From a virus (lineage: Duplodnaviria; Caudoviricetes): DNA of 62,417 nucleotides. Both the position numbers and the translations under genes were made by a program. Below, in pieces: positions 1-62,417 of this stretch; the stretch's first letter is position 1, and every line of letters starts with the position of its first letter. The DNA is taken from IMG/VR virus record IMGVR_UViG_3300022871_000020, positions 1-62,417 of that record. One strand, given 5' to 3'. Under the pieces are notes generated by a model. It saw nothing but the letters and a program-made list of their open reading frames with translations. It searched no databases and had not been told where the DNA came from.

Positions 1-450
1 TTTACGTCTGTTGTACGCTAGACACTTCTTATACCCAGGAGTATAATATTTACGGTCTTCATGTCTCTGTACATGATTTCTAACATGTCTCCTGTATTGT
101 TTGAAGTTTACCATTGTACTTACATCTGTGTAACTATATTCAGAAATATCCTGGAAACTTAGACTATCGCTGAACGCAATTACATGAGCGTCGTTAGCAT
201 GTGTTTTCTCCATATTAAATTGTCGTCTAGCTACTTTAGTAATATAACCAAAAGTATCTTGAATATAAATGTCTGGAGTAGATTCAAACATATTGAACAT
301 ATACTTCATACAACTATTCAATACTCCAGATGCTCTAAGTGTTTTACTTGTGCCAACTTTCGGACACTTAGATTTCCCTTTGTGAATCTTATCATGACAA
401 GGTTTACAAAGTAATAGTAGATTGTCTGGACTATCTGAGCCTCCTCGACT
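1..450 (-). pseudogene. iscB: IscB C-terminal fragment (second half of HNH plus RuvC-III)
   Basis: Manual translation 450->1: SRGGSDSPDNLLLLCKPCHDKIH...TFGYITKVARRQFNMEKTHANDAHVIA...YRRHVRNH. In-frame TAA at 456-454; PLMP, RuvC-I, bridge helix and RuvC-II are absent. Confidence 0.85.
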
Positions 451-645
451 TAATTAAGAGTAATACTGATTTTCGTTACCTACTGGTCAGCAATGAGGAC
501 TTCAATAATATAAATATTATCGGTACCTCCAGAGTCACGGACTGGGAGTGGCATCCGTAAGTGAACTCTTAATTAGATCCTGATTGACTAATTACTTAGC
601 TACTCGTGTCTGTTCAAGCCCCAGAGGTTTCCTGGGGTGCTTGAC
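443..645 (-). ncRNA. omegaRNA / HEARO-like scaffold
   Basis: GTCAA-CACCCC..GGGGCTTG first hairpin, GGATGCCACTCCCAGTCC-GTGACTCTG motif and terminal GTCGAGGAG; GC-richer than background; abuts the IscB frame. Confidence 0.75.
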
Positions 646-653
646 AAATTCTC

Positions 654-1403
654 CTATTTAATATTTAGAGTAATATGTTCTCTGGGAGAATATCTAAATC
701 CATGTTTCAAACAGAATTCAATTGATTGTTTAGCACTATCATTAAATGCATCAAGAAAATTTCTTGGGTGATCAAAATTATTTTGATTTGGAGTAAATGG
801 CATGACACATACTTTTTCTTTTGGAATATTATTCATTATTATAAATGAAAGAATTATATTATCACAATTATTCAAATAGTCTCCATATACAAATTTAACT
901 GTATAATTATTAAATTTTTCGAATTTCATTATTAAGAACTGATCTTTATATATTGAATAAATTTCTTCGATGGATTCAATATTTTCGAGGGATTCAATAT
1001 TTTTATGTGCATCTACATTGAATTTAGGGCTAATATTTAATTGAATTTCATCTAAATCACATTTATTTCGCATATTCCAAAACAAACTACCAAGTGACGT
1101 TCCATTGGTTTCAATCTCAAAATTCATGTTTGATTGAGTTGCAAGAATATCAGTAACCATTTTAATATTTTCATCATATATTGGTTCCCCACCAGTGATT
1201 AATAAAGTGTCTATGTTGGGATATTTATTTCTTAGATCGTTAATTTGATTGGATATTACTTCGTATGATGTTTTCTCTTTCGATAGTGATGCACACTTAG
1301 TATCACAAAATCCACAACACAAATTACATCCATCAAATCGAACTAGTATAACAGGTTTACCAACATTAATTCCTTCACCCTGTATAGTTTGAATGAATTC
1401 CAT
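654..1403 (-). CDS. queE: 7-carboxy-7-deazaguanine synthase (radical SAM)
   Basis: TIQGEG..GKP..VRFDGCNLCCGFCDT (CxxxCxxC), ITGGEP, IETNGT, ISPK, R.SPREH. Confidence 0.9.
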   Translation of the reverse strand: MEFIQTIQGEGINVGKPVILVRFDGCNLCCGFCDTKCASLSKEKTSYEVISNQINDLRNKYPNIDTLLITGGEPIYDENIKMVTDILATQSNMNFEIETNGTSLGSLFWNMRNKCDLDEIQLNISPKFNVDAHKNIESLENIESIEEIYSIYKDQFLIMKFEKFNNYTVKFVYGDYLNNCDNIILSFIIMNNIPKEKVCVMPFTPNQNNFDHPRNFLDAFNDSAKQSIEFCLKHGFRYSPREHITLNIK

Positions 1404-1428
1404 TATTAATTTTCCTTTTTAGTATTTA

Positions 1429-1696
1429 TTATCTATTTTTAATCTGTTGTTTTTCATATCCGGGTACAGGGACAAATCGTCTATCGACAACATAAATATT
1501 TACATATTTACCTTTAGTCTTTAATGCAAATTTTTTAGCAAGTCCCCCATGCAATTTTTTCGTTTTCTATAAGTTCTTCGTTGTCGTCAGGAAAATAACC
1601 TGGATATAAAAGTCCTTCTTTTGAAATTTCAAAATGAACTCTAAATCCTGGAGTATCAATATTGTTTATGATTTTCATCGCTTCATTGAGTTTCAT
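1429..1696 (-). pseudogene. Small hypothetical gene with an apparent +1 frameshift in a G5 run
   Basis: RBS+ATG at 1696 (MKLNEAMKIINNIDTPGFRVHF). Removing one G from the run at 1544-1548 gives an 88-aa ORF ending at 1429 (268 nt = 89 codons + 1). Confidence 0.5.
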
Positions 1697-1766
1697 GATT
1701 ACCTTCTTTAATTATTGTTTCTATCAGTGTATAATATTTTTGAATAAATTCCATTATTTTTCTCCG

Positions 1767-3122
1767 TTAATCGTCAAGATCCATTGGAAAGTTAATATGT
1801 TTAATAAACACTTCAATTCCTTTATCAATACGTTCAAGCGACGCTCCATCGGTATAAGCAATATGAAAATTACTTAACCAATAAAAATTACTCATTATCT
1901 GTGTTTCCATATTTTTAAACACTACTGGATATCGTTTTCTGCCTTTATCAAGTATTGGTAGTAATTTATTTTTTAATTGGTTATAATTTGGATATTTTAT
2001 AAATAGTTCGACTAAGTTTTCATCTTCAATGAATTTTAACATTAATTGATCTATTATATGACTAAAAATAATATACGTTGTACTCAACACTATAGTATCT
2101 GTAATTTGTTTTCCATTCTTAAGATTGTAATATTCTTTAATTATACTTTCGCAAATATTTGGATTCGGAATATATACATGTAATAATCGTTCAATATCTT
2201 TGTCTGTCTTAGCTCCAAATTGATCCCTGAATAATTGAACCAGTGGAAAATCTCTGATTTTAAATAAACCACTAATCGTGTAATTAATTGTATCGAAGGT
2301 AATGTCAATAGACTTCTTACTATCTTTCAAATAATATTTGTTGATTAATATATCCATGAATTGTAAACAGAATCTATCATGTTTTCCGTATACTCCAAGA
2401 ATATGTATGATAGAGTTGTCATCAGCTTGATCTTGTTCAACTAGTTTTATGAGTCGATATACTGGAGCAATGAATGGAGAAAACTTAATTCCAGTTATCC
2501 CTCTAAGACTAACCAGCCCACCAATCGCATGATGTTTAACTTTTTTGTCCTCGGCAAATAGTTCACCATACATCTCCCGCCAAATATCAAATTGTTTCTT
2601 CAATTTAAAGTGCCAAACAAATATGAATTTTTCATATAATTCAGGTTGTTTTTCAAGAATTTCTTTAGTTTTAATACATGATTTAAAATTATTACTTTTA
2701 ATTGTTTTAACATTATTGAACGTTGGATATTTTAAGAATATTGGAATATCAAGTGACATAATATAATCATACACATCTTGATGGTGTTCCATAAAATAAC
2801 AATAACATTCCATAAACTTTGTTATATCTCTGGGATTAATTTGTCCTTGAATAATACTAAATCCACCAGAATCAATTATTAGTTTTTCACCATCTTCAGG
2901 ATACAATCCATTATAATATTTTTCAATCTTTTTTGACAGTTTATCTAAGGAATCATATCCAAACTCAGTATTAGAGAATCCATTATACAAAGAATATAAA
3001 TATCGTTTTACATATGGTCTTAATATTTGTTTATTCCACCCACGTTCAAGAACATTACTTGTTGTATGAACATATCTGTATGTCACACGTAATTCTCCTT
3101 TTTTAAGAATATTTATTTTCAA
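1767..3122 (-). CDS. dpdA: DpdA/TGT-like deazaguanine DNA transglycosylase
   Basis: TGT-fold motifs IIDSGGFS, MSLDIP, AIGGLV, IHILG, TFD; next to queE. Confidence 0.7.
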   Translation of the reverse strand: MKINILKKGELRVTYRYVHTTSNVLERGWNKQILRPYVKRYLYSLYNGFSNTEFGYDSLDKLSKKIEKYYNGLYPEDGEKLIIDSGGFSIIQGQINPRDITKFMECYCYFMEHHQDVYDYIMSLDIPIFLKYPTFNNVKTIKSNNFKSCIKTKEILEKQPELYEKFIFVWHFKLKKQFDIWREMYGELFAEDKKVKHHAIGGLVSLRGITGIKFSPFIAPVYRLIKLVEQDQADDNSIIHILGVYGKHDRFCLQFMDILINKYYLKDSKKSIDITFDTINYTISGLFKIRDFPLVQLFRDQFGAKTDKDIERLLHVYIPNPNICESIIKEYYNLKNGKQITDTIVLSTTYIIFSHIIDQLMLKFIEDENLVELFIKYPNYNQLKNKLLPILDKGRKRYPVVFKNMETQIMSNFYWLSNFHIAYTDGASLERIDKGIEVFIKHINFPMDLDD

Positions 3123-3155
3123 TTGTTGAAATTTGCCGAGGCCAAAAATAATTAT

Positions 3156-3716
3156 TTACTCAAACAATTTGTTGATATTAATTAAACTATTTCTACTAAG
3201 ATTTCGACTACCAATACAAGTAATACTAGATGGAAATTTACTAAATTCTGGAAGACGATTTAATTTTTGAAACCCAAATCCATGTAAAGAATAATACCAT
3301 ACATCGTCAACTAAATTATATACTAACATAGGAATATTCAGTAACTGACCATACTTAATAGCGTATCCAGTCCCACCATCAACAACACACATTGAACGAT
3401 CAGTAATAGGGCCTATAGCTATAACTAATAAAGAATCTTTAATTTGAAAAATATTTCTCAACAATAATTTTTTTATATAATCTTTAGAAGGGAGTTTTCT
3501 ATTTAAACTTCCACAAATAGTTTTTAATGTATTGTTCCATGAATATAACTCATCATCTGAATGAATATACTGACGACCAGTTGTTGAATATAATTTATGA
3601 CCAGTGAATGAATGATGAATAATATCTATATGGGGAAACGTACAATTAATTAAGTGGGAAAACAAAGTGTCTGCACCTTTGGCTCCACCAGAGTGAGCAA
3701 CTTTAACAGGCTGCAA
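3156..3716 (-). CDS. SLOG (DprA/YspA-like) nucleotide-binding protein
   Basis: HSGGAKGAD, LLRN..Q, GGTGYA, IGSR. Confidence 0.6.
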   Translation of the reverse strand: MQPVKVAHSGGAKGADTLFSHLINCTFPHIDIIHHSFTGHKLYSTTGRQYIHSDDELYSWNNTLKTICGSLNRKLPSKDYIKKLLLRNIFQIKDSLLVIAIGPITDRSMCVVDGGTGYAIKYGQLLNIPMLVYNLVDDVWYYSLHGFGFQKLNRLPEFSKFPSSITCIGSRNLSRNSLININKLFE

Positions 3717-3875
3717 TTTCGTTCTCTTCTAATAGACAATATTCAGTTTGACACATCAGACAGTAAATATCAACTATATCTAGTGGATGATCATCAAAGA
3801 GTATTACTTTTCCACAATGATGACAGATTAGTTTGTATTGACTAATAATATCAAAATCTTGAATCGATATTCTGA

Positions 3876-4247
3876 TCATGAAGTCTCCTTATGTTTAGTA
3901 CATTCACAAATTTCTTTAACTCCATTTAAATCAACACCAATGTCAATAAAATCATTATTACTTTCAATATCCTCAATTATTGTATTTATTGTATTTGACA
4001 CTCCATATAAATCAATGTTTTTGACTATGTTTATATCAGGATTCATATGAAGTGTTTTACATTTAAACACAATATTTCTATCGGAATTCAATATAATGTT
4101 CTGATTTGATTTTACGAGTATGTTTTTATTTAATTTGATTGTAACTAAATCATTAGTAATATCAATATCTTCAACACAATCTAATATAGTATTAATTTTT
4201 CTTTTTGTAATGAATTTATTTTTAAATTTTTGAATTAATTTAAACAA
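3876..4247 (-). CDS. hypothetical protein
   Basis: ORF abutting the PAAR gene. Confidence 0.6.
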   Translation of the reverse strand: MFKLIQKFKNKFITKRKINTILDCVEDIDITNDLVTIKLNKNILVKSNQNIILNSDRNIVFKCKTLHMNPDINIVKNIDLYGVSNTINTIIEDIESNNDFIDIGVDLNGVKEICECTKHKETS

Positions 4248-4529
4248 CTATCCTCCAATTTTAACATCTGGTGAATGTTCATCTGCTAAACTTCCACAAT
4301 TAACCGGATCTCCTTGTCGTCCAGCAGGAAGACCATTAACAAATACAGTTCCAGATCCTCCAACTAAAATTCCTGGATGGTTACAATGGGGCACATAACA
4401 ATCACTTAACCTCATTTGATTTAACCCATTAGTAAATACATTTGGAGAACCAGAACACGATGGTCTAGGAGGACATCCTGGATGACCAGTACAATTGTCT
4501 GTTAATCTTGTTGCCCAAGGGCATCCCAT
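4248..4529 (-). CDS. PAAR-repeat baseplate spike tip (T4 gp5.4-like)
   Basis: GSPNVFTNG, GSGTVFVNGLPAGRQGDPVNCGS; His/Cys ligands. Confidence 0.9.
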   Translation of the reverse strand: MGCPWATRLTDNCTGHPGCPPRPSCSGSPNVFTNGLNQMRLSDCYVPHCNHPGILVGGSGTVFVNGLPAGRQGDPVNCGSLADEHSPDVKIGG

Positions 4530-4550
4530 TTAATAACTCTCCCTGTAAGT

Positions 4551-4865
4551 TTACAAAATTGGATCAGTTGGTGATATGACTTCACTAAGAAAATCTGCCC
4601 ATAATACTTTCTTTTCAGGAAACCCCCATTCGGGATTATTTTCAATTGCAATAAGTAGAGGAGGTTTTCCTTCACCGTCAATCATAAAATCTGTACCATA
4701 TATTTCTCCGTTATTATCCATATCTGCATTACCTAAAAATTCAGACATTAAAATCTGTGCAGCAGTTGCAGGTGTAGGGAGCATAGTACATTTTTCATCG
4801 GGTATACTCCAAAAACTACAATCTACTGTGGTACATGGTCCGCCCACTGTTGGACAATCAGCCAT
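4551..4865 (-). CDS. hypothetical acidic Cys-containing protein, possibly virion
   Basis: RBS AAGGAG; adjacent to PAAR. Confidence 0.6.
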   Translation of the reverse strand: MADCPTVGGPCTTVDCSFWSIPDEKCTMLPTPATAAQILMSEFLGNADMDNNGEIYGTDFMIDGEGKPPLLIAIENNPEWGFPEKKVLWADFLSEVISPTDPIL

Positions 4866-4890
4866 TTTTTAAACTCCTTTCTGAATACGT

Positions 4891-5442
4891 TTAACTAACA
4901 CTTCGAGCAAATTCTTTAGCCATTCGTTCTGCTTCAACTTCAGTTTTAATTGTCCACACTTCTTTTTTCCAATTACCACAAGTATCTAGAGTGATTTTTT
5001 TACCAATCTTAAAACCAGCGACAGCACGATGTGACCATCCATAAACTTCACCACTTGGTGATCGACCCCAACTACAATCGTCGTGTTTGGAATATAGTTT
5101 AGGAGATTTTTTTAACATCAACCAATCTTGAAAACGTACTTTAGGTTTCTTGTCAGCATACACTGGAAGATTTTTTAAAGTTCGGTCTTCTGGTTTAATA
5201 TTAGTTACTTCATAATTTTTTACATTATGTTTTTTGAGTCTGCCCGTTTTTATATTTATTTTTTTGACTTTGGATTTATTCTTTTGCGGTACCGCATACT
5301 CATCTTCTTCGAGTTTAATGTTCGGTCGTTGAACATCTTTGTCCATTAACTTATTCTTCTTAGCCCATCTGACTAAATCCGGAACGATAGTAAACTTCTT
5401 ATCAGGAAGTTTAACGTTTTTAAATAATTCATTTGAAATCAT
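4891..5442 (-). CDS. hypothetical phage protein
   Basis: 183-aa ORF with YGWSHRA...AKEFARSVS C-terminus. Confidence 0.65.
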   Translation of the reverse strand: MISNELFKNVKLPDKKFTIVPDLVRWAKKNKLMDKDVQRPNIKLEEDEYAVPQKNKSKVKKINIKTGRLKKHNVKNYEVTNIKPEDRTLKNLPVYADKKPKVRFQDWLMLKKSPKLYSKHDDCSWGRSPSGEVYGWSHRAVAGFKIGKKITLDTCGNWKKEVWTIKTEVEAERMAKEFARSVS

Positions 5443-5459
5443 AAAAAATCTCCAGGTAG

Positions 5460-6068
5460 TTATTTCTCTTTCTCTTCCTTAGTCCAGTTTTTCTCAAGAA
5501 TATTAAAAAACTTTTTCTTATCATCTTTAGATAATTCAATAATAGATTCAACTTTAAATCTTTTAAGAGTATCATCAAACAATTTTTGATATTCGTCTTG
5601 ATTTTCAAATATACGCACACTATCGAAATCAAAAGTTTCAAATAACTCATCGTAAGTAAATTCTACTCCATCTTCTTGTCCTTCTTTAAGAATTATTTTT
5701 AACTCTTCCTTGCATCCATGTTTCTCATATAACGATTTAGCTTTGTGTTCAACTTCTGGATACTTATGTTGTTTGCTTCTGATTATAGCAGCTTGTATTA
5801 ATCTACAATCAAAATCTTTTGTAAAAGGATTAACTACAGGAAATTTTAATTCTTTGGGCATCAAAAATGCTTTTTCACCAATTTCTTCAAATAACTTCTG
5901 TCGATTTTCTTTCTTCTGAAAATATTGTCGAACAGTAATTGGTATTGTAGTCACTACAACTTCAGCTAGTGCATTATAGAAAAAAATGTCTCCTAGTTCC
6001 TGACCTTCTGTGTCAAAAATTAAGTCTTGCATAATATTGTCCTTATTTTTTAAAGAATATAAAATCAA
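5460..6068 (-). CDS. hypothetical protein, possibly virion; start probably at MQDLIF
   Basis: C-terminal LKRFKVESIIELSKDDKKKFFNILEKNW resembles a motif of T4-like head-associated proteins (recollection). Confidence 0.55.
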   Translation of the reverse strand: MILYSLKNKDNIMQDLIFDTEGQELGDIFFYNALAEVVVTTIPITVRQYFQKKENRQKLFEEIGEKAFLMPKELKFPVVNPFTKDFDCRLIQAAIIRSKQHKYPEVEHKAKSLYEKHGCKEELKIILKEGQEDGVEFTYDELFETFDFDSVRIFENQDEYQKLFDDTLKRFKVESIIELSKDDKKKFFNILEKNWTKEEKEK

Positions 6069-6114
6069 CTAATTACACTATTTCTCTAGTATAATTAGTT
6101 GATTATGTTAATGT

Positions 6115-6906
6115 TTAGAATGGAATGTCATCATCTGGCGGAGGAGCTTGATTAGTCGGCTGCTGTGGAACTCCCATCGCATTACCTACAGAATTACCCT
6201 GAGGCTGTTGTTGATATCCCCCCTGCTGTGGCTGTCCACCACCTTGCTGCTGATACCCTTGATTCTGAGGCTGTTGCTGTTGCTGCTGGTATCCTTGATT
6301 TTGTCCCCCACCCTGGTTCTGTGGTTTATAACTATTATTAGTGTTCTGAACTGTACCTACCGAGTTTTTCTTATCTTTGAATTCTAATTCAAAACCTTTC
6401 ATTGCAATAAAATCAAATATATCCGCCATTGCAATTGCTTCTGGTCTAGACATAAAAATACCAATAGGATTCCCACTAGTTTTTAGTGAAATTACAACTT
6501 TATTTTGAGCTTTTTGATTTGATCCTTCTTTAGCTTGTTGTAAAAAATCACTAACGAAACAAGATTTAAATCCTCCACCCGACCCGCCAAAACTCGATTT
6601 ACTACTATCAGAAAAGATAGCGAATTGACCAAATGTTTCACCCTGTCCACGAGCAAACGCTTTTAGACTATTACTAATAGCAAGAACTTTTTCTAGATCG
6701 GCTTTAATTGTGATTCGCCCTTCTTTTTGAAAAGTGCGACCGCCACTATCTGTTTTTGCTCCAGGAGTAACAGATACGAAACAAAAATATCTTGGTTTAT
6801 AAAATGGAAGATCTGGTGCTGCGTCTTTGACCAATGAAATTCCAAATAGATTATTCGCTGGAAAAGATCTGTCAAAAATATTTTGAAGTGAAGATTGTCC
6901 TGCCAT
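6115..6906 (-). CDS. putative ssDNA-binding protein with Q/G-rich linker and SSB-type acidic tip
   Basis: Disordered QQG-rich tail ending DDDIPF. Confidence 0.6.
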   Translation of the reverse strand: MAGQSSLQNIFDRSFPANNLFGISLVKDAAPDLPFYKPRYFCFVSVTPGAKTDSGGRTFQKEGRITIKADLEKVLAISNSLKAFARGQGETFGQFAIFSDSSKSSFGGSGGGFKSCFVSDFLQQAKEGSNQKAQNKVVISLKTSGNPIGIFMSRPEAIAMADIFDFIAMKGFELEFKDKKNSVGTVQNTNNSYKPQNQGGGQNQGYQQQQQQPQNQGYQQQGGGQPQQGGYQQQPQGNSVGNAMGVPQQPTNQAPPPDDDIPF

Positions 6907-6926
6907 GTTGTTAATTCCTTTTTTAT

Positions 6927-7688
6927 TTAAACGATTTCAAGAAAATGATCTGGTACAATGTTTTCCATTTTCTCATTTGCTTCCATAATTAGTTTTTCTG
7001 AATCTTGTTCTAGTTTACTCCAATTGATTCTAATTTCACCCATTGGAGATGCTAATGTTTCGTATTTAGATCTAATTGCTGAAATCCATTTCAATACATA
7101 TCCGAGTGAAAGTGGTTTAAATATTATATTGTAAAAATCAGGACTAATTGTATTTAAGTCTTCATGGTTTGTACAATATACAACAACTGCTGTGTTTACT
7201 TCTCCATCTACTCGAATAGTTTTAGGTGGAGTAAATTCCCAAGTAATCTGTTTACCAAGTGAATTTAACATATTGAGAAATTCATTATTAACAACAGTAT
7301 CTATCATTCCTCCACCATAAACTCCAGTAGACCCTCCACCATAATTTGATAAGCTACTACTGGTATTCCCATTGCTGTATTTTGTATTATAAAATGGATC
7401 GTCAGTTGCTCCAGTGTCAATGTACACAGCATCAATATCAATCACATATTCATTTATAGTAATAGGTAATTCATATTTCCATTGATTGTCTCCACTGTTT
7501 GTTGTAAAAGGCATCAAACAATCACCATTTATAATACAGTATTTCTTGAATGATGAATATTGAGAAAATAGGGGAAGTACGTCTTCAGTGATTCCTTCTA
7601 TAATTTCATCATCGTCCATCTCAAGTAAATTTAATTTAGCTCCTGTATTTCTTTTAATATAGTTTAATAAATTCGTCCATGTTTGCAT
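6927..7688 (-). CDS. neck / head-completion protein (T4 gp13-like)
   Basis: LLNYIKRNTGA..LEMDDDEI N-terminus; SKYETL.SPMGEIRINW C-terminus. Confidence 0.55.
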   Translation of the reverse strand: MQTWTNLLNYIKRNTGAKLNLLEMDDDEIIEGITEDVLPLFSQYSSFKKYCIINGDCLMPFTTNSGDNQWKYELPITINEYVIDIDAVYIDTGATDDPFYNTKYSNGNTSSSLSNYGGGSTGVYGGGMIDTVVNNEFLNMLNSLGKQITWEFTPPKTIRVDGEVNTAVVVYCTNHEDLNTISPDFYNIIFKPLSLGYVLKWISAIRSKYETLASPMGEIRINWSKLEQDSEKLIMEANEKMENIVPDHFLEIV

Positions 7689-7707
7689 AATAAATAATAC
7701 TCCAAGT

Positions 7708-8091
7708 CTAATCTAACCCATTTAATAAATCATCGACTATATCCTCATACAATTTATTGGTTTTTCCTTTTTTCACTTCAGGACAGTTCTCAATATGATC
7801 GATCAAATCATTTTTTGAAGTAGCTAAAAAACTAGTGAATTGATCTTCCATTAATTTTTTAAATTCATTATTGTCCGATTTAACTGGAACTAGATGTAAA
7901 TCAAATCCTAGCCCATTAACCATTCTAGTTAACGGATTAAGTCCTAAATCGACATCTTCAAGAAATTTATTAAACTGTGGAGAAAAAGATTTTCCAAGTG
8001 TAACTTCTGCCATTGGAAATTTTTTAAATCCACTTTCAATTAATTCATTAAACATCAGCCTAAGTACGGTATTCACTTCGTTGATGAGCAT
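7708..8091 (-). CDS. hypothetical, possibly XRE-HTH-like DNA-binding protein
   Basis: PLTRMVNGLGFDLHLVP resembles the XRE C-terminal helix/strand. Confidence 0.4.
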   Translation of the reverse strand: MLINEVNTVLRLMFNELIESGFKKFPMAEVTLGKSFSPQFNKFLEDVDLGLNPLTRMVNGLGFDLHLVPVKSDNNEFKKLMEDQFTSFLATSKNDLIDHIENCPEVKKGKTNKLYEDIVDDLLNGLD

Positions 8092-9072
8092 TTACATCTC
8101 CCTTTTTGTAATTTTAATCCGTTTTAGTTGTTCTTCAAATGATATCATTTTAATATTTTCAACAATTGTTGTTATATTGGTTTTGATGATATCTGGCATA
8201 TTTTGTAATTCGTTCTTTAATATTAACGGATCAATAGGAATATTATAATTCAATATTAAGTCTATTGCTTTTTTAGGACCTACATTTTTAATACCATTGA
8301 TTCCATCTGCCTTATCCCCAGCCAATGCTAATATCAATACTATGTGTTTTGATGTCAATGCTCCTCTTTTAAATTTTTTATATATATACTCAATAGCTGA
8401 ATTATTGTCCCAACAATCGATTGCTAATCGTTTGTTCCCTGTTTGACTAGGCATAAATCGATTAGTGAATTGTATTGTGTTTGTAAATTGACAACATTGC
8501 AATAAGTCTTTATCATTAGATATAACAACATTCAACGTGTGTTCTTCTCCACTTTCATAAAAGTTATTCTTAATTACATAATATGGAATCAAGTCACTTT
8601 CATATTCATGAAGATTATATACAACACCATGTCCTTTTATACTGCATTTCTGTTCAATTTCTTCCCAATATCTTTTCTTTAATTGTTTAAACAAGTATAA
8701 GTCTTCATCTTTATCAATGATATCAGCTAAACTTGATCGTCCACTCTTATACGAACTTTGGATAGATAAGTTTTGACTATTTTGTCCATCATCAAAAAAA
8801 GTTACAAATTTGGGATTGAATCCCCTAAATCTTTTATGAAGAAGATTTAGATAATCTCGGTATTCATTAACTAACTGGTCACTTGGACGTTTATTTTCAA
8901 TATAATAGTTTATTTCATTAAATACATTGTTCTTATTATACAACCCTTTACATACCGATGCTAAATCAATATAAAAAATAATATTTGTTTTGTGTAGAGT
9001 ATTTAATATGTTTTTAACTAATTCATACGTTATACTTGATTTAACATAAATATTTCTATTAGCATTATGCAC
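8092..9072 (-). CDS. 5'-3' exonuclease / flap endonuclease (T4 RNase H-like)
   Basis: FFDDG, YKSGR, YESD, SNDKDLLQ, LAGDKADGINGIKNVGPKKA (H3TH). Confidence 0.9.
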   Translation of the reverse strand: MHNANRNIYVKSSITYELVKNILNTLHKTNIIFYIDLASVCKGLYNKNNVFNEINYYIENKRPSDQLVNEYRDYLNLLHKRFRGFNPKFVTFFDDGQNSQNLSIQSSYKSGRSSLADIIDKDEDLYLFKQLKKRYWEEIEQKCSIKGHGVVYNLHEYESDLIPYYVIKNNFYESGEEHTLNVVISNDKDLLQCCQFTNTIQFTNRFMPSQTGNKRLAIDCWDNNSAIEYIYKKFKRGALTSKHIVLILALAGDKADGINGIKNVGPKKAIDLILNYNIPIDPLILKNELQNMPDIIKTNITTIVENIKMISFEEQLKRIKITKREM

Positions 9073-9145
9073 ATGATTTCTCCAGTCAAGATTTATAAAA
9101 AGAAATTAAAAAATTATTAAAAAATAATTTGTATATATTTTAATA

Positions 9146-9167
9146 ATTTATATATGAAAACTGACAA
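9146..9167 (-). promoter_or_regulatory. candidate phage promoter TTGTCA-N7-TATATAAAT
   Basis: Same motif and spacing at 48886-48907 and 60156-60177; variants at 33404-33425 and 41342-41363. Confidence 0.55.
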
Positions 9168-9178
9168 TATTAAAAATC

Positions 9179-10441
9179 TTAATCATTTTTATAACGCAAC
9201 ATAACAGTCTTTGCAAGATGATATAAATAATGTTCTCTTTGATTTTTTCTATAAAAAACATTAACGATATTTAATGGAGATAAAACAAAATTAGATTCAT
9301 TGTGTTCTTCTAAATTATATATTTCTCCAAATTGTGGAAAATCTGGTAAACAGTTTGACATTTCATAATATTGAAAACCCATGATTTTATCACTAACTAG
9401 TTGAATTGCATTATCAAATCTTGCTTGACCATTTCCTGGTTCATCAGGACAATATATTATTGTCGTTGCTGAACTTCCACCATATACTATTCCAACTACT
9501 CCTTGTTCGATTACGGATTTAATTTTACGTTCTTCAACCATTTTAAAATCCGTTGATATTGGTGTTAGTTTTTTATCAAGTGACGTAATTTTAGGTTCTT
9601 TTTCATGTGAATATTTAATTTCCTGATGTTTGAATATATACCTATTTCCTCGTTTACCTATCAAAGTTTGGTCTGTGTCTGAAAGATTTTTCATTAAAAT
9701 TTTATTACTAGTTACTTGTCGATCGAAATATTCAAACACATCGACTTTTTTAAATTTAGTTTTGTCAAATAAGTTAATATAGTAATTAGCTATTTCCATA
9801 TCGTCACTTTCCGATATTGCAAACGAATCGAAAAAATAATAACTAAATGTATTATTCACTTTGTAGTTGTTAATTAGATATGACGGCACATTTAAATCGT
9901 TTTTTGCTCGAGTTAATATTTCTTCATATATATATTCATTTTTCTGAACATCTGCCCCAATATGATTAAATTTAAAAATTTCTCCAAAATTAGTACTCAA
10001 GAACCCTTCAAACCCTCCTAATACATCTCCAGCTTTTTTATCAAATTGAATATTATTATATGTGTTATTGTTTCCAAGATAATATAAAGTTGGATGAACT
10101 AATACAAGCGTTGTAAACATTTTATCTTCTTGAAATCTAATCGCTCCTTCAGGAGTTACTTTAATACATAAAAACGTTTTAACAAAAACAACATTTGTAT
10201 TTCCTTTTGTTTTACCTTCATCTTTTGAGTATATTGTCATTGTAATGCTGGGAAATTTATTTCTATCTATATCACTTATCATTTGTCGCAAAACTGGTTG
10301 AGAAAAAAATAATTTAACTAAGCAAAATGAACTTTGCTTGAGTATAGGTGATCGTATAAATGCACAAAATGAGATATCAGAGTACGATATCCCGTTTATT
10401 GTTAGTAATATTTCAAAACTTAATTGTGATTGGGCTCCCAT
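9179..10441 (-). CDS. hypothetical protein, possibly tail/baseplate structural
   Basis: 420-aa beta-rich ORF; no motif recognised with confidence. Confidence 0.5.
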   Translation of the reverse strand: MGAQSQLSFEILLTINGISYSDISFCAFIRSPILKQSSFCLVKLFFSQPVLRQMISDIDRNKFPSITMTIYSKDEGKTKGNTNVVFVKTFLCIKVTPEGAIRFQEDKMFTTLVLVHPTLYYLGNNNTYNNIQFDKKAGDVLGGFEGFLSTNFGEIFKFNHIGADVQKNEYIYEEILTRAKNDLNVPSYLINNYKVNNTFSYYFFDSFAISESDDMEIANYYINLFDKTKFKKVDVFEYFDRQVTSNKILMKNLSDTDQTLIGKRGNRYIFKHQEIKYSHEKEPKITSLDKKLTPISTDFKMVEERKIKSVIEQGVVGIVYGGSSATTIIYCPDEPGNGQARFDNAIQLVSDKIMGFQYYEMSNCLPDFPQFGEIYNLEEHNESNFVLSPLNIVNVFYRKNQREHYLYHLAKTVMLRYKND

Positions 10442-10616
10442 AATATTTGTCTCGTATGTTTTGTCCTCGGAAGATTATCCCGAGGCCAATGGTTAATTAT
10501 TAAATCTTTTCGAACCTTTTTATCCCATCTTTGTATCCATAAAATTCAAGCATAGCTTTTTCCATTTTAACCCCGGAAAACTTCAACTTCTGAAATTCGC
10601 CGAGGCCAAAAATATA

Positions 10617-12380
10617 TTAAATTTGAATATTATATGATCTTACACTCTCTTTAAACCACTCAGGAAATAATTCATTATCGTATTGCATTAGTCTATTAAA
10701 GTTTCCGTCAAGAATAAAGGTTTCTGCCCAGTCTTTATCTGATCGAATTGATCTACCACATCCCTGAACTATTTTAATAATAGCCATTCTTGAATACCAT
10801 TTACTATTCATATTCATTTTAGTTTTAACCCATATATCACCAATGAATTGATATGGAACTTTCAAAAATATTTGAAATCTACTTAAATCATCAACTAAAT
10901 CAACTCCCTCAATTATTGACGGCGAAACAATAACATTTGCTTTACCTTCTGTAATGACTTTGTCTAAATTAAGCAAATCTTTCTTATTTGGGATTAGCAT
11001 GTTAGACGCATATTGGCTTGCTGCTAATATTCTTTCAGCATTGTCGTATGAAACTGTATGAATTATTCCGTTTATTTTCTTACCGTCGTTCTTTTCGTAC
11101 AAATATTTAAGTATTCGATCAATAGTAATAATAAACTTTGGCATCATTTCATCTTTATTCTTATATGTCAATTTACCAAGATTATTTACAACATGAACTG
11201 TTCTGTTCTCTACTGGGATTGTTGAACCTGTTTGTTTAAAATCATATTCAGGTATTCCTAATTCCTGACAAAACTGATTTACTCCACAAATTGATGCTGA
11301 CATAAATAAGCTTTTCTTAACTCTATCACCAATAAGTGATTTAAAATACTCATGAACTTCAAGTGGTTTAACTTCAATAGTTTTAGATTCTTCTCCATTC
11401 TTCTTTGTGAACTTTACTAAATTGTAAACCCATTGAGTAGTACTAGACAGAAACATGTCATATTTATCATAAATATCAGTAAGATTTTCTTTTACTCGAT
11501 TTAATTTACTAACATGAGTTTTATACTTTTTTATCCTTTTCAGTTTCATTATTAATATTTCAAGTTTTTTAATAATTGGATTAATTTCGTTATATGCTTC
11601 GTCAATATAATCAGAAATCAATGATAATACTTCTGGATTTTGGAATGATGCATTTTTAATATGTTTATTATTCGTTAACTTATTAACTTTCTGTATTAGA
11701 TTTTTAAAATCCACACATAATTCACCACCAGATTGTTTTGTAATTTGATATGCCATGAAAGCTAATTGATCTTCTGATAATGATAATGTTGCGTAATCAC
11801 AAAGAATCTTTTGAAGATTATGTGCTTCATCACAAACTAATATCTTAGGTTTTAATGCACAAGAATTCATAAAATAAGCATAATTTGTTACCCCAACTTG
11901 ACCAGACATAAATTTTTCTTTTTGTAATAGATATTCACAACGATACTCTTTTGCCGCTATACACTTTTTTGCACCCATACATAACGGACTACCAAAATGC
12001 ACATCAAATTCAATATTCTCCTTTGATGTTAATGGAAACTCTGCACACTCATAATTCTTTGCGCTCCAGATATGATTAAAGTCAGAACGGTTATTAAAAG
12101 ATTCAATATATTGTACTTGAAGTTGTCTGGTTGAAGATAGGATCAAAATAGGTGGTCCAGTTTCATTACTTTTAATATTTAAATTGTCATTTAATTTTGC
12201 AAGAGCTTTACCTACTGTAAAACATATAGCCGATTTACCCACACCGGTTGGACTTTCTAACACAAAGTGGTCAGTTATTTGATCGAAGGATTCAACAATA
12301 TCATGAATAATTTCTTCTTGATTAATTCTAAACTCTGGGAATGGGAAGGCATTTTGAATTGCTTGTTTGTATTTTGACAA
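10617..12380 (-). CDS. DinG/XPD-family SF2 helicase
   Basis: FRINQ (Q motif), ESPTGVGKS, Cys cluster, DEAH, MSAS, EGVD, KVPY, QGCGRSIRS. Confidence 0.9.
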   Translation of the reverse strand: MSKYKQAIQNAFPFPEFRINQEEIIHDIVESFDQITDHFVLESPTGVGKSAICFTVGKALAKLNDNLNIKSNETGPPILILSSTRQLQVQYIESFNNRSDFNHIWSAKNYECAEFPLTSKENIEFDVHFGSPLCMGAKKCIAAKEYRCEYLLQKEKFMSGQVGVTNYAYFMNSCALKPKILVCDEAHNLQKILCDYATLSLSEDQLAFMAYQITKQSGGELCVDFKNLIQKVNKLTNNKHIKNASFQNPEVLSLISDYIDEAYNEINPIIKKLEILIMKLKRIKKYKTHVSKLNRVKENLTDIYDKYDMFLSSTTQWVYNLVKFTKKNGEESKTIEVKPLEVHEYFKSLIGDRVKKSLFMSASICGVNQFCQELGIPEYDFKQTGSTIPVENRTVHVVNNLGKLTYKNKDEMMPKFIITIDRILKYLYEKNDGKKINGIIHTVSYDNAERILAASQYASNMLIPNKKDLLNLDKVITEGKANVIVSPSIIEGVDLVDDLSRFQIFLKVPYQFIGDIWVKTKMNMNSKWYSRMAIIKIVQGCGRSIRSDKDWAETFILDGNFNRLMQYDNELFPEWFKESVRSYNIQI

Positions 12381-12439
12381 GTAGTTGTTCTCCTTTTATT
12401 GTGAACGACTATATTTATATAATCGTTCACATGTAGTTG

Positions 12440-13612
12440 TTATTGAAACATGCCAAACTCATCAAGGTGAACTGTTGGTATTAGTGAAACAGTTTCCCCT
12501 GGCGACTGTGCTGATACACTAATTGGACACACCTTACCAAAATGACTCGGATGGACATGTTTCACTTCTGTTGGGGGCATTGACATATTTGGTGGGATAA
12601 AACTACACTTGTTGACTAATATTCCTGAATATAAATTCTTAGTATCATACAAATAATTTCCCGATAAACCAACACTCGAATTAGTCATATTTGTGTTTTT
12701 AGCTTTCAAGAAGTACTTAATAATAAACAACTGATCAACCTTCATTTCATTTTTATAGTTGCCTTTGGCCACTTCTGTACATAACCCAGATATTCTTGTT
12801 AAGAATGGTTGAAGGAGCATTTCAAGAAAAACTACTCTTTTATTATTCAAATCAGTAAACGCTTTAGGTTCACCTAGACTATTAATTAAAGTCTGACGAA
12901 TTACATCAACTAATGTGAATGGTGCTTCAAAGCCATAACATTTATGATACAATGCTCTTGAATAATCATCAAAAAATAGAGTATCTAATTTATCAATTAC
13001 TGCTTGTTGAGTTTTCTCTTTGACGGAGAAACGTTTGCTTATAACTTCTACAACATTTACCATCTCCTGCTTCGTGTGAGCAAGTTTGTACTTTTTCATA
13101 TATTTTTGATAAATTGGATCTTCAAAATCTACAAATAATTGTAAGAAAAATTCCAATGACATATGATTACGAACAAAGATTGCAATGTCATTCTCTGCAT
13201 AGAGAGTGATTGAATTAAACAAACTAAATATCTTACAACTTTGTTTTTTAATTGTAATCGGATAATCTATTGCATACATCATACATGTGTAGTAATTCGC
13301 GTTTAGATAAAAATGTTCGTGATCCATCAAAGTAGGAATAAAAAACTCTGTAAAATGATGAATTTCATCAGTTACGTTATTTTTAACATCAATCGATACT
13401 TTTGAATATGCAGAATTATTGACTCCCAGATAATTAATTCGTTTTGTTATTTTAATTTCGTGTACCGAGAGATAGTTGTTTCGTTGAGCTGAAAGAAAAT
13501 TAATTGCATTTGCACAGAATGATTCTATGAAATTGTATTGGTATTGTCTTATTGATATTGGATTAACGTATGAAAAAAAATCATTATTTTTTCTATATTT
13601 TAGTAGATTCAT
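12440..13612 (-). CDS. rpoB: RNA polymerase beta subunit, N-terminal piece
   Basis: FFIPTLMDHEHFYLNA (cf. IPLMT..GTFIING) and VHPSHFGKVCPISVSAQSPG (cf. HPSHYGRICPIETPEG). Confidence 0.8.
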   Translation of the reverse strand: MNLLKYRKNNDFFSYVNPISIRQYQYNFIESFCANAINFLSAQRNNYLSVHEIKITKRINYLGVNNSAYSKVSIDVKNNVTDEIHHFTEFFIPTLMDHEHFYLNANYYTCMMYAIDYPITIKKQSCKIFSLFNSITLYAENDIAIFVRNHMSLEFFLQLFVDFEDPIYQKYMKKYKLAHTKQEMVNVVEVISKRFSVKEKTQQAVIDKLDTLFFDDYSRALYHKCYGFEAPFTLVDVIRQTLINSLGEPKAFTDLNNKRVVFLEMLLQPFLTRISGLCTEVAKGNYKNEMKVDQLFIIKYFLKAKNTNMTNSSVGLSGNYLYDTKNLYSGILVNKCSFIPPNMSMPPTEVKHVHPSHFGKVCPISVSAQSPGETVSLIPTVHLDEFGMFQ

Positions 13613-14385
13613 ATATTATTCCTTTTGGATGAATATTTATGTTTATAATTACGTATTTTTGACATAGTATGGATAGTTAAGTTATGTTTTTTAGCTAGAT
13701 CAACATTAGTTATACTAGTAGTTAAAATTTCATATTCTATATATTTAACTAAATATTCAGTCATATATCCATTCAATGTATCTGTTATATGATTCCATTG
13801 TTCTTCATTAAATATATTAGTAACATGACCCCAATTTTGTTTTGTTAAAATATTTTTAATAATTCGAAGTGTAAATTTATTATTATAATCTATAATATCT
13901 TGTTTTGTTTGAAGTTTATTTAATAATACTAAGTTTAAACATTCTATAATTTCATTTTCTTTAAACTTAGTATTGACATTATCTGAACCTAAACTAATTC
14001 TACTTCTTTTTTTATCTACCATGTCATTCATATTTCTTAAATGTGTACCACTAAATAAGTGTAATGGATTTTGACAAGACGGGTTATCATGGGAATGACA
14101 AACACATTCATTATCACAAAGTGGACCATTATATAATTCATAAACATATCTATGGGATTTTGTACTTGTATTGTCATGATAAAAAGTGCCATATCCATCT
14201 TTATCTCTGTACTTTTTCCATTCCCAACAAACATTGTAATTTATTGACCCATCAGTATTTAAGGGGACATGTACTTTTTTCCAAAATCGACGTAGTTCAT
14301 ATTCTGATAAATTATTTCGGTTCCATGAATCTAACAATTCGTTACTTAATAAATTTGTTTTATTTAATAATTTTTCATCCAACAT
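13609..14385 (-). CDS. free-standing HNH homing endonuclease
   Basis: CWEW..RDKDGYG, SHRYVY, VCHSHDNPSCQNPLHL..GTH..NM.D; RBS-supported start at MLDEK (14385). Confidence 0.9.
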   Translation of the reverse strand: MLDEKLLNKTNLLSNELLDSWNRNNLSEYELRRFWKKVHVPLNTDGSINYNVCWEWKKYRDKDGYGTFYHDNTSTKSHRYVYELYNGPLCDNECVCHSHDNPSCQNPLHLFSGTHLRNMNDMVDKKRSRISLGSDNVNTKFKENEIIECLNLVLLNKLQTKQDIIDYNNKFTLRIIKNILTKQNWGHVTNIFNEEQWNHITDTLNGYMTEYLVKYIEYEILTTSITNVDLAKKHNLTIHTMSKIRNYKHKYSSKRNNI

Positions 14386-14506
14386 AATTGTTCTCCTATA
14401 AGAAAAATATGAAGCATTAAGAGTTAGAAAAAAATGTATAGGCATTTCATTTCAAAGAAGCTATCTTTAGTCCTCTTAATACTTCACAGTTAATATTATT
14501 AACGAA

Positions 14507-17342
14507 TTAATCGTTAATAAATTTAATTAATGTATCTACAACTTTTTTAGTTTCTCCATCATGACTAACTGAAGTATCCATATGATACTCCCCGTCTGTT
14601 ATGATATCTTTCAACATTTTCTTTTTAGCATCTGCACAATCAGATTTAACAGTCAATAATTCGTGGAGGGACTTCATAGTTCCATGAGCTATAATTCCTT
14701 CGCTTTAATATTCGAAAAAGATCGCGACTCATTTTCCGGGAAATCGTTCACCCTGCTGCATGTTATCCATGCAGAGTAGACTATATCTTTATCCTATAAG
14801 TTATAGGATACTCTCTGTTTCCCTGGCTCGCATTTCCAGGTACTCCCTTACGGGATAGTCGTTACACCTTCAATATATGTCGTTAAAACATATAGAGCTT
14901 GGCTCGGTATTGACCTCAGCATTATCTGTTAGGAAGTCCACCGAGTTAAAAGAGTTTTTTATACACATATTACTATGTGTAGGAGACCGATTCGGTTAAT
15001 CTCCATCTGACCCAAACGTTTTCCTCCGTCGTTCGATTTACCACGCAAAGGTTGCTTCGTTATAAAACGACATTTACCAAGGTCACGAGCAGCAACAATT
15101 TCAGAAACCATCTTATAGAGTTTAAAAGTGTAAATTGGTACCACAAACTTATTCTTAATAATAACATCATTATTGATTGTAAATGGTAATTCAAACTTTA
15201 ACTTATCTTTCATATAATTTAAAGTCTCTTTTTTAATCTTAATATGTTCAACATGTGATCGGTTTTGTTTGATTAATTTTTTAATATTTAATACACTGAA
15301 GCTTGGTGCTTCAATGAAAAATCCATTAGTCTTAACATCTTTAATAAATTCTTTAACAACTTGAGGATCTTCATTCATTCGAGAAATTAAATTACTAACA
15401 TCTGTATAATAATCAGTAGTATTTAGATTACTAATTATATTTTCGTTAATTTTAGTCAACTCAGAAATACAACAGTTTGGGTCGTTTAACATTTGTTCTT
15501 CACTTAGCATTACTTCTTTTGAAACCACTCCTTCAATCAACTGACTGATGTTCATTCTGCTGTAACAGCCAAAGGAATTGAATATACAATCAATAGGTCG
15601 ATTGCAACTCATAGCAATTGGTCTTAACTCATCTGGTAATGGATCACTTGCTATTCCTTTTCCTGCATACGCTTGTGTTACGAAGAGATTCGTTATTTCT
15701 CTCCTTCTATACATTTCTATATAGGCCAGACTATATCACGATCCAATCAAATTGGACCCGCCCCGTTTCCACTCCACTAAGAGTGTACTCTACTTTCTTC
15801 CATCTATTATAAAATAATAAATGTGATTTCGATAGTCGTTGCACCTTCAATAATAATATTTAATATATTATTAAAGCTTGGCTCAGGATTATCTTCAGCA
15901 TTATCTGTTTAGAGTTTCCCTGATAAAGAGGCGTTATTCGATTAAAATTACTTTTAAAAGTCGCTATTTTACAAACGATTTGCAAACTTATCTCCCTTTT
16001 GACTACCACTCTCACGAGTAATTTCTAGTTCGATTAAATATTTAGCATTTTTAAGCATACTAGCATTCGCAGAAATAGTATCTGGAATATACATCATATA
16101 ATTTTTAATTATTTGTTTTGCATAATCGCGATTAATCTTATATTGTAAATCATTAAACGGAGCAATAATACTTTCATCTGTTTGCATATTGACAAGTTTA
16201 TCTAGACACTTTTGAAGTTTTCCATCTATTAATTGAGGAACTTCTTTCTTATAGAGTTTATGAACACTTATTCCGGTAACTTTACCACCTTTAATTTTTG
16301 AAGTAATACCATCAACTTTAATCGCTTGAGTGCTCTCGTTATTCAAATTCAATAAATCTGAAAGTGTTAGTGAATTATAAAAACGAGTCATCTTAGTTTT
16401 AATAGTTGAAAGTGATTCAAATGCTCGCATTGAACTTGGTTTAAGTACAGAACAAACAACATTACCATGTATTTTTTGTCCAACATTTGGAAAGTATTTT
16501 AATGATCCTTCTACATCATTATATGAAGGCAACAAAATAGTATATTCAAATACAGGAATATACACTTTCTCACTTAATCTAACTTTGGCTCTTTCTAAAA
16601 AACTTTCACTCAATAGTAGAGAATCTTCGTGGTTAACCTTTATGTTCGAGATAAATCGCTACGGTTCTCCCCGGAATAAATCCCGCTGTATATTTCTATA
16701 CAGAGCAGACTATATCATCATCGACATTAATCGATGTTTTGTGCTTCCACTCACTTGAGTGTACTCCCCAAAGGGATAGTCGTTGCACCTTCCTCTCTAG
16801 CACAAGAGGCTTGGCTCAGGATTACCATTTAGACTTAGGCTTCCCCTGAATTCACAAAATTTGCATTTATTATTACTAATAAATGGGGCTTAATATTTTA
16901 ACCCAAAACCATTTATATAAGCTGTTAGTGTATTATAACCAAATGCTGGAATACCATTCTTAAAATTATCATAACTATATATAATATCACCCTTTTTAAA
17001 AGGTTGATCTTTCGATAGCATATAAGTTAATTTAGAACAATAATATCCTGTAGTCTTCTGATACAGGGGAATCTTATACTCTTTAAGTTCGTTTAAATTA
17101 GTGTAAAAAATAATAATTAGTTCATTGCTATTAAATACAACATAGCCATCATCTTTTGCAATACATAACCCAAGAAAGCTTGTTTCAGATAAATTACGAT
17201 ATTCATTTGAAATAACATAAGGTATTTGACAATTTTCATGAGTTATTGCTTGTGCTGCTTGTTTGGATGCCATTTGAGCTCTAGTTGAATCACAAGCCCC
17301 TAAAAATGGTAATGTACTAAGATTAACACTGGTTATTTGCAT
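14507..17342 (-). CDS. rpoB: RNA polymerase beta subunit, C-terminal piece; exons 17342-16901, 16636-15975, 15669-14999, 14702-14507 (656 aa spliced)
   Basis: LPFLGACDSTRAQMASKQ. Splicing restores GF/NHEDS, GDKFANR/YAGKG and GQMEI/EGIIAHG..ELLTVKSD; all exons stay in frame. Confidence 0.9.
14703..14998 (-). ncRNA. group I intron in betaC (GEME motif)
   Basis: 5' exon ends in U and pairs with IGS (GGAGAU/GUCUCC); ACGACUA..GAUAUAGUC P7; terminal G. Confidence 0.9.
15670..15974 (-). ncRNA. group I intron in betaC (GDK..R/..GKG motif)
   Basis: UCGU/GCGA P1 with U-G pair; AAUCCUGAGCCAAG; ACGACUA..GAUAUAGUC; terminal G. Confidence 0.9.
16637..16900 (-). ncRNA. group I intron in betaC (GxNxEDS motif)
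   Basis: GGGU/GCCC P1; AAUCCUGAGCCAAG; ACGACUA..GAUAUAGUC; terminal G. Confidence 0.9.
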
Positions 17343-17472
17343 AAACTCTCCTTGTTAAGTGTGTTCTTAAATCAAATATAAAAATAAAATAGTATATATT
17401 TATGTTATTTATATATCAAATCAAAGAAAACAATCACACGATCAATTTAATGATCGTGTGATTTTTATATAT

Positions 17473-17922
17473 TTATTCTGTTGATGTCATTTGTTTCTCG
17501 TTGTCTTTAATTAAATTGTTGAGTAATATTAAATGACTATATAGTTTTAAATCCTCCTCGTAGGAATGTGTCCAATATGTTGACAATTCTTCATGTTTTT
17601 TAGGTGGTGATTTTATAAATTTAGCATGACTAACTGAAATAACATTAATATTATCTAAATGGTCTTGTCCAGCTTTTGCAAGTTTAAAAAACGCATCCGG
17701 ATCAATACACTCAAATACTCTACGTCCCCAAAAATGTAATTGAAACCCCCACAATTCATCAAGTACCCACTTAGCAATAACGTGAGCAGTTTTTCCGTTA
17801 CCATCTTCGTTAGTAATGTGAGCAGTTTGGTCGTTTTGTTTTTTAATATTATCCATATCTAAATAGAATGGACATGTTCTAACTGTAAGATTGCCAATTC
17901 GACGACTAAAATGTTCAATCAT
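17473..17922 (-). CDS. hypothetical protein
   Basis: 149-aa ORF followed by a strong hairpin (17433-17462). Confidence 0.6.
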   Translation of the reverse strand: MIEHFSRRIGNLTVRTCPFYLDMDNIKKQNDQTAHITNEDGNGKTAHVIAKWVLDELWGFQLHFWGRRVFECIDPDAFFKLAKAGQDHLDNINVISVSHAKFIKSPPKKHEELSTYWTHSYEEDLKLYSHLILLNNLIKDNEKQMTSTE

Positions 17923-17933
17923 AAAAATCTTCT

Positions 17934-18377
17934 TTAAGTTAATTGATTAACTAATTCTGTTAAGTCTTCTAGTTGTTTACTTGAAAGATCTGATTTTGTG
18001 TCTTCTAAATGTTTAGTTATATTATTTATGCCAATTAACATCTTATCTTTTTCTTTATTTAATTTCAATATACTTGTTGTTATAATTTCAGGTATAATAT
18101 GCTGTTTATTATCAATTTTAAATTTATGATAATGAAGTTCTCCTAACACTCGAACATAATCTCCTTTTACTATATTATTTCTAGTATATTCAGCATTTTG
18201 TTTCCAAGCTTTAACTAAATGTTTTTCAGTTGATTGGATAAATTTTTTCTGCTTATTGCTATAATAAGATTTGTTAGTAAATAAGAAAAATTTAACACTA
18301 ACTACATTATCATTTAAATCTTCAGGTTCACTTCCTACATGTCCAATTAGTGAAATCATATTTTCGCAAGAACTCAT
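17934..18377 (-). CDS. ssb: single-stranded DNA-binding protein (OB fold, no acidic tail)
   Basis: ISLIGHVGSEPE, TEKHLVKAW..AE....KGDYVRVLGEL. Confidence 0.8.
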   Translation of the reverse strand: MSSCENMISLIGHVGSEPEDLNDNVVSVKFFLFTNKSYYSNKQKKFIQSTEKHLVKAWKQNAEYTRNNIVKGDYVRVLGELHYHKFKIDNKQHIIPEIITTSILKLNKEKDKMLIGINNITKHLEDTKSDLSSKQLEDLTELVNQLT

Positions 18378-18397
18378 GTAGTATCCTTTTTTTTGTT

Positions 18398-19072
18398 TTA
18401 CTGAGTTATAAGTGTCATTGGATTAACATATGGTATATATTTATTCAGTCTTGATATTTTTGAACATGAATAAATTTTAGTATCATGTTTTTCAGTCAAT
18501 TCCCCAATTATTTTGCCAATATTTGTATAATGATTACTAATATTAGCATTTGTTAATGGTATTGATTTAGATTTACTTTTATATTCGTTATGAAAGTTTT
18601 TATTATTTTCTTTATCTAAACACATATCAAAACCGAATAAATATATCTTTTTTAGTCCAATATAATTTGCAAACGATAAAGCTGCTGACCCTGTATTGTT
18701 GCATTTATTTTTCCCGTCGATTAATGGATAAAATACACCCTTCCTTTGTATCCTAACAATGTCAGAACTTAATGGTCTTTTTAATTTACCACCATATTCT
18801 TTTTCTAACTGAGTTAATTTAATAGTACATTTCAATTCATCAATATCTTTATAAAATGTATGCCAGAAATAACGATCCATAAATAATAAATAATCAGTAT
18901 CGACAATAGTATATGACATATTTGTACCGATAGTTGTATATAACTTATTTAATTCACTAAATTGAAATTTTGAATCAATTAGTTGTTTAATCGATGGTCC
19001 TCCACCAATTATTATTCCTGTTTTGTCTTTATGTTTATCTTTAAAATTGAACAATCTAGGTTGTTGTTTCAC
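18398..19072 (-). CDS. DUF115/Maf/MptE-like Rossmann transferase
   Basis: FKDKHKDKTGIIIGGGPS, DYLLFMD, NTGSAALSFA..IGLKKIYLFGFD. Confidence 0.7.
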   Translation of the reverse strand: MKQQPRLFNFKDKHKDKTGIIIGGGPSIKQLIDSKFQFSELNKLYTTIGTNMSYTIVDTDYLLFMDRYFWHTFYKDIDELKCTIKLTQLEKEYGGKLKRPLSSDIVRIQRKGVFYPLIDGKNKCNNTGSAALSFANYIGLKKIYLFGFDMCLDKENNKNFHNEYKSKSKSIPLTNANISNHYTNIGKIIGELTEKHDTKIYSCSKISRLNKYIPYVNPMTLITQ

Positions 19073-19449
19073 TTTTGGCCTCGGACAATTCTTGATTTAA
19101 AATACTGTTCTTGAAATTGAGTAAACTCTCGTATTTCAGTATCCGAATAGTTTTGTCCAGGTTTGACAACAATTAATTTGTCATCATCATCATCTAATCG
19201 ATGTATTATTGCAATACATGACCCTGTGAATTTCTTGACTGGTGTACTAACGCCTAATACATATGCATCTAATTCTTCGCCATCGGGAGCTTTTGTGTTA
19301 GGTATATATCCATAGTTAACAGGATATGTATATCCATGTTTAGGATGTTTAGTACCTAACATTCTGTCCATCACTACAGATACTTCAGTATTGAGATATT
19401 GTTTTGAATAACTCATGTTCTTATTTTCAAATATAGGATTACTAATCAT
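19069..19449 (-). CDS. ppa: inorganic pyrophosphatase (family I, short)
   Basis: YPVNYGYIPNT..PDGEELDAYVL, DDDDKL. Confidence 0.9.
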   Translation of the reverse strand: MISNPIFENKNMSYSKQYLNTEVSVVMDRMLGTKHPKHGYTYPVNYGYIPNTKAPDGEELDAYVLGVSTPVKKFTGSCIAIIHRLDDDDDKLIVVKPGQNYSDTEIREFTQFQEQYFKSRIVRGQK

Positions 19450-19457
19450 TTAATTAA

Positions 19458-19829
19458 TTACTCCTGTTTAAATTCAGCGATTTTGTGAGTAGTCAAGAAT
19501 TTAGTATTAATATAACCAACAGTCCAGATCATTTTTTGTTCATCAGTTAATTTACTATATGGAACACACCATGGATCAAGTTGTCTTTTGAAATCTCTAT
19601 GTTCTCCATATTTCCAACCGTCATTTTGTATTTTTTCTAAGAAATATTCATGAACATCAGGAGATTGTGCATCAGGGTTATTAACAATATAATTGAAGTT
19701 GTCGACTAAATTATTAAAACAATGAATGTCTAAATCTTTAAATTCTCGAAGTTCTGAACTGTATTTTCCCATTTTTTGAGCTTGAATTAAGTCGTATATT
19801 TTTCTGATATTGAAATATCTGTCTTTCAT
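19458..19829 (-). CDS. RyR-domain protein
   Basis: HE....K..DGWKYGE.RD....DP..VPYSKL..EQK. Confidence 0.7.
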   Translation of the reverse strand: MKDRYFNIRKIYDLIQAQKMGKYSSELREFKDLDIHCFNNLVDNFNYIVNNPDAQSPDVHEYFLEKIQNDGWKYGEHRDFKRQLDPWCVPYSKLTDEQKMIWTVGYINTKFLTTHKIAEFKQE

Positions 19830-20081
19830 AAAAAATTCTCCTTATTAATATTATTGATTTTTTCCAAGTATAAATCCAAATCCAAATGGAAAAACGAAAA
19901 AACTTAACATACCTTTGAATATTGTCCAATATTCTGTAGAATCAAAATTAATTGATTGACACATAATGAACATAATCACACAACCGTATATAATACTTAT
20001 GCTTATAAGAACATTTTTCAAAAAACACCACCTTTTTGACCTCAGCAAGACTCGAAAATCCGCCGAGGCCAAAAATGTTAA

Positions 20082-21944
20082 CTATAAATTATTAAGAAAT
20101 TCAACAAACTGCTCGTAAGTAATAATCTTACAACCATACTTCTTAGCAGTCTTAATCTTATTTGAAGTTGAATTAACATCATTAGTTACCAAAATATTAA
20201 CTTCTTTAGTAACACTCTTAATAAACTCTAATCCGTTCTGTTTAGACAATTCAACCCAATAATTTCTAGGTTTACTATTCTTACCAGTAAAACAAACATT
20301 GATTTTTTTAACTTCCTTAATATATTTACTATCAATCATTTCATTTAATTCATTACTCACTTCTAATAATGGTCCTAAATCATCTAAAAATTCATATAAT
20401 AATATTGCTCTTTCTGGACCGACACCATCAATTTTCATTAATTCATTAACACTCATTTCACTCAATTCAAAAAGATCGAATTGTTTTAATATTTTTTTAC
20501 TCATTCTAGTACCAACACCAGAGATATTAAAAGACGATAAAATATTGTAATCATATATGGGTTTAGATTTAACTTTTTGTATTTCACAGATTAAATTATT
20601 AGCCGACAACTCAGCAAATCCACTCAATGTGATAACATCAGAATAAGTCAGATCAAGTATTTGTTTTAATGAAGTTATCCCCTTTTCAAGAACTAATTTT
20701 TTAATTGTTCCTGGGCCAAGTTCTTCAATACCAATTCTAACAACACTATCAGTTAGTACTTTAACGATTCTCCCTGCACATTGTCTATTAGGACATATTA
20801 AATTAGGCTCATCATAAACCAAAGAACTTTGACAATCAGGACATTTAAAGGTACTGATTACTGTTCTATTAGGATCAGTAGATTTTTCAACTATTCGTTT
20901 AAATTGAGGAATAATTTCACCACACCTCTCTATTTCAATAGTATCTCCAACACAAATATCATTATCTATAACATATTTAAAATTATGAAATGACATTTTT
21001 CTATTATCAATGCCTTCAATAACAACTTTCTCAACTATTCCAACGGGAGTAATTGTGTGTTTCCCACTTTGTAATTGAATATCAAGCAATTTAGTAATTC
21101 CAGTAGGATTACCAAATTTCAATGACATATTTCCAAGGTAATGATGAGAAGTTTCACCAAGACTATCGAAATATTCTTGATCTTTTAATTTCAAAACAAG
21201 ACCATCTAATGGATATTCCCATCCTTTTAACTGTTGTATATATTTATCCCAATCAATTAATTTTAATTGGGATACAGTATACTCGTTTGAATATTTTCTA
21301 TAATCAATAAATGTTAATATTTTATCAAACTTTGGATCACTAACCTCTTCTGTTGCTAGGAGACCAATTACGGCACTTCTGGGTATTTTATATTCTTTTC
21401 CATTCTTTCTTAATAATTCGTGTTTGTGTTGTTCAAATACATTCTTAAGAAGAATTATTTCACCAAGAACTTCTATTCTAGTATCTACACCCGTATACAT
21501 TTCAAAATTAATAAGAGGAAGTTTGTGTGTGATATTTTCACCAACTTCACCTGTGTCCCCTGAAGTAGATAATGTGCCAGTGTCTCTATCTATTTTACCA
21601 GCAATACCATCAAATTTAGGTTCAAGTTTAAATACTTCGTTTTTATCTCTACTTACAGATTCAGCCCATTTAATTAATTCTGTTGAGTAATAAAATTTAG
21701 CAAGAGAAAGCATTTTTCTTTTGTGAACAACTTTATCTAATTTATTATTCTTTGCAATTAGTGAATAGCTACCTTTAAAATCTAATATGGGATTATTTGG
21801 ATCACGAGTTTTTAATTGTTCAATTATAGTATCATAACCGTAATCGCTAATTTGGGGGTCATTCATATTCCAGTATTGAAAGTTAAAATATTTGATTTGT
21901 GCAACTAATCGATTTATTTCTGCAACATTAGATTCGTTAGACAT
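20082..21944 (-). CDS. ligA: NAD-dependent DNA ligase
   Basis: MLSL, EPKFDG, DGLVLK, Zn finger (CPDC..CPN..C), HhH repeats, BRCT (CFTGK). Confidence 0.95.
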   Translation of the reverse strand: MSNESNVAEINRLVAQIKYFNFQYWNMNDPQISDYGYDTIIEQLKTRDPNNPILDFKGSYSLIAKNNKLDKVVHKRKMLSLAKFYYSTELIKWAESVSRDKNEVFKLEPKFDGIAGKIDRDTGTLSTSGDTGEVGENITHKLPLINFEMYTGVDTRIEVLGEIILLKNVFEQHKHELLRKNGKEYKIPRSAVIGLLATEEVSDPKFDKILTFIDYRKYSNEYTVSQLKLIDWDKYIQQLKGWEYPLDGLVLKLKDQEYFDSLGETSHHYLGNMSLKFGNPTGITKLLDIQLQSGKHTITPVGIVEKVVIEGIDNRKMSFHNFKYVIDNDICVGDTIEIERCGEIIPQFKRIVEKSTDPNRTVISTFKCPDCQSSLVYDEPNLICPNRQCAGRIVKVLTDSVVRIGIEELGPGTIKKLVLEKGITSLKQILDLTYSDVITLSGFAELSANNLICEIQKVKSKPIYDYNILSSFNISGVGTRMSKKILKQFDLFELSEMSVNELMKIDGVGPERAILLYEFLDDLGPLLEVSNELNEMIDSKYIKEVKKINVCFTGKNSKPRNYWVELSKQNGLEFIKSVTKEVNILVTNDVNSTSNKIKTAKKYGCKIITYEQFVEFLNNL

Positions 21945-21976
21945 AGTAATTTTCCTTTTTTTTAGTTAATAGTTGC

Positions 21977-22417
21977 TTACAAGTAACTTTTTATTTTATG
22001 GTTTCGTACAGCATCATTCGCAAGTTGATCAGCAAGATTATTATATCTATCTGTTGCATGAGCTTTAACTTTAAAAAATTCAACATCGTCAAATTTAGCT
22101 AACTCATCTTTAGTTTTCTGTATTAACTCTTTATTTTTAATTGCTTTATTCTTTGTTAATGCTCCGATTGAATATTGACTATCTGAATAAATTTCAATCC
22201 TTATTGAACCATCAACATTCTTTAATGATTGAACTGAAAGTAATATTGCATTCAATTCAGCTATATTGTTTGTTAGATTATCTCCGAGATATTGGGATAG
22301 GTGAAATTCTCTTCCATCTGGATATAATATTACTGCTCCAGCTCCCGAAGGACCTGGGTTTTTTGGCATCGTACTTCCATCAGTGTATATTCTAATTGTC
22401 TCGTTCATGCCGTCCAT
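21977..22417 (-). CDS. rnhA: ribonuclease HI
   Basis: IYTDGS..NPGPSG, TNNIAEL, SDSQY, KVKAH..N..AD.LA. Confidence 0.95.
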   Translation of the reverse strand: MDGMNETIRIYTDGSTMPKNPGPSGAGAVILYPDGREFHLSQYLGDNLTNNIAELNAILLSVQSLKNVDGSIRIEIYSDSQYSIGALTKNKAIKNKELIQKTKDELAKFDDVEFFKVKAHATDRYNNLADQLANDAVRNHKIKSYL

Positions 22418-22803
22418 TCCTCATCTTCTTTAATAATTTGCCAACAATGGTCTTTTGTATGTATTGGAAATTCAATACAATTATCGCCATCACAATCACA
22501 ATTAACTGCCCAAAATGCACCCTCCAAGAATTGAACTATTCCTCGAAATGAAGATGTTGTTTCCCCACTATGAACTTGTTGTACTATGTCGTTTTCAAAT
22601 ATTGGAATATTATTAATATCCCTTTCGCCAGTGCATTGATCAATACTTTTAATATTATTGAAACTAAGATAATTAGCATCTAACCAAGGTCTTAATTTGA
22701 TTGGGATTTCTTTAAGAGTAAATGTTTCAACAAATACAGAATCGATATTTTTTGTTACTGTGTATCTAAATAGATTTTTATCCATATCAATCTTTGTCTC
22801 CAT
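22405..22803 (-). CDS. YopX-family protein (paralog 2)
   Basis: QCTGERDINNIPIFENDIV...V.FLEGAF. Confidence 0.75.
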   Translation of the reverse strand: METKIDMDKNLFRYTVTKNIDSVFVETFTLKEIPIKLRPWLDANYLSFNNIKSIDQCTGERDINNIPIFENDIVQQVHSGETTSSFRGIVQFLEGAFWAVNCDCDGDNCIEFPIHTKDHCWQIIKEDEEWTA

Positions 22804-23140
22804 CTAGTATTTCCCATTGCCGAGTTTCACTAAATACTGAAAAAGCAAATTCATCATTAATTACCCAAAAAGTACCTTCAAGAAATTTAACTGTTCCACA
22901 GAATAGATCACTGTCTTGATCATCATTAATTCTCTGTACACAATCATTTTCAAAAATAGGTTTTTCATGAGCATCATTTTCACCAGTGTATTGATGAATA
23001 CTTACAATATCATTAACACTACAATAATTAGCCTCTAACCAAGGTCGTAATCTATCGGAAATGTCTTCTATTCTGAATATTCTAATAAATTTAATATTGT
23101 CACGATTTCTAACAGTGTACTTAAATGTATTTTTACACAT
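22787..23140 (-). CDS. YopX-family protein (paralog 1)
   Basis: QYTGENDAHEKPIFENDCV; shares LRPWLxANY with its neighbour. Confidence 0.75.
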   Translation of the reverse strand: MCKNTFKYTVRNRDNIKFIRIFRIEDISDRLRPWLEANYCSVNDIVSIHQYTGENDAHEKPIFENDCVQRINDDQDSDLFCGTVKFLEGTFWVINDEFAFSVFSETRQWEILDGDKD

Positions 23141-23321
23141 GATTGTCCTCCGTTAATCAAATTTAACTCCAAAAATTGTAAAGCATGGACTAACTGTTTT
23201 TACACTCCCACCAGTACTTGTTTTAGTTCTAGCAAGCCTCCACCCAAACACATTAGTTACTACATCATACGTTTTAAGATATTCGTTCCATAACCATTTA
23301 CGATAAACAAAACTAAACATT

Positions 23322-23876
23322 TTACATTTGATTTGATTTATCATGATTTATCACATATGTTTGATTAATATTGAGGGGTTTACTCATCATGATCTCAACA
23401 ACTTGGACAAAACTAACTGGTTTAAAATCATTACAATCAACACCAACATCCATTGATTTTCCTAACCCTTCTGTTTTACCATGAGCATGACCATACAAAT
23501 GCCATGAACCATAATTACTTGCAGGCCATGTCATCATTGGATAATGACAACAAATGACTTGCTGTTTATCAAATACTGTTTGCCAAATATGGGATCTCTT
23601 AGGTTCAGTACTCTTCTTTAACCAATAATCGTGTGATCCAGGAATGAAAATATGATTGCCATTGAGTTTTTTAATATAGTTTTTTAACACATATAAATAT
23701 TCTCTACTTGCTAAACAAAAATCTCCAACATGTATTGTCATATCCTGTCGAGTAACAATATTATTATGGTTTTGAATAATTGTTTTATCCATCTCTTCTA
23801 TGTCTGAAAATGGTCTATTACAATATTCAATAATTTTTTTATGGCCATAGTGTTCATCAGAAGTGAAATAATACAT
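23322..23876 (-). CDS. calcineurin-like metallophosphoesterase
   Basis: FTSDEHYGH, HVGD, GSHD, CHYP, HLYGHAH, DVGVD. Confidence 0.9.
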   Translation of the reverse strand: MYYFTSDEHYGHKKIIEYCNRPFSDIEEMDKTIIQNHNNIVTRQDMTIHVGDFCLASREYLYVLKNYIKKLNGNHIFIPGSHDYWLKKSTEPKRSHIWQTVFDKQQVICCHYPMMTWPASNYGSWHLYGHAHGKTEGLGKSMDVGVDCNDFKPVSFVQVVEIMMSKPLNINQTYVINHDKSNQM

Positions 23877-24193
23877 TACATACCATCTCTTTGTGTATTA
23901 GTAAAATATACCATATCATTAATCCCATGTTGTGATTTTAAATATTTTTTAAAACATAATTCACAAACTAATTCTTGCCCATGATCGTCAGTTGAATAAA
24001 AGTCATTTTCTGGTGTACATTGACTTACTTTTTTACATACACAGCAAAGACAATCTTTATACCCACGATCTTCATGGATTGTTCTAATGGGATCATTTAA
24101 TGAAATTTTACTGTCACAATTTTTCATTAATTCATTAACTCTTTTTTGTGCATCCGTCAATTTAATTGGTTTTTTCTTTTTGAGTTTTTTCAT
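23876..24193 (-). CDS. hypothetical Zn-finger protein
   Basis: CxxC and CELC pairs. Confidence 0.55.
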   Translation of the reverse strand: MKKLKKKKPIKLTDAQKRVNELMKNCDSKISLNDPIRTIHEDRGYKDCLCCVCKKVSQCTPENDFYSTDDHGQELVCELCFKKYLKSQHGINDMVYFTNTQRDGM

Positions 24194-24423
24194 AAATTTT
24201 CTCCTTTATTCTCAAGCAGATCTATTGTACTCAACAATGATTGATGCCAACCAAGCATGAAGAATTTGCCAGCAATTTCAAGTTCATGTTTTGTCAGTTC
24301 AATGTCATCAATATGATATCTCATGATTTTATTAAATCTTCTTTCTCCTTCGCTTAATTCAGTTACTGTGTTTTTAGTTTTATATTTTGGCATTGCTTAG
24401 GTTCCTTTTTAATTTTAGTTTTT

Positions 24424-24570
24424 AAACGACTATTTTACACCCAAGGAAAGTCGTCAACCTTTCGTATAGCACGAGTTTCAGCTAGTGTTCCCTAGTAGAA
24501 TGGTGAGGTTAGTGGATTTCCATCCGTCGACTTTCCCACGCCACGTCATCGGATAACCGATCATCCTACA
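24424..24570 (-). ncRNA. putative structured RNA
   Basis: GC-rich intergenic stretch with several hairpins (AUCGG/CCGAU, GGAU/AUCC, CUAG/CUAG, ACGACU/AGUCGU). Confidence 0.45.
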
Positions 24571-24571
24571 A

Positions 24572-24642
24572 ATTCAGTTATAGGAGTTGAACCTATCTCG
24601 GATCGATCCTGTAAAGCGTCACCGGTCGCTTTCGAACTGAAT
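24572..24642 (-). ncRNA. tRNA-like element without a normal anticodon arm
   Basis: Acceptor AUUCAGUU/AACUGAAU, T-arm AUAGG-UUCAACU-CCUAU, 6-bp D-like hairpin; anticodon region only GGAUCGAUCC. Confidence 0.55.
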
Positions 24643-24754
24643 ATTTTAAAACAAATCTATCCTTTTTTGAAGAATGTCAGCATACTTTGACATAAATTGA
24701 AACTGTCTACGGAGTAAATATCTTTCTTTTTGAGGTAAATTCAAAAAATTCGGG

Positions 24755-25087
24755 TTATTCGAGATAAAAGAAGTCATAATAACTACCGTCAATTTTATTG
24801 ATACCATATTCAAGATATTTAACACTGTCATATATCTTACTTGCACAAATAAGTGCATCTTCAATAGTATAATAAACTGTAGATTGTCCCCAATTATCTT
24901 TCATATATTCATGTAAATCAGTTAAATTCTCTTCATATTCCAATTGACTAAAATTATCAATTGCAGAAACATGTGCTACTCGATATGCTATTCGTTTATC
25001 TTCAATAGAAACTTTAACTTTAGTTTCTTTTTCAATGATATAACTATCTGACGTCTTAAGGATATAAATTCCGTTGTCTTTGCTCAT
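24755..25087 (-). CDS. hypothetical protein (start MSKDNGIY)
   Basis: RBS before ATG at 25087. Confidence 0.6.
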   Translation of the reverse strand: MSKDNGIYILKTSDSYIIEKETKVKVSIEDKRIAYRVAHVSAIDNFSQLEYEENLTDLHEYMKDNWGQSTVYYTIEDALICASKIYDSVKYLEYGINKIDGSYYDFFYLE

Positions 25088-25212
25088 GTTATTCTCTCTT
25101 CTTTTTAGTGTTTTTATTTGTTCATTGAAAGACGGAGGGTCGCATAATTGAAATTCTAGAGGGACAGCCATTTGTGGTGCTGACAACAATTCTGATAATA
25201 TACATGTGATTG

Positions 25213-28109
25213 TCATATCTCTCCCTTTTCAATTTTGTCAACTTGACCAGTTTGCCAATGACCCATCCAAATACGTTCATGAATAGATAATTTTTCAATA
25301 TCGACATCAGAAAACGAATTAATGTTTCCTAGCGTTGTTTTATTCGGTTGATATAACGCTCCAAGAGTCGGGCTCAGGTTCATTGCAAGTGTCTTTTCAC
25401 CAAACTTTTTTACTGCTGGTTGATCTGGATCATATCTCCAAAATCTTTTATTGTCTTTATTTTTATTAATAACAAACATATTACATAATAGAATTTCAAT
25501 AAAACTACTATACGGAGTTCCAACAGTCAGAAGATGTGACATGATGTCTTCATAATAAATCACAGGGGATTTTTTGACTTTATTATTAGTTTTTAATATC
25601 TCCTTTACATTGTTCATAATTTCAATTGCATCAATGTTTTTTACTTCCCCAGTGAAATAATCAAAATATGATTTATTATTAATTGATTCTTTAAATCCTT
25701 GAATTTTATCAATATTATTTGGAATCTCTTCTGTATTGAATTCAATTATATATTGTTTTAATTCTGGGTTGTGAATAATATTTGTTAGATGGTTTTGAAT
25801 GAAATCTTTTACTGATTGGTTAATTTCTAGATTGGCTGAACCACTGTGATGGAACGCTTAATGTTCAAAAAGAATCGCTAATTCTTTTCCGGAACTATTT
25901 TTTTGTTCCTGCTCTATATTTCTATAAAGAACGGACTATATTACCATCCTTTTCAAAGGATGTTCTCTACTTCCACTCGCTTGAGTGTACTCCCCATGAC
26001 GGGATAGTCTCTGCACCTTTAATATAAATATTAGCAATATTTATAAAACTTGGCTCAGTATTGTCTTCGTCTTTACACGCTAAGAGATCTACTGAATTCA
26101 AAGAATTTTTCGACTAGGATTACTCCTAGAAGCGACCATTTTCATTAATCGCATTATTAGCTGAGTCAATCTTTCCGAAACAACTTGACCAGAAACAACT
26201 CCAACACACTCTGTAGGTAATTTTCTTGTACCGAAACATTTTCGACATAATTTAAAATTCGGTGTTTGACATGTCATTGGTGATCGTATTAATATTTTCA
26301 AATTAATAAGTGATCTTGCTGTAGGTAGATTAAGAATCTCCCAATCCATTGCTGAATCTTGTGGATCTTTATAATATTTACCAACAAGTGATTTTGCATG
26401 TTTCTCACTGAATATGATAAATTCAATACCATGTTCTGTTCCACAATCTTCTTCGATAATCTCAACTATTCCAAGTGCCATTGTTAACGTTCTTTCGAGA
26501 TAACCACTGAGAGGAGTTTCTGATGCTTTATCAACAAGCAGTTGATTCAATTATATTTCTATAACTGTTGGACTCTATCTTGTAAGAAATAGTGTAATTT
26601 ATTAATTACCCGTCGTAATTCTTTTTCAGTTAATCCTTTTTCTTTTTCAACAATAAGTTTTTCATATAAATATGAAAATTTATAAAATTCAACAGATTTT
26701 TTTATTGATTGTAATTTATTAGTATAAAAAAATGGTAGGACTAATTCTAATTGTTTATCAAAAATCAATACATATTTATTGTCTGTTAATTGTTTAACTT
26801 TACCAATATTTTTAAATCGTTTCTTAATTTTATATAATACTTGAATACTTTGACTGTATATCACTATCCGAAATTTATAACATTTGTGATATTGTTTAAC
26901 TTCAAATATTCCTTTTTCAGAATCAAATAAACCTAATATGTACTGAGGATGCATTTCTTCTTACCTTATCGTATAGTCTCTGAGATTTCTTACTAATGTT
27001 ATATTAATAAGCCTTATCTGCTGATTGCCCAATTCTTTAAATTTTAACATTATAAACCTGTTATAATGTATTAAAGACTCTAAGGGGATTCCAGCATATA
27101 GATAAATTTTAAAAGAGCCTTGTTGTTAACCCTTACGAGAACCTGGAGAACCAAGAAAATAATCCTCGATACTTAAACCTTTCATTAAGTGAGTACAAGT
27201 TGGAGTAGGAACGACAATATTTTCAGTATCTGCAACATAACCTATATTTATACAGGATCGTGCAAGTTGTTGTTTCGACATCCTACTGCCACTTTTATAA
27301 AGACGAAACAAATTTGATTTTGGATCCATTGAAGTAACACAATAATCAGTCAATGTTTCGTTCAAATAGAAACCCAAATACGGATTAAAATGTGGAAGTT
27401 TTTGAAATAATTTTTCAGTTTTATCATCAACAACATTAGCCATTTCACCAACATCTATAGTTGGGTTATGATTAGTTGAAGATATAAAAAAGAACAAACG
27501 TTTACTAAAATCAGTTAATTGGTCATAGAAATTATCTGGATCATATTGATAGAGGATCTCACTAATTTCATTAGATTCATTCTTTGCAACAGTTTTATTA
27601 ATAAGAACTGTATCGAAACCTAACCATTTATTCAATAGACACACACCATAAGTATAATGATTGTCTTTGAATTTAACTGGTTGTTGAAGATGATCGTTCC
27701 AATAATCGAAATCTTCTGGTAATTTTTCTAATTCGTCTAACTCAATTATATCATTTTTCCAACTATCAAAGTCTGGATTAATGTCTTCTGTTAGAATATA
27801 ACAACAATATAATGCTTCATGTCTAACTGTACTAAGCATTTCATTATTTGAATCGTATCTAAATGTGTTCTTTAAGAATGCCTTTTCTTTCATTTCTTTT
27901 AGAGCTTCGACACTATTTATTATATAGATCGCAAGCTCGTCACCATCAAAATCGGCATTAAGGGGAGCTAACATCAATGGTGATAATCCAATTGACAAAT
28001 CATCATCATCAGAAGGTATTATTTCAACACATGGTATTGAATGGCGCCATAGCGAAGGTTGACGGTTAAGATAAGCAAGTTTACTAAGTCGTTTAATTTC
28101 TGGTTTCAT
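25213..28109 (-). CDS. rpoC: RNA polymerase beta' catalytic/C-terminal piece; exons 28109-27129, 26538-26148, 25856-25213 (671 aa spliced)
   Basis: LNRQPSLWR, NADFDGDE. Splicing restores SRKG/LVDKASETPLSGYLER (bridge helix) and TQLIMRS/FHHSG (trigger loop); RSPMTC..CRKCFG Zn site. Confidence 0.92.
25857..26147 (-). ncRNA. group I intron in the beta' trigger-loop motif
   Basis: GCGAU/GUCGC P1; CUGAGCCAAG; AGAGACUA..AAUAUAGUCC; terminal G. Confidence 0.9.
26539..27128 (-). ncRNA. group I intron in the beta' bridge helix, carrying a LAGLIDADG ORF
   Basis: AAGGGU/GCUCUU P1; AUGCUGGAA..AAUCAGCAG; UCAGAGACUA..AAGAUAGAGUCC; terminal G. Confidence 0.9.
26559..26954 (-). CDS. intron-encoded single-motif LAGLIDADG homing endonuclease
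   Basis: YILGLFDSEKGIF, VLYKIKKRF.NIGKV, VLPFF...KLQS.KK..EF..F. Confidence 0.8.
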   Translation of the reverse strand: MHPQYILGLFDSEKGIFEVKQYHKCYKFRIVIYSQSIQVLYKIKKRFKNIGKVKQLTDNKYVLIFDKQLELVLPFFYTNKLQSIKKSVEFYKFSYLYEKLIVEKEKGLTEKELRRVINKLHYFLQDRVQQL

Positions 28110-28130
28110 AAATTTCCTTTCTCGAATTAA

Positions 28131-28880
28131 TTATACCAATAATAATGACCCTCCATTATTATAAATAATACTTGCATCTTCGTATGATATATCTAATGGG
28201 ATTACATCCCAATGAGTTTTACCAGTTTTAATATTAGATATAGTCATTGGACAAACATCAAACAGTTCTGATATTCTGAGTTGAGTTAATTTATTTTCTT
28301 TTAATAGTATTTTAATTAAACAAACTTGATTACGAAATAGTTTTAATGGTTTACGTTCAATATCTAATTTAGATAAATCTTCACCAACAGTTGACCATAA
28401 TTCTCCTCTTTTTATATTTGACATTAAAGCTTTACTCATACCATGTTTTTTAGCCACATCTTCTAAGAATACTCCATCTTTAATATCTTGTTTAATTGCA
28501 AGTATTTTTTTATCCGAAAGTTTAATCTTTTCGCTACCCGTTTCTAAATTATCATGATTATTAACAGCATGAGTTGCCCAAGAAATATTACCAATGTAAT
28601 TATCTGCAGGATCTTGATTTGGATAATGACGACATTCATGTCCTTTTGGACGTAAACTAACAAATATTTCTAACATTAAATTATGAATAAAAATCGTTCG
28701 TCTTCCTAAATAATTATACAATGTAACTGCTAAATATCCATCATGATTAACTGCTGGTTTTAACAATTTTTGATTCTTGTATGTATATACTTTTCCATAG
28801 GTACTAACTGTGTACATTGGAAAGTCTGGGTGTATTGCCCATAGTTCAGGTTCTCGTTCTCGTTTAATTTCTGGTTTCAC
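28131..28880 (-). CDS. NUMOD4-HNH homing endonuclease with C-terminal HTH repeats
   Basis: YTVSTYGKV, DGYLAVTL, IHNLMLEIF, CRH....DN...N..W.T...N. Confidence 0.85.
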   Translation of the reverse strand: MKPEIKREREPELWAIHPDFPMYTVSTYGKVYTYKNQKLLKPAVNHDGYLAVTLYNYLGRRTIFIHNLMLEIFVSLRPKGHECRHYPNQDPADNYIGNISWATHAVNNHDNLETGSEKIKLSDKKILAIKQDIKDGVFLEDVAKKHGMSKALMSNIKRGELWSTVGEDLSKLDIERKPLKLFRNQVCLIKILLKENKLTQLRISELFDVCPMTISNIKTGKTHWDVIPLDISYEDASIIYNNGGSLLLV

Positions 28881-28892
28881 AAAACTCTCCTA

Positions 28893-29144
28893 TTAAATAC
28901 CAAGTTTTTCCTTAACATCATCAACAGACTTTTTAGTTCCAGCATAAAATCCAAGACCACTTATTGGACCGAACATTCCACCATCAGCAAACAAAATGGA
29001 TCTTTCAATAATAACAGCATTTATCTGTTCGCCATTAAAAATTTTATGATATTGAAGTCCATCCCACACATCAACATAAACCCGTCCACCTTTATTTAAT
29101 TTAATATCAAGGTCATTGTCTTCCGCAATTAATTCTATAGCCAT
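28893..29144 (-). CDS. hypothetical paralog A3
   Basis: LIAEDNDLDIKLNKGGR...GFYAGTKKSVDDVK; RBS-supported start at MAIEL. Confidence 0.75.
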   Translation of the reverse strand: MAIELIAEDNDLDIKLNKGGRVYVDVWDGLQYHKIFNGEQINAVIIERSILFADGGMFGPISGLGFYAGTKKSVDDVKEKLGI

Positions 29145-29197
29145 GATCGTTTCTCCTATTTTATTCTTCACTATAATCATAAAACCATACCAAACAT

Positions 29198-29245
29198 TTA
29201 ATTGAGATAAGCAAGCTCACTAAGTCGTTTAATTTCTGGTTTCAC
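29198..29245 (-). pseudogene. truncated duplicate of the beta'C 5' end (MKPEIKRLSELAYLN*)
   Basis: Near-identical to 28065-28109, with its own RBS. Confidence 0.8.
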
Positions 29246-29254
29246 AAACTCTCC

Positions 29255-29515
29255 TCATTGTAGTTCAAGTTTTTTCTTAACATCATCAACAGATTTTTTT
29301 GTTCCCATATACACCCCTGCACCAGCCCAAGGACTACCTTTTCCACTCCAAGGATCTCCTATTTGAACATCGCCAAACAAAATAGTATTTTCAATAGCCA
29401 TTGGATTAACTTTTTCATGAAATATAACTTCGTCATTAATTTCAATAGTTACCCAACTATTTTCAGGTACAATGATGTTTGTTCCAGGATCTTCAGCAAT
29501 TAAATTCATTCCCAT
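29255..29515 (-). CDS. hypothetical paralog A2
   Basis: LIAED...IENTILFGD...GVYMGTKKSVDDVK. Confidence 0.75.
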   Translation of the reverse strand: MGMNLIAEDPGTNIIVPENSWVTIEINDEVIFHEKVNPMAIENTILFGDVQIGDPWSGKGSPWAGAGVYMGTKKSVDDVKKKLELQ

Positions 29516-29537
29516 AATAATTCTCCATTAAAAACTG

Positions 29538-29789
29538 TTAAATGTCAAGTTTTTTCTTAACACCATCAACAGACTTTTTAGTTCCAGCATAAAACCCAAA
29601 TCCACTTATTGGACCGAACATTCCATTATCAGCAAACAAAATAGAACTTTCAATAATAACAGCGTTTATCTGTTCGCCATTAAAAATTTTATGATTTTGA
29701 TGTCCATCTGACACATCGACATAAATCCGTCCACCTTTATTTAATTTAATATCAAGGTCATTATCTTCAGCAAGTAAATTAAAACTCAT
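29538..29789 (-). CDS. hypothetical paralog A1
   Basis: Near-identical to A3; RBS-supported start at MSFNL. Confidence 0.75.
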   Translation of the reverse strand: MSFNLLAEDNDLDIKLNKGGRIYVDVSDGHQNHKIFNGEQINAVIIESSILFADNGMFGPISGFGFYAGTKKSVDGVKKKLDI

Positions 29790-29808
29790 TTTTAATTCTC
29801 CTATATTA

Positions 29809-30957
29809 TTATGTATAATCATAAAACCATACTAAAAAACTGTCAAATAACTCATCAACTTCATCTGTATTATCAATCTCATTTAACATGTACGTTTCGA
29901 AACATTTAGTTGCTTCATATCCTTTCACTTCAATCAGGTAGTGAAGAAACATAGGTTGCCAAAGCACTTTTAACATCTTCTTACTGACTTTAATTTGATA
30001 GGGTTTTAATGAAGGGTCAACAGTAATAACAGTTCGTCCACTAAATTCTAAAGTTTTACCTAATACACTATTGCGAATTAACCCTGGTTTACCTGACAAA
30101 CTAGTATAAACATACTCATAAATCTGATTAACAAATGACTGATAGTGTGCAGTTTTTGCATCATACTCAGTTAACTGTGTTGGAAATATTTCTTGATCGA
30201 TTAAATTATCTTCAAAACTAATCTTAATTTGTTCTAACCAATCTTGTTCGTCCGTTTTAATATATTGAAGAATTGGAGCATTAATCATTTTAGCATTTAA
30301 TATAGATGTGTATGCTTTATTAATTGGAGGAGTCATAACTTGATCTTTATCGGGATCAAACGAATACATTCTTAAATCTGGAGGAAGTACGGACACAATA
30401 TCAGTAATCCAACCATCGTCAAAAAAGTTAATTGCTTTATCTACTTTTAAATATTCAGCAGCAAATTTCAAACAAATGTAAAGACTATAAATTCCAACAA
30501 CACGAAAAGGAATAATACTATAATTATTCATTCGACTAAGGGTATTTACAATCTTCATAGCTGACGCATCATCTTTAACTGCAAGATATCTTTTAGTATC
30601 TAAATTAACATCTAGTCGGATAGGATTAACAATGTTGTTAGATAGTTTACCAAGATATTTAATGATGTTTTTTTGTTTAGTTGGTTTAATGAATGGAAAC
30701 TCCGTCCTTATCTTTCCAAATTGAGTAGACCTGATACTTGCATCTGTACACATAACTCCACATTTTTCGCATATCTCATCAGTATGAATGACACCAGTTA
30801 ATTCTCCACATATGCATCGATAATTTTGTTTAGGACCAAAAATCTGTTCACTAAACAAACCATTTGGATTTTCTTTTCTTGTTTTGATTGCTCCTATGAA
30901 ATCTCTGTTATGAGTAACAAATCCACCTAGACTTGGATAATCAATAGCATTAGTCAT
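29809..30957 (-). CDS. rpoC: RNA polymerase beta' N-terminal piece (clamp/Zn to dock)
   Basis: GLFSEQIFGP..YRCICG..CEKCGV, VLPPDLR, LSGKPGLIRNSVLGKTLEFSGRTVI. Confidence 0.92.
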   Translation of the reverse strand: MTNAIDYPSLGGFVTHNRDFIGAIKTRKENPNGLFSEQIFGPKQNYRCICGELTGVIHTDEICEKCGVMCTDASIRSTQFGKIRTEFPFIKPTKQKNIIKYLGKLSNNIVNPIRLDVNLDTKRYLAVKDDASAMKIVNTLSRMNNYSIIPFRVVGIYSLYICLKFAAEYLKVDKAINFFDDGWITDIVSVLPPDLRMYSFDPDKDQVMTPPINKAYTSILNAKMINAPILQYIKTDEQDWLEQIKISFEDNLIDQEIFPTQLTEYDAKTAHYQSFVNQIYEYVYTSLSGKPGLIRNSVLGKTLEFSGRTVITVDPSLKPYQIKVSKKMLKVLWQPMFLHYLIEVKGYEATKCFETYMLNEIDNTDEVDELFDSFLVWFYDYT

Positions 30958-30967
30958 AAAAACCTTT

Positions 30968-31405
30968 TTAATCTTCTTGAAGTATTTTCATAATTTCTAA
31001 TTTACCCAGATTACTCTTTGTTACTGCTAATTCATTAGCATTCAGTTCTGTTACTTTTTGATAATTCAATTTCCTATGTTGAACTCCACTACATTTAGCT
31101 TCGTGACTTTCATTAAATTCAGCTTTCATTTTCATTGGAAGATTCTTCATTAACAATTCATCAAATTTTATTTTATTTAAAAATGATGGAGAAAATTTAA
31201 ATTTGAAACGTATTATATTTCGAGCTATTCTTGTTGAAAATGTTTGAAACGCTATAAACTTTCCAAATTCTCGAATACTACATGCCCCACTCTGTAGTGT
31301 TTTGTCAACTATTTTACTAATCAATTGATGAAGAAATAACTCCATGTCTATATCAGGATACAACATCTGCAATTCATTTTCAATATCTTCAGTTAATTTA
31401 AACAT
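30968..31405 (-). CDS. HU/IHF-like DNA-binding protein (divergent)
   Basis: CSIREFGKF...FKFKFSPSFLNKI. Confidence 0.55.
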   Translation of the reverse strand: MFKLTEDIENELQMLYPDIDMELFLHQLISKIVDKTLQSGACSIREFGKFIAFQTFSTRIARNIIRFKFKFSPSFLNKIKFDELLMKNLPMKMKAEFNESHEAKCSGVQHRKLNYQKVTELNANELAVTKSNLGKLEIMKILQED

Positions 31406-31498
31406 ATAACATTTTCTCCTTTTTAAGTAATTGTATTACTGTCACAATCAATATGAGTGACAGTAATACATTAATATAATAATATAATAATACAACAC

Positions 31499-32095
31499 TT
31501 AGAACAACATAGCAATAACCATATCCTGTCTAATTTTAAAATTATGCTTTAACGGCATAATACATGCAAATCCATTTTTTACATACTTCACATCGATCGC
31601 AGCAGCATATTCTGAGTAAACTTTAATTACTGAATACTTATCACTGTCTATACTTTCATCACAATCTACTGGAATAAAATAAAATCTATTTTGTAACAAC
31701 GCCAATTGTTTATTTGCAGCAACAATTTTATCAGAGCAATTTGTTGTTGCAGAAACACAGTCCACAGGTGTCGCAGACTTAGGAAAATTAACTTTAATAG
31801 CTATATTTGTAGGTTGAACGAATTCAGTTGCAACAGCAATTTCTTCTTGAATAGGCAAGGTTTCTTCCATAATAACTTCTTCTTGTGTAATTTCATTTAC
31901 TGGTTGACTACCAATTACTTCTTGATTTGATAGTGTGTCTTCGACAATAACTTCTTCAGGTACATCAATTGGTTGGATAACATCTTGATGATGTACTTCA
32001 TCTATTACTTGATTGTAGGTCGTTTCAACAGGTGGAATATATACTCCAGGCTGTTCTTGATCTCCCCAACCATTAGGTTCTTCAATATTCGTCAT
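31499..32095 (-). CDS. hypothetical protein; acidic N-terminus, possible degenerate dUTPase-like C-terminus
   Basis: C-terminal NFKIRQDMVIAML; no catalytic motifs. Confidence 0.45.
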   Translation of the reverse strand: MTNIEEPNGWGDQEQPGVYIPPVETTYNQVIDEVHHQDVIQPIDVPEEVIVEDTLSNQEVIGSQPVNEITQEEVIMEETLPIQEEIAVATEFVQPTNIAIKVNFPKSATPVDCVSATTNCSDKIVAANKQLALLQNRFYFIPVDCDESIDSDKYSVIKVYSEYAAAIDVKYVKNGFACIMPLKHNFKIRQDMVIAMLF

Positions 32096-32566
32096 AATTG
32101 TCTCCTCAATCTAGTTTGTAATAAATCAAACTTGTTAAATGTTAATCGGCATTACAAGATAATTCTTTTTGAAAACGATTAATTTGATTCGCAGTTTTAC
32201 TAATTTGATTCGTGTAAAACATTTCTGTCCAGGCGTTATCAAAAACGGTACGACCTTTACATTGATTAAGTCTAAACAACTCATCGGTTTTTTTAGGATC
32301 TATACCTATACATTCAATATTCTTTTCTGTTTTTTTACATTTTTTAACCCAATATCTTGCTTGATCGCTATTGATGAATATAATTCTATCTCCGTCATTT
32401 AAACTATCTATAAGTTGACTTGTTCTTCCTGTTTGCCTAGCTGCACTAAAATAAACTTCACAAAACGCCCTTAATTGCTGAACCGATCTCAAATGCTTCA
32501 ATATTCGTCATGATTATCTCCCCAATCTAGTTTGTAATAAATCAAACTTATTAAATGTTAATCGGC
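32080..32566. repeat. 71-bp direct repeat (32080-32150 and 32496-32566) flanking one gene
   Basis: Copies differ at 4 positions; each contains the upstream gene's 3' end, RBS and ATG ACG AAT ATT GAA G. Confidence 0.9.
32142..32511 (-). CDS. inserted small P-loop-like protein, apparent 1-nt frameshift near the N-terminus
   Basis: ARQTGRT motif; RBS+ATG at 32511 is one nt out of frame with the body (370 nt). Confidence 0.55.
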
Positions 32567-32921
32567 CACAAGCAATACAATGTTTACACCCGCCAATTAA
32601 ATTGTGTTTATTCTTTTTAGTTGGTGTACTATTAATTGCTTTTTTAAATGATTCAGGATACAATAACGATTCGTTATCATTCAAAATATGGGCAAATTCA
32701 AAATTAAAACTTGGACAAGAACAATAGATTTTCAAATTGTTATCTATTTTTAATGTCTCTCCGATGAATTGAAATTCAACTGTATAGTTTCCACAATTGT
32801 ATTTAATTAAAAAATTAGTAATATGATTACTCGAACTATTAATCGTCGGGTAAATATTATAACTATCTTTTAGTCTATTTCTATACATTGTTGGAGGTGT
32901 AATCAAATCTTTGAGTTTCAA
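32514..32921 (-). CDS. SWIM zinc-finger protein
   Basis: YCSCPSF...CKH; probable TTG start at 32921. Confidence 0.75.
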   Translation of the reverse strand: MKLKDLITPPTMYRNRLKDSYNIYPTINSSSNHITNFLIKYNCGNYTVEFQFIGETLKIDNNLKIYCSCPSFNFEFAHILNDNESLLYPESFKKAINSTPTKKNKHNLIGGCKHCIACGRLTFNKFDLLQTRLGR

Positions 32922-32979
32922 AATAAATTCCCCCTTATACATTAATAATTTATATATAAAATGTGATAATATTAAAAAA

Positions 32980-33219
32980 TCACTCACACAAGTATAACGA
33001 GCCATCTGGTTTAAAATGTGGAGAAAAAATAAATTTAGATGATCGTCCCCAACCAGTAAAATATTGAACCCCGTCAATACATTCAATATTATAATTTACA
33101 GTGTCGTATTGTATTATTTTTGGTTTTTTGTCTATTTCTGTTTTGATTATAAAAATTGTTGATATTACACCAATACTAATTAATATTAATATTAATATTA
33201 ATATTTGTGTCTTTGACAT
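32980..33219 (-). CDS. small membrane-anchored protein
   Basis: N-terminal hydrophobic helix; ECIDGVQY...PHFKPDG.LYLC. Confidence 0.65.
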   Translation of the reverse strand: MSKTQILILILILISIGVISTIFIIKTEIDKKPKIIQYDTVNYNIECIDGVQYFTGWGRSSKFIFSPHFKPDGSLYLCE

Positions 33220-33464
33220 ATCTCTCCTTTTAAAAATAAAAACATAAAATCTCCCCTACCACATATTGTGATAGGGGAGAAAACTTTTTAGTTGTGACCC
33301 TTTAGCAGGTCACAACTATTTCTATTGAACTTAACAAAACAACCACCTCCAAAAATTTTTTAAAGATTAACTATTTAATAACTCTATTTCTAATATTTAT
33401 AATATTTATATATCAAAAATGAGAATAACATATTAATCTTTAACATTTTTAGAAGGTGTAATTA

Positions 33465-34148
33465 TTATTTACCAACATAAGAAAGTTTCTTTTGACTTAA
33501 CTTATGTGGTTTTTGGGGGATATTGATCTGGGAATCAACATACCGTGCTAAAATGTCTAGCACATATTTTGTCTCATTTCCCCCAATGTAACGCTTCAAT
33601 GCTTTTCGGATAGAATGAGTTTTATCATAGTATTCACGCAGAATACTACACCCAACTTCGATGTTGGGGCCAATTTTAAACATATCTTCTCGATTGAATC
33701 CTAAACGTTCAATCAATAAAATATGAACGTTAGTATTAATCTGCATCAGTCCATCCCCATGATTGGTTGGACTAATAGCAGTTGGAATACAACTGCTCTC
33801 TATGTAGATAAGAGAGCATATTAACTCCGGTGGGAAACCTTTCAATTTCGCCTGTTTGATAACCTTCGTTGCTATTTCATCCGCAACATGGTCACTTAGA
33901 CGAGGTTGAAGATGTTTGAGGAACTTGAACACCCTATTGTGTTTAAGTTCCTCTTCACTGATCATTTGATCAACATTATTGATCATTTGATCAATGATGT
34001 TGATTGTTTGGTCATCAACATGAATTGATGCTTCTACTTCTACAGCACCAATTGAATCCTTGAAATTTTTTAAACTCCAATTATTGATATAAAAAAATCC
34101 ACCGATAACCAATACAATACTCAAAATAACACTCAGTTTGATTTTCAT
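33465..34148 (-). CDS. SLT lytic transglycosylase with N-terminal TM (possible SAR endolysin)
   Basis: IYIESS, GLMQIN, NIEVG..IL, ALKRY..G..YV. Confidence 0.85.
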   Translation of the reverse strand: MKIKLSVILSIVLVIGGFFYINNWSLKNFKDSIGAVEVEASIHVDDQTINIIDQMINNVDQMISEEELKHNRVFKFLKHLQPRLSDHVADEIATKVIKQAKLKGFPPELICSLIYIESSCIPTAISPTNHGDGLMQINTNVHILLIERLGFNREDMFKIGPNIEVGCSILREYYDKTHSIRKALKRYIGGNETKYVLDILARYVDSQINIPQKPHKLSQKKLSYVGK

Positions 34149-34707
34149 TTCTTCCTTTTGTTGAAATCCTTACGTAAATCAATTAGGATTTCTTTTTTAA
34201 TCTCATCTTTGAATTGAATCAAAATAGTTTCGATTCGTTCTTCAAGGACAAGATTAGATGGTTTATTTAAGATTACTTTATTAATCAATCGAGTAATCTT
34301 ATGAGTGACATCTTTCAGGTTGAAAGTCATCATATTATCTCCTAAGTGTAGTATTTATATATAAAATCAGTAAAAATAAAATAATTATCGACTACATATT
34401 AATATAATATGTAGTCGATAATGTCCCTATTTATCTGTTCATTCTTCTTGATTTCCGTGCATTTTTATTCTTTTTTCTATTAACTATTTTCTTTTTTGCT
34501 TGACAAATTATAGTCTGTTTAAGTGCAGCATCCTCACCAAACTTTGTCTTTACTTGACTGAGTTTAGCAAGAGTATCTGCATCAATTCCCATTTCTTTTA
34601 ATTGTGCTTTAATTTCTTCTGGTTGTTTTTCTTGCATATAGTTTTCCTTTTAATCTGCAATATGATTCCCAAACTTTCAACTTCTGAAATCTGCCGAGGC
34701 CAAAAAT

Positions 34708-35340
34708 TTAAAAAGTATCTTCAAATGTTCTAAATAACTCATCGTTTTTAATCCAATAAATATCATTGACTTCATTAACATGATCAACACTACCAACATA
34801 ACACATAGGATTAAAAGACATAGTAAATAACGACATATCAAATTTAATTAAATAAGTAGGATTGGTCTTTAAAAACTGTTTAATATCAATATAAATATCA
34901 AATTCCATACGATCATAAATTAAACGATCATTGATATTACTTTTATGATGTTTTCTAAATTCTGTGTTGAAGTTTGAATAGATAGTGTTAGTGTAATTGT
35001 TGTTAGGATTTTCTATATTTAATTCAATACCCTTTGGGACCATCACTTTAATCTTCGGTACACAATTAAATTTTTTAAGATATTCATTAACTGAAGCACA
35101 AGTCGATAAATTAATATCTTGACTAGCAAGGACATCTAATTTACCAAATCTATTTCGTCTAATAAAATTATATTGATTTGGACTACTAATTATAATACTA
35201 TGCCCAAGATCAATTTCATTAATCAATTCGGGATAAAACTCTTTTTCAATAATATAATACATATCTTTAAACCGTCGATATTGTCTGTAAGTTTTATTAA
35301 TATCTACGTTGTTCTCATAATCATATCCTGTATTAAACAA
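34708..35340 (-). CDS. hypothetical protein
   Basis: 210-aa ORF. Confidence 0.55.
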   Translation of the reverse strand: MFNTGYDYENNVDINKTYRQYRRFKDMYYIIEKEFYPELINEIDLGHSIIISSPNQYNFIRRNRFGKLDVLASQDINLSTCASVNEYLKKFNCVPKIKVMVPKGIELNIENPNNNYTNTIYSNFNTEFRKHHKSNINDRLIYDRMEFDIYIDIKQFLKTNPTYLIKFDMSLFTMSFNPMCYVGSVDHVNEVNDIYWIKNDELFRTFEDTF

Positions 35341-35349
35341 TGTATTTTA

Positions 35350-36159
35350 TCACTCCTCTTTAGAAGTTAATCTACAATACGCATTGTGTTGATGAATACT
35401 TTCTTCATTATTTACTTGAATATCAAAATTTTCAATATTATTTAATTTTTCAAATTTATAAGCTAACTCTCTCCCCATATCTTCAACAAACTTAGGATTA
35501 TTATATGCCTCCATAGTAACATGTTTTTCATCAGGTCTCTTTAATATACTATAAACCTGACAACTATAACAACTTTCAATAATATCGACAATATCTTCAA
35601 TCCATAAATACTCTTTTTTAAATTTAACTTCACATTTAACTAATACTTTAGATCGTTGATTATGTGCTCCCTGTTTTTCACTAATCTCCTTTGAACACGG
35701 ACACAAACTAGTACCAGTACTTTCAACACTAATACAAAACTCAACAGAGTCTTTAGTGTTAGTTAAATCAAATACGACATTATAATGAATCAATCCATCT
35801 AATTTACTAACTGGAGATTTCTTATTAATGAAGTAGGGGAAACTATATACAATTTGGCATCGTGTTGCTTCAGATGATATTCGTATATCTTCAGCTATTT
35901 TACAAATTACAGCAGAATTTAAAGGAGCTTCAATATAAGATTGTAAACCAATAGGTAAACGACTCATATTAATACCTTTATTATCACTATTCAAATCAAC
36001 AAAAATATCAATATCTGAAATTGTATGTTGAAATTTATTATCTTTTTGAATAATAAATATTGGTAATTTAAAATTTGTAATTCCTACTCTTTTAATTGGT
36101 ATATTGAACTGTGACTTTGAATTCTGCATATCTGGTAGACCTTGTTTAATATCTTTCAA
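35350..36159 (-). CDS. folE2: GTP cyclohydrolase IB (FolE2/MptA)
   Basis: PDMQ, RVGI, KGINMSR, SLCPCSKEIS..GAHNQRS, LKRPDEK, NPKFVED, EESIHQHNA. Confidence 0.95.
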   Translation of the reverse strand: MKDIKQGLPDMQNSKSQFNIPIKRVGITNFKLPIFIIQKDNKFQHTISDIDIFVDLNSDNKGINMSRLPIGLQSYIEAPLNSAVICKIAEDIRISSEATRCQIVYSFPYFINKKSPVSKLDGLIHYNVVFDLTNTKDSVEFCISVESTGTSLCPCSKEISEKQGAHNQRSKVLVKCEVKFKKEYLWIEDIVDIIESCYSCQVYSILKRPDEKHVTMEAYNNPKFVEDMGRELAYKFEKLNNIENFDIQVNNEESIHQHNAYCRLTSKEE

Positions 36160-36377
36160 GTATTTGTTTCTCCTATTATTATTTGTTTTTCCAAATTATG
36201 TTCTTTAACAAAATGTCGATTCGTCTATTTATGTCTTTTATATCAGATCAAGACAAACCCCACATTTGACACAATGTCTAATTTTCCCCATCCCACATTC
36301 TCTCATGCGCCATTCTCCTGGAATATGAGAACATTGTGGAACTTCAAAATAATACCATTTAATCCATTTTACAAAAC

Positions 36378-37211
36378 TCATTTTCTAGTCCCCACTCCGT
36401 CTCCATAACAATATTCAAGACAGTATTTAAATGCTTTACTTTGCCATCCAGCAAAATGATAAACATATTGTGTGTCTTCCTTTGTAACATCAGTTATCCA
36501 AACATAAAATTCACCATTTTCTAATTGTTGAATGGCAATAACAGGTCTTTCTTTTTCCCACTTTTCTCCAGTTTTATTAATCAACACTTCCGTACAATTA
36601 AATCCTTCAAAAGTATTTAATGCTTTGAATGCTGAAGTCGGATAGATTGTTGCTGCAATTAATAACTTCATTTTTTGAGAAAACAAAACGTTATTATACT
36701 TTGCTACTTCAGGAACTTGATTGAATGTGATTCTCAGATTTCCAAAATCTTGATTGTACGAAACTTTAACTGCATCTACTTTAATTGGATTTGCCTCGGC
36801 AGATTCTGGTTCTCCTTCATATTCAAATGTAAATATATCAACTATATTATATTTCTTCTTGGAAAAATATGTTTGAATTGCAGGATTAGATTGTGGATTA
36901 TTTACTAACTGATTTGAAAAATCGGGCTTTTTTATTTGTTCAATAATCTGTGGTTCACCTCTAATAACTTCACTATCATTAACAGGTTCGGGAGGAACAA
37001 TACTACTAAAGTCTTGTTGTATTTGATCGATGTTGTTTTCTAAGTCTTGAAGAAAATCTGGAGCAATAATTATATTCTGATCGAATTCGTCCATAGGATC
37101 TCCTGTAGGGGTTGGTTCAGAGCCAGGTAATATAGTGTTGTTCATATTTCTAACAGGACCAGTTCCCGTTTGGATGAAATTAAACGCGGGAGTATCAGGC
37201 TTCAAAGGCAT
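36378..37211 (-). CDS. hypothetical protein with disordered N-terminus
   Basis: 277-aa ORF immediately downstream of polB-N. Confidence 0.65.
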   Translation of the reverse strand: MPLKPDTPAFNFIQTGTGPVRNMNNTILPGSEPTPTGDPMDEFDQNIIIAPDFLQDLENNIDQIQQDFSSIVPPEPVNDSEVIRGEPQIIEQIKKPDFSNQLVNNPQSNPAIQTYFSKKKYNIVDIFTFEYEGEPESAEANPIKVDAVKVSYNQDFGNLRITFNQVPEVAKYNNVLFSQKMKLLIAATIYPTSAFKALNTFEGFNCTEVLINKTGEKWEKERPVIAIQQLENGEFYVWITDVTKEDTQYVYHFAGWQSKAFKYCLEYCYGDGVGTRK

Positions 37212-37220
37212 ATTGTCCTC

Positions 37221-39767
37221 CTACATCAGTTCCTTTTCTAAATTGTTTAAGTATAACTCTCCACAAGCTTGTGAGATTTTCAAACATAATCTCCCTGATA
37301 ATGTTGTAGACATTGCTAATTGTCGATTTGAAAATAAGAAACTTGCCATGCCTGTCAAACCATAACTTGAATTAGCATTAATTTTCATAGATAACTGTCT
37401 ACGATCAAAGAACTGATATTCATTTGATCCGTGAGGAAAAGTATCTCTTTTAGTTTTATACTCACTTCTTAAAGCAAGACGTTCAGTTAAGAAATGGTTT
37501 AATATTCCTTTATGTTTTTCATGTGTTGCAAAAATTGCTCCAGATAAATTAAAACTCAATTGTTTATCAACCAAATATTTTCCAAAATTTACTGAATCAA
37601 CTTTTTTAACACAACAATTATAATCATTTTCATTTTCAACAATAAGTACCCATGGATTTGTTGTTTCATCAAAATTCAATATATAATTATATGCAAATGT
37701 ATGATACTCTGGAACTTTCATTATCTCTGTCAATATATCTAATAATGGGAGTAAATAACTTTTTAATAACAAATATTCATGTTGAGTTGTTGGTGTAAGT
37801 AATTGCTTAATTGGTACTTTAGCATTAAGAATATCTTTTAATAATTTCATAAAGATAATATAAATATACTGTTTATGATTGTTTTTGTTTTGTGGATCAA
37901 GACGTTCAACAGATTTTTTAATTTCGTTAAATATCATTGTTTTTAGTTGTGGAATAATATCTTGATTGTGCTCGATTGCATTACTAACTGTGTTAATAAA
38001 TTTATATGCAACAGGATCAATCACTCGACCAAAATATGAATCGAATGATATGTTCGACTGACGCATCATTGAGGGATACAAGGCAGTATTATGAACTCCA
38101 ATTCCAGAACCAGCAAAGAAACGTTCAGTTTCTTCTACTGTTAAGTCATAGACTTTACCTGTATAATCTATAACTTCTATTGATTTAATTTTTTCTAATA
38201 TAATTTGATTGTTTATCTTAGATCTAACAACAATATAATTGCCAATTTTTAATTCTCCAGCGTTGACCAATTTAATATCATTGATATTATTAGTCAACGA
38301 ACTGAATATACTATGATTGTCAGTTACCGTCACAGCTTCATAACAGTTAGTTAGTAATTTAATTAATTTACCATTCCAATCATGTTCAGTTTTTCCTTTA
38401 ACTCTTTTCCAACACACCTCATTATTTTTATTCCAAGTTAAAGTTTCATCATTTTCTTCCCATTCATAATCACCAACATTTAAAGAATATTTAATATTAT
38501 TTTTACGAATAAATATCTTTTCTTCTGGAGGTAAACTTGCATCCATATCGACTAATATACCATCATTAATAGTAAGAGTCTTGCCGAGTCCTTCTTTGAC
38601 ATAAGCTCCAACAAATCTGCTCATTATTTTACGATATGTCTTCTGGTCTATACTAGTGATATTCCATTTAACGGATTTCTCTTTAGGGCGTTCAATCATG
38701 TCTATTTCTTCTTGACCAATTGAATGTGCCTGTTCCTGTAATAAACCAAACCTCATTCCAAGTGATTTCTTTTTCAATTCATAATTAAACATCGTTGAAA
38801 AGAATGAAGACGACCCAATTAAACTTGCTGTGAATGAAGTCTTCATATCCCGTCTCAATAAGTTATGTAACTCAATATGTTTGAGTTTATCATTTAATTG
38901 CACACAAACAGATACATCTGCAATATTATATTTAAAAAATTCTACTGGTTCTCTTGTATAGAATTGATCGAACGATAGATCTTGATGTTCAATCTTCTTT
39001 ATTCCAAGTTCTTCCTCAGCAATAAAATTAAGGGAGTACTTAGATAAAGACTTGCCGTAATTCAACCCGTTCTCCGAGCGAGGAATATATAATTGTCGAA
39101 TGTCCGCCACAGGATATTCAGCAATTTCAATGTTATTATTAAAACCAAATGATCGAGCTTTAACCACACCAAATTTACTAAGAGTATTAGCAACTTTATC
39201 AATATCATCATTATATAAATATTTCAATCTATAATATATGTACGGTAGATCAAAATTATTAAAATTAAATCCAGACAACACAGTAGGGTCAATTTGATGA
39301 ATCAATCTCCATATATCTTCAAGCATCTTTAATTCTTCATCAACATAAAAAAAGACACGAAGTTTATCGCTCGCTTTCAAATATTTTTCAGCAACTAATT
39401 CTTCTTTGAATTGTTTTTCATATTTACCAGGGTCATTAGTATCGACTAATGAATAATTCTGTGTCATCATAAGCAAACTAAACAAATAATATGTTTGTGA
39501 GTGACTGTCATAAACACAAACTGAATTAATAATTCCTGTCGCTTGCTTGTTACGTAATTTATCAAGTTCGCATTTAAACACCTCGAGATCAATAAACACA
39601 ACTTTTAATTCTTGATCAACATCCAAATTATCGCGTTCACCATAACGAGTATAATGATCGATTGAATAATGATGATCGCTATTTATTTCAGCATTATAGA
39701 ATTGATAATAATTTAATTCACCCTGTTCTAATTTATCAATAACATCGGGTAACTCTAGTTCTACCAT
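37221..39767 (-). CDS. family B DNA polymerase, N-terminal piece (exonuclease + motifs A and B), with intein
   Basis: FIDLEV, SGFNFNNFDLPY, YNIADV, DMDA/TALYPS, RQLSMKINANSSYG; no motif C. Confidence 0.92.
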   Translation of the reverse strand: MVELELPDVIDKLEQGELNYYQFYNAEINSDHHYSIDHYTRYGERDNLDVDQELKVVFIDLEVFKCELDKLRNKQATGIINSVCVYDSHSQTYYLFSLLMMTQNYSLVDTNDPGKYEKQFKEELVAEKYLKASDKLRVFFYVDEELKMLEDIWRLIHQIDPTVLSGFNFNNFDLPYIYYRLKYLYNDDIDKVANTLSKFGVVKARSFGFNNNIEIAEYPVADIRQLYIPRSENGLNYGKSLSKYSLNFIAEEELGIKKIEHQDLSFDQFYTREPVEFFKYNIADVSVCVQLNDKLKHIELHNLLRRDMKTSFTASLIGSSSFFSTMFNYELKKKSLGMRFGLLQEQAHSIGQEEIDMIERPKEKSVKWNITSIDQKTYRKIMSRFVGAYVKEGLGKTLTINDGILVDMDASLPPEEKIFIRKNNIKYSLNVGDYEWEENDETLTWNKNNEVCWKRVKGKTEHDWNGKLIKLLTNCYEAVTVTDNHSIFSSLTNNINDIKLVNAGELKIGNYIVVRSKINNQIILEKIKSIEVIDYTGKVYDLTVEETERFFAGSGIGVHNTALYPSMMRQSNISFDSYFGRVIDPVAYKFINTVSNAIEHNQDIIPQLKTMIFNEIKKSVERLDPQNKNNHKQYIYIIFMKLLKDILNAKVPIKQLLTPTTQHEYLLLKSYLLPLLDILTEIMKVPEYHTFAYNYILNFDETTNPWVLIVENENDYNCCVKKVDSVNFGKYLVDKQLSFNLSGAIFATHEKHKGILNHFLTERLALRSEYKTKRDTFPHGSNEYQFFDRRQLSMKINANSSYGLTGMASFLFSNRQLAMSTTLSGRLCLKISQACGELYLNNLEKELM
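38088..38537 (-). other. mini-intein (150 aa) in PolB motif A
   Basis: SLPPEE...VTVTDNHS...VYDLTVE...GVHN/T. Confidence 0.9.
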
Positions 39768-39879
39768 TTTTTAAATGAACCCTTTGATTAATGTTAAATG
39801 TTAAAATAAATAGGCATCGCCAACAATACATGTGTTCAATATAATGTATTGTGACAATGCCTTTAATAATCTTTAATCG

Positions 39880-40257
39880 CTATTCATCTTCAACAAGTTC
39901 ATCTTCATCTTCATCGTCGTTATCATTATCAGATACTTCGTCGTTAATATACTTCTTAAATAATTTAGATGGTTTAAATCGAAGAGTCTTTTTCTCAGCT
40001 ACTTCAATAGACTCACCTGTGCTGGGATTTCTACCAGTGAAAGCTTTTTGAATTGCAGGAATAAAACTACCGAACTTTCTAATCTGAACTTCTTTTTCGT
40101 TCTTTACACTATCTTTAATAATTGACAGTACACATTCAATAGCTCTTGTTGATTCTGATTTAGTGAAATTACCTTTTTCGCAAACTAGTTCAATTAGATC
40201 TAGTTTGCCTATAATTTTATTATCAATTTTTTCAATAACAGTACTCTCTTCAGTCAT
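39880..40257 (-). CDS. hup: HU-family DNA-binding protein with acidic tail
   Basis: VQIRKFGSF...GRNPSTGESIEV....LRFKPSK. Confidence 0.9.
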   Translation of the reverse strand: MTEESTVIEKIDNKIIGKLDLIELVCEKGNFTKSESTRAIECVLSIIKDSVKNEKEVQIRKFGSFIPAIQKAFTGRNPSTGESIEVAEKKTLRFKPSKLFKKYINDEVSDNDNDDEDEDELVEDE

Positions 40258-40301
40258 TTTTTGGTTTCCTTTTTTTTAAGACTATTTATAAAATTGTTAA
40301 G

Positions 40302-40636
40302 ATAGTAAGCATACCAGCCTCGTTCGATTTACAGGATCAGACAAACTTTTTTAATTACTCAAGGATTTTATAAAATTTTAGATTTGACTTTTAAGATTTG
40401 ATGGTTTAACCTTTAAGTTTTAATCGTTGAATTTTAATCTTTGAAATTTAAACTTTAAATGTCAGGCGCTATAATAGCTCCTTGTAATTAGACTTTATGG
40501 GTCTAATACTAGTAATAATCTAATGATTATTACACCATTTAAGTGTTTTCCAAGTATGAGTTGGAAACTGAAGGGCATTTTTTTGGTCAGCCCTTGAAAG
40601 ACCAGTCTGAATTTTAATCCTCGGTATACTCACTAT
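40302..40636 (-). ncRNA. putative large structured RNA with pseudoknot and heptamer tract
   Basis: 14-bp closing helix with G-U pairs favouring the minus strand; H-type pseudoknot; several hairpins; about 12 NNYAAAN units. Confidence 0.7.
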
Positions 40637-40645
40637 ATTATTTTT

Positions 40646-41272
40646 TTAATCAGCAATATTTATCAAAGTCCGGGAGTTTGACTCTGAAAGAATAAAATCT
40701 ATGTTTAATTTAAATTCGTTAATTTTGTGTTCAAGGTCGTTGATTTTACCGGTAATGTCAATAGGGTCAATAATTTTTGGAGCATTACGTTTCAAAAATG
40801 GAGCTGAAATGCTTTCCATTTCGTCAGGCTTGATTTTTGATTTATCTTTATTCAGATTCGCCATCAGTAATGTATCTAGTCTTTCATTAACTGATTCCAT
40901 CAAATATTCGTATTTTTCAGTAATCGATGCTTTTTCTCTTCTCAATCGAACAAATAACTGTTCCCACAATATAATAATATTTTTGAAATCAATTGCTTCT
41001 GTCACTGACATTTCTTCTTCATTAATAGTAATTTTAGTCTGTGTGTTCGACAAAATAATCGCTCTTTTAATAACCATTCGTCGATTAGTCAAATCAATAA
41101 TAGACAAGTGTTCTGCCAATGAATATTTTTTAAACTTGTCAACTTCACCAAATCCTGGAATACTGTCTTCCCCTTTCTGGATGATAATCGGTGTATATTC
41201 GTTAGTTTTTTTTGTGATTCGTTTTTCAAGAAGTTTGCATTCGGCGAGTGCTCGGGTAATTGATATTTCCAT
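40646..41272 (-). CDS. coiled-coil protein (DIP1984-like/related family)
   Basis: MEISITRALAECKLLEKRI...IDP...IDFILSESN; predicted long helices. Confidence 0.65.
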   Translation of the reverse strand: MEISITRALAECKLLEKRITKKTNEYTPIIIQKGEDSIPGFGEVDKFKKYSLAEHLSIIDLTNRRMVIKRAIILSNTQTKITINEEEMSVTEAIDFKNIIILWEQLFVRLRREKASITEKYEYLMESVNERLDTLLMANLNKDKSKIKPDEMESISAPFLKRNAPKIIDPIDITGKINDLEHKINEFKLNIDFILSESNSRTLINIAD

Positions 41273-41377
41273 TTTTAAATTTCCTTTTTTTTGCTAAATT
41301 TTGAATTTTGAAATTTGAAAATAAAGTGTTATACATTAATAATTTATATATAAAAGTTGATATTATTAAAAACCTAT

Positions 41378-42790
41378 TCAACTTTTTTTAAGGAGATCAA
41401 CAACTCTTTCACAAGTCTTATTATAAACTTTACTCCAATGAAGTTTACGATCAATTTTAATTTTAAATATGTTAAATTTTTCTTTTACAAGTTCTGTATT
41501 AAATTCATACGGGAGACATATTCCATTTACATTTTTAAATTCACCAATTGTTACTGGGTGAATATAAACAAATTTAGCAGATGAACTAGGTTCAAATATA
41601 GGTTCATTCATTATATGATTATATAATTTCATTCCACTGATCATATTTTTTAACCGAGCCCATTTCCCTGGAATCCCCACATAATCAGTTTCAAGATTAT
41701 CTACACATTGATTAAATTTAGTATAGAATTTTCCGATTGTGTCGATTAACACTTGTCGTTTATTTTCTGGAAGAATTTCTGCATTCAAAGCAATATTTTC
41801 AATTATTTCTTTTAATAAATCTTGAGTTAATTTTGCAACATTTGATTTGATTACATCTATACCTGTATAGAAAACTTTAGGTTTTTTTAATGGGTTCCCC
41901 TCCTTAATTAACAGTTTGAAAGCGTATCTTTTTTTGGTATCAAGGAACATAATCGATTCCATTAACAACTCTGTTTTAAAGAAAGTTTGATTGTGTTCAG
42001 GTTTAATATTACATCTTGGTAATAAAACATCTTTAGTATAATCAATAATTAAATCATTGATTCCATTCGAAGCTTCAATTGCTTTGTTCCAGAGTTCATC
42101 TGGAGCTAATTGACTTGCATCTTCTTTTGTTGGAATTGTGATGAAGATACTGTCAGTGTTATGAACTACACAAAAATTAGCAATAAAAGTTTGAGTCTGT
42201 GGAATACATAAATCGTACACATAATCATCATAGTCAATTTTGTTAATAATACTTGTTTTCAACGACTTAATATTTTTAAGATTGTCAATTGGTTCTCCCA
42301 AAATTAATAATTCTTTATTATCGTCAATATTAATTATAGGGAGATATTCACATTCTATAGGTTTAATTATATCAAAATCTTTTGTTTTGTTATTGTATTT
42401 TAACAAAGAATGATTATTAGTAATGTCGAGAGTTTTTGTTGGACTTAATGATAATTGAACTAATTTAGTATCTACTTTATGTCTCATAATATATTCAGGA
42501 ACATCAAGAACCATTTTATCAGTTTTAATATCATAAGTTAATATCTTAATTTTATCATCAATAATAAAAATATATTCTTTACCATCTTGATATGTTATTA
42601 TATTACCATAAGATAATAATTCGTCCCACAATTTATCAAATGTTATTGTACAACAACGATTACGATTACTTCTTTTAATAATAGTTTCCGTATATTTAGC
42701 AACACTATCTGAGTACAGCACTTTCTTTAAACGACCTTTAATTTCAACGGTCTTATAAAAGTCTTTTTCTAGAAAATTCTTACTTTGCAT
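41378..42790 (-). CDS. family B DNA polymerase, C-terminal piece (motif C + thumb), with intein
   Basis: LYSD/TDSIF, KKRYA, YTGIDVIKS. Confidence 0.9.
   Translation of the reverse strand: MQSKNFLEKDFYKTVEIKGRLKKVLYSDSVAKYTETIIKRSNRNRCCTITFDKLWDELLSYGNIITYQDGKEYIFIIDDKIKILTYDIKTDKMVLDVPEYIMRHKVDTKLVQLSLSPTKTLDITNNHSLLKYNNKTKDFDIIKPIECEYLPIINIDDNKELLILGEPIDNLKNIKSLKTSIINKIDYDDYVYDLCIPQTQTFIANFCVVHNTDSIFITIPTKEDASQLAPDELWNKAIEASNGINDLIIDYTKDVLLPRCNIKPEHNQTFFKTELLMESIMFLDTKKRYAFKLLIKEGNPLKKPKVFYTGIDVIKSNVAKLTQDLLKEIIENIALNAEILPENKRQVLIDTIGKFYTKFNQCVDNLETDYVGIPGKWARLKNMISGMKLYNHIMNEPIFEPSSSAKFVYIHPVTIGEFKNVNGICLPYEFNTELVKEKFNIFKIKIDRKLHWSKVYNKTCERVVDLLKKS
42158..42706 (-). other. mini-intein (183 aa) in PolB motif C
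   Basis: SVAKYT...ITNNHSL...YVYDL...VVHN/T. Confidence 0.9.
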
Positions 42791-42794
42791 ATAG

Positions 42795-44153
42795 TTAATT
42801 TCCTATTTGATCCTGTGATTTAGTTATATCAAATTCTCGAATTTTGCATCCAGGAAATTCTTCAGTGATAATTTTCTTCTTTCTACGAATTTCTGGTATG
42901 GTGAACATGGGGAACGCACCATCTATTAAATCATAGATTGCTGGTTTGAGTTTACCTGGTTCAGAACGAAGTACACGACCACAAATTTGAATTAATGATT
43001 TCTTTCCAGAAAACAGTGATGCAAGAATCAACCCGCTTAGACGTGACATGTCAAATCCCTTGCCCACCATTTGATAAGTACACACGAGAAGAGTATCATT
43101 TTCTTTATCAATCTCTCGATCAGTACCAGTGAATTTTCTATTTTCAAGTCCTGCATCTGTAAGGCGATCAGAAATCAAATTAACCTGTTTCTTTGTCATA
43201 CATATGATAATTATATTATGACCTTCCGTCCTCATCTTTTGAGAAAGTCTAGCAATCAGATCAAGATAAGCTTCACTCTGTACAAGTATCTTATTATAAT
43301 ATGATTTCTTCTGAATATAATCAGTCATTTTATTCATGACGAAAGTATATTTTTGAAGCCCACTATTATAAAACACAAGATTGTAATTAGGAGTCATTTC
43401 ATATTCTTTTGACTCATATTCAATATTACCAATTGTGTTTTTCATTAGCACTTCAGCACAACCATTATGAAATGGTGTTGCAGATAATCCTAGAACATTA
43501 CGAGTTCGAAAGAAAACACTTACCTTTGCAAACATTTCAGATGATGATGTACAATGTACTTCGTCATAGATAACTAACCCAAATTGAGCTTTATCTATCT
43601 TCTTCATAAATGGATTAAAATTTCTTTTTAATTGAGACCCAAGTGATTGTGTCATAGCAATCGTAAATGGTTTGTCAACATTATAAATCTTTCCACGGAT
43701 TAATCCAATATCATTTTCGGTCAAATTGCCGAACGACATAATTGCAACAATCCATTGCTTTAACAATTCACTATTATCAATAACTATACAAGTTTTTAAT
43801 TTTAATTTAATTGCAAGATAAACAGCTAGAACAGTTTTTCCAGAACCTGGAGGAAGTTTTAAGATTGCGTTAACATATTGTTGTTTAAAGAATAGATCTT
43901 CAACAACTTTAGCAGCTTCTTTTTGAGCAGGACGTAATTTACCACTAAACTTTAAATCAATATGTCCCATAGGAACTTTAACTTTCCCAAAATATTGAAC
44001 CAATTCTGTAGCTGGATAATTATAATAAAACAATCTTGGTAAAAAATAAGTTTTTTCAGTTTTCAATATAATTAGTTCTGACCAATACTCTTGAAATTTG
44101 GGATATTTTCTAAGGTATTGTTCTTCGTGTTCGATTGATAAGTAGCACCACAT
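42795..44153 (-). CDS. SF2 helicase (UvsW/XPB-like)
   Basis: LRPAQ, LPPGSGKT, DEVH, GLSATP, QICGRVLR. Confidence 0.9.
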   Translation of the reverse strand: MWCYLSIEHEEQYLRKYPKFQEYWSELIILKTEKTYFLPRLFYYNYPATELVQYFGKVKVPMGHIDLKFSGKLRPAQKEAAKVVEDLFFKQQYVNAILKLPPGSGKTVLAVYLAIKLKLKTCIVIDNSELLKQWIVAIMSFGNLTENDIGLIRGKIYNVDKPFTIAMTQSLGSQLKRNFNPFMKKIDKAQFGLVIYDEVHCTSSSEMFAKVSVFFRTRNVLGLSATPFHNGCAEVLMKNTIGNIEYESKEYEMTPNYNLVFYNSGLQKYTFVMNKMTDYIQKKSYYNKILVQSEAYLDLIARLSQKMRTEGHNIIIICMTKKQVNLISDRLTDAGLENRKFTGTDREIDKENDTLLVCTYQMVGKGFDMSRLSGLILASLFSGKKSLIQICGRVLRSEPGKLKPAIYDLIDGAFPMFTIPEIRRKKKIITEEFPGCKIREFDITKSQDQIGN

Positions 44154-44159
44154 AATTAA

Positions 44160-45764
44160 TTATCCTTTTTGACTCAATGCAGCATATTGATGTTTGATTA
44201 AATTATCTTTCAGGGCTTTCGACAACTTGTATTTATTCCAACCATTGACATAAGTAACAGATTCAAATCCTTGATTTAACATATTACATTCTTTATAATC
44301 TGTAATATTTTTAATAAATATAGGTACTTTATATTCAACAATCCGATAAAATTTCGTACAAGTTTTGTTTTGAATAAAAATATTCAATATTTCATTTCCA
44401 TCTAAATTAACACTATCAAAATATGTCATATCTTCTGGGATAATATCTACTGTAATTAATTTTGAATCATCAATATTATACTTATTTGTAGAAACTTTAA
44501 TTTCTGGTTGTGTCTGTTTATTAATTGCAGAATCAATTTGTTTATTATTGTCAGCTTGTGAATTTGTTAATTTATTTGCAATTTGATAGATTGCTTGCCA
44601 AGATTTATCATAAACAGGTCTGTTATTATCGTTTCTGATAAGAGAACTAGGATGAATCAATGGAATTACAACGTTATTATTTACAGTTTGGATTGATCCA
44701 CTTTTTTGTGTAATTGAACCTTTTATTCCAAATGATTCCATAGAATGTTTTCCAACTAAAACATAATATTTTGCAGGAAACTTTTTAATAATTTCATCTA
44801 AGAATGGTTTACATTTATTTGCAACAAGTTTAATAGCTTTCTCTGTCTTACCAATATCTTTTTGAGTTGCAGCATTACATTGGATTACATTAGTAATCAC
44901 CCAAGATATTTTTGAATTTAATTGAAACATATTACTTCTGAGTAATTTTCCACTTTTACCAACACACAATTTTTTATACGTCACTTCTTCATTACCAGGA
45001 TTTAACATTATAAACATAAAATCAACAGGTTGAAAGTCTGGAACATTAGTGTCTAATGATATCATAGTTTTACTAAACAATGGACATTTTTCACAAAGTT
45101 GATTCTTCTTCTCTTGCAGTTCAGTTATAAAAGAATAAATATTATCTGGTAGTAATTTACTAATGTGATAATTAATATACTCTTCAATTTTAGCTGTGTC
45201 TACTTGAGGTTTATTCGAATCAATAGTTGATGATAAAGTATTTTCAGAAATACTAAACTTAGTCTTTTCTCCATTTAAAATTTGGTTCATTTTTTGAAGA
45301 TCGTCAATAGTAATTACATTTTTCGAAAACATTAAATATAAATGATTTAATTCTAAATCATTTAAATATTTTCTATTTATTGTTGAATAATATTCTTTTA
45401 ATAGAACTTTAACTTTAGACTTATTTTCGTCTTTAAAATCTTTAGCTTTGAAAAAAAATAATCTATTATGATTATTAGTCTTTAATAAATATTTAACACT
45501 AATTAATATATTTTCAACATCGTATTTATAAAATTCAAACTTACTGTTCATATACTTATTCACATACCATATTATGTATGGATTATTATATGAATATGCA
45601 ATCAATCTCTTAAATAAGAATTGTGGAGAAACATCGTATTTTTCTATCAAGTTTAAAATAATTTTGATATCGTAGTTGTCTTTATTTAAGAATTGAGTTA
45701 ACTCTTTTAAAAATGTTATGAAATTTAATTCAATTTTTTTGATTTGTTTTTTTGGTTTTGCCAT
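44160..45764 (-). CDS. large protein with a central family-4 uracil-DNA glycosylase-like domain
   Basis: CEKCPL, FIMLNPG.EE, VGKSGKLL, ITNVIQC, CKPFL, HPSS. Confidence 0.75.
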   Translation of the reverse strand: MAKPKKQIKKIELNFITFLKELTQFLNKDNYDIKIILNLIEKYDVSPQFLFKRLIAYSYNNPYIIWYVNKYMNSKFEFYKYDVENILISVKYLLKTNNHNRLFFFKAKDFKDENKSKVKVLLKEYYSTINRKYLNDLELNHLYLMFSKNVITIDDLQKMNQILNGEKTKFSISENTLSSTIDSNKPQVDTAKIEEYINYHISKLLPDNIYSFITELQEKKNQLCEKCPLFSKTMISLDTNVPDFQPVDFMFIMLNPGNEEVTYKKLCVGKSGKLLRSNMFQLNSKISWVITNVIQCNAATQKDIGKTEKAIKLVANKCKPFLDEIIKKFPAKYYVLVGKHSMESFGIKGSITQKSGSIQTVNNNVVIPLIHPSSLIRNDNNRPVYDKSWQAIYQIANKLTNSQADNNKQIDSAINKQTQPEIKVSTNKYNIDDSKLITVDIIPEDMTYFDSVNLDGNEILNIFIQNKTCTKFYRIVEYKVPIFIKNITDYKECNMLNQGFESVTYVNGWNKYKLSKALKDNLIKHQYAALSQKG

Positions 45765-45872
45765 AAAAACCCTATATTAGAATCAATATCCTTTAAATAA
45801 AAAATCAGGACTTAGAATATTACTTCTAAATCCTGATTCGGTTTAACTAACTATGGTTACTTAAAATAGATC

Positions 45873-46487
45873 CTAGAGATCTGCCAACATCGCATCAAGA
45901 GTGCTGTCAAGAGCCTGTTTGGCCTTTCCTCCGCCTTTGGAACCGGGCTGGGAATCACTGGGACGGGAAAGACTTTTTAGAATCTTATTCTCGACCTTTT
46001 GAGCAAAGTCCGTCAACGGACTATTGTAATCCGCCTTGACATCCCCTTTCTTTGTTATCCGCTCACCATATGCCTTTTCATCATCGGCTAAGGCTCCATC
46101 AATGGCACTTTTTCTGAGACCTTCTTTCAAAGTCTGCAGAATTCTATTCACCTGATGCTTTGTCAGTCCAATTTTATCTCCCATTTCTTTGTAGCCCATC
46201 GTAGCTACATTCTGTACTACGAATTTGATCTCATCTTTTCCGATGATTTTAGTTGCCAGTCGAACCTGTTTCTTCTTTTCATCAGGAGCAACTTCGACAG
46301 CAGCAGGAGCATCAATAGGAGCAGGGGGAACAGGAGTTCCAGTCGCTGCTACAGGGGGAACGCCTACAGGTGCTGTCTGAGGGGGAGTAGAAGGAGCAGC
46401 AGGAGCAGCTTTGGGAGCAGCTTTGGGAGCAGCAGAAAGAGCAGTTTTGGGAGCAGTGAATGCCGGGGGTGCAGTAAAATCAGTCAT
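45873..46487 (-). CDS. hypothetical Pro/Ala/Lys-rich protein with HTH-like segment
   Basis: AAPKAAPK low-complexity N-terminus; YKEMGDKIGLTKHQVNRIL. Confidence 0.6.
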   Translation of the reverse strand: MTDFTAPPAFTAPKTALSAAPKAAPKAAPAAPSTPPQTAPVGVPPVAATGTPVPPAPIDAPAAVEVAPDEKKKQVRLATKIIGKDEIKFVVQNVATMGYKEMGDKIGLTKHQVNRILQTLKEGLRKSAIDGALADDEKAYGERITKKGDVKADYNSPLTDFAQKVENKILKSLSRPSDSQPGSKGGGKAKQALDSTLDAMLADL

Positions 46488-46498
46488 TTTGTTTTTCC

Positions 46499-48811
46499 TT
46501 ATTTAAGTGGGTTAGGACTTTTATTAGTATCAAGCACCTTGCTCAATACTGTATTGAATGTGAATTTTGGGATTGTCATAATTTGTTTTTTCAATTCCGT
46601 ATTCACAATTACATCTAAAGAATTATTTAATTTTTCTTTTGTGTCAGGCATAGTCACAACATATTCCATGTTGTTCCTAATACATAACTCAAGTTGGTCA
46701 GGATTCATTTCTCCTAACCCTTTAAACCTGGTAATGTGATGACCAGCATATGCTGGTTGTTGAGCTTCTTCGTGTGAATACAATAATTTATATTCATTTT
46801 TTAATTGTACACCAAACAAAGGCGGCAATACTACTGATAAATTTCCGTCTTCGATATAATCTCTTAAGAATCTATAAATTACTAGAATCGCCAAGACACT
46901 AATATGGAGACCATCTGAATTATGTATTATAACTCCGTGTGGACCAATTCCAAAATTATTATTATCTTCAACTTCAAGATCAAACACTTCATCATATTTA
47001 TATGGGATCTGTTCAATCTTTTTAACTTTAACTCCATAAAACCCTGGTAATATATCAATAACAGAAAACTTATTTATTATTCTATCATTGATTTTAGGAA
47101 TCAAAAAGAAATCAGTTCTAATATTAATTGTAGTTGGTGATTTTTCAACTACTCTGTTTTGAATTGAATCAAACACATAAACAACATGGTCATCGGTGAA
47201 TTCTTCCGAATAATTGCCTTCATATGTCATTTTCCATATAGTTTTTTTATCATATGGATGAGAAATTACGTTTAATATCTTTTTAAACTCATGACTGCCA
47301 GTTTTTTTATTCAATGATGATATATAACCAATATTTTTCTTATTCTTAAGATTATAAATATGATCTCTTTGAACTAACCAATTATTATCATAATAATATA
47401 CTAAACTTTCAGCAGATACACTATCAGCATCCGAAATTATCTTGATATGCTTATAACGACGGTTACCGACGGCTCCACAAGCTTCTATCAAATCAGTAAT
47501 TTCTCTATTATTACCAATCTTCTCCATAGTAGCTTTCTGAACGTTTAACACTTTCCCACGAAGGGGGAAAATTGCTTCGTTTTGTACATTTCTAATTTGT
47601 TTCAGTGGACCCAAAGCGGATTCACCTTCAACTATGTACAATGTTTCTCCAGGAGTGTCAATACAGTCCCGAAGTTTGTTTTCTGCCGAAATAATTTTCG
47701 ACTTTTTAAACTTCCCTTTAAATTTCTTTTTTAATAATTTTTCAAGATTACTTTGAATAATATTCAGAGTATCTTGATCTAAAAACCAATCGACCTGGCT
47801 CTGTAATGAATTAATCATTTCAGTAACCCTCAATGTCATCCGTACTTTTGTTTGAGAGTCGAATTTAGGTTCGGGAACAGTCAGACTAATATAACAATTT
47901 AATCCATTTAATAATAGTTTTGGATTAACTCCATTGGTCATCTTACCCAACTTGATTATAATTGATTTTTTTAATAAAGTTAGAAATGTAGTTAGAAATG
48001 TTCCTTCACAATGTCTTAGATTGACATCGCAGAGAATATTTGAATGGTTATCTTCACAATAATTCAAATATAATTCAATTTTTTTATTTTCAGCTTGAAC
48101 AATTTCTAACTTTTTGAAATCTTTTTTAATATTAAGTATATATTTAACATACTCATAAAAAGACCTTTTGGTTAATTGTTTTCCATTGAAATATAAATCA
48201 GATGAATTATATCTAGCTTGAGCTAGCATAAGTCGTTTGACTATACTTTCAAGATTCATTTCAATACTATCGAAATGTTTCTCATAAGGTTGAAATCCTA
48301 TACAGGTAGACCAAGAATCAATATTCTCAGAATCCACATAAGTATTTCTTGATTGTAATACAGCATCGACAAATTGATATTCATGAACAGTATTTCGATC
48401 ATCACGATCTCGTACTTTCACAATCATCCAATTTGATAACGCATTAACCACAACCATTCCAACGCCATGCATACCGATAAGGATTTTGTAATCGTCATTA
48501 TTAAACTTAGACCCAGAATGAGTTTCAGTACATAACAATTCGATAGAATCTCTAATGTTTCCATTAGCATCTTTCATTTGATATGACTTAATTCCTCTTC
48601 CATTGTCTTGCACCCAATACGCACCATCTACAATATTTAATTGAAATAAGTTTGCAAATCCATTACTAACTTCATCAAAGGAGTTATCAATTACTTCTGT
48701 TAGTAATTGTGTTGGTGTGTCTGTGTCTCCAATATACATACCTGGACGAATCCTGATAGCTTCAATTGGAGTTAGAGCTGTGTAAAGCTCTTTTGCACTT
48801 TGATTTGTCAC
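46499..48811 (-). CDS. gyrB: type IIA topoisomerase subunit B (GyrB/ParE-like), with intein
   Basis: IRIRPGMYIG, EVIDNSFDE, DNGRG, IVEGESA, PLRGK, DAD/SDG.HI, RFKGLGEM; probable GTG start at 48811. Confidence 0.93.
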   Translation of the reverse strand: MTNQSAKELYTALTPIEAIRIRPGMYIGDTDTPTQLLTEVIDNSFDEVSNGFANLFQLNIVDGAYWVQDNGRGIKSYQMKDANGNIRDSIELLCTETHSGSKFNNDDYKILIGMHGVGMVVVNALSNWMIVKVRDRDDRNTVHEYQFVDAVLQSRNTYVDSENIDSWSTCIGFQPYEKHFDSIEMNLESIVKRLMLAQARYNSSDLYFNGKQLTKRSFYEYVKYILNIKKDFKKLEIVQAENKKIELYLNYCEDNHSNILCDVNLRHCEGTFLTTFLTLLKKSIIIKLGKMTNGVNPKLLLNGLNCYISLTVPEPKFDSQTKVRMTLRVTEMINSLQSQVDWFLDQDTLNIIQSNLEKLLKKKFKGKFKKSKIISAENKLRDCIDTPGETLYIVEGESALGPLKQIRNVQNEAIFPLRGKVLNVQKATMEKIGNNREITDLIEACGAVGNRRYKHIKIISDADSVSAESLVYYYDNNWLVQRDHIYNLKNKKNIGYISSLNKKTGSHEFKKILNVISHPYDKKTIWKMTYEGNYSEEFTDDHVVYVFDSIQNRVVEKSPTTINIRTDFFLIPKINDRIINKFSVIDILPGFYGVKVKKIEQIPYKYDEVFDLEVEDNNNFGIGPHGVIIHNSDGLHISVLAILVIYRFLRDYIEDGNLSVVLPPLFGVQLKNEYKLLYSHEEAQQPAYAGHHITRFKGLGEMNPDQLELCIRNNMEYVVTMPDTKEKLNNSLDVIVNTELKKQIMTIPKFTFNTVLSKVLDTNKSPNPLK
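46919..47422 (-). other. mini-intein (168 aa) in the TOPRIM DxD motif
   Basis: SVSAES...FTDDH...VFDLEVEDNNNF...IIHN/S. Confidence 0.9.
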
Positions 48812-48939
48812 ATTTTGTCTCCTTTTTACAAAAAAAAGTAAAAATAAAATTATTTTTTGCAAATACTTTGGTCTATAGTTTAATAATTTATATATCAAAT
48901 ATGACAATATTAAAAATCACCAATAAATTAAAATTAAAA

Positions 48940-49830
48940 TTAGATAACAGTATTGGATATGATCATAGGAAAAATAAATATCTTTTTATAAAGATCTGGA
49001 TTTACGGAAACGTTTAAGTTGAAATTAACATATTTTCCTTCATAATTCATTATTTTTCTATCGACTATATAATAGTCAGTTAAATATTTTTGTAGATTAT
49101 TGTGTTTGAGTATTTTAAAAAAAGTACTCGAATATATTTTATTAATATGTGTAATATCATACTCATTTTTTAATATGATATTGTACATTATTTTTTTTAA
49201 TTCTTTAGCAATATATTTATGTTGCCCTTTCACTACAAAGCTGTCTATATCTAAATTTTTACCCAATAAGAATGACGTGCGATTACATCGAATATATTTA
49301 GAATAGTAATCAATATGGAAAGAGAAATTGTTTTTCACAATATATTGTGTGAATTTATTTTCTGAATAATATATATTGTTCAATCGGTCTATAGTTTGTT
49401 TAGAGCAACCTATCAGACAACCGTCTTTCTTTAATTCGAAGATATCTATTTGTGATTTTTCAAGTTCATTATCTGTGTCAAATATTATTCCAAGAATAAT
49501 TATTTTACACATCCTATTCAATTGTCTTAATGCTTCTCCTTTTAAAGTTGTTGCTATTATTATGTTCTTCGATTTCTTATTCGAAGCATTATTGACAGCA
49601 TTTATAAATTCTGTATTTGAGTAAAGTACTTGACATAATGTAGGGAATGCACTTTTAATATCAATATCAATAATATAATTAGTATTATTTCCGATTGCAT
49701 TAACTATGTTGTTTTGACTATCTGCCATATACCATGAAATTTTATTTCCTATCGAACAAAGTTCTGAATACGTTGGAGAAGGAGTAATTTCATTAAAATA
49801 TAATTTTGACAACTCATCATAAAAAGACAT
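48940..49830 (-). CDS. small polymerase-palm-like protein
   Basis: IIDIDIKSAFPTL (motif A-like) and ELKKDG (motif C-like). Confidence 0.45.
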   Translation of the reverse strand: MSFYDELSKLYFNEITPSPTYSELCSIGNKISWYMADSQNNIVNAIGNNTNYIIDIDIKSAFPTLCQVLYSNTEFINAVNNASNKKSKNIIIATTLKGEALRQLNRMCKIIILGIIFDTDNELEKSQIDIFELKKDGCLIGCSKQTIDRLNNIYYSENKFTQYIVKNNFSFHIDYYSKYIRCNRTSFLLGKNLDIDSFVVKGQHKYIAKELKKIMYNIILKNEYDITHINKIYSSTFFKILKHNNLQKYLTDYYIVDRKIMNYEGKYVNFNLNVSVNPDLYKKIFIFPMIISNTVI

Positions 49831-49896
49831 ATAAATATACTCCAGTTTAAAATTTTAAATTCAACATTTTTATATATAAATATAATAACTAATCAA

Positions 49897-49924
49897 TTGA
49901 CATCAATTTGTTAATTATTATATT
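49897..49924 (+). promoter_or_regulatory. sigma70-like promoter for the plus-strand cluster
   Basis: TTGACA-16nt-TATATT. Confidence 0.4.
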
Positions 49925-49944
49925 TGTATATAAAAGGAGAGAAT

Positions 49945-50301
49945 ATGAAGTGTCTAAGATGTTCATACTGTTGTACGATGTACGACGTAATAATCATTGC
50001 CCCAAATAGGGTAACAGTAAATCTTGATCTAACAGATGAAAGTGTATATATGCATAAACCAACAGGATTCAAATGCCCTCATTTAACTTTCGTTGATGGT
50101 AAAGCACATTGCCGAATACATCAGTTCTCATGGTTTAAAGATTCTCCATGCGATCAATTTACACAAGTTGAAAATGGAGATACTAACTGCCGTATTGGCG
50201 AGTATATGTTAAATAAAAAGAACGCTGACATATATAAAAAAGTCTTAAACAAACCAGAATTTGCCGAGGCCAAAAAAAAAGGAGAAAATATAAATTTATG
50301 A
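49945..50301 (+). CDS. YkgJ-like Cys-cluster protein
   Basis: CLRCSYCC, CPHL, CRIH, PC. Confidence 0.7.
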   Translation: MKCLRCSYCCTMYDVIIIAPNRVTVNLDLTDESVYMHKPTGFKCPHLTFVDGKAHCRIHQFSWFKDSPCDQFTQVENGDTNCRIGEYMLNKKNADIYKKVLNKPEFAEAKKKGENINL

Positions 50302-50645
50302 AAATAATTCAAGACTACTTTATTTCTCAATTAGATCGATATTATTTCGACTTTAGAGAATGTACCTATACAAAAGGGTGGGCACAACTAGATACAGATC
50401 AAGATGCGCACTATTATGGGATGTGGATAAACCCAACAAAGCAACGAATAATGTCATATATGGAGGGAGACATTAAAGAAGTTCAATTTGACAATGTTGA
50501 AGAATTAATTGAATATTTAAAGGATCTAAATTCAGATATTACACAGGGGGAGTATGCTAGGATTGATCCAGGACTAGATTCAAACTTCATTCAAGCATTT
50601 GTTGATCTTAAATTAGATCAATTTTTTCATAAAAAGTTAAAATAA
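50298..50645 (+). CDS. hypothetical protein
   Basis: RBS; WAQLDTDQDAHYYGMWINP. Confidence 0.7.
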   Translation: MKIIQDYFISQLDRYYFDFRECTYTKGWAQLDTDQDAHYYGMWINPTKQRIMSYMEGDIKEVQFDNVEELIEYLKDLNSDITQGEYARIDPGLDSNFIQAFVDLKLDQFFHKKLK

Positions 50646-50660
50646 CTAAGGAGAAATAAA

Positions 50661-50975
50661 ATGTCAAGTATTTTAGATGATTTGGCCAACATGTATGAAT
50701 TAGGAAAAGAATATTCAATTAACAATTCTACTCATGAAGATGTAGAAACAATAATAGGGAATCATGGACATTTAACTAAAGAAGATATCCAACATATTTG
50801 GATGGGATATAATGATAACCATGAATTAGTTAAACAAGAGGATTATAACATCTATTTTCGTGATTTAAATGAAAAAACACAAAACAAACTTTGTAAACAT
50901 TTTAAAACAACTCCAGAAGAAAGCCTTTGGTATGAATTTCCATTATGTACAATACAACCAGATAACAGACATTAA
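50661..50975 (+). CDS. hypothetical modular protein
   Basis: RBS; shares the IYxxDLNE module with the next ORF. Confidence 0.7.
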   Translation: MSSILDDLANMYELGKEYSINNSTHEDVETIIGNHGHLTKEDIQHIWMGYNDNHELVKQEDYNIYFRDLNEKTQNKLCKHFKTTPEESLWYEFPLCTIQPDNRH

Positions 50976-50994
50976 TTAATAAGGAAAAATAAAA

Positions 50995-51507
50995 ATGCAA
51001 ACAAATTTTGATCCAAATTCAACAGATTTTTATTATCAGTGGGGAAAAGAATGTGCATTAAATAATCTAACAACAAACCAATTAGATTATATGATTAAAG
51101 AAATGCCTACAGTAACAGAACAAATTCAATCCGACATTTATCAAGGATATAAAGAGAATATTATGGGTGAACTAAGAACAGATTTTTACCAGTGGGGTAA
51201 AGATTGTGCAGAACAGAACATGTCTTTAACCGATGCGATCAAGACAGTTAAAACAGAACTTACACAAACACAATCTGAAGAATACGATACATTCATTCAT
51301 GGTTATCAACAAACCCCTGAACAGAAAGAAACTGAAAAAGTTGAACCAGAAACCCGAACATTTGAAATTTATTATACTGATTTGAACGAATCTGCTAAAA
51401 AAGAGATTTGTGAAACATTTGACACTTCTCCAGAAGAAGAAAATTGGGATATGAATATTCTCCCTCTTGCAATTTTTGAACGAACTATGGAAGACGAAGA
51501 GGACTAA
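50995..51507 (+). CDS. hypothetical acidic modular protein
   Basis: Two TDFY(Y)QWGKxCA repeats plus IYYTDLNE module. Confidence 0.7.
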   Translation: MQTNFDPNSTDFYYQWGKECALNNLTTNQLDYMIKEMPTVTEQIQSDIYQGYKENIMGELRTDFYQWGKDCAEQNMSLTDAIKTVKTELTQTQSEEYDTFIHGYQQTPEQKETEKVEPETRTFEIYYTDLNESAKKEICETFDTSPEEENWDMNILPLAIFERTMEDEED

Positions 51508-51877
51508 TGTGAATAGATTAAAAATTAAATTCAAAAAAGAAACTGGTTTGGACGCAAAAATCAAACTACAAAATTCAAGACATGAGTATAATCCAAAATA
51601 TGTTGAATGGCTTGAAGGACAACAACAAACCCAAAACATAACCAGTGAGTTATTCAAAGCAACAGATATTGATTTTGAAAAATGGGGTAGGGAATGTAGG
51701 ACATTTGAAATCATGTATCCTGATGAAGCTGAAATTTTTTTTGATGCGTTTAATAAGTTAATGACACAATATTCAGGCAAATATAAATTATTTTTTAAAG
51801 GGTACTATAATTCTATAAATGAAGATATTTCAGAAGATTCCCAAAGTATTATTCAAAAAAAGACATTGAACAATTAA
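51467..51877 (+). CDS. hypothetical protein
   Basis: YVEWLE motif plus DFEKWGREC module. Confidence 0.6.
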   Translation: MQFLNELWKTKRTNVNRLKIKFKKETGLDAKIKLQNSRHEYNPKYVEWLEGQQQTQNITSELFKATDIDFEKWGRECRTFEIMYPDEAEIFFDAFNKLMTQYSGKYKLFFKGYYNSINEDISEDSQSIIQKKTLNN

Positions 51878-52113
51878 TTTCAATTATCAATAGTCAAACA
51901 TTTGGCATTGGGTTTACATCTAGACACAGACTATTTAAAGAATTACAAACCATTACCATCAAACTTAACATATCGATAGTGACTACATCACAAGATTAAA
52001 AACATAATTATGAGATTATTATGAAATGACAATATAAATTACAAACATTTAATCCTAATTATATGTATTTTTACGGTTGGGGAATCAATTGTGGGTTACT
52101 CAAATTAAACAGT

Positions 52114-52201
52114 GAACCAAGTGTAATAATTATTACACTTGGTTCCAATTTTTTATTTAATAAAATAAAAAATCTGTCGTAGATATTTTCTACGACAGAT
52201 T
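52114..52201. terminator. two strong hairpins between convergent gene clusters
   Basis: GAACCAAGTGTAATAA/TTATTACACTTGGTTC and AATCTGTCGTAGA/TCTACGACAGATT. Confidence 0.7.
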
Positions 52202-53660
52202 AAGTGTTGTTAAATTGACCTCGGCAAATTATTGATTCAGTTATAAATTAGAATAAAATCCCATAACAACTTTCAACAAATTCGTCACCAATTTTTCTTT
52301 TCCTAATTACATTTTCAAATTTAACATCTCTGCTACTCTTACTCAATTTAAAAAACTCTTTGTCATCAACTTTAAAAATCATAATATCATTTGGAATTGA
52401 TTCTTCACAAAGACAAATTGCTGCATGAATCATGTCTTTCGAAACTTCAGTATTTGATAAGTTTAAACTCTTTCGAACATATAACTTCAGAATCATTTTT
52501 TCTCCTTACTATTTAATAGATTTAATAATCTGTTTTAATTGATTATTAGTATTTAATAAAGGATTTGCACTAACAATTTCAGATAACTTTGTCGTAAGTT
52601 CATCAACATAATTCAATATATCCATATTAATTGATTTTATTAATTCGTCAGTTTCATTTTCAAAATCAATTTTCTCTCCATTAGTATACACTTTAATTAT
52701 TTCTTCTCTTGTTATATTTAGTTTCATAAAGTCTCCTTAAAAAATAATATATTTAATCATAAACAACCAATACAGAATTGTACTGCTTATCATAAATAAT
52801 ATATTAAGAATTGGTGAATCACAAATATATTTCACATATAGATTAGCAAGAATCAACGGTAAATTGATAAGAACAAATATTACGAACATAATTTTACAAA
52901 TCAAAGTGTATATCACTTTAAAATAATCGCCAATAAACATAAATGTTTCGCTATCTAAAATACTCTTAATCGTCTCCATCACATTCCTCACAATTACAGT
53001 CTTCACATAAAATTTTACCACAAACTTGACATTCAATAGTACTTTCAATATCTACTGTGTATCCACAGTTTCCACAATTGACATATTCAATATCTCTAAT
53101 TTGAGTCAATTTATGTCCTTTAACAGATTATCAATTTCTTTCATCACAGCACTTTTCTCTAATGAAACTCGAGGTGTGATAACAGGTAGGTCATCAAGGT
53201 TATTCAATAGTTCACCAATCACATTACCAAATTCAAAAGTTTCTTCAGTAGTAAAATTTGTTTCTTCAGTATCCATTAATTGTTCCTTTTAATAATCTTA
53301 AAATAAAACGACGAATTTCAAAATCTTCAAACTTTGAAATCCGCCGAGGCCAAAAATAATTATATATTAATAATTAATCTTGTGTTGTGTTTACTCTCCC
53401 CAGTAGATCCATGTTGCGTTTTCTTTAGTGTTTGTTAAACTGAATCCATCAGCTTCAAGTCTTTTCCTAATTGACAAAGATATTGTAATGTCAGGAACAT
53501 TAACACCAACAAATCCTTTATTTGCAGCATCTCTAATAGAACGTACAATATCCGTATATTCAGTAAGTGCTTTAGCAACGAGACCACAAGCTTCATAAGC
53601 TGTAATTTTACTACAAATATTAGTATATCCGTCTAGTTCTGTCATATTATTCTCCTTTTT

Positions 53661-54659
53661 TTAAATACGATTAACTTCACAAACAGTCTTAATCAATTCA
53701 TAATAAAATCCCAATAAATTAATATGGGGAAACTTTTTAAATTCAATTCCATCTGCATAACGAGCACACAGAATCTTAATAGGGATAAAATTACTCATTT
53801 GATACAGTCGATTAAATATATAATCATAATTAACATCGTAATTATTGTGTAGAATTACAACCAATTGTTTATACTCTTCATTAATCAAACTATTCTCTGG
53901 ATAATCCAAGCACAATTTTTTATTTTTAGCATCATTACTCATAACAATACCAATAATTTTAGCAATTAACATGATAATATTTTCTTCAATACTACCAGTC
54001 TTACTAATATTTTTAAAATCAATAACACCATTATTTGCCACAAAACTATTCTGTAATTGGTTAATTATCTCTCTAATACCAATCTTAATACTACCAACCA
54101 CAAACTTCTTTAAATCGTCTTCAACATATTGAGCATTTTCACTACCCAATATAAATTTCATTCGTTCAAAGATAGCAGCAGCATTATTTCCTGAAAAAGG
54201 AATCTTATAAGTGAATCTAGTTAATACTGCACCTTCTACTTTTTTAATGTAGTTTGTACATCCGATGAATGCACAATTGTGTTGATACTTCTCCATTAAT
54301 CCAGTTTTTAATAGATTGAATGCATCTGGATGTAATTTATCCATTTCTTCAATATAAACAATTTTCTGCTTTGATTTGACAGGGGTTTTTTTAAGAAATG
54401 GAGTTATCTTTTCTTTAATTTCTTTAACATTACGATCTTTTGCAATAAACAAATCGTTAGAAGCTTTAATGATTTTTGAAATAAGTATTTCAGCAGTTAC
54501 AGTCTTTCCTAGACCATAACTCCCATAAAATAATACATTACCGTCCAATCTTTCGTTGTTGTACCATTTAAGAATTGTTTGTTTGTTCTCTTTATTATCA
54601 AAAATTAAGTTATCAATATCTTTGGGACAATATTTAATGAACCACGATGTTTCTTCCAT
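53661..54659 (-). CDS. clamp-loader AAA+ subunit (gp44/RFC-like)
   Basis: WFIKYCPK, LFYGSYGLGKT, IEEMD, CTNY, LTRF. Confidence 0.9.
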   Translation of the reverse strand: MEETSWFIKYCPKDIDNLIFDNKENKQTILKWYNNERLDGNVLFYGSYGLGKTVTAEILISKIIKASNDLFIAKDRNVKEIKEKITPFLKKTPVKSKQKIVYIEEMDKLHPDAFNLLKTGLMEKYQHNCAFIGCTNYIKKVEGAVLTRFTYKIPFSGNNAAAIFERMKFILGSENAQYVEDDLKKFVVGSIKIGIREIINQLQNSFVANNGVIDFKNISKTGSIEENIIMLIAKIIGIVMSNDAKNKKLCLDYPENSLINEEYKQLVVILHNNYDVNYDYIFNRLYQMSNFIPIKILCARYADGIEFKKFPHINLLGFYYELIKTVCEVNRI

Positions 54660-54685
54660 AATATATTTTTAACTCTCTTTTGTTT

Positions 54686-55126
54686 TTAATGCCACACACA
54701 TTGACTTATTTCTTGTTCACAACGTTTTTGATTGATGTGTTCGTTCATCTCTTCTTTAATAGCTTCATCAACTTCAATAAGAATATTAGAATCAACACTA
54801 TCGATTATATAATCAAAGTATAACATATTTAAATGTAGTTTAAACATATTTTCGTCTTGATGGAAATTGAAATTGTTATTAAACAACATGAACTCAATCG
54901 AATCAACAACATTGTTTCTGATGATATTACGAAGATGTTCTCTTCGTTCTTCAGGCACTTGGTTTGATTCTTTGCTTGGTCGTTTAAACGCTGGAGGACA
55001 ATTATCTTCTTCTGTTTTAGGTTTTGCAAAGTCAGGGACGGTTTCAAATATAGAAGGGTCTTTTGCTAACCATTTTTTAATTTTATCAAATATACTATTC
55101 ACAGATTTAATCTCCAACAATCTCAT
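54686..55126 (-). CDS. hypothetical protein
   Basis: 146-aa ORF. Confidence 0.55.
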   Translation of the reverse strand: MRLLEIKSVNSIFDKIKKWLAKDPSIFETVPDFAKPKTEEDNCPPAFKRPSKESNQVPEERREHLRNIIRNNVVDSIEFMLFNNNFNFHQDENMFKLHLNMLYFDYIIDSVDSNILIEVDEAIKEEMNEHINQKRCEQEISQCVWH

Positions 55127-55342
55127 AAGTAATTTTCACTTTAGTATTCTGTCCAACCCATGTTTTGGGTATATAAGCTGTTCGAACAAACGGTGAATCT
55201 CCATCAGGAGTTAATTCACTAAATCTAACCATGTTTTTTGTTTCTTTCTCTTTTTCAAAAATCACTACTTTGGGATCTGCCATGTTTTCGTTCTCCTATT
55301 TGATTGTTTTAATTTAGTCTCTAACCTCTTTTGAGATTAGTT

Positions 55343-56797
55343 TTACTTTTGTTTGTTCAATAAATCACACATTTCATAATAACAAGAATTCCCAACGTCT
55401 ATAATTTCTTGTTTAGAAACAATAATTTTCTGACTAATAGTAACAATATTCTGTTTAAATTCAATCAATTGTTTAATTGATTTTGAACTACATACGTCAA
55501 TAATTACTTCCTCAGTTACATTAATTAAATCAGTTGCCCACGTTTGTGAAGGTTCATCAAAACGATCTTTTGCTAATGTTTTTGGCCGTTTAATATTGTC
55601 TTGATTAAAAACATTAACAATATCATCAATTGTTGTTACTGTGTATCTTTGAATTATATCACGAACAATAATTAAAATATTTGTTGTAAATAGAGAATCA
55701 ATCAATTTATTCGTTTGACTGATTTTGTAGGTTTTTACTGTATTGATATAATTAACATAGTTGTTAATTAATATCTGATCAATTCCTAATAATGTTGCTA
55801 CGTGATCTTTTACGAAGTAACACTGATAAGTAAACGACTTAATGAAATACTTTTTAAATATTTCTATATAAAGTTGTTGAATATTAACGGATTTATTTTT
55901 AGGAGTAAATACACCGTTGATGAAAAAAGGGTCTTTCTTACTTGTAGAAAGATCTTTGAATTGTTTTATCCCAGGATTTACTCCCGGTTCTTTAGAATCA
56001 ATATCCTGTTCAATTTTTGTTGAGTTAAAAGTAGGAGCCTTTCCATTCACATGAATTTCGCCATTCTTAATTTCTCCAAAAGGAATAGCTCGACATTTAC
56101 CAACCCCAGATACTAAAATTTTATAAAACGTTCCTGGCGAATCTTCTTTACATTCACAATTACGGAAAGCTGGTTTAATACATGGCCCATACATATCTTC
56201 TGAATATTCATTAGTTGAATCTCCAATAAACGTCGTTGTTATTTTATCTTGATTTTCTAACAACCATTTTAATCTAATTAATAAATCTTTCATACTATAC
56301 TTAGGGGAAAGACATTTATGAAAACCACTTCCAGATAAATTGTCAATACCAATTAGTCCAAGGGGAATGATTGAAGGTAAATATAAAGGCTCGTTTTCGT
56401 ACTCGATATTGAGCCAAGGAACATGATGATAATATTTAAAAGCTAAATTCTTAACCCATTTAGCAATTTTACATTCAGTATATCTTTGTGCTGCTGGCGG
56501 GTCTACTGATTTTAAATCAACTGAACCAAAATTACCCTGTGTGGCTACATATCCTTGTGCAGCAAGTTTAACAATTGTTTGATAACAACTGACATCCCCA
56601 TGGGGATGATAGCTACCTATAACATGACCAACTACCTTGGCACTTTTAACAGTCTTTCCCGATTTAGTCATATCATAAAGTCCAAGAAGACAACGACGTT
56701 GTGATATTTTTAATGCATCATTACATGACGGTATGCCCCGGAATTCGTCTATGTAACGTCCATAGTCAGCGTAAAAACACCCAATAATTCTCTGGAT
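55343..56797 (-). CDS. gyrA: type IIA topoisomerase subunit A (GyrA/ParC-like), probable non-canonical start
   Basis: KSAKVVG.VIGSYHPHGD, QGNFGS, PAAQRYTE. The conserved YxDY..RGIP..DALK..QRR lies upstream of the first ATG. Confidence 0.88.
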   Translation of the reverse strand: MQRIIGCFYADYGRYIDEFRGIPSCNDALKISQRRCLLGLYDMTKSGKTVKSAKVVGHVIGSYHPHGDVSCYQTIVKLAAQGYVATQGNFGSVDLKSVDPPAAQRYTECKIAKWVKNLAFKYYHHVPWLNIEYENEPLYLPSIIPLGLIGIDNLSGSGFHKCLSPKYSMKDLLIRLKWLLENQDKITTTFIGDSTNEYSEDMYGPCIKPAFRNCECKEDSPGTFYKILVSGVGKCRAIPFGEIKNGEIHVNGKAPTFNSTKIEQDIDSKEPGVNPGIKQFKDLSTSKKDPFFINGVFTPKNKSVNIQQLYIEIFKKYFIKSFTYQCYFVKDHVATLLGIDQILINNYVNYINTVKTYKISQTNKLIDSLFTTNILIIVRDIIQRYTVTTIDDIVNVFNQDNIKRPKTLAKDRFDEPSQTWATDLINVTEEVIIDVCSSKSIKQLIEFKQNIVTISQKIIVSKQEIIDVGNSCYYEMCDLLNKQK

Positions 56798-56815
56798 AAC
56801 AAACCTCCTTTTTTC

Positions 56816-57589
56816 TTATTCAATACCTTCTTTCAAAAATGAATTAAGTTCTTCAGATCGATACCTGCTAAATATAGCATGACTAGCACTAATAAATTTA
56901 AATTCATACATATTCTGTATTTGATTAATTGGACTATTACTAACTACAACATTACCAAGAACGTCGTGTTTGTTGTTATGTAGATTGCCACTACACAACC
57001 CACAATCAATCAAATTAAATATCTTATAATTGCTCAATTTAAATTTATCAAACAGTTGCAATAACTGTTTGACATGTTTTGAATAAAGTGAAAAGTGTTG
57101 AGAAGGATCATCAAAAGTCATAGCTTTAATTAATGCTAGAATAAGTAGAGTCTCTGTAATTTGATAATTTAACGAATATATTAGTTGATCTCTAACCAAT
57201 TCAGTTGTACTGTTCTTGTATTTACCTATACTAATTGGGTTGACAATTCTAAAAGGGATAGTTTTAATATCATTATGATCAATAAACTTTTTAATAACTG
57301 GAAAATGTTCGTCAATCTTATCCATTAATGAAAAGTTCTCAATAATGTTAAGATCTAAAAAATCGTATCTATATAATTTATGTAGAGTATAATTGAACTT
57401 ATAATGATCGCCAATACATACAGTTTTATTACTATAATCAGTTTCATACGTGCTTTCAATATCATAATATTTACTATCTTTATCGTATTCCCATTTGAGA
57501 ACATTATTTCGATTTAATAATTTATATAATTCTTCATTTTCGCGTTCGCAATTATAATCGATATTGATATTGATATTGATATTTAACAT
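56816..57589 (-). CDS. hypothetical protein
   Basis: 257-aa ORF. Confidence 0.6.
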   Translation of the reverse strand: MLNINININIDYNCERENEELYKLLNRNNVLKWEYDKDSKYYDIESTYETDYSNKTVCIGDHYKFNYTLHKLYRYDFLDLNIIENFSLMDKIDEHFPVIKKFIDHNDIKTIPFRIVNPISIGKYKNSTTELVRDQLIYSLNYQITETLLILALIKAMTFDDPSQHFSLYSKHVKQLLQLFDKFKLSNYKIFNLIDCGLCSGNLHNNKHDVLGNVVVSNSPINQIQNMYEFKFISASHAIFSRYRSEELNSFLKEGIE

Positions 57590-57715
57590 ATTTTGATTGT
57601 TTCCTTTTTTTTAGAATATTTTAACACCAATCAAGATATTTAATATTATTTGAAAAATAATATTAAAAAGTCTTGACATCCATTAAAAGAATTAACTCCA
57701 TTTTTTAGAATGGAG

Positions 57716-58657
57716 TTAAAACGTTTTAATTATATGCTTCTGAATTTTAGTAAACATCAAATCATATTTTCCTAATTCTTGTAATGATTTAATAAAAAAC
57801 ATTACTCCAGGATGATCCATATATTTAAACCGCCCAAACATATTCTCATGACAAAGTGTAAATCCATTTAAAATAAGAGTAATTGAATCAATTTCAAATC
57901 GAATTTTGAAAATAGATGTTGAAATATTATAAGTTTTCTTTTCATTCTCTTTCTTTTTAAATATAATTTTATGATATTTCATAATCGAAGTAATAAAATC
58001 AATTTTCTGATCGTCAGATGGTAACGCAATTGCTCCATCTTCACAATCAAAGTTATTAAACAATATATTAAATTTATTTAAATTAATAAGATTAAACTCT
58101 TTTTCTATATTTTCATTCATATGTTTATTAAAAAACAACATAAATGCAATAAACGAGTGTCTATATCGTTTATAAAAAACAATACTTTTCCCAATTGAAG
58201 ATAGTTTCTGTTTAAAATATGGGTCTGTTAATTCGTATGTTGATGAATCTGATGCTTTATTCATAGATATTGTTGATCCCAGATTCAGATGAGTTTTCCA
58301 AAGTTTTCCTGAGTCAGACGAATTGAAATAATTTTTGAATTTATCTATATAATCATCGGCAATGAATATATTTTCATCTTGGATGATATTATTCCAATCA
58401 AGACAGTCTAATTGTTTGCTTCGATTGTAATTAACTTCAATTACTTGTTTAGTTAATATATCGTTTGCTTCATCATTATAAACAAATAACTGTTTGGAAT
58501 CAAATTCATTAGGTTTTTCGAATGTGAATTGAGTGTTATAACTCTTGTACAAACTTGTTAAAATTTTTCCAGTCGACAACTTTTTCATAGTAATCGCTAA
58601 AAATTGATACGAATTTAATTCAGTTTCTACTGTTATTTTGTCATCGGTCAAATCCAT
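57716..58657 (-). CDS. hypothetical protein
   Basis: 313-aa ORF. Confidence 0.6.
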   Translation of the reverse strand: MDLTDDKITVETELNSYQFLAITMKKLSTGKILTSLYKSYNTQFTFEKPNEFDSKQLFVYNDEANDILTKQVIEVNYNRSKQLDCLDWNNIIQDENIFIADDYIDKFKNYFNSSDSGKLWKTHLNLGSTISMNKASDSSTYELTDPYFKQKLSSIGKSIVFYKRYRHSFIAFMLFFNKHMNENIEKEFNLINLNKFNILFNNFDCEDGAIALPSDDQKIDFITSIMKYHKIIFKKKENEKKTYNISTSIFKIRFEIDSITLILNGFTLCHENMFGRFKYMDHPGVMFFIKSLQELGKYDLMFTKIQKHIIKTF

Positions 58658-58726
58658 TTTTCAATTCCTTTTTAATTTAGTTTAGTTTAGTCGATTTAGT
58701 TAATTAGTTTTTCGATTGAGTTAACA

Positions 58727-59689
58727 TTAATCAATTTTATGCATCAAAGGATAGTCTCCAAGATCCTTTGAAGGTGAAACTGGAGCGTACATCGAGATTT
58801 TGATGTTTGGATTGTAAAGACTTGCTAATTTTTGCGCTTTGAACTTTGTAAATTTGCTAGATTTGTTATTGTCAGCATCTAGAATAAAATGAATATGAAA
58901 TTCACCTATTAATAAATCTTGAATTATTAATTTTTCTAGAACTGACAAATAATTTTTCCCAGACATTGACATGAAAAATGTATCTTTGTAACTGAAATGA
59001 TTAGTATAAAGATAAATGTTTAATATGTCGAATATGCCTTCTGTTAAAACAATATTGTTGATATTTTCAAAATCGAATTTTTGGAAAAAATACCAAGAAT
59101 TTGGATTGGTTTTATATCTAATTTTTTTAATTTGTTTAATTAATCTTGCTCCAACAAAATCATTATTTGAATTATTGAATCCTATGGCGAGCACATTTTG
59201 TTTAATTTTTTCATTCGGTTGAATCATAGCTGGATAGAGTAAGAACTTTGTGTAATTTACTTCTCCAATTCGAGAATTAAGATAATCGTTGAATATTTCT
59301 AAATTCTCTGGCGACGTATTTTTAATCTTATTTGTTATATTATTTGTTAATAATTTTTGATTAAATTTAATCCTGGGTTTAGATTTAATATAATCTTTGA
59401 CGAAATTATACTTTAAAAATGATTTGATATAGTTTAGAGTTTCTTGATCATCGAAATTGGTTTGTATTAATAATTTTAAAATAGTTCCTGCTGACCCACA
59501 TCTGTGACAGTAGTAGACTGGGAGTGACTTACTCAGATAGCAGTGACCATGTGTAGGATTATGTTTTCGAGTCATATCGTCGCAAAAATGACAGAAAGTC
59601 ATGTAATGTGAGCCCTTATCAACTAACATGTTGTTTGAAACAATTTTTAAGTGATATAGTATTTGTGGAATTTTATTTAATTCATACAT
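58727..59689 (-). CDS. DNA primase (Zn-binding domain + TOPRIM)
   Basis: CHFCDD..H..YYCHRCG, VLTEGIFD, ILDAD, KDLGD. Confidence 0.85.
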   Translation of the reverse strand: MYELNKIPQILYHLKIVSNNMLVDKGSHYMTFCHFCDDMTRKHNPTHGHCYLSKSLPVYYCHRCGSAGTILKLLIQTNFDDQETLNYIKSFLKYNFVKDYIKSKPRIKFNQKLLTNNITNKIKNTSPENLEIFNDYLNSRIGEVNYTKFLLYPAMIQPNEKIKQNVLAIGFNNSNNDFVGARLIKQIKKIRYKTNPNSWYFFQKFDFENINNIVLTEGIFDILNIYLYTNHFSYKDTFFMSMSGKNYLSVLEKLIIQDLLIGEFHIHFILDADNNKSSKFTKFKAQKLASLYNPNIKISMYAPVSPSKDLGDYPLMHKID

Positions 59690-60020
59690 TATTTTTCCTA
59701 TAAATCAAATATAGTCAACTTAATATAGTCTTCGTCGTCTTTGAATAATTTATGAACAAATAGGGGTTCAACACAATACTTTTTGAAATCTAATCGTTTG
59801 ATGTTATTCTTCTTAATGTATGCATTAATTGGTTCAGATTTCGTAATTTTGCCATTGTTTGTTTTTAGTACTTTATTTACAGATCGATATTTCCAAATTT
59901 CTTCACGATTAACTTCGATTGTTTCCATTAACTATTGATTTCCTTTAGAATTTAAACTACAATTAATTAAAAAAGTCTCCATAGAATTTTTTAAGTTTCT
60001 ATGAAGACGTTTATATATAG

Positions 60021-60090
60021 TGGTACCAGATATCAGACTCGAACTGATAAGAGCATTAATGCTCTTGTGTAGACATTCCACCAATCTGGC
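60021..60090 (-). tRNA. pseudo-tRNA (Leu-like scaffold, CCA-ended) with collapsed anticodon/variable region
   Basis: GCCAGAU/AUCUGGU-A-CCA, D-arm GUG-GAAUGUCUA-CAC, T-arm AUCAG-UUCGAGU-CUGAU; middle is the palindrome AAGAGCAUUAAUGCUCUU. Confidence 0.7.
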
Positions 60091-60301
60091 TTATAATCTT
60101 CTGAATCTGCCGAGGCAAAAAAATTAAAAAAAATTTAACACTAAATATATTAATTATTTATATATAATTTATGACAATTTAAAAACTATACACGACTATT
60201 GACATTATTTATATACTAAATCACTAAATAACAAGAATATTAACAAGGAGAAATAAAAACCTCCCATACTACAAAAAAAGCAGTATGGGAGAATAAAAAA
60301 C

Positions 60302-60922
60302 CTATTTTAACTTAGCCATCATTTCCCAGTAATGTTCTTCACTAATCAATCCTTTAAATTGTTTTAATTGTTCAATACTCTTGATCTCTATCTCCATAAT
60401 CACAGGTTCTTTTTTAATAATAATTCCAAGAGCAATAAAGAACATGATATTTCGTTTGACATAATCGATATTTAAAAATTGGTCAATACCAATAGATTCA
60501 AACATTTTAAATTGTTTAAAATACTCAATAGTAAATTGTGTTAATTCTTTGTTATATACTTCGTTATTCATTTCACTATATACCCCATCGTACGACATGT
60601 TGTCTTCAGCACAATCGAGTTCAAATATCCCCCCCATTCCAGAAAATACTAATAAATTATATGGTATTTTAATTTTTTCATCAAGGTTAATGTCATCAAC
60701 ATTGACAAATACTTCATTGTTACTTTGTTTATACTTTTCAATATCATTGTAATCTAATATTAACGTCAATAAATCTGGATTTCCATCAGGACATTTAGTG
60801 ACAGTTATTTTTCCTTTTTTGAATAATTTAATAAAACAATCATCCACTACAATCAAAGTTACATCATTAGAAGATCTTGTTAATATCTGTAATATAATAT
60901 TTTGTTTCAATGAAGTAGACAT
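60302..60922 (-). CDS. hypothetical protein
   Basis: 206-aa ORF. Confidence 0.6.
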   Translation of the reverse strand: MSTSLKQNIILQILTRSSNDVTLIVVDDCFIKLFKKGKITVTKCPDGNPDLLTLILDYNDIEKYKQSNNEVFVNVDDINLDEKIKIPYNLLVFSGMGGIFELDCAEDNMSYDGVYSEMNNEVYNKELTQFTIEYFKQFKMFESIGIDQFLNIDYVKRNIMFFIALGIIIKKEPVIMEIEIKSIEQLKQFKGLISEEHYWEMMAKLK

Positions 60923-61130
60923 AGTTTTCCTTTTTATTTATCTTCTTTTCCAGTACCAAAACATCTGTGACAAACACCTTCGACAACTCCACTTTGACTA
61001 ATATAAGTTTTAAGAGTAGTCATAAACTCTTGTTTATATTTTTCTGGTATTTGATTATGTTTCCAAGCTGAATTAGCAGATTTAATAATTTGTTCAATTT
61101 GAAAATCGGATAAAAACATTCTGTTTCTCC

Positions 61131-61607
61131 TTATTTAAGTTTATCCCATTGTTTCCAACAATCGTCTTTATTCTTAAAATGGGGACAACTATCAAATCTT
61201 CCAAGACCACTATCCTTGCATTGTTTTAATTTTTGATTGTTATTCGATGTACTTTGTTGCCACCATAGTGGACAGACACAACTTCGCATTTCTGAACCTT
61301 TTGTAAAGTCTTTTCCATTTTTCCAATCTGAATATGAAATTCCTCCAAAATCTTTAAGTTTAAATTTGTCTCCCTCTCCAATAACAAATCCTGGATTAGC
61401 TTCATAGACTCTTTTAATGTTTTTTATAGTTTGTCGTTCTACAAATGGAGTATATGTATGAAAATAACTATAACATCCTGAACCATTACAGTTACTACAC
61501 ACAATTGCTGCACCATCGCGTTCAGTCATTCCAATATATACACCAGTTCCGTTGCAAGATGAACATTCTTCTTTGTGTCTTATGTATTTAATTGTATTAT
61601 TTGACAT
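61131..61607 (-). CDS. DnaJ-type CxxCxGxG zinc-finger protein
   Basis: CSSCNGTG and CSNCNGSG. Confidence 0.7.
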   Translation of the reverse strand: MSNNTIKYIRHKEECSSCNGTGVYIGMTERDGAAIVCSNCNGSGCYSYFHTYTPFVERQTIKNIKRVYEANPGFVIGEGDKFKLKDFGGISYSDWKNGKDFTKGSEMRSCVCPLWWQQSTSNNNQKLKQCKDSGLGRFDSCPHFKNKDDCWKQWDKLK

Positions 61608-61618
61608 TACATTTCTCC

Positions 61619-62047
61619 TTATCTAATTAATAAAACATACAGACCATATAAATCTGGCCATTTAACAATATCAATGAATGGAATTGATTTTGGATTTTGA
61701 TAAAGTGCAGCAACACAAACTTCTTTATCTGGATTTTCTATAAATTGTAATGCAAAACCATTTTGATTAACCGCAAGTATTTGGTGCGATTTAATAGGTT
61801 TAATAATACCTTGAAGAAATAACCCATCTCGTTCAAGGATCATTTCTAGAGTTTCGTTCCACTGATTCGGAAGAGAATATCTTGGAATTGTAATTGCAAG
61901 TAAGCTTGAATCATCAATTTTAACAAAGGAAGAAATGATTATAGTTCTATCAATTTTAAATTTTGAATGATAATTAATTAAACTTTTTTTACTCCACACA
62001 TCAAAAGACATTATAACGCCTATCCCAAGAAACAGAATAGTCATCAA
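61619..62047 (-). CDS. DUF4116-like repeat protein
   Basis: AVNQNGFALQFIENPDKEVCVAAL. Confidence 0.55.
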   Translation of the reverse strand: MMTILFLGIGVIMSFDVWSKKSLINYHSKFKIDRTIIISSFVKIDDSSLLAITIPRYSLPNQWNETLEMILERDGLFLQGIIKPIKSHQILAVNQNGFALQFIENPDKEVCVAALYQNPKSIPFIDIVKWPDLYGLYVLLIR

Positions 62048-62417
62048 CTAATTTCAAAGCAGCTTTCTTTTGTAGGTTAACTATAGTATCAATACTTCCA
62101 CCATATTCTACATAACCATGATTATTTTCCATCCAAATTTTAGAGATTGCTTCCCATTTTTCAATAGGGACATCATTAAAATCTGTTTTATCTTTATTTA
62201 ATCTGTCTGTTAAACTTGCAATTGTCTGGTCAATATATAATGGGCTTTCGTAGTTCCATCTAATAATCATTTTAATTTCTCCTTATAAAACTACCTTTAA
62301 ATCTCCATACCAAACTTGATGTAGTCCTTCAGAATATTTATCCCAAAATTCAAGGACATCGAGTTGAATAGTATCTTCTTTTAATTTATGTAAATTATTT
62401 GAAATTAAATTTGCTTT

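What the first reader, a model, noticed from the sequence alone, without database searches (positions are those of the whole stretch)
40302..41363. Self-contained protein + large structured RNA module with a shared 7-nt repeat code (best candidate for an undescribed system)
Seen, on the minus strand in order: a copy of the candidate promoter (41342-41363); a leader with heptamers TTCAAAT TTCAAAA TTCAAAA TTTAGCA right before the RBS; a 208-aa coiled-coil ORF; and, about 10 nt after its stop, a ~335-nt element closed by a 14-bp helix (AUAGUGAGUAUACC/GGUAUGCUUACUAU, with G-U pairs that work only on this strand). Inside the element are an H-type pseudoknot (UGGUC/GACCA crossing AAGGGC/GCCCUU, 40571-40604), five hairpins, long-range AGGAUU/AAUCCU and UCAGAC/GUCUGA pairings, and about 12 apparently unpaired heptamers (UUUAAAG UUUAAAU UUCAAAG AUUAAAA UUCAACG AUUAAAA CUUAAAG GUUAAAC..., 40370-40459). 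Inference: the protein oligomerises on NNYAAAN repeats, forming an RNP with the downstream RNA and autoregulating through the same repeats in its own leader. That could be an RNA-scaffolded filament, an RNA-antitoxin-like pair or a sponge. The module lies between the two polB halves like an inserted cassette. I recognise no named RNA family for it.
Basis: partly seen in the sequence, partly recalled or inferred. Interest (0 to 1): 0.85.

Follow-up and report, generated by a model that had tools for sequence, protein, structure and literature searches.

The report
Phage protein with dedicated heptad-repeat RNA
Directly behind a small helical-protein gene this salt-lake phage encodes a real, doubly knotted RNA of about 335 bases with twelve evenly spaced 7-base units; the same pair occurs in phage T5, many other phages and Bacillus-type chromosomes, and its job is unknown.

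Summary
The promoter-like motif, leader heptamers, 208-aa ORF, 14-bp closing helix with strand-specific G-U pairs, H-type pseudoknot and 12-unit heptamer tract are all at the stated coordinates.

The pair is a conserved module. The ORF is PHROG 1491 (phage T5 gene T5.085, labelled 'tail fiber' without visible basis) and folds like PDB 3KDQ. A model of the RNA's 3' domain hits just downstream of the gene in 49/52 viral loci, 52/55 bacterial or archaeal genome loci and 5/7 metagenome loci, and once per genome in five whole phage genomes.

Five helices covary (P1, P2, P5, pseudoknot PK1, long-range PK2). Repeat spacing peaks at 7 nt.

Relatives place the RNA in same-strand tRNA arrays. Some have a tRNA 3-13 nt after it, one a twister-like ribozyme, four a nested tRNA.

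No Rfam family, PADLOC model or paper matched.

Best reading (about 0.55): an RNP in which protein dimers bind the heptads, with feedback through the same units in the mRNA leader. These units are enriched there: 15/46 versus 29/358 control leaders. Binding and function are untested.

This scan's earlier notes report the same module in at least eight other genomes.

The parts
41342..41362 (-). Phage promoter-like motif TATCAACTTTTATATATAAAT, about 70 nt upstream of the ORF start
   Evidence: 8 copies in the window with 3 or fewer mismatches, all on the minus strand, 0.88 expected. Conserved in relative L206. Many unrelated metagenome contigs match only this stretch (tables 7 and 8).
41292..41319 (-). 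mRNA leader with three N-U-Y-A-A-A-N heptamers plus one degenerate unit, just upstream of the Shine-Dalgarno
   Evidence: Sequence. L206 keeps the units in register with changed letters, UUCAAAA to CUUAAAA. Leaders of the family are enriched for such units: 15/46 versus 29/358 control leaders, Fisher p = 1.6e-5.
40646..41272 (-). 208-aa helical protein, PHROG 1491 / phage T5 T5.085 family, 3KDQ-like fold
   Evidence: E = 6.8e-51; 683 phage records; pLDDT 89; Z 11.9 to 3kdq_A; 3532 clusters at E <= 0.001; homodimer score 0.55, best control 0.00.
40302..40636 (-). Structured non-coding RNA, 335 nt, bounded by helix P1
40623..40636 (-). P1 5' strand AUAGUGAGUAUACC, followed by the conserved G (40622) that faces U40316
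   Evidence: Anchored P1 found in 68/84 downstream regions. 55 G-U against 2 A-C cells in P1 columns 1-10 of 36 RNAs, plus an invariant G-U in column 11. Metagenome variants at 40631 and 40628 turn G-U into A-U and C-G.
40616..40621 (-). P5 5' strand AGGAUU
   Evidence: Partner-swap test: own mean 13.50, swapped 8.85, 0/2000 permutations.
40605..40610 (-). PK2 5' strand UCAGAC (long-range pairing)
   Evidence: In L206 this is UUAGAU with AUCUAA, two compensatory pairs.
40571..40604 (-). H-type pseudoknot PK1: UGGUC/GACCA crossing AAGGGC/GCCCUU
   Evidence: a knot at the same place in 19 of 36 RNAs under the script's loop limits; compensatory changes in stem 2 in L206.
40459..40570 (-). Variable region with lineage-specific hairpins. 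In four relatives a whole tRNA sits here.
40365..40458 (-). 7-nt periodic tract, 12 N-U-Y-A-A-A-R units
   Evidence: spacing histogram over 36 RNAs peaks at 7 (60 cases) and 14-15 (32); nucleotide similarity of this tract to distant phages whose proteins are only 30-40% identical.
40360..40364 (-). P2 5' strand CCUUG, preceded by the conserved AAAAU
   Evidence: 98.8% of cells paired; 4 of 5 pairs change on both sides.
40333..40342 (-). GUCUGAUCCU: 3' partners of PK2 (GUCUGA) and P5 ((GA)UCCU), overlapping by two bases
40318..40322 (-). P2 3' strand CGAGG, followed by CU
40302..40315 (-). P1 3' strand GGUAUGCUUACUAU

Best explanation
The ORF and the 335-nt sequence behind it are the two halves of one conserved phage and prophage module: a small helical protein (T5.085 / PHROG 1491 family) and its own uncatalogued RNA.

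Shown.
- The RNA is a compact fold: closing helix P1, helix P5, H-type pseudoknot PK1, long-range pairing PK2 and a P2/P3 3' domain.
- This fold holds out a 7-nt periodic array of about 12 N-U-Y-A-A-A-R units.
- The RNA almost always follows the protein gene, on the same strand and once per genome.

Inferred.
- Both are transcribed from the phage promoter-like motif at 41342-41362.
- The RNA is released from the transcript. In relatives this would be by RNase P at an abutting tRNA or by a twister-like ribozyme.
- Dimers of the protein bind the heptad units side by side to give a ribonucleoprotein particle.
- Surplus protein binds the look-alike units in its own mRNA leader beside the ribosome-binding site and lowers its own translation, as ribosomal proteins do.

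What the particle does in the infected cell is not known. My guess is an early function that acts on, or decoys, host RNA, tRNA or translation machinery.
For: Module.
- The R1 model of the 3' domain (built) hits directly downstream of the gene, on the same strand, in three sets of loci at E <= 0.01. The sets are 49/52 viral or GenBank loci (15 of the 18 that were not in the seed), 52/55 bacterial or archaeal genome loci and 5/7 metagenome loci.
- There is one significant hit per genome in T5, a 285-kb phage, a 130-kb phage, Deep Blue and PVP-SE1, each next to the gene.
- In an RNA-first search, 6 of the 79 pattern loci examined carry the RNA, and 6/6 have the gene directly upstream.

Structure.
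- RNAalifold finds P1 and P2 with many two-sided changes.
- P2 is 98.8% paired. The covariation score is 0.394 against 0.127 for shuffles (0/500) and 0.13 or less for slid controls.
- Partner-swap tests for P2, P5 and PK2 give 0/2000 permutations each.
- Pseudoknot.
- The close relative L206 has compensatory changes in PK2 and in PK1 stem 2, and pair-preserving changes in P1.

Strand. 55 G-U against 2 A-C cells in P1. All neighbouring tRNAs lie on the same strand.

Periodicity. Spacing peaks at 7 and at 14-15. The tract is similar at nucleotide level between phages whose proteins are 30-40% identical.

Processing. A tRNA starts 3-13 nt after P1 in 9 of 57 distinct RNAs. A tRNA is nested in the RNA in 4. 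A twister-P1-like match (41.3 bits, below the gathering score of 67.2, E = 1.2e-5) starts 1 nt after the RNA in L009.

Feedback. Two or more UYAAA units lie in the leader in 15/46 family leaders against 29/358 controls (p = 1.6e-5). Periodic pairs occur in 7/46 against 4/358 (p = 3.7e-5). Leader units are kept in register in L206.

Protein. The fold is confident (pLDDT 89). A homodimer scores 0.55 with best control 0.00. That mark was reached by 20 of 30 proteins solved as pairs and 1 of 23 solved as single chains. Runs agree in at least 96% of contacts, and partner pLDDT is at least 85. The invariant N- and C-terminal motifs lie outside the predicted dimer interface.
Against: - No experiment or co-fold shows protein-RNA contact.
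- No RNA sequencing run holds this stretch, so the transcript, its ends and its abundance are unseen here.
- Only about a third of family leaders carry the units (15/46), so feedback, if real, is not universal.
- AU-rich leaders can also be plain translation enhancers.
- Energy models do not single out the tract as unpaired (0.43 against 0.39). UUUAAA is self-complementary, so RNA-RNA contacts are possible.
- The P4 hairpin aligned poorly (56.7% paired).
- No terminator-like site follows the RNA in the window, and no tRNA or ribozyme defines its 3' end here.
- The neighbour survey gave no constant third partner and no clear functional theme.
Confidence: 0.55

Rival explanations
1. The RNA acts without the neighbouring protein as its ligand. 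It could be a sponge or decoy for a host RNA-binding factor or nuclease that recognises single-stranded A/U-rich units, such as Hfq, ribosomal protein S1 or RNase E. Or it could be an RNA-only multimer held by the self-complementary UUUAAA units. The protein would then be a helper (folding, processing or stability) or merely co-expressed.
For: - The tract is A/U-rich, and energy models do not show it unpaired.
- Large phage-associated RNAs beside tRNAs are known to form RNA-only assemblies (ROOL and GOLLD; abstract of PMC12286853 seen in the listings).
- AU-rich leaders can act as translation enhancers (my own knowledge).
Against: - The motif and the partner gene stay together from Gram-negative T5-like phages to Bacillus, Brevibacillus and Clostridium genomes, whose host factors differ.
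- The strict one-gene, one-RNA linkage is what a cognate pair predicts.
- There is no match to the ROOL or GOLLD models.
Confidence: 0.2
2. A translation- or tRNA-linked RNA in the manner of tmRNA-SmpB or a tRNA mimic. The RNA travels and is processed with tRNAs. Its N-U-Y-A-A-R-N units look like strung-out anticodon loops (U33, purine 37, anticodon YAA) or like runs of AAA/AAG codons. The particle would engage ribosomes, tRNA-modifying enzymes or anticodon nucleases.
For: - Same-strand tRNA arrays around 27 of 57 distinct RNAs, nested tRNAs in 4, and tRNAs abutting the 3' end in 9.
- The overall layout (closing helix, 5' pseudoknot, long open tract, size about 260-400 nt) recalls tmRNA (recalled).
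- In Pseudomonas phage Pyxpy02 the small gene just upstream is annotated SsrA-binding protein (annotation not checked).
Against: - ARAGORN finds no tmRNA or tRNA in the window.
- No tmRNA family matches even at E <= 10.
- There is no T-arm or CCA end next to P1.
- The window's phage has no tRNA genes at all, yet keeps the module.
- The anticodon-loop likeness is my own pattern reading, and part of it was built into the motif search.
Confidence: 0.1
3. A toxin-antitoxin-like or exclusion cassette of the type III kind, in which a repeat RNA neutralises a harmful protein.
For: A protein gene is tightly linked to a repeat-bearing RNA, and the pair also sits in bacterial chromosomes, possibly prophages.
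Against: - There is no hit to 5027 defence models.
- The protein is an all-helical bundle, unlike the ToxN-type endoribonuclease fold (recalled).
- The units are 7 nt inside one elaborate fold, not tandem units of about 36 nt, and the RNA follows rather than precedes the gene (recalled for ToxIN).
- The module is single-copy in strictly lytic phages such as T5.
Confidence: 0.07
4. A DNA-level element (replication origin iterons or a packaging site), or a cis-regulatory leader or trailer of a neighbouring gene.
For: In the window it lies among replication genes (polB parts, HU, helicase, UDG-domain protein). Seven-base direct repeats resemble iterons.
Against: - Helices keep pairing through G-U on one strand only (55 G-U against 2 A-C) and through compensatory changes.
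- In other phages the module lies in tRNA arrays or next to structural genes, not replication genes.
- The downstream gene varies: HU here, tRNAs, portal or hypothetical genes elsewhere.
Confidence: 0.03

Closest known systems
PDB 3KDQ, an uncharacterised Corynebacterium diphtheriae protein (recalled as DIP1984), and Pfam DUF6847 (PF20935)
   Same: Best structural match of the protein model: VIA-align Z 11.9, rmsd 5.9, 151 of 152 residues aligned, next entry Z 7.7. Foldseek E = 6.2e-3. The nearest Pfam-bearing Atlas cluster carries DUF6847 on 16% of its members, score 0.87.
   Different: - Sequence relation is not significant: profile against PDB E = 0.31, and DUF6847 hits 1 of 18 family members at E = 0.04.
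- 3KDQ is about 55 residues shorter.
- Neither has a known function or a known RNA partner.
TRAP with the trp leader, HutP with hut mRNA, CsrA with CsrB (recalled from my own knowledge)
   Same: They work alike on paper: an oligomeric protein reads many short, regularly spaced single-stranded units in one RNA, and look-alike units near a ribosome-binding site give translational control.
   Different: - No sequence or fold relation.
- Those units are 3-5 nt (GAG/UAG, GGA), and the RNAs are leaders or simple sRNAs.
- Here the units have a 7-nt period and sit inside a doubly knotted frame of 260-400 nt that is encoded next to the protein in phages.
tmRNA with SmpB
   Same: Similar size, a closing helix formed by the two ends, a pseudoknot 5' of a long open tract, and maturation together with tRNAs.
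   Different: - No tRNA-like domain, no tag reading frame (UAA occurs in all frames) and no ARAGORN or Rfam match.
- The partner is not SmpB-like.
ROOL and GOLLD RNAs
   Same: Large, ornate, phage- or prophage-borne RNAs often found beside tRNA genes, with unknown function.
   Different: - No match to those models.
- They are larger (about 580-800 nt, recalled), form RNA-only cages (abstract of PMC12286853) and have no dedicated protein gene.
Type III toxin-antitoxin ToxIN (recalled)
   Same: A protein gene is linked to an RNA made of repeats that binds it.
   Different: The repeat length, gene order, protein fold and elaborate RNA frame all differ. No PADLOC hit.
RAGATH-27 motif (Rfam RF03100), named as closest known in three earlier notes of this scan
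   Same: An orphan candidate RNA. The link to self-cleaving ribozyme neighbourhoods fits the twister-like element abutting the RNA in L009.
   Different: It was not matched here: nothing at E <= 10 in the window region or at E <= 1 in 12 relatives' loci.

Membership tests
PHROG 1491 (T5.085 family; library label 'tail fiber protein') | Full-length match to the family profile | tested here: met
   E = 6.8e-51, residues 2-206 on profile positions 4-209 of 211. PVP-SE1 gp082 is annotated as similar to T5.085, and T5.085 itself lies in locus L084.
Tail fibre proteins (function implied by the label) | Placement in the tail or structural module, or a fibre-like fold | tested here: not met
   - The protein is a 208-aa helical bundle.
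- It lies among replication genes here, in tRNA arrays in Deep Blue and PVP-SE1, and among early-region genes in T5.
- No fibre appears among the fold matches (absence there is weak evidence).
DUF6847 (PF20935) / 3KDQ-like | Match above Pfam's gathering score | tested here: not met
   No Pfam family at E <= 0.1 for the window protein. 1 of 18 members matches at E = 0.04.
DUF6847 (PF20935) / 3KDQ-like | Shared fold | tested here: met
   Z 11.9, rmsd 5.9, 151/152 aligned, well above the next row at 7.7. For helical bundles, Z under about 13 can be a common arrangement, so this is suggestive only.
tmRNA | tRNA-like domain and tag reading frame, detected by ARAGORN or the Rfam tmRNA models | tested here: not met
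   ARAGORN reports 0 genes in the window. No tmRNA family at E <= 10 in 40200-41400.
Any Rfam 15 family (including ROOL, GOLLD, RAGATH-27, group I/II introns) | Covariance-model match at the gathering score | tested here: not met
   - In the window, only three group I introns elsewhere.
- In the region, three chance-level rows with E = 2-8.7.
- In 20 relatives' loci, only tRNAs.
- In 12 loci at E <= 1, only tRNAs, one twister-like element next to the RNA, and two chance rows.
Type III toxin-antitoxin and other known defence systems | Match of the protein to a defence-system model | tested here: not met
   0 families at E <= 1 in PADLOC-DB.
Type III toxin-antitoxin | Toxicity of the protein, relieved by the RNA | not testable with these tools
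   Needs expression in a laboratory host.
The heptad-repeat RNA family defined here (model R1) | 3' domain (AAAUCC, P2, P3, GGCU, P1 3' strand) directly downstream of a PHROG 1491 gene | tested here: met
   Window 40306-40407 (-), 62.4 bits, E = 5.7e-10, the only significant hit in 62,417 bases. The window sequence was in the seed. L206 and L214, not in the seed, score 61.2 bits.

The most novel reading that the evidence does not exclude
An ancient, widespread and so far unrecognised viral ribonucleoprotein particle. About six dimers of a 3KDQ-like protein line up on a 7-nt periodic N-U-Y-A-A-R-N track held out by a doubly pseudoknotted RNA frame. The RNA is cut out of tRNA operons by RNase P or a twister ribozyme. 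The particle would act as a decoy or clamp for host machinery that reads anticodon loops or A-rich single strands (anticodon nucleases, tRNA-modifying enzymes, ribosome-dependent or RNA-targeting defences), giving phages from T5 to Bacillus phages a shared, RNA-based counter-measure.
Probability: 0.12. Interest if true: 0.95.

Novelty: categorically new. Interest (0 to 1): 0.85.

Why it matters
- Phage T5 has been studied for seventy years. The RNA lies unannotated in it and in none of 60 sampled T5-like records is it marked as an RNA (440 records match).
- The partner protein forms at least 3532 clusters at 50% identity and is widely mislabelled 'tail fiber'.
- A dedicated protein plus a complex RNA with several pseudoknots and a strict 7-nt register points to a new kind of protein-RNA recognition.
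- It also points to an unknown step of infection shared by very different phages and prophages.
- The module is directly testable in T5 with E. coli K-12 and in cultivable Bacillus, Brevibacillus and Exiguobacterium strains.
- Correcting the annotation would alone affect hundreds of genome records.

Tried and rejected
Searches and tests that led nowhere.
- Sequence searches of the protein gave nothing: Pfam, NCBIfam, PDB by sequence, PADLOC. The profile against PDB gave only non-significant rows. Scanning all 18 family members against Pfam gave no shared family.
- Expression: the look-up of sequencing runs listed 24 runs, and no RNA holder was listed. This says nothing either way.
- Read laying used DNA contigs only, so it shows variants, not transcripts. 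The two listed P1 variants preserve pairing. RNA-core contigs had 3/182 and 3/159 differences, against 12-28 per 157-234 bases for four of the five listed ORF contigs; the fifth had 4 in 168. However, 53 differences and 47 pieces were not shown, so I use this only as a hint.
- Per-sequence tests of the long-range pairings against shuffled partners were not significant (mean 15.8 against 14.4). Only the partner-swap design showed them.
- The pseudoknot script found the knot at the conserved place in 19 of 36 RNAs (mean score 26.75 against 20.5 for shuffles). Others, for example T5, seem to have it with longer loops than the script allowed. That is my reading of the printed sequences, not a count.
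- My tract finder broke off early in about half of the 36 RNAs. The spacing histogram therefore rests mainly on the RNAs with long uninterrupted tracts.
- Unpaired probabilities did not set the tract apart.
- The P4 hairpin stayed poorly aligned.
- The sigma-70 promoter scan was not informative in this AT-rich DNA (18 found, 10.9 expected), and no minus-strand terminator follows the RNA.
- Neighbour survey: 143 ORFs from 38 of 41 non-redundant loci; three loci were dropped because my ORF caller missed the target. The counts were PhoH 4, HU 3, PIN_4 3, Rv2179c-like exoribonuclease 2 and RNA ligase 1, with no constant partner.
- The first metagenome scan with the single protein found no relative. 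The second, with alignment A6, found 8.
- The exact-pattern scan GATAAAATCCNNGATTAAAGG found 3 loci. The shorter pattern hit 120 stretches, mostly by chance. I searched the 79 listed new ones and 6 carried the RNA.

Literature. Nothing was found on 'phrog1491', 'T5.085', a function for 'DIP1984' (two unrelated papers) or phage structured RNA plus tRNA terms. For the papers in those listings I saw only titles and abstract starts. There were two exceptions. In PMC11879866 I read three passages found by term, none about this gene. In bioRxiv 10.64898/2026.09.22.753630 I read five passages, which describe a different, reverse-transcriptase-linked phage RNA array. The T5 gene-fitness tables of PMC11879866 may bear on whether T5.085 matters for growth.
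Full report
WHAT IS IN THE WINDOW

Read on the minus strand, the region holds the following features.
- A promoter-like motif at 41342-41362.
- A leader with three N-U-Y-A-A-A-N heptamers (41299-41319) and one degenerate unit, ahead of a GGA Shine-Dalgarno.
- A 208-aa ORF at 40646-41272.
- From about 10 nt after its stop codon, a 335-nt element at 40302-40636, closed by a 14-bp helix.

Two pairs of that helix (G40631-U40307 and U40628-G40310) are G-U on this strand only. The promoter-like pattern has 8 copies in the window, all on the minus strand, against 0.88 expected. The element folds better than all but 1 of 100 shuffles (z = -3.39).

The H-type pseudoknot is at 40571-40604, and 12 units lie at 40365-40458 with spacing mostly 7.

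The window is a complete 62,417-base virus record by CheckV's estimate. It comes from salt-lake and marine metagenomes and has no tRNA gene.

THE PROTEIN

The protein has no Pfam, NCBIfam, PADLOC or PDB sequence match. It is a full-length member of PHROG 1491 (E = 6.8e-51).

tblastn finds it in 683 phage records, all below 60% identity. These include T5-like phages, PVP-SE1-like phages, Pseudomonas phages and Bastille-type Bacillus phages. PVP-SE1 gp082 is annotated as similar to T5.085. A profile search finds 3532 clusters at E <= 0.001.

The 'tail fiber' label has no visible basis.
- The model is a helical bundle (pLDDT 89).
- The gene sits among replication genes here, in tRNA arrays in Deep Blue and PVP-SE1, and in the early region of T5.

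The best fold match is PDB 3KDQ, an uncharacterised C. diphtheriae protein: Z 11.9, 151/152 residues aligned, next entry 7.7; Foldseek E = 6.2e-3. A fold of two copies supports a symmetric dimer:
- The score is 0.55, with best control 0.00.
- That mark was reached by 20 of 30 proteins solved as pairs and by 1 of 23 solved as single chains.
- Runs agree in at least 96% of contacts, and partner pLDDT is at least 85.

This is support, not proof. The invariant N- and C-terminal motifs (ITRALAE.K, LSESN) lie outside that interface.

THE RNA IS REAL AND CONSERVED

Nearly every homologous locus has an ORF-free gap of 300-700 nt after the gene. The heptamer tract of the window is similar at nucleotide level to the same place in phages whose proteins are only 30-40% identical. 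One example is L007, at 77% over 106 nt with E = 1.8e-17. The PVP-SE1 match lies exactly in the gap behind gp082.

Closing helix P1. A helix whose 5' strand is followed by G-A-A-A and whose 3' strand is preceded by G-G-C-U is found in 68 of 84 downstream regions under strict rules. In 15 of the other 16 it appears with variant anchors.

Alignment of 36 non-redundant RNAs (A2).
- RNAalifold returns P1 and a second helix, P2.
- P2 was not used for selection. Its middle pairs read UA 15 / AU 15 / GC 3 / CG 2 and UA 11 / GC 9 / AU 8 / CG 6.
- P1 holds 55 G-U cells against 2 A-C cells, which fixes the strand.

Covariance model of the 3' domain (R1; 111 positions, 13 pairs).
- It finds one hit directly behind the gene in 49 of 52 viral or GenBank loci at E <= 0.01, including 15 of the 18 loci not in the seed. 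The other three give weak hits at the same place.
- On that alignment P2 is 98.8% paired. The covariation score is 0.394 against 0.127 for shuffles (0/500) and 0.13 or less for slid partners. P3 is 73% paired, and P4 is poorly aligned.

Partner-swap permutation tests on 34 RNAs.
- They support P2.
- They support a helix P5, between the first bases after P1 and the stretch before the P3/P2 3' strands.
- They support a long-range pairing PK2, between the bases just 5' of the pseudoknot and the loop of the 3' domain.
- Each gives 0 of 2000 permutations.

Pseudoknot. An H-type pseudoknot sits 16-22 nt after P1 in 19 of 36 RNAs under the script's loop limits.

THE WINDOW'S OWN LINEAGE

L206 comes from a metagenome contig and its protein is 76% identical. 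It keeps the whole arrangement: polB C-terminal part, promoter motif, leader units, gene, RNA and the HU gene start.
- UCAGAC/GUCUGA becomes UUAGAU/AUCUAA, which is two compensatory pairs.
- Stem 2 of the pseudoknot gains a G-C where the window has U-U, and swaps A-U for U-A.
- Three changes in P1 all keep pairing.
- The heptads change letters but not register.
- The hairpins between the pseudoknot and the tract differ by deletions.
- The leader units change from UUCAAAA to CUUAAAA, still N-U-Y-A-A-A-A.

LINKAGE OF GENE AND RNA

- R1 gives one significant hit per genome in T5, a 285-kb phage, a 130-kb phage, Deep Blue and PVP-SE1, each next to the gene.
- Starting from an RNA motif instead of the protein, 6 of the 79 pattern loci examined carry the RNA. 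All 6 have the gene directly upstream, three of them on contigs not seen before.
- The pair also lies in 52 of 55 loci from bacterial and archaeal genome assemblies. These include Brevibacillus, Paenibacillus, the Bacillus pumilus/safensis group, Exiguobacterium, Clostridium and several MAGs.
- It lies in 5 of 7 further metagenome loci.

PROCESSING CONTEXT

The counts below are of 57 distinct RNAs.
- 27 have tRNA genes within 2.5 kb, every one on the same strand.
- In 9, from about five lineages, a tRNA starts 3-13 nt after P1.
- In 4, a whole tRNA is nested between the pseudoknot and the tract.

In L009 a twister-P1-like match (41.3 bits, below the gathering score of 67.2, E = 1.2e-5) starts one base after the RNA. 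These findings suggest that the 3' end is made by RNase P or by self-cleavage. The window has neither, and no terminator-like site follows the RNA.

THE REPEATS AND THE LEADER

Spacing between units peaks at 7 (60 cases) and at 14-15 (32 cases). Leaders of the family's genes carry two or more UYAAA units in 15 of 46 cases, against 29 of 358 other ORF leaders in the same loci (p = 1.6e-5). Periodic pairs occur in 7 of 46 against 4 of 358 (p = 3.7e-5). Leaders with such units are seen in the window, T5, PVP-SE1, a Pseudomonas phage and a 285-kb phage.

This is the pattern expected if the factor that reads the RNA's units also reads the mRNA. The neighbouring, always-linked protein is the simplest candidate. 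Binding itself is not shown.

WHAT IT IS NOT

- No Rfam 15 family matches.
- It is not tmRNA and not a known defence protein.
- The strand-specific pairing rules out a DNA-level element.
- The downstream gene varies, so it is not that gene's leader.
- The 'inserted cassette' picture fails, because the polB C-terminal ORF precedes the N-terminal ORF on the coding strand.

PRIOR KNOWLEDGE

In T5 the RNA occupies the unannotated gap 43142-43504 behind T5.085. The T5 version matches 440 records, and none of the 60 sampled rows marks an RNA there. Seven literature searches found no description.

After I had formed this reading, the scan's own notebook showed that other agents had reported the same module in at least eight other genomes, with the same conclusion. 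Their RAGATH-27 lead did not reproduce on my loci.

VERDICT

This is a conserved, uncatalogued gene-plus-RNA module.
- It is most likely a ribonucleoprotein particle with heptad-directed protein binding and leader feedback (confidence about 0.55 for that mechanism).
- Confidence that the structured RNA and its linkage to the gene are real is about 0.95.
- The function is unknown.

Noticed in passing
window 14756-15008, 15707-15982, 16686-16916 (-): Three group I introns above Rfam's gathering score (68.2, 61.5 and 106.5 bits) within about 2.2 kb. They presumably interrupt one or two genes.
   Followed up: no
window 37221-39767 (-) and 41378-42790 (-): Family B DNA polymerase is encoded as two ORFs in permuted order, with the C-terminal part upstream of the N-terminal part. 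Each ORF carries an intein (Intein_splicing E = 8.7e-11 and 5e-10). The split falls between motif B and motif C. The arrangement is conserved on the upstream side in relative L206.
   Followed up: partly
window 39880-40257 (-): An HU-type DNA-binding protein gene (PF00216, E = 1.6e-24) with an acidic tail follows the RNA directly, with no terminator between. HU genes are also among the four nearest ORFs in 3 of 38 other loci.
   Followed up: partly
window 9146-60176 (-), 8 sites: The promoter-like consensus TnTCAnnnTTnATATATAAAT occurs 8 times, all on the minus strand. It has no sigma-70-like spacing and looks TATA-box-like. Many unrelated metagenome contigs match only this stretch.
   Followed up: partly
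L214 (genome contigs): A 76%-identical copy of the gene plus RNA lies on a 3-kb contig binned as a Candidatus Woesearchaeota MAG. This is probably a viral contig caught in the bin. The host of the window's phage is unknown.
   Followed up: no
L009 3493-3554 (+): A twister-P1-like ribozyme match (41.3 bits, E = 1.2e-5, below the gathering score) starts one base after the 3' end of the RNA.
   Followed up: partly
L014, L021, L032, L042: A complete tRNA gene (Thr, undetermined, Ser, Tyr by ARAGORN) is nested inside the RNA between the pseudoknot and the repeat tract. The RNA would therefore be cut into two pieces held together by P1.
   Followed up: partly
L084 = NC_005859 40848-41566 (-): The T5 record annotates a separate 719-nt 'rnaX, stable RNA with unknown functions' about 1.6 kb downstream of the module. 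It is not the RNA described here.
   Followed up: no
window 45873-46487 (-): A 204-aa ORF has an Ala/Pro-rich N-terminal third, unusual in this AT-rich genome.
   Followed up: no
window 44160-45764 (-): A 534-aa ORF carries a uracil-DNA glycosylase superfamily domain (E = 4.4e-10) in its middle, next to a ResIII/DEAD helicase gene at 42795-44153.
   Followed up: no
L001 2706-2930 (Pseudomonas phage Pyxpy02): The 75-aa gene just upstream of the family member is annotated smpB / SsrA-binding protein in the record. I did not check whether the annotation is sound.
   Followed up: no
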